A stretch of 63,939 bases of DNA, filler included, from Rhabdomonas costata (Eukaryota): the NCBI GenBank assembly GCA_019059605.1. It is 54 parts of 54 records of this genome, joined end to end, with 100 filler letters (N's around TTAATTAATTAA, not from the genome) between each part and the next. Parts side by side here need not be neighbours in the genome. Positions count along the whole stretch, not along the records: positions 27,276 to 28,360 come from JAHMHO010029355.1; 53 more parts are not named here. One strand, given 5' to 3'. The translations under genes were made by a program, and so were the position numbers. Shown here one piece after another: positions 1-63,939 of the stretch; position 1 is the first letter of the stretch; every line of letters begins with the position of its first letter. The notes beneath the pieces are model-generated. The model saw nothing but the letters and a program-made list of their open reading frames with translations, was not told the DNA's origin and did not search any database.

Positions 1-390
1 TGTTTTGGTGGCAAGTATTCACCCTTTCGCGCAGACCATTCATGCCATTCACGTGTGTTAAAATTGTTATGGGCGCTGGCCCACGGTGGCTTATGTGCCC
101 ACTCATTCCAAAAGCTCATGGGTCAAGTGCAGCATCCAATCAACAATGACTGAAATAAAACGCTGACTGAAATAAAAAGTTGACTGAAACCTCCGACAAA
201 ACGCAAACTTACAAAAATAGAGTCGGGGTTGAGACTGAGCTGCATCGGTGTTCACACCAATAAGCAAAAGTGGAGATTCTATAACTTCAATTCACGCGCG
301 GAAAAGAAAACGGCGACCAACTTGATATTTAATGACGCAAAGCTTCCGAAAAGCCAGCTTCTTATGAACAGTTGAAGACTTCTCGCACAG

Positions 391-556
391 GGAAGATAAG
401 GAGTGGAAGGGAACCATTGCGTTGGGGGAAGGGGTATTGCTGCCGAGGTCGCCGCTTGGGGCAGCGGGGGTGCTCTCCAGGCCACTCCATGGGGTCAACG
501 GAAGCTTGGCGAGAGTGGAGGACATTTCTCCAACGCCCTCCGGGACTCCGTCGGTC
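391..556 (+). CDS. Possible internal exon, hypothetical protein
   Basis: cgcacag| acceptor and |gtgagt donor flank an open frame EDKEWKGTIALGEGVLLPRSP...; no recognisable family. Confidence 0.3.
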
Positions 557-1086
557 GTGAGTGCGTGTGTTCAGCGCTGGAAAAGGGCCCATCCCTGTCA
601 TTTTGCATCAGTTCCTCTAGGCTAACTGGCGATAGCGGCAGGGGGGATCATGAGAACCGCTGGTAGTCATCAAAACACTGACTCGGGGGAAGGACTTTCG
701 TTGCGATCGTTTGTGCCGCCCTCGATCCCAAATGCGAGTCTCGATCCACTGTCCCCCTCTCCAGAAAACCACAAAATCCCCGCCTACCGTGAAGACCACT
801 GGTAATTACCCCCTCTCGCATCATTGAGTGGGGATGGAAACATTCCCAGGATTCAAAACAGTGGGGTTCCAGTGTTATGTTCTAATTCAGGATGGATGAG
901 CTCCTTTCAGCACCACAGACCTGCTCTCTCTCACACTGAGAATCCTGGATTAAGGACCTATTGGGATCGATTGTGCAATGAAAAAGAACATATACATTTG
1001 TTGTGCATGAAGGGAGAGGGAGAGGAACGTACACACGAAAAAAGAAAGCAGGGCGGGCGGACAATGCGGAAGAATAATAAAGGCTA

Positions 1087-1186
1087 NNNNNNNNNNNNNN
1101 NNNNNNNNNNNNNNNNNNNNNNNNNNNNNNTTAATTAATTAANNNNNNNNNNNNNNNNNNNNNNNNNNNNNNNNNNNNNNNNNNNN
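1087..1186. other. Artificial contig spacer (first of 53; recurs about every 1186 nt up to 62755-62854)
   Basis: N44-TTAATTAATTAA-N44; the 12-mer gives stops in all six frames; identical at every junction. Confidence 0.99.
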
Positions 1187-1256
1187 GGGTTTTTGGGCAT
1201 CAAATCTATACCCATCAGATGGTGACCTTAACTGAACTCTCTCTCTCTCTCTGCAG

Positions 1257-1334
1257 AAGGAGCAGCTGGCATCCGTGAGCGGCAGCTACCAGGAGTTAAT
1301 GAAGAACTTCAGCGAGCAGCAAACGAAGCGCGAG
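1257..1334 (+). CDS. Exon of a coiled-coil-like hypothetical protein (1 of 2 seen)
   Basis: (CT)n-ctgcag| acceptor, 26 codons KEQLASVSGSYQELMKNFSEQQTKRE, |gtgctt donor; phase matches next exon. Confidence 0.7.
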
Positions 1335-1562
1335 GTGCTTATCATCTTCTGAGAAGCTTTTCGTTTGTGCAAGCGGCTGAGTGAGCCATCCCAGTCGCAC
1401 GCACCCACACTCCCAATGTTAGACTATTAGACGCCGTGTGGAGGGAAGGATGTTGCGGGGGAAAGGGAGGATGGTGGACACGTGATGGCGGTGGGGGTAT
1501 TGAATGGATGACTACTTTGTATTGTGATACCTCCGTTTGCATCATCTTGGAACACTTCTCAG

Positions 1563-1625
1563 GCCGACCAGCAGTCACTCATCAAGGCAGAGAAAACGGA
1601 GGCGCAGCTTACCGCTGCGCTTCAG
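1563..1625 (+). CDS. Exon of the same coiled-coil-like protein (2 of 2 seen)
   Basis: cttctcag| acceptor, 21 codons ADQQSLIKAEKTEAQLTAALQ, |gtttgg donor; GT-AG intron 1335-1562. Confidence 0.7.
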
Positions 1626-1718
1626 GTTTGGCTGACCTCTGACACACACACACAAAAAAAAATCCGCAACTGCACTGTACACTTGATAATCAGCCCCGCT
1701 GCCTCTCGGGGCTGAGGG

Positions 1719-2273
1719 ATGTGGCAGCAGCGAGGAAGATGGGAGGGGTATTTACTCCAAAAGAAGAGGCAACCAATCCCAACCCCAGGTCCTCCGAGGG
1801 TGAAGGAGGATAGGCCAAAAGCCGAAAATGGGGACAGCACCACCAAAAGCCAAAGTCGTCATTCGAAGGAAGCACCGCCAGAGAGAGTGCAACAGCCTCG
1901 GGAGCGAGCGAGAGAGGCAGGGAACGAGGGAGAGAGGGCCAGGAGCCGAGAGGAGAGAAGGGGCGGGGAAAGAGGGTGGCGGGGATCAAGCACGGAGCAT
2001 CCAGGGAGAACAGAGACGCAGAGCAGGAGAGGCCGACGGCAGGAAAGAGACCCCCGACACTTCCAGGGGCGAGACATGAAAGCCGCAGCCGAAAGCAGGT
2101 GGAAGACGAGCACGTGTGCCCCAGGAGTGCGATGCTGGCACGGGATATCATGCAAGTTCCAACGGTGTCCCTTTGTGCACGCGAGGGAGGAGCACCTAGA
2201 ACAGACCCGCGCAGAGACGGACCCAGTGCGCAGAAGTAAAAGCGGACCATCGAGCATCGCAAGAAACCAAACC
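1719..2273 (+). other. Charged low-complexity ORF with a CCCH-type zinc-finger motif; possibly a mobile-element ORF inside an intron
   Basis: CWHGISCKFQRCPFVH (C-x5-C-x4-C-x3-H) at 2133-2180; lies after the donor at 1626. Confidence 0.3.
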
Positions 2274-2445
2274 NNNNNNNNNNNNNNNNNNNNNNNNNNN
2301 NNNNNNNNNNNNNNNNNTTAATTAATTAANNNNNNNNNNNNNNNNNNNNNNNNNNNNNNNNNNNNNNNNNNNNGGGTGTGGTTAACCATCAAAGCGCACA
2401 AATTGTGATTTCTTTCGGAGTTGTGGGGGAGGGGGCATGGAAAAC

Positions 2446-2643
2446 CCGCTCCACAGGGACTTCCCGGGTGTGGTTCACCTCGACGGTCACCACCTTCTCC
2501 GTCATCATCATTGCCCGGGCGGTGGTGTGGTGCGGGGGGAGCATGGCGTCGCAGGGCAGCATCACGCCTGCAGGGGGGGCACCGGCACGAGGAGTGCCTG
2601 TCGTCGCCGTGGCGGCAACAGCGCCCCCAGTGAAGATGTTGCT
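2446..2643 (-). CDS. Exon of an articulin/epiplasmin-like (VPV-repeat) cortical protein
   Basis: ctctcag| acceptor, 66 codons ending MTEKVVTVEVNHTREVPVER, |gttttc donor; not in the ORF track. Confidence 0.55.
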
Positions 2644-5600
2644 CTGAGAGTGAGTGTCCGCCAGGGAGTGTGTGGGAGCGATGGTGGATTTATCGCTCGG
2701 TGACTGCCGTGCCGGTCTGTTAGCAGACTTTTTTCACTGTGCGTGTGCGTGTGCATGCGTGCCAATGATGATGTAGCTTCCAAATGACATTGGCAAAACG
2801 TAAAAAGGGGCAAAAGGGAAAAATGGGTCAAGGGTAAGCTGCTGAGGCCCGGCAGGGTACCATGTAGCCCGAGCCCGAGGAGGAGTTCAGCACGGGAAGC
2901 ATTCGTGGAGAGGTAACCCCACCCGCCTCAGCCTGTGACCACAAGAAAAAGAGCAGCACATCCACCAACCACCCGCAATTCAACACGCATTGCTAAGGGG
3001 GAAACCTGGAGGCCCCATCAGGCTGGTGCCAGCCTCAACTCGTGTTGCCGAGTATCAAACACCGCACTCCTTCGCCCTTGGGGGGTTCCCGTTCTGGAAT
3101 GGAAAGGACCACCGAAACTCAACACTTTCGGCACTTCCCATGCCGCAACAAACAGCCACAGGACAGGGCATGGGCGCGAGGAGCGGGGTCTCAGGTCCAC
3201 ACACCGCTAAGGTCGGCGACGGGGAGGAGAAGTACCGCAGGGTTCGCGGAGACGCCGCGCTCCCGGCGACGCCCGCTTCGGACTGAATCTAAGCAGCAAT
3301 AGGGTGTGCTAAGCGGAAACATGGTGTGCGTCCTGAGAGGGTTGTGAGGGAGGTGACAGGGGTCGTCAGAGATTGAAATAACTGAGAGACTTGCTGCCTC
3401 AATCGAGCCATTATCGGGGTTTTTGAGACCGCTTCGCCCTTTGCCCTCACCCCAAAAACNNNNNNNNNNNNNNNNNNNNNNNNNNNNNNNNNNNNNNNNN
3501 NNNTTAATTAATTAANNNNNNNNNNNNNNNNNNNNNNNNNNNNNNNNNNNNNNNNNNNNGTTTTGTTGGAGAGTGTTATACAATAGTTTCAGTACGGAGG
3601 CCAGCGGAGATCAGCGGAGGTCAGCCTGGGATCGGGGCGATGCTATCTTAATGTTCAGGTGCTGCTAAGGGACCAATCCACTGACAGTTTTGGCCATTTT
3701 AGCCGCACCGGGGCCACATAACTGTGCCAGCCATCCTGTAATGTGTTTTATTTTATCTAAAGGATTCGGCATACGGTGCTAGCGCTCCCCTAGGTAATTT
3801 CTGGGTTTGAAGAGAAGAAGAAACTTCGGCGGTTTAGCAGTGCCTATACCTTTAGCCGACTGAAGAGAAGCCCCTTAAATGTGCTAAGTATACCAGCCAA
3901 GTGAAAAGTGAAAGAAAGCTACATGTGTCGAGTATTCTTTCCAGAACCCGGGAAACAACCCTAAGCTCAAAGGTAGTGAGGTTGGTATGGAGGAGCGCCG
4001 TTTTAGTGCAGAGCCAAAATGGTCAGACACGGCCACGACTGGCAGGCGCCAGGCGGTAGGAAATAACGCGGGATGTTGCCCAATGTGCTGCAAGTGCAGC
4101 ACCAGCGAGTCTGCACCGCATATCCTCTGAGCGAAAGCCAGAACAACAACCACGAGAGAAACTGAATGCAAAGCAGCTGTGGTGCGGTTTCAGGAGATGA
4201 ACATTCAGTACGACAGAGGAAGAAAAGCTGTAAAAAAAAACAGGCCAATTTCTTTTGATTGGGGCTTGAAGTCGAAGTTTGTGGGCCATCGTACCTCCAG
4301 CGCTTAATCACAGCGAGCTTCTTCAAAGCAAGCTGCACCCGGCAACGCAAACGAGCAAGTAAACAAACACGTCAAGGCGGACTCTATTTCCACCTGCAAC
4401 AGTAGAATCACAGAGGCAGAAGTTGCCCCAAGCTATGAGGACACAACAAAGAATGCAGTTCCCAGCACGACCTCTCGCTGTGAAAGAAAAACTTTTGCAA
4501 TAAAATACCCATCAGGAAGAAATGCAACCAAAAGAGAGGTCTCCACATTGCGTCGCTAGCTCCGTTTTGGTTTGCTTTCAGTTTGTGCTCCAATAATATT
4601 AGAAAGCTACCAACACTCTTTCTTTGTTGCCTTCACATCTCTTACNNNNNNNNNNNNNNNNNNNNNNNNNNNNNNNNNNNNNNNNNNNNTTAATTAATTA
4701 ANNNNNNNNNNNNNNNNNNNNNNNNNNNNNNNNNNNNNNNNNNNNGGTGGTTTGTGGGCCCTGTGGGTGGAATTTGCCAATGAACCTTTCCACTCCTACT
4801 TCTAAAACCATCGCATCATGTATCTCTGTCTTAATATTCGTGTCCTACACACATACTATCCAGAGACAACTCTGTGCGCTGGACTCCTCAGCCCACGACA
4901 GAGAGGTAGAGAGGGGGTGAGATTGGAGGAGAGGACTGGAGTCTTGATAGGCTGTCCAAAAACGGGAGTGATGTGCAGGAATGTGCAATCGGATAAAAAT
5001 CAAGGCTGGTGCTGTGCGGCGTAGTGTTTTCCCTCTTTTCATGCGGCCTGGTATTCGAGTGCCAATTTTTACCTTTGGTCGTATTTTTGGTCATGCTTGC
5101 CCGATGAGGAAGAGGGGGCAGGGCGGGCGACGCTTCTGATAGGCAGGGATCCCGGGATCATTTTCCTGACTTTGGTCGTGCTTTGCTCGGCCACGGACGA
5201 ACGGCGGCTGAACGAGCAGTGTGGTTGGTTTTCTTTATCTTTGGAACGGGGCAGGGTGCTTAAAGGAGACCGTTGCGCCCTTTGGAGCATTGCAAGCATC
5301 CAAACCCGTTCTCCCAGGACCGTCTTCTTCATGACTATTAAACAAGGTTGATTTTTTATCCCGCGGATGCCCCGGGTTCGCGCCAAAGCGTTGTCTTTGT
5401 CCCTGCCCCAGAGTTTCTTCATGCAGGCCAAAACCCGCAAGCAGACAAAATGGCCTCGCTTGGTCCTTCACCCCGCGCCATTCGAAAACGTAACGGCATC
5501 CTTTTCCGAGGCGCCCCGAATTGACACAGAAAAGTTTTTAACCTTCCAGAACTCCAGCCCCACAAAAGGCCGCCAACCTCCAACCAACAAAATACGAACG

Positions 5601-5756
5601 ACGTGCCTTTAACCATTGTCCACACCCGCCCATTTGTAGCCACTTCCTTAGGACCTTAGCGGTGAACGGCACACCGCCTCAGAGGATTGGGGGGAGGGGT
5701 GGGTGACCCGAAGAAAGATTAACAACCAAAATATAATTTGGTTTCAGGACAAATCA

Positions 5757-5760
<4 letters not shown>

Positions 5761-5795
<35 letters not shown>
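5761..5795. repeat. (AC)n microsatellite
   Basis: About 17 perfect AC units. Confidence 0.95.
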
Positions 5796-5798
<3 letters not shown>

Positions 5799-7118
5799 CG
5801 CACAAGAATTATAAAAGAAAACCCAATTTTCTTNNNNNNNNNNNNNNNNNNNNNNNNNNNNNNNNNNNNNNNNNNNNTTAATTAATTAANNNNNNNNNNN
5901 NNNNNNNNNNNNNNNNNNNNNNNNNNNNNNNNNGTGGGGGTGGTCACGCTGTCCCAGCTTTTGCCAAAGGATGGGACAGGTCCGGACAAAGCTGTGGGAT
6001 GCGGAGGTTTTCGCCGAGGCAGCGGAAAGGGAAATACAAAGAAAAACTACAACAAAGGTCGTGCTCAAGTTCGTCGAACAGAGACAACCCAGGCCCGCTC
6101 ACCCACACACGCATCCAAACGGCTCCTCCACTGCCAGCGTCAAAATGCGGAGCGCGAGGGAAGAGGAGGGTAAAGCGGGTGACGAGCGAAGCCGAGCGAA
6201 AAACCAGAGCCAAAGAAGCCAAGACTGTTCGTCGGCGAAAGAGCGGCCGCAAGCCAAGGCTTGACTTCCACATCCAATGACCGAAAAGTGCCTGGGTACA
6301 CGTAAACAAAGGAGGAAGGGTGGTGTCATTTTCCCAGCTTTTGCCAAGTATAAGGCAGGTCTGGCATAAGGCCCATGGGAAAATCCTACGTTTTAGCCGA
6401 GGCACCGCAAGGATAAAGGGCAGAAAAAAACACAAGAAACGCGTTTTTCAGATTGCAGGGAAATGGCTTCCAACGTACAGCAAAACACGAAGCACAATGC
6501 CTGTTCAAGTCTCCGAAAATGTGTTGCAGGGCGTTTCGGGGAGGGGGGGGGGGTGGTGAAACTTTTCCTTCGTTGGCAACGAGAACAGCAATGAAGTGGA
6601 ATTGCACAAGCAGAGGGCAAGTGCATCCTTCAGAGGAGAGCAAGGTCTTGACACAATTCGCCGTTTATGGAAAGTACGGGAAGTGCAAGGGTCAAGGTAA
6701 AGGGCAAAGGATACGGGGGAAGAGAAGCACCAGAAGACTGCGTCCTTCTAGGTTCAAAATCCCTATTGCTAGGAATCCCGATTCCAAGCGAAAAATTTAC
6801 CATAACTCCCACAAGTCCATTTTGAGGCCTCTGCCAACCCGGCCAGTATACACAGCACTCTGCAAAAGAATACAAGAAATAGCAAAGAATAAAACCCGGC
6901 GACAAACCCACATCCTCATTCCAAAACGCTCACATCCTCATAGAGACCAAATAAGCCAAATCCATCTTTAAACGTACCCCACCCCACCTCCTCTTCCATC
7001 TGATCCACCACCAACAACNNNNNNNNNNNNNNNNNNNNNNNNNNNNNNNNNNNNNNNNNNNNTTAATTAATTAANNNNNNNNNNNNNNNNNNNNNNNNNN
7101 NNNNNNNNNNNNNNNNNN

Positions 7119-7302
7119 TTTGGTTGGCGGCGGGAGGCGAGGGGCATGGGGCGAGCCTCTCGATCTCCCTTAGGAACATCCCGACGTCCCCTCCGGTGTT
7201 CTCGCAGATGAAGAAAACACGGCCGAACACCGGCGGAAGCGCCATGCTGTGCGAGCGCCGGGAGTTGCGGTCGAAGACCTCCCACTTGCCCGCGTTTTGG
7301 AC
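7119..7302 (-). CDS. Exon, hypothetical protein (truncated by contig end)
   Basis: ccctttttag| acceptor then VQNAGKWEVFDRNSRRSHSMALPPVFGRVFFICENTGGDVGMFLREIERLAP; GC-rich third positions. Confidence 0.55.
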
Positions 7303-8696
7303 CTAAAAAGGGACGGGGAAAGTGGCGAAAACAGAAAAGTGGGCGGCCGATCAAGTGAAGGCAATCAAGAGAGGAGGAGGGAAGGTGCTGGTCGTAGGAA
7401 GCGGTGAGACAAAGGAAGAGAGAGTGTGTATGTATCAGCTGGAAGGAAAGAAAAGGGCAGAAAGTGGTCATACGCTTTCATCTCCAAACGCGACAGTCGG
7501 AGGCTCTGTGTGAGAAACAGCACCTCTTCTTTCTCAAATCCTAACCGGAAACAACTTCACAAAAGAGCAATGCATAGTTTTAAAGGAAACACCACTCAGC
7601 GCAGGGAAGGCAGGGAAGCCAAATGCTCCGAATCCTCCCACGCTCCTCGCAGAGACAGAACAGCAGTGCGAAGTTATACCGCGAAACAGCAGAGATGGAT
7701 GGGTGGGAAGTGACGATCACCAAACATATTCTGCCGGGGGCTAAGCGGGGAGGGAAACGCAACTAGAGCAATGCGCAACCTGGAGTTTTTCAGGTGGGTG
7801 AATTCCCATTCCACTGACTTGGGATTGAAGAGGGCTGCACCAAACTTCGCTTCTCTACGGGCAGTGGGATGTTTAACCACTAAACAACCGAGGAGTGTTG
7901 ATGCTTGCGAGAACCCCGCCACCGTACCCCACCATCACCGCGAGCCCCCATCAGGTGCATGCATGTGGGGTTTTCATGCGCACAGTTCGCTTCAAGAACG
8001 GAGCTGTCGTAGCAGCTCATTTATGTCCTTCGAGCAAAGGCTTTCGTGAAGAAAAAACCCACCAATGAGGGAGGAAGAGAAACGAGCGGCGGGCGGGCAT
8101 TGGATGCTCATTCTCCTCATTCTCTCATTCACACACACCGAGGTGGAAAGGATGGGCTCAACTGCAAAGAACGGAAGCAATACCAACCCCCCCCCACCCA
8201 CACNNNNNNNNNNNNNNNNNNNNNNNNNNNNNNNNNNNNNNNNNNNNTTAATTAATTAANNNNNNNNNNNNNNNNNNNNNNNNNNNNNNNNNNNNNNNNN
8301 NNNGGGTTTTACAACCCTTTGTGGAGGTGAGCGAGTTGAAAAGATTGTAAAGAAAATGGAAGAATATGTATAAAAATGCGCAAAATGTTAACATACAGGG
8401 TCCCGTGTCCGGAGCAGTGCAAAACGTTCCACGCACCTCCCCATCGCCGTAAAGAACTCTAACCCTACATTCAGTCGTCACCTTTTCCTCCCCTCGCTCG
8501 TCGCGTTCACGCGTTTTCACAGTTCTCCTTCGCAGTGCATAGGCCTGGCGACGTTCCGGTGCGCAGCGCTGCCCTCCAAAGTTCCAGAGATGCTCAACCT
8601 GCTGCAGGAAAAATGCGCTCACAAAGAAAGTGTCGGCCGGGAGGCGGGGGGCGACTGGTTCGATGGTTTTGCGGTTTTCGCTTCGATTATAATAGG

Positions 8697-9054
8697 CAAA
8701 GCTCGATGTTAAAATGCACTTTTTGGTGTCAATGTTTTCACCAACTGGAACCCCCCCCCCGGAACAATGGATGTTTTTATGGTATGCTGGGCCGCATTGT
8801 AAAGCAACATTGACTATGTGGTGAACGGGGACGTGTGCTTTGCGCGGCAACCGCAAAAGTGCCTCGGCCTTTTCCATCTAAAAAGGCTTAAATTAGGGGT
8901 AAACCGCGGTTGTTGGGCCAGAAACGATGAAAAAAGAAGCAAATTGCAAGGACGCGCCGATGAGTGGAGTGATCGTGTTACAAAGTACTATACTAACTTG
9001 AGGTGAAGCCTCGCCTTCGTGAGAATAGTAAGGTCTGGTGACGGAAAAAGGAAA
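8697..9054 (+). mobile_element. Dispersed MITE-like repeat, copy A (left terminus plus body)
   Basis: Colinear by eye over about 360 nt with the reverse complement of 47443-47813; begins with the terminal motif caaagctcgatgttaaaatgcac. Confidence 0.7.
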
Positions 9055-9207
9055 GATTTTGAACTATTGGCCTCCTTTTTGTAGATGGAGACTGGGTGCA
9101 GAAGTGGTGTCATGTGGTAAATTCATCTGATAGCAGCTGAAGTACCATATACCATTTGTGCGAAGTTACTTCCGTGTGGAGGAAAGGCCTGTTTTGCTGG
9201 TGTTCAG

Positions 9208-9370
9208 GAGATTTGCACGGAGGTAGTGCTGGACAACCCCGTTCGGTTTATGGATCTTGCCAGGATGGCCCTCACGACTAGTGCGGGGATTATTTTCGAC
9301 AAGGACGGCTACATCAGCACCCGGGTCGCGGCCCAGCTCAATCCGTTGGCCTGGCTGGAAGAAAATATGG
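9208..9370 (+). CDS. Exon, hypothetical protein
   Basis: gttcag| acceptor, EICTEVVLDNPVRFMDLARMALTTSAGIIFDKDGYISTRVAAQLNPLAWLEENM, |gtttgt donor (near contig end). Confidence 0.55.
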
Positions 9371-10200
9371 GTTTGTGGGGCACAACCAGNNNNNNNNNNN
9401 NNNNNNNNNNNNNNNNNNNNNNNNNNNNNNNNNTTAATTAATTAANNNNNNNNNNNNNNNNNNNNNNNNNNNNNNNNNNNNNNNNNNNNTTGGGGGAGGG
9501 GGGAGGTGTAGAGGTCAACGTGTATGTGGAAAGCGTGGCCGGTCCGGTTCCAGCCTTTCTCCTTGTGCAGGAATTCGCCCTGGTGATGTCTGTCAAACCC
9601 TTTTTTCCCATGCAGTCTTCTTGCTTGCTCTTTTTGCTTTGTCATCTCTCTTTCTGTGTGGTGTCTCTTTCCCCTGACAGTGCGCGCTCAAAGGAGACTT
9701 GCGGGCGGTGGTGGTGGTGGGGTCCGGTCCTCTCCTGGTCACCGTCACTGCGATGACACCGACACCGGTGGCCTCCTTTGCTGAGCACCCAGGGTTGACT
9801 TTTCAAAGGAGATAGATGGAGAGAGAGTGAGTGGTTAAAAGAGCCATTCGGGATTCGAGAGATTAAGAGAGATGGAGGGCATGTGGAAGTCCAGCCACTG
9901 CTCTCGTCCGTGTTTGCTTTTCTGTGTTCCCTACTGCCTGATGCTTTCTCTTCACTCGTGCACTGCCTCTGTGGTGATGTGTGTCTTCCCCACTTGACAA
10001 GTCCGAAAACAACTTCAAAAAACCTACTGCACCTGTATTCAGTCAGGTACTTAGCAACTAGATTGCACTAGATTGCAGCACTCAAAGGAGCTTACACGCC
10101 GACTCCTCAAACACCACATCCCTTATGGTTCCAGACTTGTCCAAACCCTTGATTCTCCACACTGAAGCTTCAGAAGTTGTCAGAACACGGACGAGAAAGT

Positions 10201-10345
10201 TACGTAAGGCTTGTTTCATGTCGATCTCGGAAGCTTTCACATGCAGATACGTGCGACCCAGTTCTTGAAAAAGAAAAGGCTGGCCTTGAGGTTGAGGTTA
10301 CAACTTGGCGATACGGTTGGGAGCAAAGAGCGCGTGTACACCGCC
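10201..10345 (+). mobile_element. Degenerate Ty3/Gypsy-type pol RNase H fragment
   Basis: LVSCRSRKLSHADTCDPVLEKE...TTWRY resembles the Gypsy RNase H motif VAyxSRKLSxAExxYxxxEKE...WRxY. Confidence 0.45.
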
Positions 10346-10675
10346 CGGCTCCGACAAACCAGACGGCTTGAAAACCCGCAGTCGTTCACACTTGAGTCCT
10401 CATTCACGCCAGGGATAGTGCAAGAACACAGCACGGCCACCCATTCCTTGGACGATCCGGCAAAGGAACATCTGGACAGTTTTCAGTTGAACGAGGTTGT
10501 GATCCGCACACCCGCGCGCCTCGATATTCAATTCGAAATCGTCCTCTTTTGCCGTTTGGTCCCAGAAAAACACCCNNNNNNNNNNNNNNNNNNNNNNNNN
10601 NNNNNNNNNNNNNNNNNNNTTAATTAATTAANNNNNNNNNNNNNNNNNNNNNNNNNNNNNNNNNNNNNNNNNNNN

Positions 10676-11100
10676 TGGGGTGGGCGTACATGCGTTGTTC
10701 AGCAAACGCAAAAGGGACCGATTTGGCTTTTTGGGGGCAAAAGGGGCCAAAATCAAGGCAAAAACGTGGTTTTTGGCTTGAAATGGCCAAAAATGATGAA
10801 AAAAATGAAGCAGCGCTCAAGTACTACGTGCGTAAGTGGGGTGGGGATGCCAGAAAAAATTACTTAGGGTAAAACTCGTATGAGGGTGGGCAATCGGAGA
10901 CTATGACGGAGCCAAGAGAAAGCGAATTATTAGCCATTTTTTTTTACTGTGTGATGGGGCTTTTTCGAATCGAGCTTTGTCGTGTGTTTTCAGAAAATCC
11001 GACCAGCCAAAATGGGTGAAAAAACTGCAAAATAAACAAAAACCAACATTGAGGGGGGAATTATTGTTCGAAAAACGTGCACTTTCAAATCGAGCTTTGT
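10676..11100 (+). mobile_element. Dispersed MITE-like repeat, copy B (body plus right terminus)
   Basis: 10690-10920 is similar to 8830-9050; ends gtgcactttcaaatcgagctttgt (11077-11100), the inverse of the left-terminus motif; a second partial terminal motif ends at 10980. Confidence 0.6.
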
Positions 11101-11152
11101 GTCATTTTTTTTTTTTGCATAATGTTGCATTTTGAGGTCTGATTTTGGCTAG

Positions 11153-11310
11153 GAATGGGAAATTACTTCGAGTTGGCGGAGCAGTTTCACACCCAAAACG
11201 AGCCTGCCTACTGTGCTCCGGGCACCCTGGTAATGGTGCTGAACGCCCTGAGCATTGACCCCGGGCGGATTTGGAAGGGACCCTGGAGGTGGTTCACAGA
11301 AGAGATGTTG
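11153..11310 (+). CDS. PCS: Phytochelatin synthase, exon with the catalytic Cys
   Basis: ggctag| acceptor; [10 protein letters not shown]...[28 protein letters not shown] matches the PCS N-terminal signature; |gtctgt donor. Confidence 0.93.
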
Positions 11311-11927
11311 GTCTGTCCCCCCCCCAAGAAAATCACTGCCTCTTTTTCTGAAGACAAAGGCGACAACACATCAGTTGGACTTCCTGTTGGTGCTGTCTGG
11401 CTATTCTACAACAGCCAGGGTGGATTTGTTAAAATTCGGAACACCCAAAAACCCACTGGTCGGCTCCTTTCTGTCTCCGGTTCCTTTGAAATTTTGGAAA
11501 GGGATAGTTTCGGAAGTTCAAATTCACGGGCACTGTGGCACAGGCACAGGAGTTTTGCAACGGGTGGGTTTCTCCAGAAAGCAAACAATTTACAAAGAAG
11601 AAACGCAAGAGAAACGCAAGGGTTGAATATAAAACGACAGATTGGCGGTCGGGGAAGTGCTGAAGCGGGAAAGTTAAAAGCGGTGCACTGTACATCTGGA
11701 TGTATGCAAGGGGAGGGGGACAGACCAGCATCTCTTCTGTGAACCACCTCCAGGGTCCCCCNNNNNNNNNNNNNNNNNNNNNNNNNNNNNNNNNNNNNNN
11801 NNNNNTTAATTAATTAANNNNNNNNNNNNNNNNNNNNNNNNNNNNNNNNNNNNNNNNNNNNTCCACAGAACCGCCCAGTCCACACATGTGGGGAGGACAT
11901 GGAAGTGTGGAGAGGGTGAGCTTATAC

Positions 11928-12005
11928 GTGTTTCCTGCTCCTCGGGGTGGGCGCTGTAGTACCATGTCTTCAGGCTCTGCGCGACGTCCAGGAACTGGTA
12001 CAGCT
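11928..12005 (-). CDS. Exon, hypothetical protein
   Basis: ttcctccag| acceptor, LYQFLDVAQSLKTWYYSAHPEEQET, |gtataa donor; 78 nt. Confidence 0.6.
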
Positions 12006-13588
12006 CTGGAGGAAAGGGGTGGGGACAGATGAAGGCGCCAATTCGCAAAAACAGCATTTATGGCATGTATCAAAACATTAAAGTCTCTGAAATTACAATA
12101 AATGTTCACTGAACACTACAAATTGCTGTTTTGATTACTCTCCAAAACAATTGATCAGTACTGCGAAAAACCCTTCAGATACCTATCAAGAAGTGTTTCA
12201 CGGAAGTTGTCAGGAACGTAACTTCTGCAACGTGTACATATGCAAGCAAACTGTAGAAAGTCCCCAACGTCTATATAAGTTGAAATTTCTAAAACAAAAT
12301 ACGCAGTTGTTATTAGTGCTGCACACTTTGTTGACAATAGCTGAAGTGTCTCTTTTGGATACGAATTTTACTTAATGTGCTTTTGACTTCATTTGACTGA
12401 AAGCTGCGTGAGCGGTAACTTAAGCAAAATATGCGCGGATATATTTAGTGTTGAGTGTTGAGTGTTTCGTGTCCACATCAGTATCAGTATCGCAGATAAT
12501 AATGTTTGCCAGTGTTAATGACACCATTCTAAAATATACGTTAGATGGATAAAATGGGTTAAATGGATTACCGCACAAAAAGTCACACATATATCCCCCC
12601 CCAAGAACTACCCCAAAGGCGGTGCCAATCAAAGTGCGGGGGAGGTGTGTCTTGTTGACTGCTTGCTTGCTAACTGTTTACACGAGTGCTATTATCTTAA
12701 GGTCTTCACCTGTTGCTGAGCAACTGGGGAGAGGTTTAGTTCAGGAAAAAGGCCTGTCCACGGTGTTTTGCCGAGGCGCATGGCCGTTGCAGGCAAGGAA
12801 CAAGGATCAAAACGGCGCTGACAATTCACGGACGAGTTCTTGAACAGAACAGCGACACACACAAAGGTGCTCGTCTTCCATTCCGATTTCGTTGACTGAT
12901 TTTCGCACACGTCCCCCCTTCGTCCCCCCTGACTTCAAACTACCACANNNNNNNNNNNNNNNNNNNNNNNNNNNNNNNNNNNNNNNNNNNNTTAATTAAT
13001 TAANNNNNNNNNNNNNNNNNNNNNNNNNNNNNNNNNNNNNNNNNNNNGTGTGTGGGGGGGCCTCCCCAAATGTGCTGGACCTCTTCTTTCTTGGAGGCAT
13101 GTCTCGCCACCGACCGCCCTGCTCGCCAACACTCCGATGCCTCTCCCTGAAAACTGTTGTCACCGAGTGGCACACGCATTTTTAGGGGTGACGCGAAGGA
13201 AACAGTTACTTCTTGAAACTCTAAACCTTACCCAACACCAACCCGACCTCCCGAAACCTAGCACCTTCTTCGGTTCAACACATTGTGACCGATTTCTTCT
13301 TCTTTGGAATGTGGGAGGGGGAATGCGTCACGCCACGTCAGCCAGCGGAGGTTAGAGACGATTCCAACCCGAGTCACCTGGTGTAGAGGTAGAAGTGACC
13401 CCAGGTATGTGTTTGTGAATTTTTCGCAATCAGTTATACCTTCGGCAATACCTTCAGTTATCCTGTGTACTAAACTTTTCTTTTGACAAGCCAAGGATCG
13501 GCTGAAACTGAGCGAGAAGAGGAAGCTCGAGTATTCTGGACGGCTTCGGACGTGCTTATCGCCACACCACGCATACTACCGCTCACAG

Positions 13589-13699
13589 CTGGCGTGACGT
13601 GTGGCGACGCCAATTACACCTGCCCCGATGGCTCCGTTCCCATGCTGCCTTCCACCCTGTGCTCCTCACCATTCTGCAATGACACGGACTGCTGCGCGG
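13589..13699 (+). CDS. Cys-rich module exon (phase 1-1), probably extracellular
   Basis: ctcacag| GVTCGDANYTCPDGSVPMLPSTLCSSPFCNDTDCCA |gtgcgt; homologous to 14667-14774. Confidence 0.8.
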
Positions 13700-14666
13700 G
13701 TGCGTTGACCTCCACGCATCCCATCCTTCAACCCCCGCACTTTTGTTGTCTTTCGTGGGGTCGATTGCTCAACGACGAAGCGTTATTTCCTGAGAGGGTA
13801 CAAAAAAGTTTTACCTAACCCCTCTCCCCCAAGGGGTCAATGTTAAGGAAGTGTAGTTGCGCATCCCCACGCAGGGACCTTAGGGGCGAAAGATGACCAT
13901 TTATGCGCAGTTTTTGATTCGTTTTTTTTTGGGGGGGGGGGAGGGTGGGGTTGGAGTTGTATCGATCCAAATAAATCAATTGAGCTAGTGGCGTTTTTGT
14001 TTACCCTTTTTAATTCCAGCTTTCTCAATGCAAAACAGATGAGATGGGCGTGGTGGTGCTTCCTTAGCGAAAACCTTTTAAACATTTGACTCCGCTCCAA
14101 CTACAACCCCCCCCCCGCGAAAAAAAAAAATAGNNNNNNNNNNNNNNNNNNNNNNNNNNNNNNNNNNNNNNNNNNNNTTAATTAATTAANNNNNNNNNNN
14201 NNNNNNNNNNNNNNNNNNNNNNNNNNNNNNNNNGGTGGGTGGTGGGGTCCAACGCAGTAGTCACACTGCTGTGCCGTAGCAACCATTGCAGTCGTCTGGC
14301 AATCGGTGGGAAAGGGTATTCTTTGTGAAAGGAAAGGATCAATTTTGGGATTCTCAGATACGTTCTCAGAATTTGATTGCTCTTGATCTTGATTCTTTTT
14401 AGCGGCGGGACAATTTGCGCGCGATTTTTCATTGGCACACTGCCAGCATCTTTTTCGGATCTTTTGTTTACTTACAAGGGAGGGCGTTGTTGCTCTCGTG
14501 TTTTTTCAGTTTTTTTCACGACCGCTGCTTTTATATGTGGACCGCCGCTTTGGTGTGATGCTTTATTTACGTAAGCCCCGGAAGCATTTTTGGACATTTG
14601 TTGTTGAGTGAAGTTCTTTGTTTTGGTTTTGCTCTGGTCTATGCACTATGGGGGCTTCCATTTCAG

Positions 14667-14774
14667 CTGGGCCGACATGTGGTGTTGACTACGTGTGCCC
14701 GACGGGATTCACTCGGAAGGACACCACCACGCGCTGCGCTTCGGCGGCTTGCAATCTGACGGACTGCTGCACTG
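14667..14774 (+). CDS. Cys-rich module exon (phase 1-1), probably extracellular
   Basis: atttcag| GPTCGVDYVCPTGFTRKDTTTRCASAACNLTDCCT |gtgcga. Confidence 0.8.
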
Positions 14775-15022
14775 GTGCGACAAGATTCTTCCTGAAATAA
14801 CCACCACGGCAATGTTGGTCTTGTTTCTCTTTTTCGGGTGCACATCGTGCTGATTTTTCTTCAAATTACCACCACGGAACGGTGGTCGCGCTCCTCTTTT
14901 TCACCGTCACGTCAATCGAAAGAAGATATCGCGTGTGCTGAAGCGTTCGTTGTTTTGTAATAGGTATTTTTAGCAGCAGCGGAGAAAGCGTGACGGCCTT
15001 CACTTCCGCCTGCTTTCGATAG

Positions 15023-15202
15023 TGGTGACTTGTGCGCTGCCAAGCTCGCTGCCCTTGGGGTATTCGTACAACGGCACGGGGTGCAAGGGAAACGTCTCTG
15101 CTTACGACTGTGGGGGGCTTTCGTGTGCCTCGGGCTACAGCGGTAGCCCCAGAGTGAGCTGCAACACCCCGAACGGGACGTTCACGCTGGAGGGCTGCAA
15201 CG
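15023..15202 (+). CDS. Second type of Cys-rich module exon (loosely sushi-like, phase 1-1), same gene as 14667-14774
   Basis: ttcgatag| VTCALPSSLPLGY...GLSCASGYSGSPRVSCNTPNGTFTLEGCN |gtagcc; 180 nt; phase matches upstream exon. Confidence 0.75.
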
Positions 15203-17048
15203 GTAGCCAGCTTACTGCTCGCAAACGACTGCGCGCTGTGCGACCTACCTTTTCCTGATTGTTGATTGTTATAGTGATACACCAAAAAACAAAAAATAGG
15301 AATGAAAATTCCCCAACCCNNNNNNNNNNNNNNNNNNNNNNNNNNNNNNNNNNNNNNNNNNNNTTAATTAATTAANNNNNNNNNNNNNNNNNNNNNNNNN
15401 NNNNNNNNNNNNNNNNNNNTGTGGAAAGCCAGGAATAAGCTGCGCCGCCAAAGCTTAGGGGATGGGGTGGGGGACAGAGGCTCATTGCAGCATCCTACAC
15501 GGTGTTGCTGTACTCACCACGGTGTTGTCACCGTCTCCCAACATCGAGTTAGCGGACTTCCGAAAATCTTAGCTTTCACAGTGGTTGCGGATCGAGCCAA
15601 ACGAAGCATCGGTTTTCCGGTTAAACTCGGTGCTGACTCCTTGTTATACACAGGTGTGTGCAGTCAGATGCAAAATACCAAGCCGCAAGCCAAGCCCAGT
15701 AGCCGCTGCATCTGGAGCCCAGCTAGCAGAACACAACTAAGCAAACAGGGAACCGGAAGGCAGGAGATGCATTGGGGGGGGGGGGGCGGCAAACGACCCC
15801 AGTTATTCCGAGTTTCTCCCGCTTACCATGCAACACCCAAACGTGAAAGCCGCCTTTTGGGAGTCGCCTTACCGAACTCTGCACTGATGCACGACACCAG
15901 AGTTGCAGCTGAGGATTCGCGGGAAAGAAAGGAGGGCAAAAGGAGAGACAGAAGGGACGGAGGACAGAAAGGTTACCGCGCGACTTTCATGGCGTCGGAG
16001 TCCTGCAGAAAGAATGACAAAGCAAAAAAAAAAAGCAGAGCCTCACGTAGAGCACTGAAGGAATGTCCTTAAAAAAGGTGCCGATCTGAAACGGAGGATT
16101 ACACAGTGTGTCTTCTCAGACCAGTTTTGGCCACACACACACACACACTCCGTGCACAAGAAATTGCACTGGTGGAGGTCTTTTCTGTCACCCACGGGCC
16201 TTCAGATAGTCTCCCGCTGCCTGGTTCCTGGTGCCTGATTCGCGCTTTGAGACTCTTCTTCAATTGCTCTTCTCCGTGGGTCGAGTGGGAAAAGACATAG
16301 ATCTCTATGTCTATTTTCCCGAAGTTGAGGCAGCACATCTATTCCGATAGAGCAGCAGTCTAAGGCTACAAAAAAGCCGAGAGTCAGACACACACACCAT
16401 CAGCCCCGTCGAGCCGGGCTGGGCAGAAGACGCCGCGGCAGAAAAGGGGATCTCTCCAGCAACCGTTGGGGCGGCAGACTCCCCCTGCACATCCCCACAA
16501 AAACANNNNNNNNNNNNNNNNNNNNNNNNNNNNNNNNNNNNNNNNNNNNTTAATTAATTAANNNNNNNNNNNNNNNNNNNNNNNNNNNNNNNNNNNNNNN
16601 NNNNNTGTGGTGGGGACGTTGCCTGGGGGTAGATTTCAATACTACGTGGCGATAAGCGTCAACCGAAGCATGTAAACTAGTGTCTGGATGGGCCGGGCCC
16701 CCGTGGTTTAGTTTCGGCACCCATCGCATTCGTATAGCCATTTATCGGTGTTACACCGTTTAAAGCCAAACCAGACCCTGACCCAGCAGCTCTGGCACAC
16801 TGTGGTAGCCGCAGAGAACGTCTCGGTGGCTGATGATTGTGTGCAGAGCAAAATATAAAACAAAAAAGATCCAAAGAAAACAGCTTGGACGACCGACAGA
16901 AAACTTTTCTTTGGAAAACCCTGCACCCGGCTTATTGAGCGCCCGGAGGATTTACGACGGCACCCACAACGTGTGTATGAAATCCCACCTGCCTATCCCG
17001 CGGTATACACAGGACAATTCGTTGGATATACGGTCTTTTCCCCAGATA

Positions 17049-17073
17049 TTTTTCTTCTCGTTTCTCATTCTAG
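17049..17073 (+). promoter_or_regulatory. Polypyrimidine tract plus AG acceptor 26 nt upstream of the ArfGAP ATG (candidate trans-splice site)
   Basis: tttttcttctcgtttctcattctag followed by a short UTR and ATG at 17100. Confidence 0.5.
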
Positions 17074-17099
17074 TTCTGCTTTAATTTCTTTGCGGTGGT

Positions 17100-17204
17100 A
17101 TGGCTACGTCGGCCAGGCAACGGGCGTCATCGAAGCTTCGCCAGGATGTCCAGGCTCTGGTGCATCAGGAAGGCAATGACGTCTGCATGGACTGTGGCAC
17201 AAAG
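17100..17204 (+). CDS. ArfGAP-domain protein, first coding exon
   Basis: MATSARQRASSKLRQDVQALVHQEGNDVCMDCGTK contains the ArfGAP start NxxCxDCG; |gtgtgc donor. Confidence 0.85.
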
Positions 17205-17529
17205 GTGTGCATTGAGCGAGTTTTTCTTCGTTGTCAGCCTTTGGTAACTTTTCTTTTCATAAATTCGCTCATTTCTCGGGGGCCAAGCGCCTCCGGTTTT
17301 TGAGTGCGAATGAGAGCAGACCCCAGACCCGCTTCCCAGGTGTTCCATTCATTCAAAGTCTCTCAACGCATTCTGTCCCGTGTTTTGCGGCCAAGGTACT
17401 GTCGAGGTGTTTTCTTTTTGACCATGCCTGAGAATTTTCGCGGTGGAAGCTCCATCAACGAAGATGCGCAGAAGAACTTTGAGTTGAATGCTTGGGGCGG
17501 TGCGCTTCTACAAATGAAACTCCCCACGA

Positions 17530-17572
17530 GAAAGGAAAGGAAAGGAAAGGAAAGGAAAAGAAAGGAAAGGAA
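17530..17572. repeat. (GGAAA)n microsatellite
   Basis: About 8 units with one variant. Confidence 0.9.
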
Positions 17573-19462
17573 GTTTTTTTTTTTGGGAGTTGTGAGCATG
17601 AGGGTACATTTGAACAAACTGGCTTTTGGAATTCTCGTTCACAAAAGCCAGTTTGTTCAAATGTACCCTCATGCTCACAACCCCCAAAAANNNNNNNNNN
17701 NNNNNNNNNNNNNNNNNNNNNNNNNNNNNNNNNNTTAATTAATTAANNNNNNNNNNNNNNNNNNNNNNNNNNNNNNNNNNNNNNNNNNNNGTGCTTGGGG
17801 TTCGGTGTGTGGGTTGCCAGGAAGTTGATGATGAGCTGCGGCGAGTCGGTCGCGCTACCTCACTCTAGTATTATTCGAGTGGAATTCTAGTTCATGTGTG
17901 TACGATGTTGGGAGGCCATCCCTTCTGAATTCTCTTCCCCTAGCGTTGGTCCACAATGTGTCATCGGCCAATTTGGGGGGGGGTAACGGTTTTTTAAGCT
18001 GATGTGGCGCCGTTTTAGGAGCCGTTTTCCTACTGTCTTACTTTCTTCCTTTTACAGCGCTCAGCCTACTTTGCTCGCTGCTCTTTCACTTGCTTACAAT
18101 GGCCGCTGCGGACCCTCCTGACCATGGGCTTTCTCACGAAATGTAAGTGATGTGCTTCCGTGGACATAGTCGTTGTGGTGCATGAATATGGGTGGCGAGT
18201 GCATGGATGCAGTCAGTAAGAGTAGAGTTACATGTTGATGTTGGTTCATCACCAATATTGATTCTGCAGTTCCCCAGTATAATGTCATGCATCAGCGGGG
18301 CATGACGTAACACCGGTTCGCCTCGAATAGCCGTACGAATAGCCGGATGTACAATTTTCGTTCAAACGCGCGCACTCGCCCTCACACTCAAATTTCACTC
18401 AGAATTTTCACATTACATTTCACACCTGCGGGCAGAAAATTACGGAGGGACGCGTGAGGACCGCAGCAATGTTCCCCAAGTGTCACAAGTGTCAGACGGG
18501 GACAGCGCTCGCTCTGCATACCGCCTCCTCACGTCTTCCGACAGGCTGCTCTCTGCCCTCGCCGCGGTATTGCAGGAGGGTCCGTTTGTACACCGATCTG
18601 GAGGGAGGCCACAGGAGGCCGCGGAATCGGTGGCTGAACAGACGCCATCTTCTGCACCCCATTCCGGCATAATCTTCATCCCTCTCCCTCTCTTTATGCC
18701 CTAGCTGCCAAAAGTATTGGTTTTTCTGTTCTCGGAAATTATTTTAGTTGAGCTATGTTTTTGTTCTCAGAAACCGTTGCGTAATGGGATATTAATATAT
18801 CTGCTTTGAGATTTCAAAGCACGATTCAAGCTTTGACCAAGCCCATTTCCTGCGAGCATCCAGTGGCCACAACACANNNNNNNNNNNNNNNNNNNNNNNN
18901 NNNNNNNNNNNNNNNNNNNNTTAATTAATTAANNNNNNNNNNNNNNNNNNNNNNNNNNNNNNNNNNNNNNNNNNNNGGGGGGTTGTTTTCCCTTGTCCAG
19001 TGCCTACGCAGCGGTGCTGAAGCAGCTGCGCGTGGAGGTGAAGGCGGCGCTGATGGGCCTGCCCTTTGTTAGGCGGGCACCGCAGTTCGCTGTCACTTAG
19101 AGGCGATTTGCTGAGAGAAGACACCTTTCGCTGAGGCAATTCTTTCCCCGGTATCCATTCCTTGGGACCTTGTGGGACCCTGCCGATGTGGGGCGCTGCC
19201 GGCTTGGGTTCCCGGTCCCAAGGTCATGCCATCTGTCGAAGCTGGCAGCAGCTGGAATGCTGCAAACGGCTGAGAGAAGTGGCTGGCGCTGCGTCGCTGC
19301 AATGTCGGACTTTCCCTTCGCTGCAGCGGATCGCAAAGCAATTCCTGGGTGCGGTGTGGTTCTTGCGGCGTGTGGGCTTTCCTGAGACTCTTGTACTTTG
19401 GATGGACTCGCTTGCACTGGTGCCGAAGCAGCGGGAGCTGCTTGCTGCTCGTAGAGAGGTGC

Positions 19463-20010
19463 TACTGGACTGAGAAGCGGAAGAGCCTCATCTCTTCTGT
19501 CGCAGAACCTCCGGTGAAACTGCGGCCGACAGTCACGGACTGCAAGCACCCTCCTCTTAGCTCTGAAGAGGGTTGCGCGTGCGCTGGCTGTGCTTGTGGC
19601 AGAAGCCCGAGATCTGGTTCTACAGGAGCAACCGGATCATATGCCATGTGGCAGCTGTAGGCACGCAGTGTAGAGTGGTTGAAATCCTAACAAGGGATGG
19701 TTGGGCTGCGAGGAGTATGGCAGACTGCTTCCTGAACACTCCTCGAGAAGCGGTGCCGGATGCGGTGGAGTACTGGCTTCAGACAGCTCAGCGCTGCACA
19801 CGCAGACAGCCGTCTTTCGCGATCTCCATGGATGAAAAGCCGGCGACCAATCCATTACTGGGAGATCACGGCTGTGCAGCTGCTCGCGGCCTGCGCCTGG
19901 GACCTCGAAAAAGACGACCTTTTTGAGGCGCAGGCTGGGGCTGATGTGAAAGTGCTGCGGCAGCGGAAAGGATTGCCCATTGGGGGGCACTCTCCGCTGC
20001 TTATGTGATC
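19463..20010 (+). mobile_element. Frameshifted Penelope-like retroelement reverse transcriptase
   Basis: Ordered RT-like motifs across shifting frames: YWTEKRK...VKLRPTVTDCKHP; MADCFLNTPREAVPDAVEYWL; WDLEKDDLF...VLRQRKGLPIGGH(fs)SAAY (QxxGxPxG motif). Confidence 0.7.
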
Positions 20011-20230
20011 CGCTGGTTGCGCTGCGGAGAGAACACAACTGTGTGTGTGGCCCAAACCCCNNNNNNNNNNNNNNNNNNNNNNNNNNNNNNNNNNNNNNNN
20101 NNNNTTAATTAATTAANNNNNNNNNNNNNNNNNNNNNNNNNNNNNNNNNNNNNNNNNNNNGTGGTGGGTGTGGTTGGTGTTTTTTGGGACCGAAGAGTGA
20201 CTGGCGGTTTTGTTGTGTACCGGTGTGTAG

Positions 20231-20378
20231 GGCACTCGGGCTGAAGGGAATTGACCGCCTGCCCACCGCCTCGACATGCTTCAATCTTCTCAAGCTGCCC
20301 CCATACAGCACTCGAAAGCAGCTCAAGGAGAAGTTGCTGTACGCCATCAACGCAGGGAGCGGCTTTGAGCTGAGCTAA
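20231..20378 (+). CDS. HECT E3 ubiquitin ligase, last exon (UBE3B/UBE3C-like C-terminus)
   Basis: gtgtag| ...[41 protein letters not shown]; catalytic Cys motif and GFELS end. Confidence 0.95.
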
Positions 20379-21077
20379 CTCGGAGCCCAGCTGGCGTAGT
20401 TGTACAGCGCTCTTGTCTGGCTGTTCTGCATCCTACTCCTGACGTACTCACTGCGTGCGAGGAGAAGGTGCTCGAAGTTGGAGCCTCCCGGCTGGTGCCG
20501 TTGCCGATGTCGATGCCGATGCTGGGGCAATTTCTTCGGCAACTGAAGCTTCAGCTGTGGTGTATTTGTATACTTGGGGAGAGTTTGGTTGCGCTGTAGT
20601 GACACGACTGTGCCGCAAAACAGTCGTGGCCGCTCGCCTTTTCGCGGCCTTCTGGTGCATTTTTGCTTGTTAGCAAAGGCAGGCTTGGTCGACTGCTGTC
20701 TCGAGGATATGCTTACTGCTCTGGGTGGGATGATTTTCGCTGTTAAAGCCAGACGGGCAGGAGAACGTAGCTGAAAGCACTGTACACTTTGAATGAACCG
20801 AAACCAGTGACGATGATCAAACCCTGTCCGAGGAGGAGGAGATCGTTTTCTGATGTTGAGCAAGACACTTGCATTCGAAGGTCCTCGTGGTTTCTAAGAC
20901 CTGCACGGGCATTAAATAAATCAATGACCTAATTAGGTCCTTGTTCCATTGATAGACATCCGCATGGATGTGAACGCACTCTGTTATACTTGGCTTTCAC
21001 AGGGCTTTCTGTGTCCCCCTGTGGTGGTGTACGCCTCGCCTTCTTGAGGTGTGAGGCGTGCCCTCCGCTTTTCCAGA

Positions 21078-21223
21078 ATGTCTTTTCTCACAATTCTGAT
21101 TGTGCTTGGGGTGCTGCTCGTGGCCTCGATTGTGGTTGGGAGCCACAAGGTCTACCGCTGGCCCATGGCTGCGATTATTGGCTTGATCCTGCTGGCCGAG
21201 CTCGTGACCTACAGCGTCGTTAG
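21078..21223 (+). CDS. Probable first exon of a membrane protein; resembles the N-terminus of patatin-type TAG lipases
   Basis: cttttccag|aATG; two hydrophobic segments; YRWPMAAIIGLILLAELVTYSVVR; |gttctt donor. Product call is weak. Confidence 0.5.
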
Positions 21224-22218
21224 GTTCTTCCCCTTCCCCACCAACCNNNNNNNNNNNNNNNNNNNNNNNNNNNNNNNNNNNNNNNNNNNNTTAATTAATT
21301 AANNNNNNNNNNNNNNNNNNNNNNNNNNNNNNNNNNNNNNNNNNNNTTGTTTGTTGACGGTCCGACAGGCGAATGCTACCGAGCTAGACCAACCGGTACT
21401 TGCGCTGTTCGCCAGGTGCCTTTTGCTCAACAACAAGAAGGAAGAGTTAATGTTTGTGCAACTCTTTTGTCCCTGACTCATGCCCAACCTGTTGGAATTT
21501 AGTAGAAATGTGGTTGTACTGTAAAGCTTTGCTTTTACGCCTCAGCTTTTCTTTGGTTTCATTCCCTTATGGCCAGCTCGGTCCGCAAGCCATGGACTTG
21601 GGGTGAATTGGATGCACTTTCTGAGGCATTGCCTGCAGCGGTTTTGGCCTTTTCTTTAAGCTCTGTGTCCAAGAAATTCATCTATAAGCGTTTCTTTTCT
21701 AACGTTTCTAACGTGCGTATTTTCCTTCATTAACCCGTTTTGCTCTTCACTTTTTAAAGACTGAGCAAAGTATATCTTGACTGCATCCTTCACCTTGTCA
21801 GTATTTTTTCTTTGATGAAGTTAGTTGAGGCTGGGACATTTACATTTACATTTACAAATTCATGAGAGGGTTTTGGTCACAACCGCAGGTGAATGTTGCG
21901 GTTGTTACAGGGGTTTCCAACCAAATTATTGCTCTTAGGCGGCCTTGCGAAGCCGGGCGCGGTCTTCTCGCCTTCGCTTGAATGAAAGCTATGTGGAAGC
22001 AGACAAGCTGCGCCAGGCTCAAGTGTGTGTGTGTGGGGGGTCACATCCTCTGTGAAACTCGTTGTCCTTGTACACCACCAATGCACCAATGGGTCGTCGA
22101 AATAAATTGAATGGATTGGAATCGGGCTAAGCCAAAGCAGGCCTATTGTCTTTTATATATTCAGCAGACCTCCCGAAACGCTGCGTGGTCCTTTGCTGTG
22201 GGCTGTGCCACCTCACTT

Positions 22219-22243
22219 GGTTCGACACCGGTCATAGGCACCA
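22219..22243 (+). other. tRNA 3'-end-like motif with CCA (an LTR-retrotransposon PBS-like sequence on the minus strand)
   Basis: GGTTCGACACCGGTCATAGGCACCA = T-loop, acceptor strand and CCA; minus strand reads TGGTGCCTATGACCGG. Confidence 0.45.
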
Positions 22244-25200
22244 AGTAATATATTTTCACTTTGGCTCCACAAGAGGCGTCCGACTGTATACTATATTCTT
22301 GTAAAGAAATTTAAGGCTTACTATTCTCTGCATAGGTGCACTTTGAACTTGGAGCTGCCACATTGAATTGAACTTATACCATCTTGTATCTTTGACCTTT
22401 CCACGTTGAACTTTGAACTGCCACCAAAAAACNNNNNNNNNNNNNNNNNNNNNNNNNNNNNNNNNNNNNNNNNNNNTTAATTAATTAANNNNNNNNNNNN
22501 NNNNNNNNNNNNNNNNNNNNNNNNNNNNNNNNGTGGTGGGTGTGTTTGGTGTGGTGGGTGAGACAACGCGTGAGTATGTAAAAGACGTGTGCGTGGGATC
22601 TGGAGCGGGTAGGGGCAGAAGGCGTAGGATGAGTGCGCACGGGCATTGGTTTTCACTGTTGCTATGTTCCCTCTCAAAAACTGGGTTGTGGTATATGGTT
22701 TCTTTACCCTACTTCCCCTCGCAGTCTTTGTTCTTCGTCTCACTGGCTCTTCACTCTCTCTTGGTCTCTGTAGCAATGGGTTTAGGTCTGTCGGCATTTG
22801 GATTTCAGGTCTGGGGTTTGCGGGTTCTGCGTCGGCTGCATCTCGGGCCTGTGTCTCTTGGTCATCAGTCTGGAGCCGGCATGAGTACCACGGCTGCGCG
22901 CACTGTAAGGGGTTTTACAGCAGCCTCCGATTCCTAAGTTCCGGTTTTGCTTCTGTTGGGTCCCTCCCGTAATCTCAGTGATGGCTTTGCTGCTCCAGCT
23001 AGGCCCTCGGCGTTCTCCAGTTGTTTCAGTGGGCTATGTCTGGCAGCAATTCATTGTTTGTACGTTTCTCCGGTCTTCTTTGGTTGGCGATCTGTTGTAC
23101 TGGTTAGTTGCTAAGTTTTCAGGATTCCACTTTGGTTGGCGACCCTAGTTTGGTTGCGGTGCCAGTTAACTACCATCATCATGTCTGGTGGGCATTGGTT
23201 GGCCACCTGTTGCTGTAAGTGTGGCGTTGACAGTTGGTTTGGCCAGATCCCGTGATTCATGTTTGTTCTGCATCTCCGAGTCCGAGGGTTTTGCCTTTAC
23301 ATGTGTCCACTTACGCCTTCGATTGATGATTTTGGCTGTAGGCGTGTTCGTGGGTACGGAATTGTGGGAACGGTGGATCTGGTTTCGTTGTGCATTCAAT
23401 GGTGTTGATTTCTGGCGTCTTAGATGGTGTGCTTCAATGGTGCGTCCTTGGGTGGGTGGGTCGGTGGGTGGTTCGTGGTTTCAATGTGCATAGCGGGTTT
23501 CAGGCACCAGGCACTGCTTGTGCGGTGGTCGTCGCGACCTGCTGCAACCCTGAAAGTGTCTGAATTGTAGCTGTGGACGGTGGTTATGATTGCGGTTGGT
23601 GGTTCGCGGTTCCGTTCTNNNNNNNNNNNNNNNNNNNNNNNNNNNNNNNNNNNNNNNNNNNNTTAATTAATTAANNNNNNNNNNNNNNNNNNNNNNNNNN
23701 NNNNNNNNNNNNNNNNNNTGTTGGGGGTGAATGGGTTAGGGTGGACTGGGTCCGGTACAAGTCGACGAGTGGCGGAAGCAGGTGAGCGTTCGGGTTTGGC
23801 CCGAAAGCTGTGCAAAAAAAAACACCTCACTCCTGAGCGGACAAAGCGGGAATTGCCAGCATTCACCACCGTGGGAAGCCGCGGAGCTCCCGTGTTCTTC
23901 CATCTGGCCTTGAACCTTTTTTTGCAGTCGCACTCATACGATGGAAACCAGGTTCTCAGCTGTAACGCTTGGAAACCCCAGAAGATGAACTGGGTACACT
24001 TTCTATGTGTTCTATTGCTGTCCAGGTGGTGTTAGATTAAGATTAAGGTCTCTCTCAACCCACACTCCCGTTGTTTTCTTCCCACTGACCCCTTGACCCG
24101 ACCAACCTGCTTTGCTGCCTCCCATCCCTCACCTGAATTTCCACTTCCCACCTTTGTACGGCTCACTGTATGTTTTCTTTTCAGGGGCTTTCTTGTTTTT
24201 TCTTTAAGATACATAATACAACAAGTACATCTCCCTTCCTAATGTCCCCACTTTGTCAGACAGGACAATATTTTCCGAACTTGTCTAGACCATCGCACAC
24301 TGATTCACACAAAGGTGCTCCCGTCTTGCTGGTGCCTCACTTTTCCGTATCGACTGAGTCCCTTATCGTCTTTGCACACTGCGGAAAACATGGCCTATAT
24401 GGACATGACAGGCTTCGAAGTCCGGGGTGCATTGCGGTTCTTATGACAGACAGATCACCAGCAAGCTCAGCAAAAGGGCCCCAGGGCCAAAAAGGGCCAA
24501 ATAATTCCAAATAACATGGTCCAGGATTGCTGTTTGAACCCTTGCGACACAAAGTCTGTGTTCTTGGGGCGTTGAAAACATTTCAAAATTTGGGAATTAT
24601 GCGAAGGGGAGAGATGGGAAGGAAGGCGAAGATACACTTGACAAGGCAGGGTAACAAGGCCACACCAGTTCCACAATGCACACAACAAACATAAGAACAG
24701 AAACAACACAACGTGCCGCTCCCAAGGTGGTCAAGAGAAAGCCGAGCTCTGCATGTGACGCGGCCCGGCTGAGGGGCACACTGCGCTCAGGACTACCAAA
24801 CAACNNNNNNNNNNNNNNNNNNNNNNNNNNNNNNNNNNNNNNNNNNNNTTAATTAATTAANNNNNNNNNNNNNNNNNNNNNNNNNNNNNNNNNNNNNNNN
24901 NNNNCCTCACTTCTGACTTGCTCGGGTTTCTGACTTGCTCCGCAATTGGGTGGAGGTAAAAAAAACTTGCCGATATTCCATGCCCGCACTCTACTCCGTG
25001 CTTGCATGGAGGGAAAAATTCTCCTTCGTCATCGCTTGATTCCTCTTCTCTCACACGCTTTCCACCGGTAACCCCCGACGAGCTCACCGGGGAGCCGTCT
25101 ATGTTTTGCGTTTCTGAGGATGATCCTGGACCCTCATTTGTCTCATTACGGTCGCCGATGTCCTGTTCAGCCTCTTTTTGCTTCGGCGATCTGCGCTTGA

Positions 25201-25737
25201 TTAGTGTCCGGGTCCTTCGGGTTCCCGCAGTAGACTGTACACAAACGCTAACAAGCAGACACAAACTATCAGCAAAAAAAAAGATCACCGGGTTTTTGGT
25301 CAACCAGAGTTCTCAGCAACCATTTTCGACTCCGTAACCTCGCAGTGGAGCAGCGGTCTTGACTGAAAAATCAACCACTACATCCCTTCGAATGATCCAT
25401 TTTATCCCAAAAACCATTACCACGATAACGGTAGGTTAGCGTGTGCAACCAGTCCCCATTCCGGCACATCTGATTTTCAGGATTCAGGCCCTCCCGACAG
25501 AGAAAACAAGGTCACGGGTGGTTCCCACAAATTTTTCACACCACAGCCCTTGCACACACCTCAAAGCAGTACACAGCCTTCAAACTGGTGGACTTCTCCT
25601 CCACCCACTTATCCGCCATCGGGAGCAGCCCCCGGCTGGCTACAAACAGCACAACTGCGCCAGAGTCCTGGATATTTTTTTTTTGGACAGGGAGGGAATA
25701 CCGCACCTTTACCACTGTGTCAAGGGGGGAAACGCAC

Positions 25738-25989
25738 ATTCTTTTGACCGTCTGTTCGAGCTGCGCTGGTGCAAGCAACTGTACAACGAAGAGGGGGGCG
25801 GCGGCACGATCACAGTGCTCGTTATCGTACGCAACACGCGGGGGAAAGACTATCGCACCGCCCACCAACAGCCGCGCCATCGCAACCGCAACCACCAGCG
25901 CACCCGCTTGCGAAAAGAGCCCGCTCACCTTCACGATGTGGTGCCACTCGCTGGGCTTCTGCACCTCGTACATCGGCACAATGTGCGCC
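25738..25989 (-). CDS. Two exons (25929-25989, 25738-25778) of a hypothetical protein
   Basis: AHIVPMYEVQKPSEWHHIVK|gtgagc ... ttcgttgtacag|LLAPAQLEQTVKR|gtgcgt; 150-nt GT-AG intron. Confidence 0.55.
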
Positions 25990-26682
25990 NNNNNNNNNNN
26001 NNNNNNNNNNNNNNNNNNNNNNNNNNNNNNNNNTTAATTAATTAANNNNNNNNNNNNNNNNNNNNNNNNNNNNNNNNNNNNNNNNNNNNGTGTTGGTGTG
26101 TTTGGGGGGGTGGGGGGTCGGCAAGTGCCGCAGTGCCCCAACACCAGAAATTTAGCTTGGTTCCCCTCGATGGAACCCAATAGCCATAGAACGGAAATCA
26201 GCTACGGAGGTGCACAACAGAAGCCTCCATGGACAATTTTAGCTGTCCCAGGCTCAATAGTTTTCGAGAGGAACCAAGCTAAATTTCTGGTGTTGGGGCA
26301 CTGCGGCACTTGCCGACCCCCCTTCCCTTCTTCCCGTTACGTTACTGTGATGACCATTCAGCTTGGGACTCTGTTTGGTGGGAGAGTTCTCCGCACTGCT
26401 TCGCAATGACCAAGTTCCAAACCCGAGACCCTGGAGTGCAGCGAGGAAACGTGGTATCGATGGCGCGGGTTGTGATGTTCGGTCATGACAACACCAGAGT
26501 CCGCATTAATAATAATATAATGGCTGTCCAAATTTGTGTCTCTTCTGTTTTCTGCGGATGTCAACACCCGCCCAGCCGAAGCACATACTTATTTTGTACA
26601 GTGAGGTGCGCTGGACGTCGGAGGGGTCGAAAGTTGGGAGAGAGAGGGAGGGAGGGAGGCGAGTGAGCGGTGTTTCCCGCAG

Positions 26683-26869
26683 GTACCCCGTCGCAGTGGT
26701 GCAGTCCCGGTTCTCTGTGCTGTGCCGGGTCAACACGGTATTGCGGGCCCTGCTGCCTGTGCTAAACCTGGGGGACCTGGTGCCCCTACTACCGTCCTCC
26801 CTGCTGCTGCGGCGGGCCTGTGGGGGCCTGCTGGTCACCCAGAGCTGCGTGCTGTCCTTCGTCACCCAG
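26683..26869 (+). CDS. Exon resembling the pre-HECT region of HERC-like ubiquitin ligases
   Basis: tttcccgcag| YPVAVVQSRFSVLCRVNTVLRALLPVLNL...GLLVTQSCVLSFVTQ |gtaccc; the exon is clear, the family call is tentative. Confidence 0.55.
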
Positions 26870-27401
26870 GTACCCAAAAAATAACAATGAAGGACGGACA
26901 AAGAAAAAAAGAGAGAAGAGACTCGATGTGGTTCTCTTGCTACATTCCCCCCGCTCTCATAGCCATCCACATTAGCAAGGGTATTTCTTTGGGCCTCACT
27001 CTCGCTGGAAAGCCCCTTCGCCGCCACGACGCGGTCAGTCAGGGCCCCACTCGAATTCGCACGAATCGCACAGATCCACAGAGGATTATATTTAATCCTT
27101 GGCTTCATCAGATGAAAGACTTGTTGGTAGAGAAAGAATTGGACACCGATATATTAAGGAAGAAACTCCAAAAACNNNNNNNNNNNNNNNNNNNNNNNNN
27201 NNNNNNNNNNNNNNNNNNNTTAATTAATTAANNNNNNNNNNNNNNNNNNNNNNNNNNNNNNNNNNNNNNNNNNNNTGTTGGGGCCTGTTCTTTCTCCGGA
27301 GACCATCCCTTGCGCGCGGTTCACTCCGAAAAACTTCTTCCAAAGCGGATTGTATATGATCGCCGAAGTCACATGACTGTCACACTTTCCGCTTTCCACA
27401 G

Positions 27402-27632
27402 GATCTGCTGACGATGATGGGTATTGTAGAGATGGTGGAGGTGAAGACGCTGGCCAGCCGCAGGCTGCGGCTTCTGGGGCACAAATTCTCGATCCACACC
27501 AGCCTGAATGACTTCGAGGGGGGCTCGAGGTACGAGTTCAAGAACTTCGCGCGGGCGTACAAGGTGGACACCCACGTCCACATGGCCGCGGGGATGACCT
27601 CCCGGCAGCTCCTGGAGTTTTTGAAAAGCAAG
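27402..27632 (+). CDS. AMPD: AMP deaminase exon
   Basis: tttccacag| ...VKTLASRRLRLL...KVDTHVHMAAGMTSRQLLEFLKSK; contains the KVDTHxH metal-binding motif; probable GC donor (AAG|gcatgc). Confidence 0.92.
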
Positions 27633-28250
27633 GCATGCCCTGCATCACTGAATCACATCGCTCGTTTTATTCCCTTTCTCTCTTCAAACGATATATACGA
27701 GGAAAAACACAAAAACAAGAGTTCCCCGAAACTGTAATAATACTCTCCTTCCTGACCAGAAGACTTGGAGCTATTCCATTCCATTCCATTCCAGTTGTTC
27801 TGGTTCTTTTGAGAACTCTAAAAGGCGCAGATAAGTGCTCGAAAGAGACCTAGCGGCCAGACCATCCTTGAGAGGAATTGCCCTGGCCCTCGTTCTACTG
27901 CACTCCCGTCCCCAAAGCAGAGCCCCAAGTGACGAGCTCACTTCAATACAAGCATGTGCAAGTAAGTCTCATCACAATGTTCTTAGGATTGTCCTCTCGG
28001 GGTTTTCCTGGATACTCTCGTCTCCACCCTCGCCCTGTCTTTCCACACTTACACGGACCCTCCGCCTCACCTTGCTCTCTCTCTCTTCTCTCACACATAA
28101 CCCCCCACCTCAACCCCAGCCCAGCGCATCCATCATCCCGTCACACAGTACCTCGCACATCCAGAGCCCAACCCATCCTCCGATTTCAGATGCGAAGCAT
28201 CCCACAATAAGTCGACCTCCACCCCACAGTCCCAAAGAACCCGACGAAGA

Positions 28251-28318
28251 GCATCCAAGGCAGGCGGAGATGGTGCCTTGCTGATGATGACCCAACCACT
28301 CCGCTAGGGTCGAAACGC
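28251..28318 (+). ncRNA. Type III hammerhead ribozyme motif with loop I-loop II pseudoknot (stem III partly degenerate)
   Basis: AUC site 28253-28255; stem I caaggca 28256-62 / tgccttg 28274-80; CUGAUGA 28281-87 plus extra U; stem II gaccc 28289-93 / gggtc 28307-11; GAAA 28312-15; loops gcggag and ctccgc are complementary. Confidence 0.78.
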
Positions 28319-30857
28319 CAGTCACTCCGGTAAGACATCAGATCATCCAGCTGCACAACANNNNNNNNNNNNNNNNNNNNNNNNNNNNNNNNNNNNNNNN
28401 NNNNTTAATTAATTAANNNNNNNNNNNNNNNNNNNNNNNNNNNNNNNNNNNNNNNNNNNNGTTGTTGGGGTGGTCATATTTCACACCAGGCTTTCTACTG
28501 CCCTCCAAATGAATGGGGTCTTGGCGCCGCTACAGCCGTGGTGGTCCAATAATCTCGAAGATACCGACACAGCAGCAGGGATTTCTGAGACCCCGGTTCG
28601 GAGCTGCCCGAGGAAAGGGTATTACCCCTCCAAGTACCGAACCATCCCGAACCCACCACGTGTCGCAACCTGCGGGCAGCCTCCGCAGACCGAGTCCCCG
28701 TAGGGAGCTCCGACGGCAGTCCTCATCAGGCTCATCTGCACTAACACACCCACCCACCTCCAAATCCAAGAGGAGTCGGAAACCAAAGGAGTTTGAAGCT
28801 GATATGTCACTCACCGAGTTGATAATCGCGCCGATGGAGGCGACGCCAACAGTCAAACCAATCCACGTGGATTATGAGTGACTTCGGTACACGACGGTTT
28901 AAATTTTCGGACAAAAAGTCAGTTCTCTGCTGGACTAAGGGTGCATCGACAATTTTTTGTCGTTGACTGTAGCAGATTCTCTCAATCTGACCAGATCCAA
29001 GCTGCCACGAGAGATCCTAATGACGCAGGTGGACAGAACCAGCGTCAGAGTCGACACCTTCGTTCGTCCTGTGTTACTAATCCCAACTAGCTCTCAAGGT
29101 AATCACATCGCCAATCCCAATGATTCTCAAATACACGTTACTCCGTTACTTCAGAGTCCAAGACAAGTGGGCAACCAGTCAGAGCACTCTCCACAACCAA
29201 GGTCAGACCTAACAGGTGCAAGCGCACTCATCCACCAAACAGCTGCCTTTCATTCGACTTTGTGGAGAACACTTTTGAGATATCTCGGATCCAGTGGAAA
29301 CATCCACCGAACCATTAGCACTTGTTGACCAACCGCCCATCTTGGAGCAAATTCAGTCAGCTAGGTGATGCGGAAACAAGTAAAGAAATAGACCTCACAC
29401 CAGAGGAGCGCACTGAGATTAAGAGTCTGGAATTTCGGCAGACTGTCAGCAGAGCCGGAAAAGACCCTGCTTGTGATGAGCCGACACCCATCTTCAAATC
29501 GTTCACAGCAGATGCTGGACGCCTTTATTCACACCACCTGTAAAAGNNNNNNNNNNNNNNNNNNNNNNNNNNNNNNNNNNNNNNNNNNNNTTAATTAATT
29601 AANNNNNNNNNNNNNNNNNNNNNNNNNNNNNNNNNNNNNNNNNNNNGTATCCCATTTTCGGAAAACAAGCGGCGTCCGGCTGCAGGGGCCGCTCGTTGGA
29701 TTTATCCACTTCACTTGAACCCATCTCCAGGCGGTTGCGTTACCGCTTTGGTGCACGCAAAATAATGGCGACCACAGTGATGAGACAATTTTTTTTTGGC
29801 AATGGCACTGACTCATAACCTGAGCTGAGCGCACTGCGCACTGTGCTTCTCACGTTATGGGACGGAGTCATTCCAACACTGGAGATCTGGAAAGAAATGA
29901 TCAGAAAGGTTAATGTTCACAATGTTAGTGCTTCTGGTGTTACGGAAAGCTAATGTGCTGGATGGACCCCACTGTTTTCTCTTGCCGAGTAGTTGTCAGG
30001 CTCCAACGCGAACGCACTACAATGGCATCACACGATCGCAATGCTTTTTGTTCCATTGCAAGATCAATGATTGTTGTTGACAAAAACAAGAATCTACATG
30101 AACATGAGCGACAGGAAGATGCCATGCCTTCGATTTTGACCTTTTGTCAACGTTTTCGCTTCCCATCCTGTACCATGCGGAGGAACCTTCTTACGAGCAC
30201 ACTGATTTTCATTTCGTGGACTTCTTCCGTTACAGTCACGTTTGAGCCCAAGGTGATGATAATGCAACACTACATCGGCCATTCTGTCGAAGAAGTGGAC
30301 GCATTGGAGCTGCCTGTGCACGGGGCGCAACACAAAAGTGGAACTTGTCTGGTACTCGTGTTTGCAGAACTTCGTTGACGAGGTGGGTGCGCTTCTGCCA
30401 CCTCTCTCGTCTGACGTAGGTAGGCCGTGGATATTTTTTACAGTCGAACTGAGAGCGTTCAACAGCCCACCGCGCCGGATTCCATGCCAAATACACGCAA
30501 AGAATGTGACAGCAGCGGGGACGACACCAGCGACTCTTCTGCAGAGGAAAGCATTCTTTCCGATGGCTTGCGCGACTAGATGGATTTGCAAGATGCCGCC
30601 GATTTTTTGCCATGTGCTTCAGTCAACCCAGGCTCCGGCAGCGACTCAGATACTGCGGACCCGAAGGATGTTCCGTTCGTCACAAACTGTTTGGAATTCA
30701 CTTCCAGCGTATCTAAACACCATTTACACATTNNNNNNNNNNNNNNNNNNNNNNNNNNNNNNNNNNNNNNNNNNNNTTAATTAATTAANNNNNNNNNNNN
30801 NNNNNNNNNNNNNNNNNNNNNNNNNNNNNNNNTGTGTTGGGTGTTTTTTGTGTGGTG

Positions 30858-31270
30858 TGTTTCTCTTTTTTTGTTCTCTCGCTCTCACTCTCTTTTTGAA
30901 TTGACGATTTCACGAGTACGCTGAAAGAGTGAAGCCGGTAGATCGTGATGTGAAAGGGGGTATTTGGTCTGCAGCCGCATGAGATATTTGCAAGGGGGCA
31001 GGGTCTTCTGTTTTTGTTGGAACCAGTGGGGACGCGTCAAAGGTTTCGGTACCACTGGAACAGATCGATGTACGAACATTCTCTGTGTGCGTGTCCGGGT
31101 TTCAGATGAAGGAGCCTTCGTGCTACGTGTTCCAATGGTGTGCTTTGTTTCTCTTTTTTTGTTCTCTCGCTCTCACTCTCTTTTTGAATTGACGATTTCA
31201 CGAGTACGCTGAAAGAGTGAAGCCGGTAGATCGTGATGTGAAAGGGGGTATTTGGTCTGCAGCCGCATGA
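30858..31270. repeat. Direct repeat of about 125 bp (30858-30982 and 31146-31270)
   Basis: Essentially identical copies 288 nt apart; the first abuts the contig start. Confidence 0.9.
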
Positions 31271-32032
31271 CCTCCACGGTACTCCTTCTCCCCACACTTC
31301 GCCGAGCCTCCCTCCATGGGCTTCTTTGCTGCGCCTCGCTGTGTGACCGTTGTTCACAGCTCCTTTTTTCTCCTCTTTTTGCCCTCCATACAGCTTCCCA
31401 CAAACCCCATTTGTTGGCCCCTCATCTCTTTTGCGCCGCTCGCTGCTGCCTTTTCGCGCCATCTCTCACTCGTCCGGTGTCACTCAACCGGTACGCTGTC
31501 ATCTCCACGGCTCCAGTCTTGCCAGCGTGAATTTTTTTTTGCAGAGTTTGGGTTGTCGCTTCCTTTTGTTGCTGTTCTGTTTTTGCTGGCTTGAACTTAA
31601 GCTCCCTTTTCTGTTCGGCGCAGCTGATGCAAGTTCGTTGTGTCAATCAATGGCTTAGGAATGCTTCGCTTCCAACATTTTCTTCGTTCTTCCCCCCTCT
31701 CCGGATGTTCTTTCTTTCACTCTTCTGCTTATTCTGCTGTTGCCTTCTCTTTGGACTTCTTTTCGAACTGGGCGTGGGCGTTCCCCCTCCTCCCTGGCTC
31801 TGTTCCTCGAGGCACGGCCGCAGGTTTTCTGTGTGCTTTTGAGCGAGAGAGAGAGTTTGCGTTTGCAAAATAAATAGGCTGTTTTGAACAGCTCGCCTTC
31901 TGACCCTGCCCTCCCTTTNNNNNNNNNNNNNNNNNNNNNNNNNNNNNNNNNNNNNNNNNNNNTTAATTAATTAANNNNNNNNNNNNNNNNNNNNNNNNNN
32001 NNNNNNNNNNNNNNNNNNGTTGGTGACCTCTT

Positions 32033-32151
32033 CCCGAGCCAGCCCTGGCCACTGCAGGGGCCCGCCGTGGAAGCCAGCCAGGTCGGGAAGAGGTCACTGT
32101 CCCACCCATCCAGAGTGTCCAGGAACCGCAGTAGGGCGTCCCGAGTGGGAT
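32033..32151 (-). CDS. Exon with a leucine-rich-repeat N-terminal cap (LRRNT_2-like), cut off by a fold-back
   Basis: cctactcag| PTRDALLRFLDTLDGWDSDLFPTWLASTAGPCSGQGWLG matches ALLxF...W...PC...WxG. Confidence 0.6.
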
Positions 32152-33268
32152 CTGAGTAGGAAAACGTCAGCAGCGGGTGAGCCGGGTAGAGCGAAAAGCC
32201 AAGGGGAACGATCTCGCTGCATCCTCAATCACTCACCCCTCCACTACCTCATTCCCCGAATCAAACACCCTTGCCGGCAAAGAAGGAAGTAAACACCCGC
32301 GTGCTTTGCATACCATGCGTGGACCCACAAAATTTCCCGTTTTCAGCCGCCCAGGTGAGCCTGGTTGTGTTTTCTGTTGATTTTTTCACATGACACATGC
32401 CAATATGTTTTTCAATTTCACCCGGAAAGGATTCGCCGCGCTGTCGACCGAAACATTTACGTACGGCAAAGATGGAAACACCCTCTGGACACGTTTGCTT
32501 TCTTAGCACGTCTTCGCACGTCATTGTACGGGAACACCCCTCCCCCAAGAAAGCATCTGTGATCTGTGCTCAGCGCTCGGCGACAAGACATCTTCGAACT
32601 CGAAAACACTCACCCCCCTTGCAAATCCATGTGGAATTCCAAGAAACAGACCATCTAAACCCCCGCCATGTCTTCCTGCCGGTTTGCTTGACATCCTCTT
32701 GACGGTGGGCTTTTGTCTCTCTTCAAGGGGCACGTTGGGTTGTACCAAGGGCAAAACTATCGCGTGAACCCCTCCTCCAAAAACGGGTGAACTCTCCGCC
32801 TTCAAGGTAGAGTGACCGCGCCGCTATGCGCGGCACCCTATTAGGTAACAATCATCACTAATTGTGAACCATGGAAGACGGGACGAGATGAGCAATCACC
32901 TCTCATACTTTAAACCGAGAACAGTCAGAGCGGCTCCCAAACATCCGTGTCAGAAGCAAAACAAGGTTGCTTCTCCCAAATGTGGAGGAGACTTCAAGCC
33001 AGGGGCGGGGTGACCCCGCCTTCTCTCCTCCGGGAATTACCAGAACAGCGGGTCTGCAGCAGATAGTCTGGGAACTGCTGACCCTGCCCGCTCACCACCA
33101 CCCNNNNNNNNNNNNNNNNNNNNNNNNNNNNNNNNNNNNNNNNNNNNTTAATTAATTAANNNNNNNNNNNNNNNNNNNNNNNNNNNNNNNNNNNNNNNNN
33201 NNNGTGGTGGGTGTGTTTGGGGGTTGGATTTCTAAAGGTGGGGAGGGAGGATGTGGTGGTGGGCTGAC

Positions 33269-33374
33269 CTGGTTGACCCCCATCTTCCAACTCTTTGTGG
33301 GGTCCCTGTTGTGCCGCCAAATCTCCTCCAGGCGTTCGGTAATCAGAGCGCGGCGAGAGCGCTCCTCCTCAGCG
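33269..33374 (-). CDS. Papain-family (C1A) cysteine protease prodomain (inhibitor I29), downstream exon
   Basis: tttctag| AEEERSRRALITERLEEIWRHNRDPTKSWKMGVNQ |gtcagc; ERFNIN-like helix followed by W.MGVNQ. Confidence 0.85.
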
Positions 33375-34184
33375 CTAGAAACAAAAAAGCGATGGGAGAG
33401 CAAACACAAGGTTGCAGCTTCCATTTTCCGTGAAAGGTGCCTGGAGTTTTGGGGTTCCTGGACTTGAAAAGCCCGCGCCATCGGGCTGATGACGGTCACA
33501 GAGTAGGAAAGAAAAAACGGCTCATGTGAAGTGGTGCGTCAACCGGCGAGGGTTGCCCGGCACAATTGGTGCCCATCCAAAGAAACCGGTCCCATTTATT
33601 TAATTGTAAGCTAAGCAAACTCCTCTGGGATGTGAACGGAAGATCGGGAGAGAAGGCGATGCCCTTCCCTGGAAGACGCAGTTTCCTGTTGTTGGGAATG
33701 AATGGACACGCACACATATCTGAAACCCGGAATTGCAGTCAACAAGCAGTCAAAACCACTTGAAACCACCGCAAACCAGTTGAAATTAAGCTAAAGGCCA
33801 CAGTTAAAAGTCACCGCATCAGTCAAAACCACCACAAAACCAATCAAAACCACTCAAAACCACCGAATCAGCCCACTCCGAATCACATGCACCGCCAACC
33901 TAACTCCAAATCCCCCGATCGAGCATCGCCACCTAACCCCCTGTCATTTCTTCTGTTAGAATTTCCAAACATAATGCACAACTCATTTACGGCGGTCCTT
34001 TTTTTTTCCGGGTTTCCTATTGCGGGTCGTAAATACCGGGGGAGGGGGGCCGCGTTACGCAACTTTATCCCCACCCCCCACAATCATCCAGAAAAACGAT
34101 TCACGGAAACTTAAGCTCTTCGGTGCAGCCCCCAGAGATACAAAAAGACCACAAACGCAAAACAGTGCTGCTACTACAGCACAC

Positions 34185-34289
34185 CTGTATTCACGATCGA
34201 ATTCGCGGATGTAGTCGTCAGGGGTGTAGCCCCGCAGGCTCAGCGAGGGGGTGGGCATCGCAGCGAGGGCCACTCCCACCACCCACACC
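34185..34289 (-). CDS. Papain-family protease prodomain, upstream exon (end of signal peptide plus start of I29)
   Basis: VALAAMPTPSLSLRGYTPDDYIREFDREYS |gtgtgc; phase-2 junction AG|C matches exon 33269-33374 across an 810-nt GT-AG intron. Confidence 0.8.
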
Positions 34290-35575
34290 NNNNNNNNNNN
34301 NNNNNNNNNNNNNNNNNNNNNNNNNNNNNNNNNTTAATTAATTAANNNNNNNNNNNNNNNNNNNNNNNNNNNNNNNNNNNNNNNNNNNNTGGGGCTCTCA
34401 TTGGTGGTGCTTTTACTTTCTGTGGGAGTCGCATTTTTGAAACGAATGATGTGGTGAAAAACACTTTTCACCACATTCTGGCGAAATCTGATGGCGCAAA
34501 TTTGCAGACTATTGGTGGCGCATAGGGTGCACGTGTGGCTCGCAAGGGATCTCTGGGCAAAAGGAGGCTGTTGGTTCTTGGTGCTCACAACTTCTGGGAT
34601 GTGGAGGAGTTTATCTGGGCTTGTCTTGCAGCTTATGCACTTCCACAATATTCCACCAAAAAGGAAGACTGTGAAGTGGAACGCGACCGCACACACGCGA
34701 TATCATGTGTTTACGACCTCTACCATTATCTTCACATCTGCTGGTGCCTGGTGCCTCGTGTCATCCGCGGCTCTGGTCTGAGGTTCGGCTGTGATTCTGC
34801 TGTGGCACCTCCTGCGCAAAAAACAATTATAGGAGAAACGATACTAAAAAATTATAAAAGTGATCTTTTTGATTTATAGCGTTTTGCGGAATCACAAAAT
34901 TTCCAAAAACCTAATCAAAGTACCTCTCTGTAATTGGCGTTCAAGAACACCAAGGTGGTCAGGACAAAATCCCCATAAATATGCCTGGCACGTGGTGTGC
35001 AACCTTATTCTTCTTCCAAAACTCTAGAACTCGATTTGTATTTACTACTACCTACTTCCACGTGGCTTCCATCCATTGGTCTGGCTCTTTACATTGCATA
35101 ATTTCTTTCCTATTGCCACCCCTTCGGCTAGGCACCTGACCCACAAGGATAGAACCGCAGCTTCACATTATCAGGCAAGCCGTGGAAGCACCATGGAATG
35201 GGACCACCGAGCATCACCGCCGGCTTGGCTGCCGCAGTATCTGAAAAACCATTCCATGCCCCAGCGTAGGATGAGAAGCAGCACAGGTCATTGGCGCTGA
35301 AGAAACAGCCCCGACGCACCCTAAGGAGTGGGGAGGGAAAAAACAAAAGAATAGAGCAGAAGAAAAAATGATAACATTCCGTAATGTATGTTTTAGGTTT
35401 TCCATGTTGTTTTCTTTTCAATGGTTGGGGTGATCGTCTTGGAAGCATGACGCTGGGAAAATGCGCATTTTTTTTNNNNNNNNNNNNNNNNNNNNNNNNN
35501 NNNNNNNNNNNNNNNNNNNTTAATTAATTAANNNNNNNNNNNNNNNNNNNNNNNNNNNNNNNNNNNNNNNNNNNN

Positions 35576-35684
35576 CCGGCCTGCACAAGGGCCTCCGTCG
35601 TGCGCGGCATCTTGTGCAGCGCGGTGAGGTGGACAAGCGTGGAGCCCGTCTTGGGGTCCACCACGGCGTTGACCTCCACGGCCT
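35576..35684 (-). CDS. Ankyrin-repeat exon (truncated)
   Basis: ctcgcccag| AVEVNAVVDPKTGSTLVHLTALHKMPRTTEALVQA; GxTxxH ankyrin pattern. Confidence 0.6.
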
Positions 35685-37947
35685 CTGGGCGAGAGTGGGC
35701 CCCAGCAGAACAACAGCGGTGTCGTCATCGTGACCGTCCATCACGGCCACCACAAGGGGAACCCGCCCGGCACTGTTCTGTGGTAAGACACGCGCGCAAA
35801 AAGGCGACGGGGCAAGAAGCGGGCTGAATTGAGTTGAATGAGAGTGTCACGCCTGAGAGAAGTATGAGAAACCCGCGAGTATCCGAAAAGGGGCTCACCA
35901 TGAACGCAGTTGATGGCAAAAAGAGAATTCGTTGTTGGCACTTCGGCGTTCAGGTGGGCAGACGGTGCACAAGCCAACAGTTCCATTCTCTTGCAACAAC
36001 GCAAGCCGGAAAGCCCAGTGCAGGAAGCCCACTTCGGTGCCAGCATGAGATACTCCTGGGCTCTACACCATACGCTAAGCAGGCCTGGCCTAAAGTTTAG
36101 GCTCTCGGTATGCAGGGGTACTAAAATCCAAAAGGGCACCCAAAAAGGCCCAAGGACAGCTGCGGGAGCCAAAGTGGAACCGGAGAACCTGCAACGTGTA
36201 TCATAAACGCCCTGCAAAGGGTCCAAGAACGCACCCTTGCCACAAATGGAACCATCTCTCGACATAGAGAAGGAGTCCGAAGGCGGGAAGCGTCCCACCA
36301 ACCCATCTAGGGAGTGCTACCATACCACCAAATGGAAGCAACAATGTGTCACAAAAACTCTAGTGCTGAGGTCGATGTCAGGTCTCTGCTCTGGGCACAA
36401 CCGGTCCGGCAGTGACCATGGGTTATGTCACCCAGAAAATAGGGTGACGTCTTTCTAATATGGCAGCAGGTCCCTTCCTGCGGGGACAACCTTCTCAAAG
36501 GTTGGGACCCTCGACCACTCTCTCAACGTACAACTTAGTCAATGCTGCACCCCAAAACCGGTAAGCCCCCACGCAAAAGCCCAACACAGAACATAACAGC
36601 GTCGTGGGAATGCGAGAGCAAAGGGGGGGGGGGCTGACCTTGAGACTAGCATCCACGCCGGNNNNNNNNNNNNNNNNNNNNNNNNNNNNNNNNNNNNNNN
36701 NNNNNTTAATTAATTAANNNNNNNNNNNNNNNNNNNNNNNNNNNNNNNNNNNNNNNNNNNNGTGTGGTTTGTGTATTCTCTGGACCGGTTTTTCGGTCAG
36801 AGTGGTCCTTTTGTTGGATTAAGGTTTTGCAGCAGAACGAGGAGAAGCAGAGATTGCGGGTTGAGGACGCGAGGCCCCGGCCAGCAGAGGAGGATATTCC
36901 CAGGGACGAAGCAACAGAAGAGCAGCAAGCAGCAGCGAAGTTGCAGAAGAGAAGTTCAAAAGGGACGACAGTCAAAGAAAAGAGGAGCTCGGTAAGAAAT
37001 TGCCGAGGTCCAAAGACCAGAGGCAGAAGTGTTGCAAGAGTAAAGCGGCAGAGTTGCATTGGAAAAGAAGTTTTGCACAAGGGAGTTGCGCCGAAGAAAG
37101 AAGAATTCGTGAAAGCTCGAAGATTATGAGAAGAATGTCGCAAGTGTTGGAAATCAATGAAAGATGATTACTTTGAAAGAATAAAATTGACTGCATCGAA
37201 GGACGTTGTTTGTGAATTCTCTGGACCGGTTTTTCGGTCAGAGTGGTCCTTTGGATTAAGGTTTTGTTGCAGACGAGAGGAGATGGAAAGAGCGTGATCA
37301 AAGGGTTTGCTCTTTAATTTCCTGTGTTTGTGCTTCTGTTGGTTGTGCGTTGTAATTAGGTTGCAAGGTAGAAGCGCTGGGGCGAAAGAGCCGGCGCAAA
37401 ACCCAGAGGGATGTAGAGTGTGTGGATTGTAGCTGTTGCAGTTGTGGTTGTGAACGCTGCTGTGCTTGCACTGTTGCTGCGTAAGTGCTGCGTAGATCCC
37501 AGCCTGCTTGAAAGGCTTGCAAAGCACGTACCCCCTTCCCCTTCTGTTGGTTTCAAGAAGCCGAGCTAAAGAGAGAGAGATTGCCTCGCCGCCCCCTTTG
37601 CATAACGCACCCACGCATCCGAGGAAAGATCGAGCCTTGCACGCCTCCCCCCGTTGCCGCGGCAGACCGTACACTCACACCACTAACCGAGGGAGACCTC
37701 AGGTTCCCTCGCACGCCGGACTTCGGACGCAAGTCGAAGCTTTACCGTTCGTAAGAAAGTCACGCTCTTGGGGACACCCAATGTAAGCTGGAACAGCGCC
37801 CACTTTGCGAAAGCATAGTCGGGATACGGCTGCTGAACACCACAAACNNNNNNNNNNNNNNNNNNNNNNNNNNNNNNNNNNNNNNNNNNNNTTAATTAAT
37901 TAANNNNNNNNNNNNNNNNNNNNNNNNNNNNNNNNNNNNNNNNNNNN

Positions 37948-38635
37948 TGTGGTGTGGGCTTCCGGCTTCCCGCATTCACATCGGACACAGCGGACTCCCC
38001 AAAAGTGTGGGCGAGGCACCCTATCCCAGACGAGATGCTGCCGCCGAGGTCCACAGGTGGGCGGTGCTCAGCACCCGGCTCTGCTGAAGACCTCACGTCA
38101 TCCATCGAAGCAGCGCCATGAATGGAGCTGGCATTGCTGCTTCTGGCCTGAGTCCCCTTCGTTGAGGGGCTGGGGGCAGCGCTCGAGCCCCGCACGCGCT
38201 GAAGCACGTAATCCTCCATGCTAAAAAGAATCGCAACAATCGCCCTCCCCGTAGCAGGCCGCACCCACGAAAGGAGAACTTAACAACAACTTGCTCGCAG
38301 GTCTGACCTACATCTCAGATAAACACGAAATGATGCTTGATGTGGCTGCATTATAAGCTTCCTTCCCTTTCCAAACCCCCCAGCTGCTGAACTGACGTGT
38401 TTTTCTTGTGTGATACGGACAATTCGCCAAAAACATACCCTGTTGCCTGCTCCAGGTCAGATGTGGAAGTAACCCGAAAGCTATTGAGGACATCGACAGA
38501 TAGCAGCGGGAGGTCAGGTTTGGTGGTGTTTCGAAAGCTGTTGAGCATGTCCACCGCCGACGATGCAGGTTTGGAATTTCTCTCACCGTGCAGGTCTTCG
38601 TCTTCAGGAGGCACGACGACCAACTCATGGGGGGT
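37948..38635 (-). CDS. Two exons (38439-38635, 37948-38220) of a Ser-rich low-complexity protein
   Basis: cttttag|...ACAGG|gtatgt intron 38221-38438 ttttag|CATG, phase 2 matches; internal repeat VDMLNSFR / VDVLNSFR. Confidence 0.65.
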
Positions 38636-39842
38636 CTAAAAGAAGACAAAAATTCACCATTCACACAAAAGGCACTGCCAGCAAAACGCCCCAACAGACG
38701 AGGCACTCCAGGAAAGTCTTCCTCTTCTCTGACTTCCATTCTGAACTCTATTGCGGACAAACCAATTGGAAGAGAAAGACACCAGCGAACTCCTTCCAAA
38801 AAGTTCAGAAAAGAAAAGAAATTTCCTACACCGTTTGTGAAACTCGCGCTTCTTTCTTATATTTCGTCCCTTTCTCTCTCTCTCTAACTTACCCAAATAG
38901 CATCGGAAGAGGTACCATCATTGGAAAATCAAAAGCCAGCTGCCATCAAGTACTATCCCACACTTGCTTTGCCATGAAATCGCATTTTTTTATTTGGCAA
39001 ATCTCGCATCCAGGGCAAAGTAGCACACAAACCNNNNNNNNNNNNNNNNNNNNNNNNNNNNNNNNNNNNNNNNNNNNTTAATTAATTAANNNNNNNNNNN
39101 NNNNNNNNNNNNNNNNNNNNNNNNNNNNNNNNNTGGGCCGCTTCCCGGCCCCGGACTTCTTCTCTATGCCGACGTATGGCCCCATTTTGGGGTGTTTTGG
39201 AGCCCTTTTTGCCTTCACACAGGCTTAGAAGGGCCGTTTTTGGCCCTTTTGGTGAAAATGACCTAAATGGGCGAAAACAGGCAAAAATCGAGCATAAATG
39301 TGGCCCGGGCGTCATTGTCGATGGAAGTGGAGTGTTTTGGAAACGCTTCATGTTAGCCAATCATAATTGGGAGAAAACGGGAGCTGGCGAGCCTTTACCA
39401 GGGAGAGCGCGAATTATTGTCCACTTTAATCGCAGTGATGGCCCCCTTTTAAATTGAGTCTTGGCAAATGCTGGCTGCCCTTACTTTGGACAAGGCAATA
39501 TGAGCGCTATGAGTACTTTGAGTATTACTGCGTTTTCATACACCCAGCAAATCCCTGTGGTCCTCAATGCCGAGTTGGACGAGTGTCCAGCGACTTTAAT
39601 CCGAGTCCCCACTGCTTCCGTGCCCCTGGTGTCTTGTCTGTTCTGGAACGTCCGCGTTCTTTTTCCGCTTCTCTCCTCCCTCTGCTGTTCTTCTGTCGGG
39701 GCGTCCGCCCAGTCATTCTTCCTGTTGGTGTGGTTCCCGTTCTTTTGTTTTTGCTGTCGATCTGATGCTTCTTCCCCGGATCGCGGCGCTCTGTTAAACT
39801 GTGTGAATACCATTCCACTTCCCCAAATCCTTTCACCTCCCA

Positions 39843-39929
39843 ATGGACGCAGCTGCGGCGGAAGACGCCTCTGACCCCTCTGCGGTGATTGCCAGCGGCC
39901 CCGCCCTGAACCCCGTCGCGGGCCCCCAG
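39843..39929 (+). CDS. Possible first exon, hypothetical protein
   Basis: ATG after a pyrimidine-rich leader; MDAAAAEDASDPSAVIASGPALNPVAGPQ; CAG|gtcggt donor. Confidence 0.4.
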
Positions 39930-40028
39930 GTCGGTATTTTTTACTTGAAGTGCCTCGTCTGCATTTGTGGAAACATTTTGAATTCATTATTTTCAGTCAA
40001 GAGAGGACCGAGATGGGAGATTGGGATA

Positions 40029-40029
40029 G

Positions 40030-40079
<50 letters not shown>
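40029..40079. repeat. (GTT)17 microsatellite
   Basis: Perfect trinucleotide run. Confidence 0.95.
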
Positions 40080-40080
<1 letters not shown>

Positions 40081-40810
40081 TGTTTCGGCTTTTTTTATAT
40101 CCGTTCTTTTTTGCGGATATTGAATTTGATGCGAAAAGCGCAGCCACTTCTCTCTCCCTCCCACTCAGCTCGGTTACTCCTCTGAGTCTATCAGAGGTGG
40201 GCGCTAATTCGTGTAACACCACCACANNNNNNNNNNNNNNNNNNNNNNNNNNNNNNNNNNNNNNNNNNNNTTAATTAATTAANNNNNNNNNNNNNNNNNN
40301 NNNNNNNNNNNNNNNNNNNNNNNNNNTTGACCAACCCCCTCTCAAGACTGGGACACAGGTCACAGAGGGGGTTGGTCAACCAGGGCAATAACACAACACC
40401 TGCAGGGTGTATGGGAGGGTGCCTTATTCTCTCAGTCTTCAGTCATCATCTTAAGTCTCGACAGCTCGAGACTCTGGTCATTCTTTAGGCAACTTATGTC
40501 CCCAAGCAGACTCGTGCTAGGTCGGATGTTCCACAGGGAAAAACCTGGTCGGGGTGAGGCCTTAGAGTTTAGCTTCAGCCTAACGCCTACTCGAGACCAG
40601 AGTGATAAACTTGAATTTGGATTCGAGCCGACTTCGGTGCCTAACAGTATCCGTGCCAGAATATTTGCTATCACTGACAGCAACAATTACCAGAGGTTTG
40701 TTCTACTGAGCGGGCAAGAAAGCGGGACAAAAACCGGGATGCGGGAAGGGGGTGGGAGTGCCAGTGTTTACCCTTGCTACCCAGCTCAATGTGCGTGGGT
40801 GTGTTGGCAG

Positions 40811-40934
40811 GGCAGGACCTCGGTTCCTGGAGCTGTACAACCGGATCCGCTTTGGAGACGTCCAGGTCACCGAGGAGGAAGCCCACGAGCTCAACACCTC
40901 CTTTCTCATCCTGCTGCGCTCTATCGAGCCTTGA
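40811..40934 (+). CDS. Terminal exon, hypothetical protein
   Basis: ttggcag| AGPRFLELYNRIRFGDVQVTEEEAHELNTSFLILLRSIEP*; GC3-rich codons. Confidence 0.55.
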
Positions 40935-41512
40935 GCCGTGAAACCCCAACGCGTAAACAAACCCACCACGCAATTCTATCAAGACGGGCGGCGGCTGCCC
41001 CTGGAAGAGCTTTGCTGCAATGAAATGAGTGGTCCATGGGGACAAAGCGGAAAAACTACGGCGGATGGCGGAAGAGGGCGTGTGAACGGTACATGTATCC
41101 ACAACAGGTTTTGTCATTCCCCTCGTCTCGTTGCCGCTCATGGCAGCCTCCATGGCTGCTGCTGCGTCGTCCATTGTTAGACCATTTTTCTTTGGCTTGG
41201 TTAAGTTCAGTGATCCATCGGCAGTGCACAAGGGGAGTGATGTCGAAATGAGAGAAGTTGCCCTTTTGGTTCCAGTGGACGGGGTACCCTGTGACCATGG
41301 CGCTTGAGGTGTGTGAGCTCGATTTGGTATTTCTGATGTCCTGTGATTCGAAGCTGAGTTCGGAAAGGAAGAGTGAGCCTGGGAATGTCACAGGACATCA
41401 GAAATACTCAAANNNNNNNNNNNNNNNNNNNNNNNNNNNNNNNNNNNNNNNNNNNNTTAATTAATTAANNNNNNNNNNNNNNNNNNNNNNNNNNNNNNNN
41501 NNNNNNNNNNNN

Positions 41513-41628
41513 GTTTTTTCATCCAGCCAGGCAGGACCGCCGACCATTAAAATCCGCGCCACATCTCTGGGATAAAGGTAGCCCAGACAAATCCTCCACA
41601 GCTCAATCGGGATACGGTACACTTCCAT
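41513..41628 (-). CDS. Possible N-terminal F-box-like motif
   Basis: tacag|ttATG then MEVYRIPIELWRICLGYLYPRDVARI, similar to LPxELWxxIxxYLxxxD. Confidence 0.35.
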
Positions 41629-42704
41629 AACTGTATTCCTCTCACCAACCAGACGAAGAAACGGGACCTGCAGCAGAAGAGAAGGGTGAGCCTGAGTGAG
41701 CTGGTCACGGGGCAGCCACAGTAGCCCTGACAGATAGCTATGAAGAAACTCGAAAAGGTGGCATTCTACGAGCGCCCAATGGTAATCGGGATCACTGCAG
41801 CCCCGCCTAATTGGGGTGGTGGGTGGGTTCAGCCAATGTGACCCTCTCACAGAACTGCAGGGATCCTTTCACGAGCAACTTCACAAGAGAGCGCACACCG
41901 TGATGAGACCACATTCACACCCCCAGTCCGAAGTCCAACAGGAACTTTCCTGAATAGCAAAAGCTTAAGCAAAAAAGCAGCTGCTGGCACACCGGCGTAC
42001 AGGTCGGCGGACGGTATGCCAGCCTACAGTTCTTTCTCTAATCAGAATGCAGGCCTGCAAAAGGGCCCTTGCAAGCCTGTGAAAAGGCAGAAAGGACCCC
42101 AAACCCCAAAATGGTCCTTAAATGGCCAGCATGAAGTACTCCTGGGCTCTGCTCTTGGGAATGCTAAGGAGGCCCGGCTGAAAACTTAGGCTCAGTATGC
42201 AGGCCTGCAAAGGTCCGAAAAGTGCACCCCGGGCCCTTGAAATTTTTTGAAAGTCGAAAATGCCCTCGAAAGGGCCAAAATGGGTCCCCTTCAAATCATT
42301 CCTTTCAAGTTATGAAGTGTTACGCAACAACAGGGACAAAGATGACTGTATCCCTGGCAATCCTGACAGCCAACGAGCTTGACCGCATCGTTCAACACGG
42401 TTAAACTCAAACTGTCCCTCCTAACACAAAACCATTGAAAAACTCACCACGATGCACAACACTCACCCCATTGTTGACAACACCAAAACAGAGGCTGGGA
42501 ATTAGATGATGGGATATAGGCCAAAACAAAGCAGAAAAGGGATGCGGAAAACAACACAGTTGCAAAGCAAACGTAGCGGACAGATATTACAAGCCACCNN
42601 NNNNNNNNNNNNNNNNNNNNNNNNNNNNNNNNNNNNNNNNNNTTAATTAATTAANNNNNNNNNNNNNNNNNNNNNNNNNNNNNNNNNNNNNNNNNNNNTG
42701 CGGT

Positions 42705-42975
42705 GGGTTATTCACTCAAAGAAATTCAGCATGCTGACCTGTACACGCTGCACTGGAATAGAGCGATCGTGTATCAGGTTTATTTTGCCTCTAACCGTGC
42801 ATCGCCTTCTGATTCTCTGTGGGACCTGGAACCTTTCTGAGAAAATATTTCAAAGACATCACTGATTGCCACCGCTCCCCGTTAAGGAGATGCGTAATAT
42901 ACGTGATACACGATCGCTCTATTCCAGTGCAGCGTGTACAGGTCAGCATGCTGAATTTCTTTGAGTGAATAACCC
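42705..42975. repeat. Perfect 72-bp inverted repeat at a contig start (probable fold-back chimera)
   Basis: 42705-42776 is the exact reverse complement of 42904-42975. Confidence 0.9.
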
Positions 42976-44155
42976 TCCTTCATCCTTCATACTACACGAA
43001 CCGTGTCCGTGTGCCTCAAGTTACACGCATGTGAGGAAATCCTGCGATACCGGTTCTCTTCTCCGTGTTGATATCATGCTATGATATCATTTTATGCTTC
43101 TTCCGGAACAATTCAGTAACGTACAGTAACCTAAAGCCCAAAACCGAATGATTTTCTCCACGAGTCTCAATTTCCGCTTTCTCAGAGCCTCGATCTCGCG
43201 CTGAAGGAATTGACCACCACTCCGATGGGCTCCTTTTTCTCTACACTACGCGACAGCAGAACTTTCCAGACCCTGGTCTCCCTTCGCCCGACCTCCCTCC
43301 TTCCTACGACTTGATTCCTATCTTTCTTTGCCCTTTTCAGCGGCAAAGTGGAGTGCAGTGGATTTGTCTTCGTCCCCAGCCTCGAGTTCGGCCTGAAATC
43401 CACAGCCCGGACCCAAAAATCTCATGCACATCCACCTCCAAAACCCAGAATTGTTTCTAATCTTTTTTTACTCGTCCACAGCGCTTCGTCTTCCTCCCCC
43501 GCTCCCTAGCCTTCTCTGCAGGTGGTTGATATTCTTGTTCTCGAGGTAAAGCATCAAATAGTCAAAGTTTCGCAACAAGCACGCTCTTTAGGGAACCCCA
43601 CTGACTCGAATTAAATCGACTTGAATTAAAAATTCTGATTCAATTTAGGGCAAACGATTTATGGGGACCCCTGCAGAAAGGTGTTTTTTGTCAGTTTCCT
43701 TCGCTTGCGTCACTTAAAACAGAAATGCAAAACCAATTCTTGATTCTTGTAAAAACAAACTCATTGATATATTCGTATTATGGATNNNNNNNNNNNNNNN
43801 NNNNNNNNNNNNNNNNNNNNNNNNNNNNNTTAATTAATTAANNNNNNNNNNNNNNNNNNNNNNNNNNNNNNNNNNNNNNNNNNNNCGCAGTCTCACGTAG
43901 TACCGCAAGTGTGTGCACGTCCGCATGTGCATGCGCCCCTTCTGTGTTTCCATTACGTGGTGGCAACACTCGAGCCTCCCAAAGAAAACCATGTTCTGGT
44001 TTGCAGAACTCCAAAATAACCATCACAGGCTCCCCGGCTATTTTTTCTTTCCGCGGAAGTATTGGCAATGGGCCATGGGGGCAGTGCTAGTCATTCAATA
44101 CTGAGTTCGCAGAATCCCTGGCCTGTGGTAGGGGGGGTGGGGCATGTGCACCCAG

Positions 44156-44856
44156 GTACATGCCCGAGGCGCTGTTCACGAGGGACGAAGCCGAGGAGGA
44201 AGGAGAGGGGCAGGAGGCCGTGGAGTCCCCCAAGGCGGTACCCGGCTTGCCCGAATGTCCCAGCCGCGATAACTCCTGTTCCGGGGACGGCCTTGTGGTT
44301 GAGCCAGATCCTGCCCTCCGAAAGCATAGCCACTGTTCCCGAGGAGCTCATGGCAAGGCCCGTGCTTTCTCTGCGCTTTTCTAGAAAATTACCACCTGCT
44401 TTCACGCGAAATTAAACTGAGAATTTTGGCCTTTGGGCTTTGGGGGGAAAACTTGGGGAAACAACAACACTGCGAGCGAGCATTTTGCAGAGCCCCCATT
44501 TCAGTTTCAGTTACCATTTTTTGACCTGTTGTTCTCGCCATTTAGTCCGAAATGCACTTTATCGAGCAGCTCTCAAGTCTAACAAATAGAATAATCTTGG
44601 CGTATGTATTTTTTCATGCATTTTGGATGTGCAAGTCGGTCTGGGAGGGTGTGGATTTGTCCTCAGAGGGGCCTGGGCTGTGGTTCAGGGAACCGTCACA
44701 CCGAGGCGGAAGCTGAGCCACGCCCCCTCGAAGAACAGCAGTTCCCGTCATTCCGCAGAGGTTGGGCCACCCGCCGAGACCTCCGCGAGGCGCCTGGCCA
44801 CGGTGGCCTCGTTTGACCTCACGGGCTTTGAGATGTTGGCGCCCACCCCAGAGCTG
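44156..44856 (+). CDS. Class III adenylate/guanylate cyclase-like protein, two exons (about 44156-44361 and 44669-44856)
   Basis: YMPEALF (pre-cyclase Y[LM]P motif), low-complexity linker, then RRLATVASFDLTGFEML (first cyclase strand, like TVxFxDIxGFT); inner junctions approximate. Confidence 0.55.
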
Positions 44857-45242
44857 GTGCGCGCCTATGTCTGATGTCTGCTTTGGAAGTCGCTGTTGTT
44901 GTGCTTGCTCATCCGCTTTACTGAACTGACGTGTACCTTTTTCATCGCTTTATCTGTCCCCCCAACCCTACNNNNNNNNNNNNNNNNNNNNNNNNNNNNN
45001 NNNNNNNNNNNNNNNTTAATTAATTAANNNNNNNNNNNNNNNNNNNNNNNNNNNNNNNNNNNNNNNNNNNNCAATGGTTCGGAGACTGGGGAAGCTCTCG
45101 CTATATAATTTTGAGGGCAAAGCCGAAGCAGGCCGGGGTCTTTTGTGAACCGTTGAAATAAAAAAGCAAATGGTAGAGCATGACTTGCCACGGACAGTGT
45201 TTGAATCATTCCATTGACCTCTCGCGAAGCCGGGCGACACAC

Positions 45243-45380
45243 CGGATGTACATGTTCTTTTGCTCCGAGGAGGGAATCAGCTCAAGTTCCATGTGAAAGT
45301 CCACAATGCGATCCTGGGCCAGTAGCCGAAGGAGGTTAAGACCAGTGATCAGCCACCTCCGCTCGCTTGGCATCACATCC
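45243..45380 (-). CDS. RPN12: 26S proteasome subunit RPN12, downstream exon
   Basis: ctgtcag| DVMPSERRWLITGLNLLRLLAQDRIVDFHMELELIPSSEQKNMYI |gtgtgt. Confidence 0.92.
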
Positions 45381-45808
45381 CTGACAGATTGCGACAACAA
45401 AAACAACCCGCCACACTTGTCCCCAATAATACGTCAACAGCAGTCTGATAATTGTGGCAAGGGCAGTAAAGGTTTATCATTGTAATGCCTCGACTTCCAA
45501 CGTGCACAGCGTTGCAATTCCACAAGTTTCCCATTATTACATCACCGATTACCGAGTGCGTGGTCGTTAAGTTGGTGACATGACGCAAAAAAGAGCACCT
45601 TTACCGTAAAAAGAAACCTTTACCATTCAGTTCAGGGGCAAACTGGTGCAATAAACCGCGAATAGCCGACCCAGCACTTGGCGCACTTCGCCCCATACTG
45701 CACCCCTGAGGGTGCGAATTCGAATCAACGGACAAAGCATCAGTCGCATCAGAGCCAGATGCAGGTGAATCACCTACCAACACGACAAGACAACCCACAC
45801 CCCAGCAC

Positions 45809-45934
45809 CCGTAGTCCTGGTAAAAAATCTTCAGGTGCGCCATGTTCTGCTCGAAGGCAGTCAAGTTCAACTCTTTCGCGTTGAGCATAACGGCGTACTC
45901 CAGCGTCTGCCGGGCCAAAACAACCTCTTTCGAC
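45809..45934 (-). CDS. RPN12: 26S proteasome subunit RPN12, upstream exon
   Basis: gcacag| SKEVVLARQTLEYAVMLNAKELNLTAFEQNMAHLKIFYQDYG |gtgctg; phase 2 matches across a 428-nt intron. Confidence 0.92.
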
Positions 45935-47442
45935 CTGTGCAGGAGAGAAAAGTAACATTCGAAGGGAAACTGAAACTGAACAATTGTTGTTTCACAATCG
46001 AAAGCAATCCAGCACCCAACAGTGGCCCATCAAAACAGAGACACAAAGGAGAAAACAGCGAGTTTGCCTTGTGGGAAGGTTGGTCGCAGCATCTGGCGCA
46101 AATGATGGAAAACGGGTGAACAATTCTTTGCGCCAGATGCTGCGACCAACCACCCCNNNNNNNNNNNNNNNNNNNNNNNNNNNNNNNNNNNNNNNNNNNN
46201 TTAATTAATTAANNNNNNNNNNNNNNNNNNNNNNNNNNNNNNNNNNNNNNNNNNNNTGTGGTGGGGACATGCTTTGTGGTGAACCCGGAAAGTTTTCTCG
46301 GTGTTAGACTCGAAAACACAGTTAAACATGCAGTGGTTCGAAGAGACCAGTGAGCCGAAGGTAGGATTTTTGCGGAGGCCAAGACCTCCGGCTGCGGGGA
46401 GGACAATACCTGGAGGTAATTGTATATTTCAGTTCGCGGAATTGGAAGTCAAAGGGGACTGCGGGAAGGGAGTCTGGGTCACCACGCTAATGTTGTGTTT
46501 CAGCATTTAACAAAGTTGAAAACGAAGACATGAGAGAACAGATGTCCAGAAAGTGACGGATGTTCCGACGACATGAGATAAAAATAAACCCTTCATCTGC
46601 TATAACGTGCATTGTATTTGGTTCGAAAGTTGTCGAAGTCGAGGGGGAGTTGCGAACCCGTGATCCGCTCCCCCTCCCACCGCGCCTCTCGATAAACCAT
46701 CGTTTCCCCAAAGTTTTTTTTCTCCAACCCCCTGCAATGGAAAAAGGGCAGTCACCTCCGCCGCTTCATGAAACGGGTGGGGGATAAGGTCCATTTTTGC
46801 GTTCCTCAGAACGCCCGCCTGCTGCAAAACGATCACCATTGCCACCGAAAGAGCGGGATGAGTGAGCAGGACGTCGCGGATGCTGGAAAATGATGAATTC
46901 AAAAATCAGTTCATGGTGACTGATTGCATTAATTGCATTTTTTTTTTCGCGTTTAAGCTTGTTCAGGACAACGAGATACGGCATGAAATGTCTTCCGAAC
47001 AACCTGACATTGCAGCACGACTTGCTTCACTGGGTGTCTGAGTTCGGGAGGCACTCACAGAGTGACTCATGAGTGGAAATTATCTGAAGTTTCCTCTCAC
47101 AGACAACATCAAACCCGAGGCTCACCACGCACTTCCTGGCCCCTTTACCCTTCAGATGTGAACCCTGCCACCTGATTAACGTGATGTGACGTGTGAGTTA
47201 ACGTCGAGCACCAATTCACCAAATTCACACTATCTTTTTTAAATTGAATGAAAACAGCCTCCGCCCAAGAAAAGGGTCAGGCAACCTTGGAAACTCTTTT
47301 GCTTTCAAAAAAAGAACCTCAGGTCGATCCGTCCCAAAAAACNNNNNNNNNNNNNNNNNNNNNNNNNNNNNNNNNNNNNNNNNNNNTTAATTAATTAANN
47401 NNNNNNNNNNNNNNNNNNNNNNNNNNNNNNNNNNNNNNNNNN

Positions 47443-47813
47443 TTTGCTTCTCCGTCACCGGAACTCCTCTTACCCTCCCCAAGACGAGGCTTACCCCCAA
47501 GTAAATTTTTTGTGTCGTCGCCACCCCACGCATCCGTGTGTACTTGTAATTTGCTTCTTTTTCATCAATTTTGGCCTAAAGACCATCGTTTTACCCCTAA
47601 CTTTGGCCTTTTTAGCTGGAAAGAGCCGATTTGGGCACTTTTGGGGTTGGTGTGCAAAGCACGGGTGCCCCCCCTTTCCCCCTGTAGTCAATGTTGTTTC
47701 ACAATGGGGCACCCAGCCTACCATAAAAGTCAACATTGACCCAATGGGGGAAAGGGGGGTTCGAGCTGGGGAATTGTTGACCCTAAAAAGTGCATTTTAA
47801 AATCGAGCTTTGT
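47443..47813 (-). mobile_element. Dispersed MITE-like repeat, copy C
   Basis: Reverse complement is colinear with 8697-9054; terminal motif gtgcattttaaaatcgagctttgt at 47790-47813. Confidence 0.7.
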
Positions 47814-48767
47814 CAACTATTTATGGAGGCTTTCGATCTATGACCGCGTGTCTTGCTCGGAGAAAATGAGACTGAGTCGAAGACATTTATTTTTACTTGC
47901 AACAGTAAAAAATAAAGTGAAAGCAAAAGTATCGTTACAACTTATTTTCAGAGTTTGAGTGTTGTGTAGCGGAGTTGGCGCTGAGCACATGGCAAGCATC
48001 CTTATCCAGCTTACCGTGCCGCATCTTTCCTTGATTTTACCTTCGCGGAAATGCATCTTATGCCAATCCAGTGGTGTTTTTTAAGGCACCGGGCTACCCT
48101 GGAATTATTGGTATTTTTGGGTTGTCCCGCTTTTTTTGTATTTGCTGATCCTACTGTTCTGATCTGGGCTGGTGCATGTTCCGCACTGGTCTCATCGGAA
48201 ACTAAATATTAGTGCATGGCATTTCGGCGAAAATGTAAACTTTGCTAACCCCCGTTTGTGTCTTTATAAATAGTGGGCACTGCCTTGAAATGTTTTGCTT
48301 TTCTACCCCCCTCTTGTTTGCAGATTCCTCCTCTTCCCCGTGGTTTTGACGTGTCGACTCTGTTACGGGAAGCGGAACAGGGCAGCGCAGCCGCCACAGT
48401 TGTTGTCGCCATACTGCGCGACAAAAAAGGTTTGTCTTGTGAAAAAAGGATTTTCGGCACTGGTTTCATCTTTCCTAACCTCTGATATTTTCTGTGTTGC
48501 GGCACACTTGTCCAAAAGGGCCCTGTACNNNNNNNNNNNNNNNNNNNNNNNNNNNNNNNNNNNNNNNNNNNNTTAATTAATTAANNNNNNNNNNNNNNNN
48601 NNNNNNNNNNNNNNNNNNNNNNNNNNNNGGTTGTTGGTTCATGGCTTTGCGCTGCCGCTGGGTGGGGATTTGTCTGATCGTACGCTTGTTGGGGGTCCCG
48701 GCTTTCGGCTTCTGGAAAGCGTAGCGCGAAATCGGTCCGCCCAGCACCCTTTGGGGCCTCAGCTGCT

Positions 48768-48770
<3 letters not shown>

Positions 48771-48804
<34 letters not shown>
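48771..48804. repeat. (CT)17 microsatellite
   Basis: Perfect dinucleotide run. Confidence 0.95.
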
Positions 48805-48808
<4 letters not shown>

Positions 48809-51800
48809 CCACGTCGCATTGAAACGTTCACACCAGGATGACCCATTACCAGGGGTTGGGACCCACTACCGGGCTGGTCCTTGAAAATTCTCTCTCGTGC
48901 GCGCCCGAAAAGGGTCTTCCCCGGCCCGTTTCTGATGGCTGGGGCGGGAACCCCCGGAAGCAAGAAAGGGAACAAGCCAAGGAAGCTCGCATATTTTCGC
49001 CGGTTCGGGTCGCCAAATCAAACTACTTTTAGGCAGCAGTGGGTTCGCGGCGTCATTCTGCATGTCGGTGGCGGTTTGCGGGCATTTGCTGTCACCGGCC
49101 TCCGCGGGGGGTGTTGACGAGCGAGACTTGGTTAGCAGTTCTTCTTTTTGCTCGTTTTGCGTGCGGCTTTGTCCGTAACCGCACAGTAACATTCAGCATT
49201 CTCGACATTTATGGAACCACAACCCTTCTTCCCACAATTAATTAATTATTCCTATAATTAAATGATACCCACAATTAATTAAGAATTTTTCAGCGGATGT
49301 GGCTCTCAAGGGGTTGGCTCATATGAGCGGAGGTTGGCCAAAAAGTTTCCAATTTCCCTTCCTCAATCTGCTACATATTGAGTATGGTGGTGGGCACTTT
49401 TACCAAAGAAAGAGGATGAGCCACAACTCCTGATTCACCCAATCGTTTTTTGTGGCGCTGCTGCGATGTAGATGGCCTTGTAGATGGCCCCACAATACCA
49501 TATGTGGCGGTTGCTAAGGACTGCCAGCCAATGCCCGTATTCAGTAAAAAGCGGACTTCAGAGCTCACAAGCACAAACATAAAAGCGCGTCGCAGCAGTG
49601 CCCACCAAGATACAAAGTACAGATACAAAGTGGACCGCTGCTCTCTAATGGCACGCACCGAAGTAATCTGCAAAGGCCGCTCAATTTTCTTCAGCATTTT
49701 ACAACCACAACCACNNNNNNNNNNNNNNNNNNNNNNNNNNNNNNNNNNNNNNNNNNNNTTAATTAATTAANNNNNNNNNNNNNNNNNNNNNNNNNNNNNN
49801 NNNNNNNNNNNNNNTGTTTTGTTTTGGAATAATGGCACGTGGTCAGGCCCAACTCTGTGGCGGCTACAATTGTTTCATCGCCACGCCATCCTGAAAATTG
49901 CTGTCATCAAATAATGTAACTCACCAACAAACACAGTACCAAATGTTAAAATGTGGTTATTATGATTGCTATTCGAGAATCGGCCATTTCGGAGAATAAC
50001 TGGGAGTTCGACGAATACCATACTCTCTTGTCGATGAGTTCGCCTCCGGAACCTGCTTGCCCGTGGTGAATTTTATCGACGCCGCTGAGCTGAAGCAGCC
50101 TTGAGCTTCCGTTTAAATATTTTTCTCCCACTGCTTGCCCTATATCGTTGTTTGCTGAACCATTGCCCGTCGCCTTTTTGTGCTGGAGTGACCTTTTTTG
50201 CTGGTGGCAGATGTGAAAATATGCATGTGTCTAACCGCGCCCTGTGCTACCCAGCACCGTCAATAGCTGGTTGTAGGCGACCTCGCAGATGCAAAAGCAT
50301 CACACACACAAATAATACTGGATGTGGCAATGAGGGCACGTGTGTTTATGTGTGTTTCGTCTCTCTCGTTAAACATCTGAGAGAGGAGGAAGTCTCTCGG
50401 CGTAAGGAATTTCGCCGGCTTCGTTTCTTCTGATTCCCTGCACTTTTGTGCCATGGACTTATCCGTACCCTCGCTACTTACGTTTGCGTTGCTGCACTAT
50501 TCACGCCTCGAGTAGCGTTGAAACCACCTTTTGCAATTTGTGAGCAGAGCTAACCGCCGTAAACAAAGGGGAAACGGCAGCAATAGCAATTTTTTCGGGA
50601 TATGGCAACACATCTATTTCATCATTTTCCTACGTTTGTTCCAATATCTGCATCCACTGTCGTTTATGCTTAGCTTTTTTGCCAGTTTCTTTCTCATTCT
50701 CTTTCACTCTCAGCTTCCATCTTGGAGCCGGGCGACCGCTACCCACCCATCCATACCACGTACACCCGCATTTACATAGGAAATGGCACTCAGTGCAGCA
50801 CTCAGTGCACCGGATCAGGCGCAGTTGAATTTCAGACCCCGCCCCAGGTGTGCACGCGCCCATCTGTGTATCTTTTGGTGGCGTGTGGAGCCACAACACA
50901 NNNNNNNNNNNNNNNNNNNNNNNNNNNNNNNNNNNNNNNNNNNNTTAATTAATTAANNNNNNNNNNNNNNNNNNNNNNNNNNNNNNNNNNNNNNNNNNNN
51001 GTGCCAGAGACTTCAACGGCAAAAAGAGCAATGCGAGAGAGCCAGAAGTATACAAAGGTACAAAGGTACAAAGGGTACCGGCATGGAGATTACGAGCGAA
51101 GCAAAATAGTTTTTTGTTTGAAAAAACGAACCAAACGAAATTCGCTCTCTCCTGACATAGAAATGGTCACGATGCGCCTTGATGGCCTTTGGTAGACACT
51201 ATTTTTTTTTGGGGGGGGATTGGCAGTGTCACAATATATGAGGGTGTTTTAGGAATCCGAATTGGCCTTTTCCCAAAGATCACCGAATGCTCTTTGAAAG
51301 ACTGTGTGGTTCAAAGAACTTCAAGGTTCAAAATTGTTCCGCGGAAATGATGGTCTTTTCACTCGCGTTCATTCTTTGTGGTGTCTTTTTTCTGGAAGAT
51401 AGGACTTCTCTGATGCCAGATGACTTTTTTGATTCCTTCTCGCAGGCCTTCAATTTCTCTTGGATCGGCATATTCCTTTTGCTGGTCAGGCTGAAGGGTT
51501 TGTTTTCTCTCCACTTCCTGGATGCCTTGCCTGCATACCGTTTTCTGGGTGGCCTGCGCCGTTTTCTTCTTTGCCCCCTTGTTTGCGGTGACCTTATACA
51601 GCCTGTGGTTCAGGGAGCACGTCGTCCTGTATGCCCCGCTGCGCCTTATACCATCCCCACCACTCAGCCCCAGGAGAGATACGTCATCCGATGGCCTTCC
51701 CTCATCCCATCTGACTCCTTCTGAATACAAAAACAACCACTGCAAAAACGATGAGAGCATGATCCGTTCCGAAAATGAAAAGCCACCACTAGTCTTCACA

Positions 51801-52188
51801 AGTAATGAGTCTGCAGTCAAAAGTTAATAATCAATGAAGTCAACCATGTGCACAAGAAGATCACGAAAAAGAAAGAGAATGCACAAGCTAGTCCGCCGTG
51901 AAAGGCGCAAAACCCGTCTCACAATGAAAGCAGGCTTGCATTTGCATCTCGAAAATCACGGGTGAAGGCAAGTGCATTAAACCACAGAGGCGCAAAGTAC
52001 CTGGCCGTCAGCACGGTTACATCGTTGAAATTGGAGGGCAGGCTCTTCGGCGCGCACCGGGCCCCGGAAGCCACCACAACACCACANNNNNNNNNNNNNN
52101 NNNNNNNNNNNNNNNNNNNNNNNNNNNNNNTTAATTAATTAANNNNNNNNNNNNNNNNNNNNNNNNNNNNNNNNNNNNNNNNNNNNGG

Positions 52189-53272
52189 TGTGGTGTTGCG
52201 TCTCTGTTCCGTGTCTTAAACTACCTCTCTTCCGATGGAACGGCTCTTCTTCCGAAACTCTGGCGTGTTGCAGACGTCTCCACTCGCCTGCTTCCACCTC
52301 GCAACTCTCAAATTAACCTCAACGAGCTTGAAGCCGTTTTCCTGCAGGCGGTGTTTGCCCAAACTTTCCTTAGTGATAATGAAGAGTTAGGTGGCCTCGC
52401 AGCACTTCCCTGTGCAGCACTTTTTGAGCAACAGGGGGCGTCCTCATTTCCCTTTTTCCTTGCCGCGCTATGTTACGACTCCACCCTGTTCGCCGGCCTC
52501 GCTGCTTCCTCTCCAAAATATTCAACCGTATGCTGTGACAACTGGATTTCTTCTTCTGCCTGGGAAGCGATTGATTGCATCGAGGAGCGGTCGGGTGAAC
52601 TCCGTGGCCTACGCGACTCTATTCTTGCCAAGGAAGGGCTGTGGAAATCGTGGGCTCAGGCCGCAAACTTGGCTGCGAAATTGCCTCCTCCATTTGAAAA
52701 GGTGTGCACCAGGGTTGACCGTATGCTTCTTGCTTGCCTGCTCGCACCTCTGCAGTTGCCCGCTGTTGCCCAGAACTATGTGCGGGCAGTGTTCAGGGAA
52801 AAGCTTGGTAAGTCCTTCTTTCTGTCTGAAGATACCTCCGAACTGTGGAAATGGGTGGTATGTCAAGTGAGCTTCAGGTGCCCAGCTGTTTTCGTCTTGC
52901 CGTATCCTGATGCGCAGCTCGATGAAGAGCTTACAACTCAGCTTACCGCTGCGTTAAGGAACAAGGGCTTGGTTGTGATTAAACTTTGCTCCACTACTGA
53001 CTTTTTGGAGGCAGCATCCGATGCTCTTACTAATGTCGCAGCAAACGGAGGGTGGCTCTTGATAAGGTGTGGGCAGCACCACTGTCACTCTTTGATGGAG
53101 AAGGTTGCCGCTGCGTTTGAGACATGTCCCCACCAAGACTGTCGGGTACTCCTATCACTTTGGTATGAGGAGCAGGTGAGCCATCACCTCAGAGAGTCAG
53201 CTGTCATGCTGCGCTTGCCGCCACTTTTGGGACTCAAGGATCATTTGATGTCGATCTTCAAAACAACCAACA
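52189..53272 (+). CDS. Divergent dynein heavy chain-like protein, AAA6 region (whole contig is one open frame)
   Basis: Stop-free frame of about 360 codons; DRMLLACLLAP...NYV...KLGKSF, PAVFVL, AANGGWLLI, PHQDCRVLLS, PPLLGLKDHL follow the dynein AAA6 motif order. Confidence 0.75.
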
Positions 53273-56200
53273 NNNNNNNNNNNNNNNNNNNNNNNNNNNN
53301 NNNNNNNNNNNNNNNNTTAATTAATTAANNNNNNNNNNNNNNNNNNNNNNNNNNNNNNNNNNNNNNNNNNNNTGTGTTGGGTGTTTAGGGAAGATGTGAA
53401 GTGGAACAAACGGTGTGGTGATCGACAATTGGGCAAAGGAGCTTACAAAGCTTAATTGTGCTAAAACTGGTGTGAGCAGTGTTAAAATTTGCCAGAGGGC
53501 GCTAAAGGGTGATATAATGAGCTACTCAGCCTCAAGAGACTGCACTGCAGCAAGGCTAGTAAAAGTACAACCTGCAAAATTTGCTTTTTTTTTTTTTGCA
53601 TTTTACCCGACCGGAATTTTTGGCTTGGAATGCAATTTTCTTTTGCATATTTTTTTTTGCATCGCATTTACTATTGCATTTTTTTCCCAGCCATGATCGC
53701 AGTGGCCAATGAGGAAAGTCCGTGTGCAACTGTGCAGGGCAGGGGAGGCAAAGGCGCAAGTGCATTTTTCCTTGGTCGAGTAGTACATGACTGCATTGCT
53801 TTGCACCGCTGACTTCTTTTCAGGTTGGGACGCTCCTCTTGCTGGGCTGATCCCTCAGTTTGCTCACTTTCTGCAATGGGTTGACGAACCACAGGATGAA
53901 GAGGTAGTCCGATTCGGGAGGCTTCGTTTCCGCTAGCAAACAAAGCAAGAATGATGGGTGGCAAGGCAACTTTGGTAACGTTTTGACTCTTCGCCCGAAG
54001 AGAATAACATTGAGCTTTAAGCTGGGTGCCGCTGAATTGAAATGACCTTTGGACCACATTGAACTTTGACGTTTGAGGACGTTGTGGTTGGAAGCCTTGA
54101 ACTTATGTTCGTCAAGGGCCTGAGGGTCATACCTCTTCAATCTCGCCCCCCCCCCCGCGATATTCTTTGCTGCAGCAGGGAGGAAATCTTTCGGGATCTT
54201 GATTGATGACATTGATGACATTTTGTCCACGCTGTGGTCTTTTGGGATCTTGATGAGGAATTTTTATTGAGACAATTCTCTTCGGAAACTTCTCTTTGCT
54301 CCCGAAAGAAATTGGTGGGTGAATGGCTGGGCGATTAGCAGGTTTTCCTGCTCCGAATTTGCAGTTCGTGTCGGGTCATCAATTGGGCATCTGTCGAAAC
54401 GCCCAAATCATGTAGACGGCGCTCGAAGGCGTTTCGAAAGATGCCATTCCCCCAAAACNNNNNNNNNNNNNNNNNNNNNNNNNNNNNNNNNNNNNNNNNN
54501 NNTTAATTAATTAANNNNNNNNNNNNNNNNNNNNNNNNNNNNNNNNNNNNNNNNNNNNGTGTTGGTGGCTATATTCACACTGCGGCATTCAGGTAAAAGA
54601 TGCCGCCAGCGGTTCCCATATACTCGGTTCACATCTCCGGCATTACGGTGAATATAGCCACCAACCCTTTTCCCGAAAAAAAAACACAGGGGCAAAGTCA
54701 AAGTCAAAGCCAAAGAGACCACACCCAAGACTGGGAACACCGGGCTCAATCACAGCGGACATGGCTGCAATTTTTGGCTTTGAACGTGAGAATGGAACAA
54801 GAGAGAAGTGGCTGCGGATGAAAAGCCACGCATACGTACGCCTTGCACCCCGGTGAATGTATAGGGGTGGAGAAGGAGCCCTTGCTCATCCTTAGAGCTG
54901 CATCCAAGATCTATCATGGTGGAAGGCTTTCTTCGGAGAAACTCTGAAAAAAGAAGACTTTGCTGGGAGATGCAAAAGTCCCGTGGGACTTTGCCCACCG
55001 TGTCTTGGATCTCATGTCTTATGTCCTGGCGGGACTTTTGCCGCGCGTAGCGGTCTCTCCTTCCTTGTTGCGATCACCAAAAGTATAATTTCAGTTCATT
55101 AGTCGTTACGTGCTTGGGTTGTTTTTTTGTTACGTGAGGATAAAAAATATGATAAAAAATATGATTACCACCGCATCCTCCCCAAATAGCATTGCACCTC
55201 GGAAACCATTACGGTGTAAGGTCACTATAAAACTGTTGGTTACCTCCCATTCCCCTCGTCGTCTTTTGCCATGTCCCCAACTCCATCTTGGCAAGGCTCA
55301 CAGTATTTAAGTGTAACGCCCTTAAGAAGGATTCGCGTTTCTGCTGTTGCGCACGTGCCTTTTCTTTGTACTCCTGCGTCAGCGTTTCAGTCTCTCAAAA
55401 GAAATTAACTTATCAGGAAACCCTTATTTCGCTCCGGAACATGAAGACATATGCTTAAAGGGAGATAGAGTCGGCTCCTTCGACATGGCATGGCGACAGA
55501 TGAAGCCTGCCAGCCCTTCGTCGGTCCGTTCGTCCGAAGGGACTTTGGGCGTTGGCCATGCCGCAGCACGTAGCGTTGCACTCTGGCCCCCACTTCAGTT
55601 CTGGCCCAGAAAGCATCGTTGGGTTAGGTTCAGTCCCCAATCACNNNNNNNNNNNNNNNNNNNNNNNNNNNNNNNNNNNNNNNNNNNNTTAATTAATTAA
55701 NNNNNNNNNNNNNNNNNNNNNNNNNNNNNNNNNNNNNNNNNNNNAGGTGGGGGGTGGGGGGTCGTGCAACTCAAAAGGTGTGAAGGAGTGCGAATTCTGT
55801 CACTTTGTTTGGTTTACAGCGTATTTTTGAAGCATGGAGACCCAGTTTGTGCATAGTTGCATCGTTCGTTTCCTCAAAACACTGCCTGTTTTTGATTGCA
55901 TTGCCACGTCTTCTACTAAACCGTTGATGCTAACTTTTGCGCCGTAGAACGGGAAAAAAGCATCCACGGCAACCACTTAAGCACATGATGTGATTCAGCC
56001 ACAGTCTATTCACCTGAACACCTCATTGACTCCATCGTATGTCTGGCCTCTCTTCCACGAGACGGAAAAGTAGTGCCGGAAAATGAAAAACCACAAACGA
56101 ATCAGAGCCTTCTAACTTCAAGCAGCCGCGCAGAGAGCTCGCAGGGTGCGATCAAGCCACTGAAATGCAGAGCGTCGGAACCCAAAACCAAGAAAACAGG

Positions 56201-56289
56201 AATGCTGACCAACCAGGAATCCCATTCACATTCTTGATTATTTTGCATGAAAAATCGTGAAAATTCTTAAGTGGGGATCCATGACCAAC

Positions 56290-56387
56290 CTTGAGGACTT
56301 CCAGGGCCTCCCCCACCTTCCCGTTCAGCATTTCGGGAGAGTTAAGGAGGTTCAGAATCTCCAAGTTGTCCATCTCAAGCAACATTC
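56290..56387 (-). CDS. PABP: MLLE/PABC domain exon, probably poly(A)-binding protein
   Basis: ttacacag| GMLLEMDNLEILNLLNSPEMLNGKVGEALEVLK |gttggt. Confidence 0.9.
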
Positions 56388-59300
56388 CTGTGTAACGTGT
56401 AAACGCAAGGGACAGGTGCTGTGCGCCGTAAATGCCCACAATCCCATCCACACAATTGAATGTAGTCAAACGATCTCCAGCAAACCGAAGGGACTCACAC
56501 AAATGCAAGTGCCATTCAGTACACCAGTCCCTTGCCTTGCGTTCCAGTATGCCAGAGTGCAGTGATGTGCGAATCCCGGAGGGAAGGTTTGGGCACTGCT
56601 GCTACGGGGCGTGCACCAAGGGAAGCAAAGAAGCAATGCAAGCCAAAGAATTCCGCAGTCCCCCGGTTTAACTCAGGGGCTCAATGGAAGAAACAGTTCC
56701 AGGGAACACATGCGTAGCCTCTTAATCCCCTGCAAAAGCCTCTATTGCAACCCCATGTGATCCGTGCATCACCTCCTAACTTCCTGCACACTCAGGTAAG
56801 GGACCAAAACCCCCAAACACACCGAACACNNNNNNNNNNNNNNNNNNNNNNNNNNNNNNNNNNNNNNNNNNNNTTAATTAATTAANNNNNNNNNNNNNNN
56901 NNNNNNNNNNNNNNNNNNNNNNNNNNNNNTTTTGCAGAATTGTTCCCATGTTTGATGCGAACACCCACGCCTCCGCGCGCTATAAGCCCAAGACTCTCGC
57001 ATCACCCAAGCTCCAACAAGCTTGTACACGTCTCCGCACAGGAGAATGTATTTTACACGGAAACACAGACACGATGAAAAGTGACCCATGAGGAGGGGTC
57101 AAGGTGGAGGGCATCACTATCTCACATGGGGCAGAACGCTATACTCAAACTAACCTATTCACAGAGGTGGTAGGTAGGTATGGTTCAGGTGTGTTGGGAT
57201 TGGGAGGCGAGGAAAGGACGGCCGGAGCAAGGGTTCTCCAGACGGTCTTCTTTTTCCGCACCAGAGATCAGCCACAACTTTGCCTAACCAGCAAGCGAAT
57301 GAGGGACGGGAACGACAAGGGGAAGGGTGGGGGTACGGTCGCAGGTGAAAACCTGGCAAGGGCTCAAGGAAACGCAGAAGGTCACAAAGACAGGTGAGAA
57401 ATCACGGTCTTCGGGAGTTTCTCTTCGACGAGAGAAAGGGCAACAGAAAAGGGTGCTGATGTGAATGCGGGGACTGAACAGGAGGCAGTGAATGAAGGTC
57501 GGGCTGGTGTTTGAAAAATAAGTCATTTCGGGGGGGGGGTGACGAACCCACAGCCAATAATCCTAACTGAAAGAGCACCACAAACCAACTTACCTCCAAG
57601 TGCGACGTTGAGGTGAATTCAAGTCAACAGTCTCGAGGAACAATAATAATCCCGATCGTATCCCGACAATCTCCCATCTTAAAAACCAATCATCAGATGG
57701 ACGCGGATAGGTCATTTAACCACGCCTTCCATCTCGCAGAACTCTCGCGAGATAAACCCAAGCCCGTGCAAAAAGGGATAGCGATCATGTTTTTTAATTC
57801 AGGGCAGCCAGGCAAAAACGTCGTTAAGGGTGCAAAATACTTCGAATACCCCGGAACGCGGCATGGGGAAGGGAATATCTGTCACACTGGCCCGCACCGG
57901 CATTCAACATCCTTTTCCAGACTCACTGAGAGAGATACAGAAGCTGAAAGAAGCTGGGAGTAGGTACACATTCTGAGCTCATTCATACACGACCTTGTCC
58001 CATACAAAACCCCNNNNNNNNNNNNNNNNNNNNNNNNNNNNNNNNNNNNNNNNNNNNTTAATTAATTAANNNNNNNNNNNNNNNNNNNNNNNNNNNNNNN
58101 NNNNNNNNNNNNNGGTGTGGGGGTGGGGTAATCATCACGTTGGAGCAGGGCCAGCGTGTTTAGACCGTTAGACCGTGAATTTGGGGACATGATACTTGGG
58201 GATGGGTGCCCGTTCAATGGAGTATTATGGTCAGTGACCTATAATATCAATATACAAAAACACATTATACTGGTATTGTGGTTGTTATGATATTATAGGT
58301 TAATGGCTATAATACCCAATCATACGGGATCGGTATGCAATGCAGAACACAACGGCTTTATCCGCCCCCGTTCACCGAGGTGGACTGCAAAATGCATATG
58401 AAGACAAAGCTTCGAAAGGCAAGCGGCACGAGAACGCAAGATAAGGCCTAAAGTGAGAAAGAGACTCTATCCTCCCTGCACCTTCATTGGGACAAGACCC
58501 GTTCCCCGCACTGCCCCCGGTGTGAATGTGTACAAGGGCAGATGCCGCGTCCTTCCCCGAAAAAAGAAATCCGAACACCCGCGTGTGATGGGACCCGGAG
58601 GGAACTGCGCCTGTCCGGATGCACGTGAATGCGTCGACGTCCGAACACACTCTGTGACATACTCAACAGCTTTATCCGCTCCCGTTCACCGATGGATGGA
58701 GGAAGGCGCACGTGAAGAGCGAAATAAAGCCTTTAGGGCCTGCAAGAACCTCCTCTGTCCCGCAGAGCCCCCAAATGTGACGAGACTCGTCCTCCGTATC
58801 GCCCATTTTCATATGAAATGCTCCCTCAACAAGCTGGCGGATGGAGCAACCTTACCCGCAGGCCGAGCAAAAACCACATACACGGAGGTCCCAACAGCCT
58901 CGACAAGCGAGGCATCAAAGCTAGAGGGTGGTAAGCGCAAGGTGGAGGGTGAAAACAACCGCTTTCACCAGAAGCAGCGAAAGAATCCCGTTTATGCAGA
59001 CGGGTTCGCCTCGAAGCGCGAAGTCACACGCATGAGACTGGTGTCTGGAGCGTGGCGAGAAAGGTACGAAGGCGGGGCGAGCATGCATGTGCGGTGTGGT
59101 TGATATCACATACATACAACATCCTTACCATCAATCCAACATAAAATTTCCAAAATCCAAGACAGATCCAACACATACTAACCCCTTACCATCATCCAAN
59201 NNNNNNNNNNNNNNNNNNNNNNNNNNNNNNNNNNNNNNNNNNNTTAATTAATTAANNNNNNNNNNNNNNNNNNNNNNNNNNNNNNNNNNNNNNNNNNNNG

Positions 59301-59439
59301 GTGTGGGGGGTTCTGACATGGGAGTTCGGGGAAGGGCCAGAAGAATCGATGATAAAGCTCTCTTCGGCTCGTAGAAGCAGTGCGGTGAGCAGGTGCAGTC
59401 TCTGGTCTCCCTCGTTCCCTAAGGGTCGAAAAGCGATAC

Positions 59440-59594
59440 CCAGAACTCTTGAAAGCGACGGCGGAGGTCCTCGTCCGCGGCATGCTCGGCCTTCCCGGGG
59501 TCATGGGCCCGGACCACGGAGCTGGCCGAGAGCACCAGCTCCAGCTCACACCGCCGGCCCTGGCGTAGAGGCTGCCACCATCGATATACCTCAC
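59440..59594 (-). CDS. MCM9: MCM9 helicase exon (end of OB fold plus linker)
   Basis: tggcag| GEVYRWWQPLRQGRRCELELVLSASSV...DEDLRRRFQEFW |gtatcg; resembles MCM9 GxVxxRWxPxxxxxRCxxExxL...FxxFW. Confidence 0.75.
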
Positions 59595-60858
59595 CTGCCA
59601 CAGCCCACCACAACTTTCTTTTTCCGGTACAGCCACTGCGGGCTGAAATACTCTTCACAGCGCGAAGCCAGCTTGCTCCGAGGCGATGCGTCCTGAAGCC
59701 GCTGATGCGGTAGCTTCTTCGCGCATACAGGTAGAGTTCAGCTAATGAGCCAGTCAGCATAAAAAGCCCTTCCCCCCGGTCTGCCCCCGTTCGATGCAGA
59801 GAAAGGTAGTTTCACTCACACCTGGCTTCGACCTGCCCAACACAAGCGCTATTATGAAAGACACAATCGAAGAAGCCGGTTGACAAACCGAGATTCACAT
59901 TCGCACCTTGCATTTTGACGCCTGATAAACATTTTTAGTTCTACTGGTTTGGTTGAACGACGTGGGACAATCGGCGAGGAAGGAAGGGGGGTGCAGGAGG
60001 AAGGGGAGTGAAGGGTCGCGAAACCCGTTCTTACACATGGGCCCCAAGTGCAGCCTCGTGGATGGTTGCCTTTGGGAGTGAAGGTTTGTGGAGAGCTGGG
60101 TGCACGGTTCAGAAGACAGTGCGAGATACTACGCAAACAAGCTCACACGACCTACGACGGTGACCACGTCCCCAGCTTGGCAGGACTCCACCAAGTCCTC
60201 CGTCAGGAGAACCAGCATCGAGCGGGGCACGCTGCCCAGCTCCAGCTGCGAAACCTGAGCGCAGAACACACATCATATCGAAAGCGGAACAGAAACAGCC
60301 CTGAGCCACAGCCGAAGCGGAAAACAGCGTGGTAGTAGTGTCCATCGCCATGGTTTCTTTTGGGCCGGAAGATTCCCACACAAANNNNNNNNNNNNNNNN
60401 NNNNNNNNNNNNNNNNNNNNNNNNNNNNTTAATTAATTAANNNNNNNNNNNNNNNNNNNNNNNNNNNNNNNNNNNNNNNNNNNNGGTGGGTTGTCCATGA
60501 ATTCATCAGCTGAGAGTGTTTCTTGCTCGGCTTTGGGCTTGAAACGCCACGCTTGCAAGCCCACGCCATGCCCGATTTGAATTGAGCTGACTGGGGGAAA
60601 ACTGGCCGTTAGGCGATGCTTTGCTTGCTCTTTTGCCTTCTCCCGGCTGGGGACCTTCCGGTGGCCAAGGGAAGGCCGAGCGCAATTGTTTCGGCAATAG
60701 TTGCGAAGGTAAGATAAGCGAGGGGATGGGGCTTACTGCCCGTATCCCAGCAACCGCAGGCAGACTGCAATTTCCCCACTCGTGGCTGTGCATCTCTGCG
60801 CTGCCGCTGAGGACGGCTGAGGGATGGGTGTGTGTGGGGAAATGGGGAAGCCACGCAC

Positions 60859-61050
60859 CACGGAGAGCATGAGGATGACGTGCCAGTGCAGCGCCATGCG
60901 CTGCTGCAGCACCTCCAGCAGGGAGCGCGCCGTGGCGGGGCGGTCACAGGTCGCAAACATCACCTCCCCCCCGCTGCCGCCCCACTCCAGGCCCTCCTCG
61001 CTGTGCGAGAACAGCGTGGAGGGCCAGTACTGCCACACCAGCGCTCGAAC
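60859..61050 (-). CDS. Exon, hypothetical protein
   Basis: aaacag| 64 codons VRALVWQYWPSTLF...LQQRMALHWHVILMLSV |gtgcgt; GC3-rich. Confidence 0.65.
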
Positions 61051-61669
61051 CTGTTTGTACCACACACCGGGCCTCCAGAGACACTGCGGGCTCCTGGCAG
61101 GTATCTACCCTTGGCGGCTTTTCTACCGTACGGTACGGAGGGGTTTCTCCACGGCACCCGGAACGCACATAATCTAGGGACAATCGCACTTTTTTGGAGG
61201 CCGTGGAATGCTAAGCAGTGCTAAGGTTTTTTTCGGGGGGGTTGCGGAGTAACGAAATTTGCTGTTTGCTGAGCTTCGGCGGAGGACAGCACGGAGGCTG
61301 GGTAGTTCCATGGAGAGGGGTTTGCTCCGGAAATCGGTGACCGCAGGTCCCCCCTCCCCGACGGACGCGAAACACAAGAGGATACATAACTCAAGGCAAC
61401 GGGCTAGAGGCCGCTGGAACTCCACCAAAGTGTGCAAGGCTCGTCAAGAGACGGCGCGGTACTGGGGGAATGGGCTTAGCATGCTTCGGTCCCCGGGGCG
61501 GTATGACAGAACCCGAGGTCGGAGAATCAGGGCGAGGAGTGTGATGGTGAAGGACTTCAGCACTCCACCNNNNNNNNNNNNNNNNNNNNNNNNNNNNNNN
61601 NNNNNNNNNNNNNTTAATTAATTAANNNNNNNNNNNNNNNNNNNNNNNNNNNNNNNNNNNNNNNNNNNN

Positions 61670-62754
61670 CGGAGTACCCCAGCAGAGGGGTTGTGTCCGA
61701 CAAAAAGAGATTGATAGTCTGCGACAGCATAGCCTGGACGCCGCTCCCACTTAGCTCCGAAAGTGCCACAGAGGTTTGGTACGTCCGCAGGCTATCTTCG
61801 AACTGGGAGGCTATCAATGGTCTGAGGTTGTAAGACCGCACCAGGGGAAGAACCTCCAAGAGGTTGTCGAACCTCTGCAAAAGGTCTCCGAAGATGACTC
61901 GCGAGCTTTGAGTCAGCTCCAGAGCCCCCGTGGTGGGGATACACACGAAGCAGACCACTAGGAACAGCACGCAGAGCATGGTCAGCTTCAAATCGAGCAT
62001 GGCCAGAAAGAGCAGAGCGAAAGACACCTGAAAGGCGCCATACAGGAGCCCCCAAAAGAAGCTCAGCTCAAGCCGACGCTGCATCGCAATGTCAGAGGCG
62101 AAGGCGACGCGAAGCTCTTCCTTGGAGCTCAGTTCTGGCTGCAGTGGCGGTGGTCCTGGCAAGGGCGCGGTCAACAGTACATTTTCTGCGGAAAGAGAGC
62201 ATCATAGGGTTGTCAAGGCAAACCACAAAAGCCATCAGCTGAAAAGTTACAGCATTAACTCTCTCGCTCACCAGAGGATAATTGGGACCACGGTAAGGAA
62301 TCTCTAAGTTCGCGCGAGAGGGATGCCGTTGGAATGAAGGAAAAAAGTGATGAACAAACGAACCGCTGCCAGTTGAAAAAGAAAACTCAATTCCAGAGTA
62401 TCCTGTGCCCCTCGCCGTGTTCACTCACGCGGAAAGAGAGAGAACAACTTCTCTCAGCCAGCGACATCACCGCGCCCAAGGCCCGAGCGCGGAACAGGGC
62501 TTCGCCCCGCGCCACTGCCCTGGCAATGCAGCCACAGCACAGGCATAGCGTCACGGCCTCCCACAGGCTGAGCGCTGCAAATAACCCCACAAAGACACCG
62601 AAAGGGGCGGGGGGCTTGCACTCCACAGGGGCCACGGAGGGCCGCAGGGCATCCACAAAGCCTCGTAGCAGAAGCCCCCGCAGGGGGACCGAAGCGGAGT
62701 ATAGCAGCAGCGACAGGGTCGCTGCGGCGTAGGAGGCCGGGCACAAGCTCAGGT
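61670..62754 (-). CDS. ABC transporter transmembrane-domain-like protein, two exons (about 62449-62754 and 61670-62185)
   Basis: Hydrophobic helices; FASDI...LDLKLTML...P...NLLEVLPLVRSY pattern typical of ABC membrane domains; tttccgcag| acceptor at 62186-87; upstream donor approximate. Confidence 0.6.
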
Positions 62755-63433
62755 NNNNNNNNNNNNNNNNNNNNNNNNNNNNNNNNNNNNNNNNNNNNTT
62801 AATTAATTAANNNNNNNNNNNNNNNNNNNNNNNNNNNNNNNNNNNNNNNNNNNNGGTTTTGGTGCCAAGATCGAGCCAAGCGCGCGGTGGAGGAGATTCA
62901 AGCGACCTGCGTGAGTCTCTCGGATTGCGGGACTCTTCAGGTGTTGCCCTTCTGCCCCGACCTGCGGCCCAGTGGTGAGCCTAACGTAGAGGTCTGCTGA
63001 AGTCTGCGGCTGGGTGCCTTAAACATTGGTGCGGGGTCGCACAGACCACACACTGCAGTAAATTGTGCCGCAGCTTGACCGGCTCAGTGGTTCACTTGAC
63101 GTTGGGTCTCCTAGAACCCGCCCACGAGCCAGCAGAAGTGAGTCATTACAACGTGGGTATTGGACAACAGATCGGGGCCCCTGGCACCGGGTAGCACCCC
63201 ACACACACTCCTGCACCAGTATTCCCTGTCAAAGCCGCTTCTCAGGTTGGCTTGGAGCCCGGAGTCCACCATAACATTTCCGCAATAGCAGCAGCAGCAG
63301 CTCCAGTCGCCATAGCCACCCGTCCGTGATTCAACGCAGGAAACATCGAATCCGCGCTGAGGTCTGTTTGGGTCCGTCAGAACCCCCGCCCATGAAGAGG
63401 CCTCATCGCGTGTGAAGGTCGTGGGGTTTGCAG

Positions 63434-63582
63434 GTGCTTCTTCTGGATCTCTCCGACATGGGCTCGGTTCGGCGCTTCGTGGACGACTTCCGGCGCTCCT
63501 TCTCTGCGCTTCATCTGCTGGTTAACAATGCGGGGCTTTACGATGGCGCGAACAACAAGGGGCCCCAAACGACTGCCCAAGG
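63434..63582 (+). CDS. Short-chain dehydrogenase/reductase exon (retinol dehydrogenase-like)
   Basis: tttgcag| VLLLDLSDMGSVRRFVDDFRRSFSALHLLVNNAG...TTAQG |gtgcgc; LDLxxxxSV and LVNNAG motifs. Confidence 0.92.
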
Positions 63583-63939
63583 GTGCGCCGTCCCCCGCCA
63601 ACAACCCCGTTCCTGAAACGCACACGCATACCAGCCACCCTTCACATGACTCTTGGCTGCGCGGGTAGATGGTTTAGAGTTTGGTCCTTCTTTGGGAGGC
63701 ACTGAGCACTCTGAGCATTTTCGTCCGAGGGGTGCTTTTACGGGTTGCTTTTCTGGGGTTGCTGGAGAGGTTCAGATAAGGCCAAGTTGTATTCAACCGA
63801 TCACCTCCGATCCGTTGCAGCGTGTTCTGTGGGGAGTGAAATACGATCCCATCCTCCACAGCTCGTGCCCGCTCCTGCTTGCCAAAAAGCAACCTTTTTG
63901 CCCTAACCTACCGATGGACCCCTCCCGCCACCACCCACC

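What the first reader, a model, noticed from the sequence alone, without database searches (positions are those of the whole stretch)
28251..28318. Type III hammerhead ribozyme with a loop-loop pseudoknot
Seen: all hammerhead core elements in type III order. NUH site AUC (28253-55), 7-bp stem I (caaggca/tgccttg), CUGAUGA plus one extra U, 5-bp stem II (gaccc/gggtc, G-C closing pair), then GAAA. Loop I (ggcggagatgg) and loop II (aaccactccgcta) are complementary: gcggag/ctccgc, extendable by a G-U pair and by tgg/cca across a bulged A. Established: stem I-stem II tertiary contacts are what make natural hammerheads active in vivo, and an extra nucleotide after A9 occurs in some natural examples. 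Caveat: stem III (gcat/acgc) has an A-C mismatch at 16.2:15.2, which one G>A change from GUC would explain, so this copy may be impaired. Inference: a member of a ribozyme-bearing retroelement family in a lineage where I do not know of characterised hammerheads.
Basis: partly seen in the sequence, partly recalled or inferred. Interest (0 to 1): 0.8.

Follow-up and report, generated by a model that had tools for sequence, protein, structure and literature searches.

The report
Lone pseudoknotted hammerhead motif in intron
A short stretch inside an intron of an AMP deaminase gene of a protist has all the sequence hallmarks of a self-cutting hammerhead RNA, but one of its three stems is damaged and only this single copy could be examined, so it is probably a weak or dead ribozyme copy rather than a proven new system.

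Summary
It is the only hammerhead-like hit in the window.

Chance is unlikely but not excluded. Stems this long arose 7 times in 3462 shuffles. The loop pairing occurs in 1.4% of same-geometry controls.

Each odd feature has precedent: the extra base after A9, Watson-Crick loop-loop pseudoknots, and a 2-bp difference between helices I and II in type III.

Against it, helix III is only A-U, C·A, G-C, C-G, and the flanks offer nothing better. No Rfam hammerhead model fits this reading, though Rfam also misses evident natural hammerheads.

The motif lies on the sense strand about 615 nt downstream of an AMP deaminase exon. The host looks euglenozoan.

No other copy was found, and the genome and reads were unavailable. 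The retroelement-family idea is therefore untested.

Verdict: probably a real but impaired type III hammerhead, a new member of a known kind.

The parts
27399..27635 (+). AMP deaminase exon, the host gene; the motif lies downstream on the same strand
   Evidence: Pfam PF19326 E 2.2e-12. 42/87 identical to eukprot PhM_4 AMPD residues 753-839. tblastn found the only AMPD piece of this contig at contig positions 124-360.
28251..28255 (+). Helix III 5' strand (G16.4 C16.3 A16.2 U16.1) and C17; the predicted cleavage is between 28255 and 28256
   Evidence: Sequence. A16.2 faces C15.2, which is a mismatch.
28256..28262 (+). Helix I 5' strand, CAAGGCA
   Evidence: 7 WC pairs with 28274-80.
28263..28273 (+). 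Loop 1, GGCGGAGAUGG, one strand of the pseudoknot
   Evidence: Duplex with loop 2 at -16.1 kcal/mol; controls.
28274..28280 (+). Helix I 3' strand, UGCCUUG
28281..28288 (+). Core C3-A9 (CUGAUGA) plus an extra U after A9
   Evidence: Sequence. The same insertion occurs in natural hammerheads.
28289..28311 (+). Helix II (GACCC/GGGUC, G10.1-C11.1) with 13-nt loop 2, AACCACUCCGCUA, the second pseudoknot strand
28312..28318 (+). Core G12 A13 A14, then A15.1 and helix III 3' strand C15.2 G15.3 C15.4
   Evidence: Sequence. With helices I and II enforced, the flanks form no helix III.
28318..28332 (+). Imperfect direct repeat of the loop 2 region (12 of 15 identical to 28292-28306), a possible competing partner for loop 1
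   Evidence: the repeat finder family D3. Its role is unknown.

Best explanation
This is a genuine hammerhead-type RNA motif of type III topology. Its 5' and 3' ends lie in helix III, and helices I and II are hairpins. The two hairpin loops can lock together through a 6-bp (up to 10-bp) Watson-Crick pseudoknot.

If transcribed as part of the AMP deaminase pre-mRNA (same strand, presumptive intron), it would fold so that helix I lies alongside helix II. It would then cut after C28255 by the usual internal transesterification, leaving a 2',3'-cyclic phosphate and a 5'-OH at C28256. That chemistry is established for the class and is inferred here.

Helix III is only A-U, C·A, G-C, C-G, with no further pairing in the flanks. 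This copy is therefore most likely weakly active or dead. I read it as a decayed copy of an inserted ribozyme-bearing sequence, and a single G-to-A transition at a CpG would account for the mismatch.

Shown here: the anatomy, its rarity against controls, and its position in the gene. Inferred: transcription, cleavage, and origin by insertion and decay.
For: - All core positions are present in type III order.
- It is the only descriptor hit in the window, on either strand.
- Helix lengths this good arose 7 times in 3462 shuffles.
- Loop-loop pairing of >=6 WC bp occurred in 268 of 18780 controls, and none of 1945 controls reached its energy.
- All 12 stem pairs are Watson-Crick. G10.1-C11.1, U7, C17 and C15.2 are the usual natural choices (recalled consensus; GAAAC and GUC are seen in the loci).
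- The extra U after A9 with the same GACCC/GGGUC helix II occurs in 173 matches in 155 public loci. Of these, 129 have full type I/II and 4 have type III architecture.
- Perreault et al. 2011 (passages) report pseudoknots in all three types, in about 40% of hammerheads. In type III they are associated with a 2-bp difference between helices I and II. Here the difference is 7 - 5 = 2.
- de la Pena et al. 2021 (passages) describe atypical type III hammerheads with longer helices and stable loop 1-loop 2 pseudoknots.
- CpG is depleted in the window (observed/expected 0.77). This is compatible with a CpG-to-CpA change producing GCAUC from GCGUC.
Against: - Helix III has a mismatch next to the cleavage site. 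With helices I and II enforced, the flanks form no helix III.
- Rfam gives nothing at gathering score. No hammerhead family appears at E<=10 for 28236-28322. The only hammerhead hit is a 13.4-bit type I reading with E 2.4.
- The plain fold is no more stable than shuffles (z 0.42; 120 of 200 shuffles fold at least as well).
- The minimum-energy fold uses the loop complementarity as an ordinary nested hairpin that competes with helices I and II (-21.5 against -13.3 kcal/mol).
- There is no second copy in 58.6 kb of the same assembly, none among 275 fetched loci, and none in IMG/VR (0 matches; 0 of 120 matches have hammerhead architecture).
- Loops of 11 and 13 nt are much larger than in the natural type III examples I held, which have 4-7 nt loops.
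- Under lenient criteria, about one look-alike per two gigabases is expected by chance (my arithmetic).
Confidence: 0.62

Rival explanations
1. Chance assembly. An intron sequence contains a (TGA)3-like run that gives CUGAUGA, a GAAA, and three short inverted repeats. There is no ribozyme ancestry and no activity.
For: Relaxed type III matches arise at about 0.1 per window-equivalent in shuffles (359 in 3462). Seven of those had stems at least as long as here. Helix III fails. No Rfam hammerhead model fits the type III reading. There is no second copy. The scan holds 1104 notes that mention hammerheads, so many windows were screened for this motif.
Against: The joint occurrence of the stems and a 6-10 bp loop-loop duplex is rare. 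All stem pairs are Watson-Crick. G10.1-C11.1, C15.2, U7 and C17 all take the natural preferred identity. The 2-bp difference between helices I and II matches the published rule for pseudoknotted type III hammerheads.
Confidence: 0.27
2. A plain long hairpin or inverted repeat. In this reading 28263-73 pairs with 28296-305 as a nested stem, for example a small-RNA precursor or a transposon remnant, and the hammerhead core is incidental.
For: The minimum-energy fold of 28240-28330 uses exactly this pairing (-21.5 kcal/mol). A weak mir-1175-like hit appears on the minus strand (12.6 bits, E 1.7-4.2).
Against: It does not explain the perfect helices I and II placed exactly around CUGAUGA and GAAA. 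The Rfam hit is far below its gathering score of 51. No flanking repeat structure was found.
Confidence: 0.05
3. A type I hammerhead using GAAAC-GCCA-GUC (28312-28323) as a closed 2-bp helix III, with cleavage after C28323. This resembles metazoan or Penelope-element hammerheads that act as dimers.
For: Rfam Hammerhead_1 aligns this way at 13.4 bits (gathering score 34, E 2.4). Natural type I examples with the same core have GAAAC-AU-GUA.
Against: The bases after GUC (ACUCCGG) do not pair with those before CUGAUGA (UGCCUUG), which are already used in the 7-bp hairpin. cmscan needs a 7-nt insertion at the cleavage site. ACGCCAGU is not palindromic, so no dimeric helix III can form, unlike the ACAUGU of the termite-gut copies (principle from passages).
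Confidence: 0.03
4. An intronic box C/D snoRNA whose C box is the UGAUGA at 28282-28287.
For: Weak hits to SCARNA18 (15.1 bits, E 0.8) and to archaeal C/D sRNAs (7-12 bits) arise from GAUGAUGA.
Against: There is no CUGA D box in the 72 nt up to the contig end, and no terminal stem (sequence). All the hits are far below their gathering scores.
Confidence: 0.03

Closest known systems
Atypical type III hammerheads with Watson-Crick loop 1-loop 2 pseudoknots (Drosophila pseudoobscura genomic motif, Perreault et al. [quoted passage not shown] 2021)
   Same: Type III topology. Helices and loops are longer than in plant or viroid type III motifs. The contact between helices I and II is made by base pairs rather than non-canonical loop contacts. 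The 2-bp difference between helices I and II is as reported for pseudoknotted type III hammerheads (passages).
   Different: Those motifs use about 4 bp (GCCR/YGGC) from an internal loop of a long helix I. Here two terminal loops pair over 6-10 bp. There is an extra U after A9. Helix III is mismatched. The setting is a protist intron, not a circular RNA or an insect genome. There is no sequence homology.
Bacterial and phage type III hammerheads with one extra base after A9 (for example loci L154, L042, L038 fetched here)
   Same: Same core with an inserted base, a 5-bp G-C-closed helix II, a 5-6 bp helix I, and short Watson-Crick complementarity between the loops.
   Different: Their loops are 4-7 nt with 2-4 complementary bases. 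Their helix III is 3-6 bp with GUC or GUU, and they lie between genes. The candidate has 11- and 13-nt loops, a 6-10 bp pseudoknot and a broken helix III.
Plant LTR retrozymes and viroid/satellite type III hammerheads (Rfam RF00008)
   Same: Type III topology and the same catalytic core.
   Different: Typical members have a 6-bp helix I with a 6-8 nt loop, and a 4-bp helix II with a 4-nt loop, with non-Watson-Crick contacts (passage). They occur as pairs 600-1000 bp apart in LTRs (passage). No second copy lies in the 975 bp upstream, and RF00008 does not match.
Intronic hammerheads of amniotes (RECK, C10orf118)
   Same: A hammerhead inside an intron of a protein-coding gene. The C10 motif also depends on a 5-bp pseudoknot (passage).
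   Different: Those motifs are conserved across species and shown to be active, and by my recollection they are type I. Here there is one unverified copy with a defective helix III and no comparative data.

Membership tests
Hammerhead ribozyme (class) | Conserved core: C3 U4 G5 A6 N7 G8 A9, G12 A13 A14, A15.1-U16.1, H17 | tested here: met
   All positions are present at 28281-87, 28312-15, U28254 and C28255, with one inserted U at 28288. The insertion is frequent in natural hammerheads.
Hammerhead ribozyme (class) | Helix I and helix II flank the core, with a G10.1-C11.1 closing pair | tested here: met
   7 and 5 Watson-Crick pairs. 7 of 3462 shuffles give stems at least this long.
Hammerhead ribozyme (class) | Helix III pairs 15.x with 16.x next to the cleavage site | tested here: not met
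   Only A-U, C·A, G-C, C-G. The constrained fold forms no helix III from the flanks. Only 42 nt of 3' flank exist before the contig end.
Hammerhead ribozyme (class) | Tertiary contact between helices I and II | tested here: met
   In silico only. A 6-10 bp loop-loop duplex at -16.1 kcal/mol, reached by 0 of 1945 controls.
Hammerhead ribozyme (class) | Site-specific self-cleavage | not testable with these tools
   No reads or runs were available. This needs a bench assay.
Rfam RF00008 Hammerhead_3 | Covariance-model score at or above gathering (48.5 bits) | tested here: not met
   No hit at E<=10 on 28236-28322. As a control, Rfam at gathering score found 0 hammerheads in 7 loci that carry evident ones. 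It scored one of two type III motifs of L154 at only 28.2 bits. The test is therefore insensitive for this subclass.
Retrozyme / ribozyme-bearing retroelement | Two or more hammerhead copies in direct repeats, and many genomic copies | tested here: inconclusive
   No second motif in the 1085-bp contig and none in the other 53 contigs. The genome is not held and the contig ends 42 nt downstream.
Retrozyme / ribozyme-bearing retroelement | LTRs, primer-binding site, polypurine tract, target-site duplication | not tested
   There is too little flanking sequence. The repeat finder shows no long direct repeat in the contig.
Metazoan / Penelope-element type I minimal hammerhead | Open helix I formed by the flanks, and a short palindromic helix III that allows dimers | tested here: not met
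   The flanks ACUCCGG and UGCCUUG do not pair. ACGCCAGU is not palindromic.
Box C/D snoRNA | C box, D box (CUGA) and terminal stem | tested here: not met
   A C-box-like UGAUGA is present. There is no CUGA downstream to the contig end and no terminal stem. Rfam hits score 7-15 bits against gathering scores of 39-54.

The most novel reading that the evidence does not exclude
This is the first natural hammerhead ribozyme of Euglenozoa. It is a pseudoknot-locked type III motif that is transcribed within the AMP deaminase pre-mRNA and still cuts, with the C·A pair tolerated or protonated. It is either one member of an undescribed ribozyme-bearing mobile family of this lineage, or a cis-acting regulator of the host transcript. 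The duplicated CACUCCG segment downstream (28323-29) would compete with loop 2 for loop 1 and act as an on/off conformational switch.
Probability: 0.12. Interest if true: 0.6.

Novelty: new member of a known kind. Interest (0 to 1): 0.33.

Why it matters
Hammerheads are already known from all domains of life, and pseudoknotted type III variants are in print. The motif class is therefore not new.

What would be new is the lineage. My searches found no natural hammerhead reported in euglenozoans, and the motif sits on the sense strand within an intron of a housekeeping gene.

If further copies exist in the genome, this one would point to an unrecognised family of ribozyme-bearing mobile RNA in a protist group with very unusual RNA processing. 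If it is single and dead, it is a molecular fossil of little consequence.

A practical by-product concerns detection. Rfam's hammerhead models at gathering score missed evident natural hammerheads with a bulged base after A9. Descriptor searches are needed for this subclass.

Tried and rejected
Genome and reads:
- Copy number, covariation and RNA ends therefore could not be tested.

Earlier notes of this scan:
- There was nothing for this sequence, this genome, or the specific words.
- The general hammerhead notes concern phages, bacteria and giant viruses only.

Searches for relatives:
- blastn of the contig against the other 53 contigs found nothing above 27.4 bits.
- blastn of 27636-28360 against 275 fetched loci (2.03 Mb) matched only the generic core and helix II of L038.
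- An IMG/VR scan for helix I plus core gave 0 matches.
None of the 120 has hammerhead architecture, so I treat them as chance.
They returned unrelated natural hammerheads, not relatives.

Other checks:
- Two malformed patterns were rejected by the tool. Only the second was re-sent in corrected form; the pattern was replaced by the more specific pattern.
- Plain thermodynamic stability is uninformative (z 0.42).
- ORFs across the motif on either strand have no Pfam family, so it is not coding.
- Lineage: the 361-aa ORF search found nothing. The Atlas suggests a dynein-like protein with generic eukaryote taxa. The phytochelatin synthase exon is too widely conserved to place the host. The euglenozoan assignment rests on one AMP deaminase exon.
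- I did not build a covariance model of type III hammerheads with a bulged base. Only 4 credible examples were in hand.
- Supplementary files of Perreault 2011 and the other papers, including species lists of hammerheads, were not consulted. They might list a euglenozoan example.

Full report
**What the window is**

The 63,939 bases are 54 contigs of about 1,086 bp each, joined by N44-TTAATTAATTAA-N44 linkers. The finding lies in contig 27276-28360, 42 nt before its end.

On the same strand, 27399-27635 is an exon of AMP deaminase:
- Pfam PF19326 matches at E 2.2e-12.
- 42 of 87 residues are identical to a eukprot PhM_4 protein.
- It is the only AMP deaminase piece in the contig.

The homologues continue for hundreds of residues beyond this exon. 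The 725 bp downstream, including the motif, are therefore most simply an intron read in the sense direction (inference).

All 10 significant hits among 95 candidates are eukprot transcriptome proteins: eight PhM_4 isoforms, one unnamed Trinity assembly and one Hpha protein. By my recollection of those labels, they point to Euglenozoa. Other attempts to place the host were uninformative.

**The observation**

- GCAUC at 28251-55.
- A 7-bp Watson-Crick helix I (28256-62 / 28274-80) with an 11-nt loop.
- CUGAUGA at 28281-87, then one extra U.
- A 5-bp helix II (28289-93 / 28307-11) closed by G-C, with a 13-nt loop.
- GAAA at 28312-15, then CGC.

The loops pair as GCGGAG/CUCCGC. RNAduplex extends this to 10 bp with a bulged A, at -16.1 kcal/mol. 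Helix III is A-U, C·A, G-C, C-G. When helices I and II are enforced, the flanks form nothing better.

**Is it more than chance?**

- A type III descriptor of my own hit only this site in the window, on either strand. It requires CUGANGA, 0-1 inserted base, helix I >=4, helix II >=3, G-U allowed, loops 3-40, UH and GAAA.
- A type-agnostic search for core plus helix II also hit only this site.
- In dinucleotide shuffles the relaxed descriptor hit 35 times in 400 and 359 times in 3462. Seven of the 359 had helix I >=7 and helix II >=5.
- Six or more contiguous Watson-Crick pairs between two segments of the same geometry occurred in 268 of 18,780 positions sampled from the real contigs. None of 1,945 such controls reached -16.1 kcal/mol; the minimum was -13.6.

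Multiplying the two rates gives about 3e-5 per 58.6 kb. That is roughly one look-alike per two gigabases under lenient criteria.

Requiring what is actually seen lowers this by a further factor of about 500. That means all 12 stem pairs Watson-Crick and G10.1-C11.1. Both figures are my arithmetic, not a simulation. Real genomes hold more hairpins and (TGA)n runs than shuffles do, so the lenient figure is the safer one.

**Do the odd features fit natural hammerheads?**

They do.

That is 173 matches in 155 loci. By a simple test, 129 of the 173 have complete type I or II architecture, 4 have type III, and 40 have neither. The set includes five tandem copies in L046 and gene-flanking copies in L038 and L154. 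[quoted passage not shown]

*The pseudoknot.* Perreault et al. 2011 report pseudoknots between helices I and II in all three types, in about 40% of hammerheads. Shortening a 6-bp pseudoknot cut activity 20- to more than 100-fold. [quoted passage not shown] Here the difference is 7 - 5 = 2. de la Pena et al. 2021 describe atypical type III hammerheads with longer helices and stable loop 1-loop 2 pseudoknots (passages).

So the architecture is a known variant, not a new one.

**Evidence against**

- Rfam gives no match at gathering score in the window.
- No hammerhead family appears at E<=10 on 28236-28322.
- On 28150-28360 the only hammerhead hit is a type I reading at 13.4 bits (gathering score 34, E 2.4). 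It needs a 7-nt insertion at the cleavage site.

I checked how much weight this deserves. Rfam at gathering score found no hammerhead in seven loci that carry evident ones. It found none at E<=10 in four of them searched whole. In an 881-nt stretch of L154 that holds two type III motifs by my descriptor, it listed one, at 28.2 bits against a gathering score of 48.5. The Rfam negative therefore counts for little in this subclass.

More serious points:
- The C15.2·A16.2 mismatch lies next to the scissile bond.
- The loops (11 and 13 nt) are far larger than in the natural type III examples I held, which have 4-7 nt loops and 2-4 complementary bases.
- The lowest-energy plain fold uses the loop complementarity as a nested hairpin that competes with helices I and II.
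- No relative was found at all.

**Mechanism and state**

If active, the RNA would cut after C28255, leaving a 2',3'-cyclic phosphate and a 5'-OH. The pseudoknot would hold helix I against helix II. This is established for the class and inferred here.

Because helix III is defective, I expect weak or no activity. The mismatch is what a single transition in a CpG (GCGUC to GCAUC) would give, and CpG is depleted in the window (observed/expected 0.77). A decayed copy is a reasonable reading, but this is inference.

A 15-nt imperfect repeat of the loop 2 region lies just downstream (28318-32; 12 of 15 identical). It offers loop 1 a 5-bp alternative partner. Its meaning is unknown.

**Rivals**

- Pure chance is the main rival, at about a quarter.
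- A plain hairpin does not explain the exact placement of the stems around the core.
- The type I reading lacks helix I and a palindromic helix III.
- A box C/D snoRNA lacks a D box and a terminal stem.

**What could not be done**

The claim of a retroelement family therefore remains untested. Within the 58.6 kb available there is no second copy.

Two full-text searches found no natural hammerhead reported in Euglenozoa. The papers that hold both terms concern engineered ribozymes or unrelated topics, judging by titles and abstracts. Craig et al. 2021 does not mention euglenids. Supplementary species lists were not seen.

**Verdict**

The interpretation as a pseudoknotted type III hammerhead is probably right (about 0.6), and the copy is probably impaired. 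The retroelement-family claim is unsupported for lack of data. This is a new member of a known kind, of modest interest unless further copies or cleavage are shown.

Noticed in passing
whole window: The window is not one locus. It is 54 contigs of 1084-1093 bp joined by N44-TTAATTAATTAA-N44 linkers, so neighbouring features across linkers are unrelated.
   Followed up: yes
28292-28306 and 28318-28332: A 15-nt imperfect direct repeat (12 of 15 identical) duplicates the pseudoknot strand of loop 2 just downstream of GAAA. CACUCCG occurs at 28297-303 and at 28323-329. It could be a competing partner for loop 1 or a small duplication.
   Followed up: partly
27396-27401 and 27628-27643: The AMP deaminase exon is preceded by a pyrimidine-rich tract and CAG. 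It ends at AAGGCA|UGCC with no GT. The junction is a palindrome (GCAAGGCATGC/GCATGCCCTGC) that resembles the two arms of helix I. Ten-mer matches like this are expected by chance in 1 kb.
   Followed up: partly
11155-11334 (+), 56293-56391 (-), 52189-53271 (+): Other coding pieces are present: a phytochelatin synthase exon (PF05023, E 9e-23), an MLLE domain exon (PF00658, E 2e-11), and a contig-long 361-aa open frame. The frame has no Pfam hit, and the Atlas places it near dynein heavy chain fragments (score 0.94).
   Followed up: partly
L046 2697-3265; L154 about 1640-2390; L038 395-422 and 1250-1277: Public contigs with the same core module hold clustered hammerheads. L046 (a metagenome contig) has five tandem type I copies at about 136-bp spacing. 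L154 (a Caulobacter MAG) has three motifs within 800 bp. L038 (a phage-like contig) has two copies bracketing one gene.
   Followed up: partly
L154, L042, L038, L088, L046, L021, L009: Rfam 15 at gathering score reports no hammerhead in any of these loci, although they carry evident ones with a bulged base after A9. Rfam-based annotation appears to under-detect this subclass.
   Followed up: partly
27773-27792: A short (ATTCC)4 microsatellite lies in the presumptive intron.
   Followed up: no
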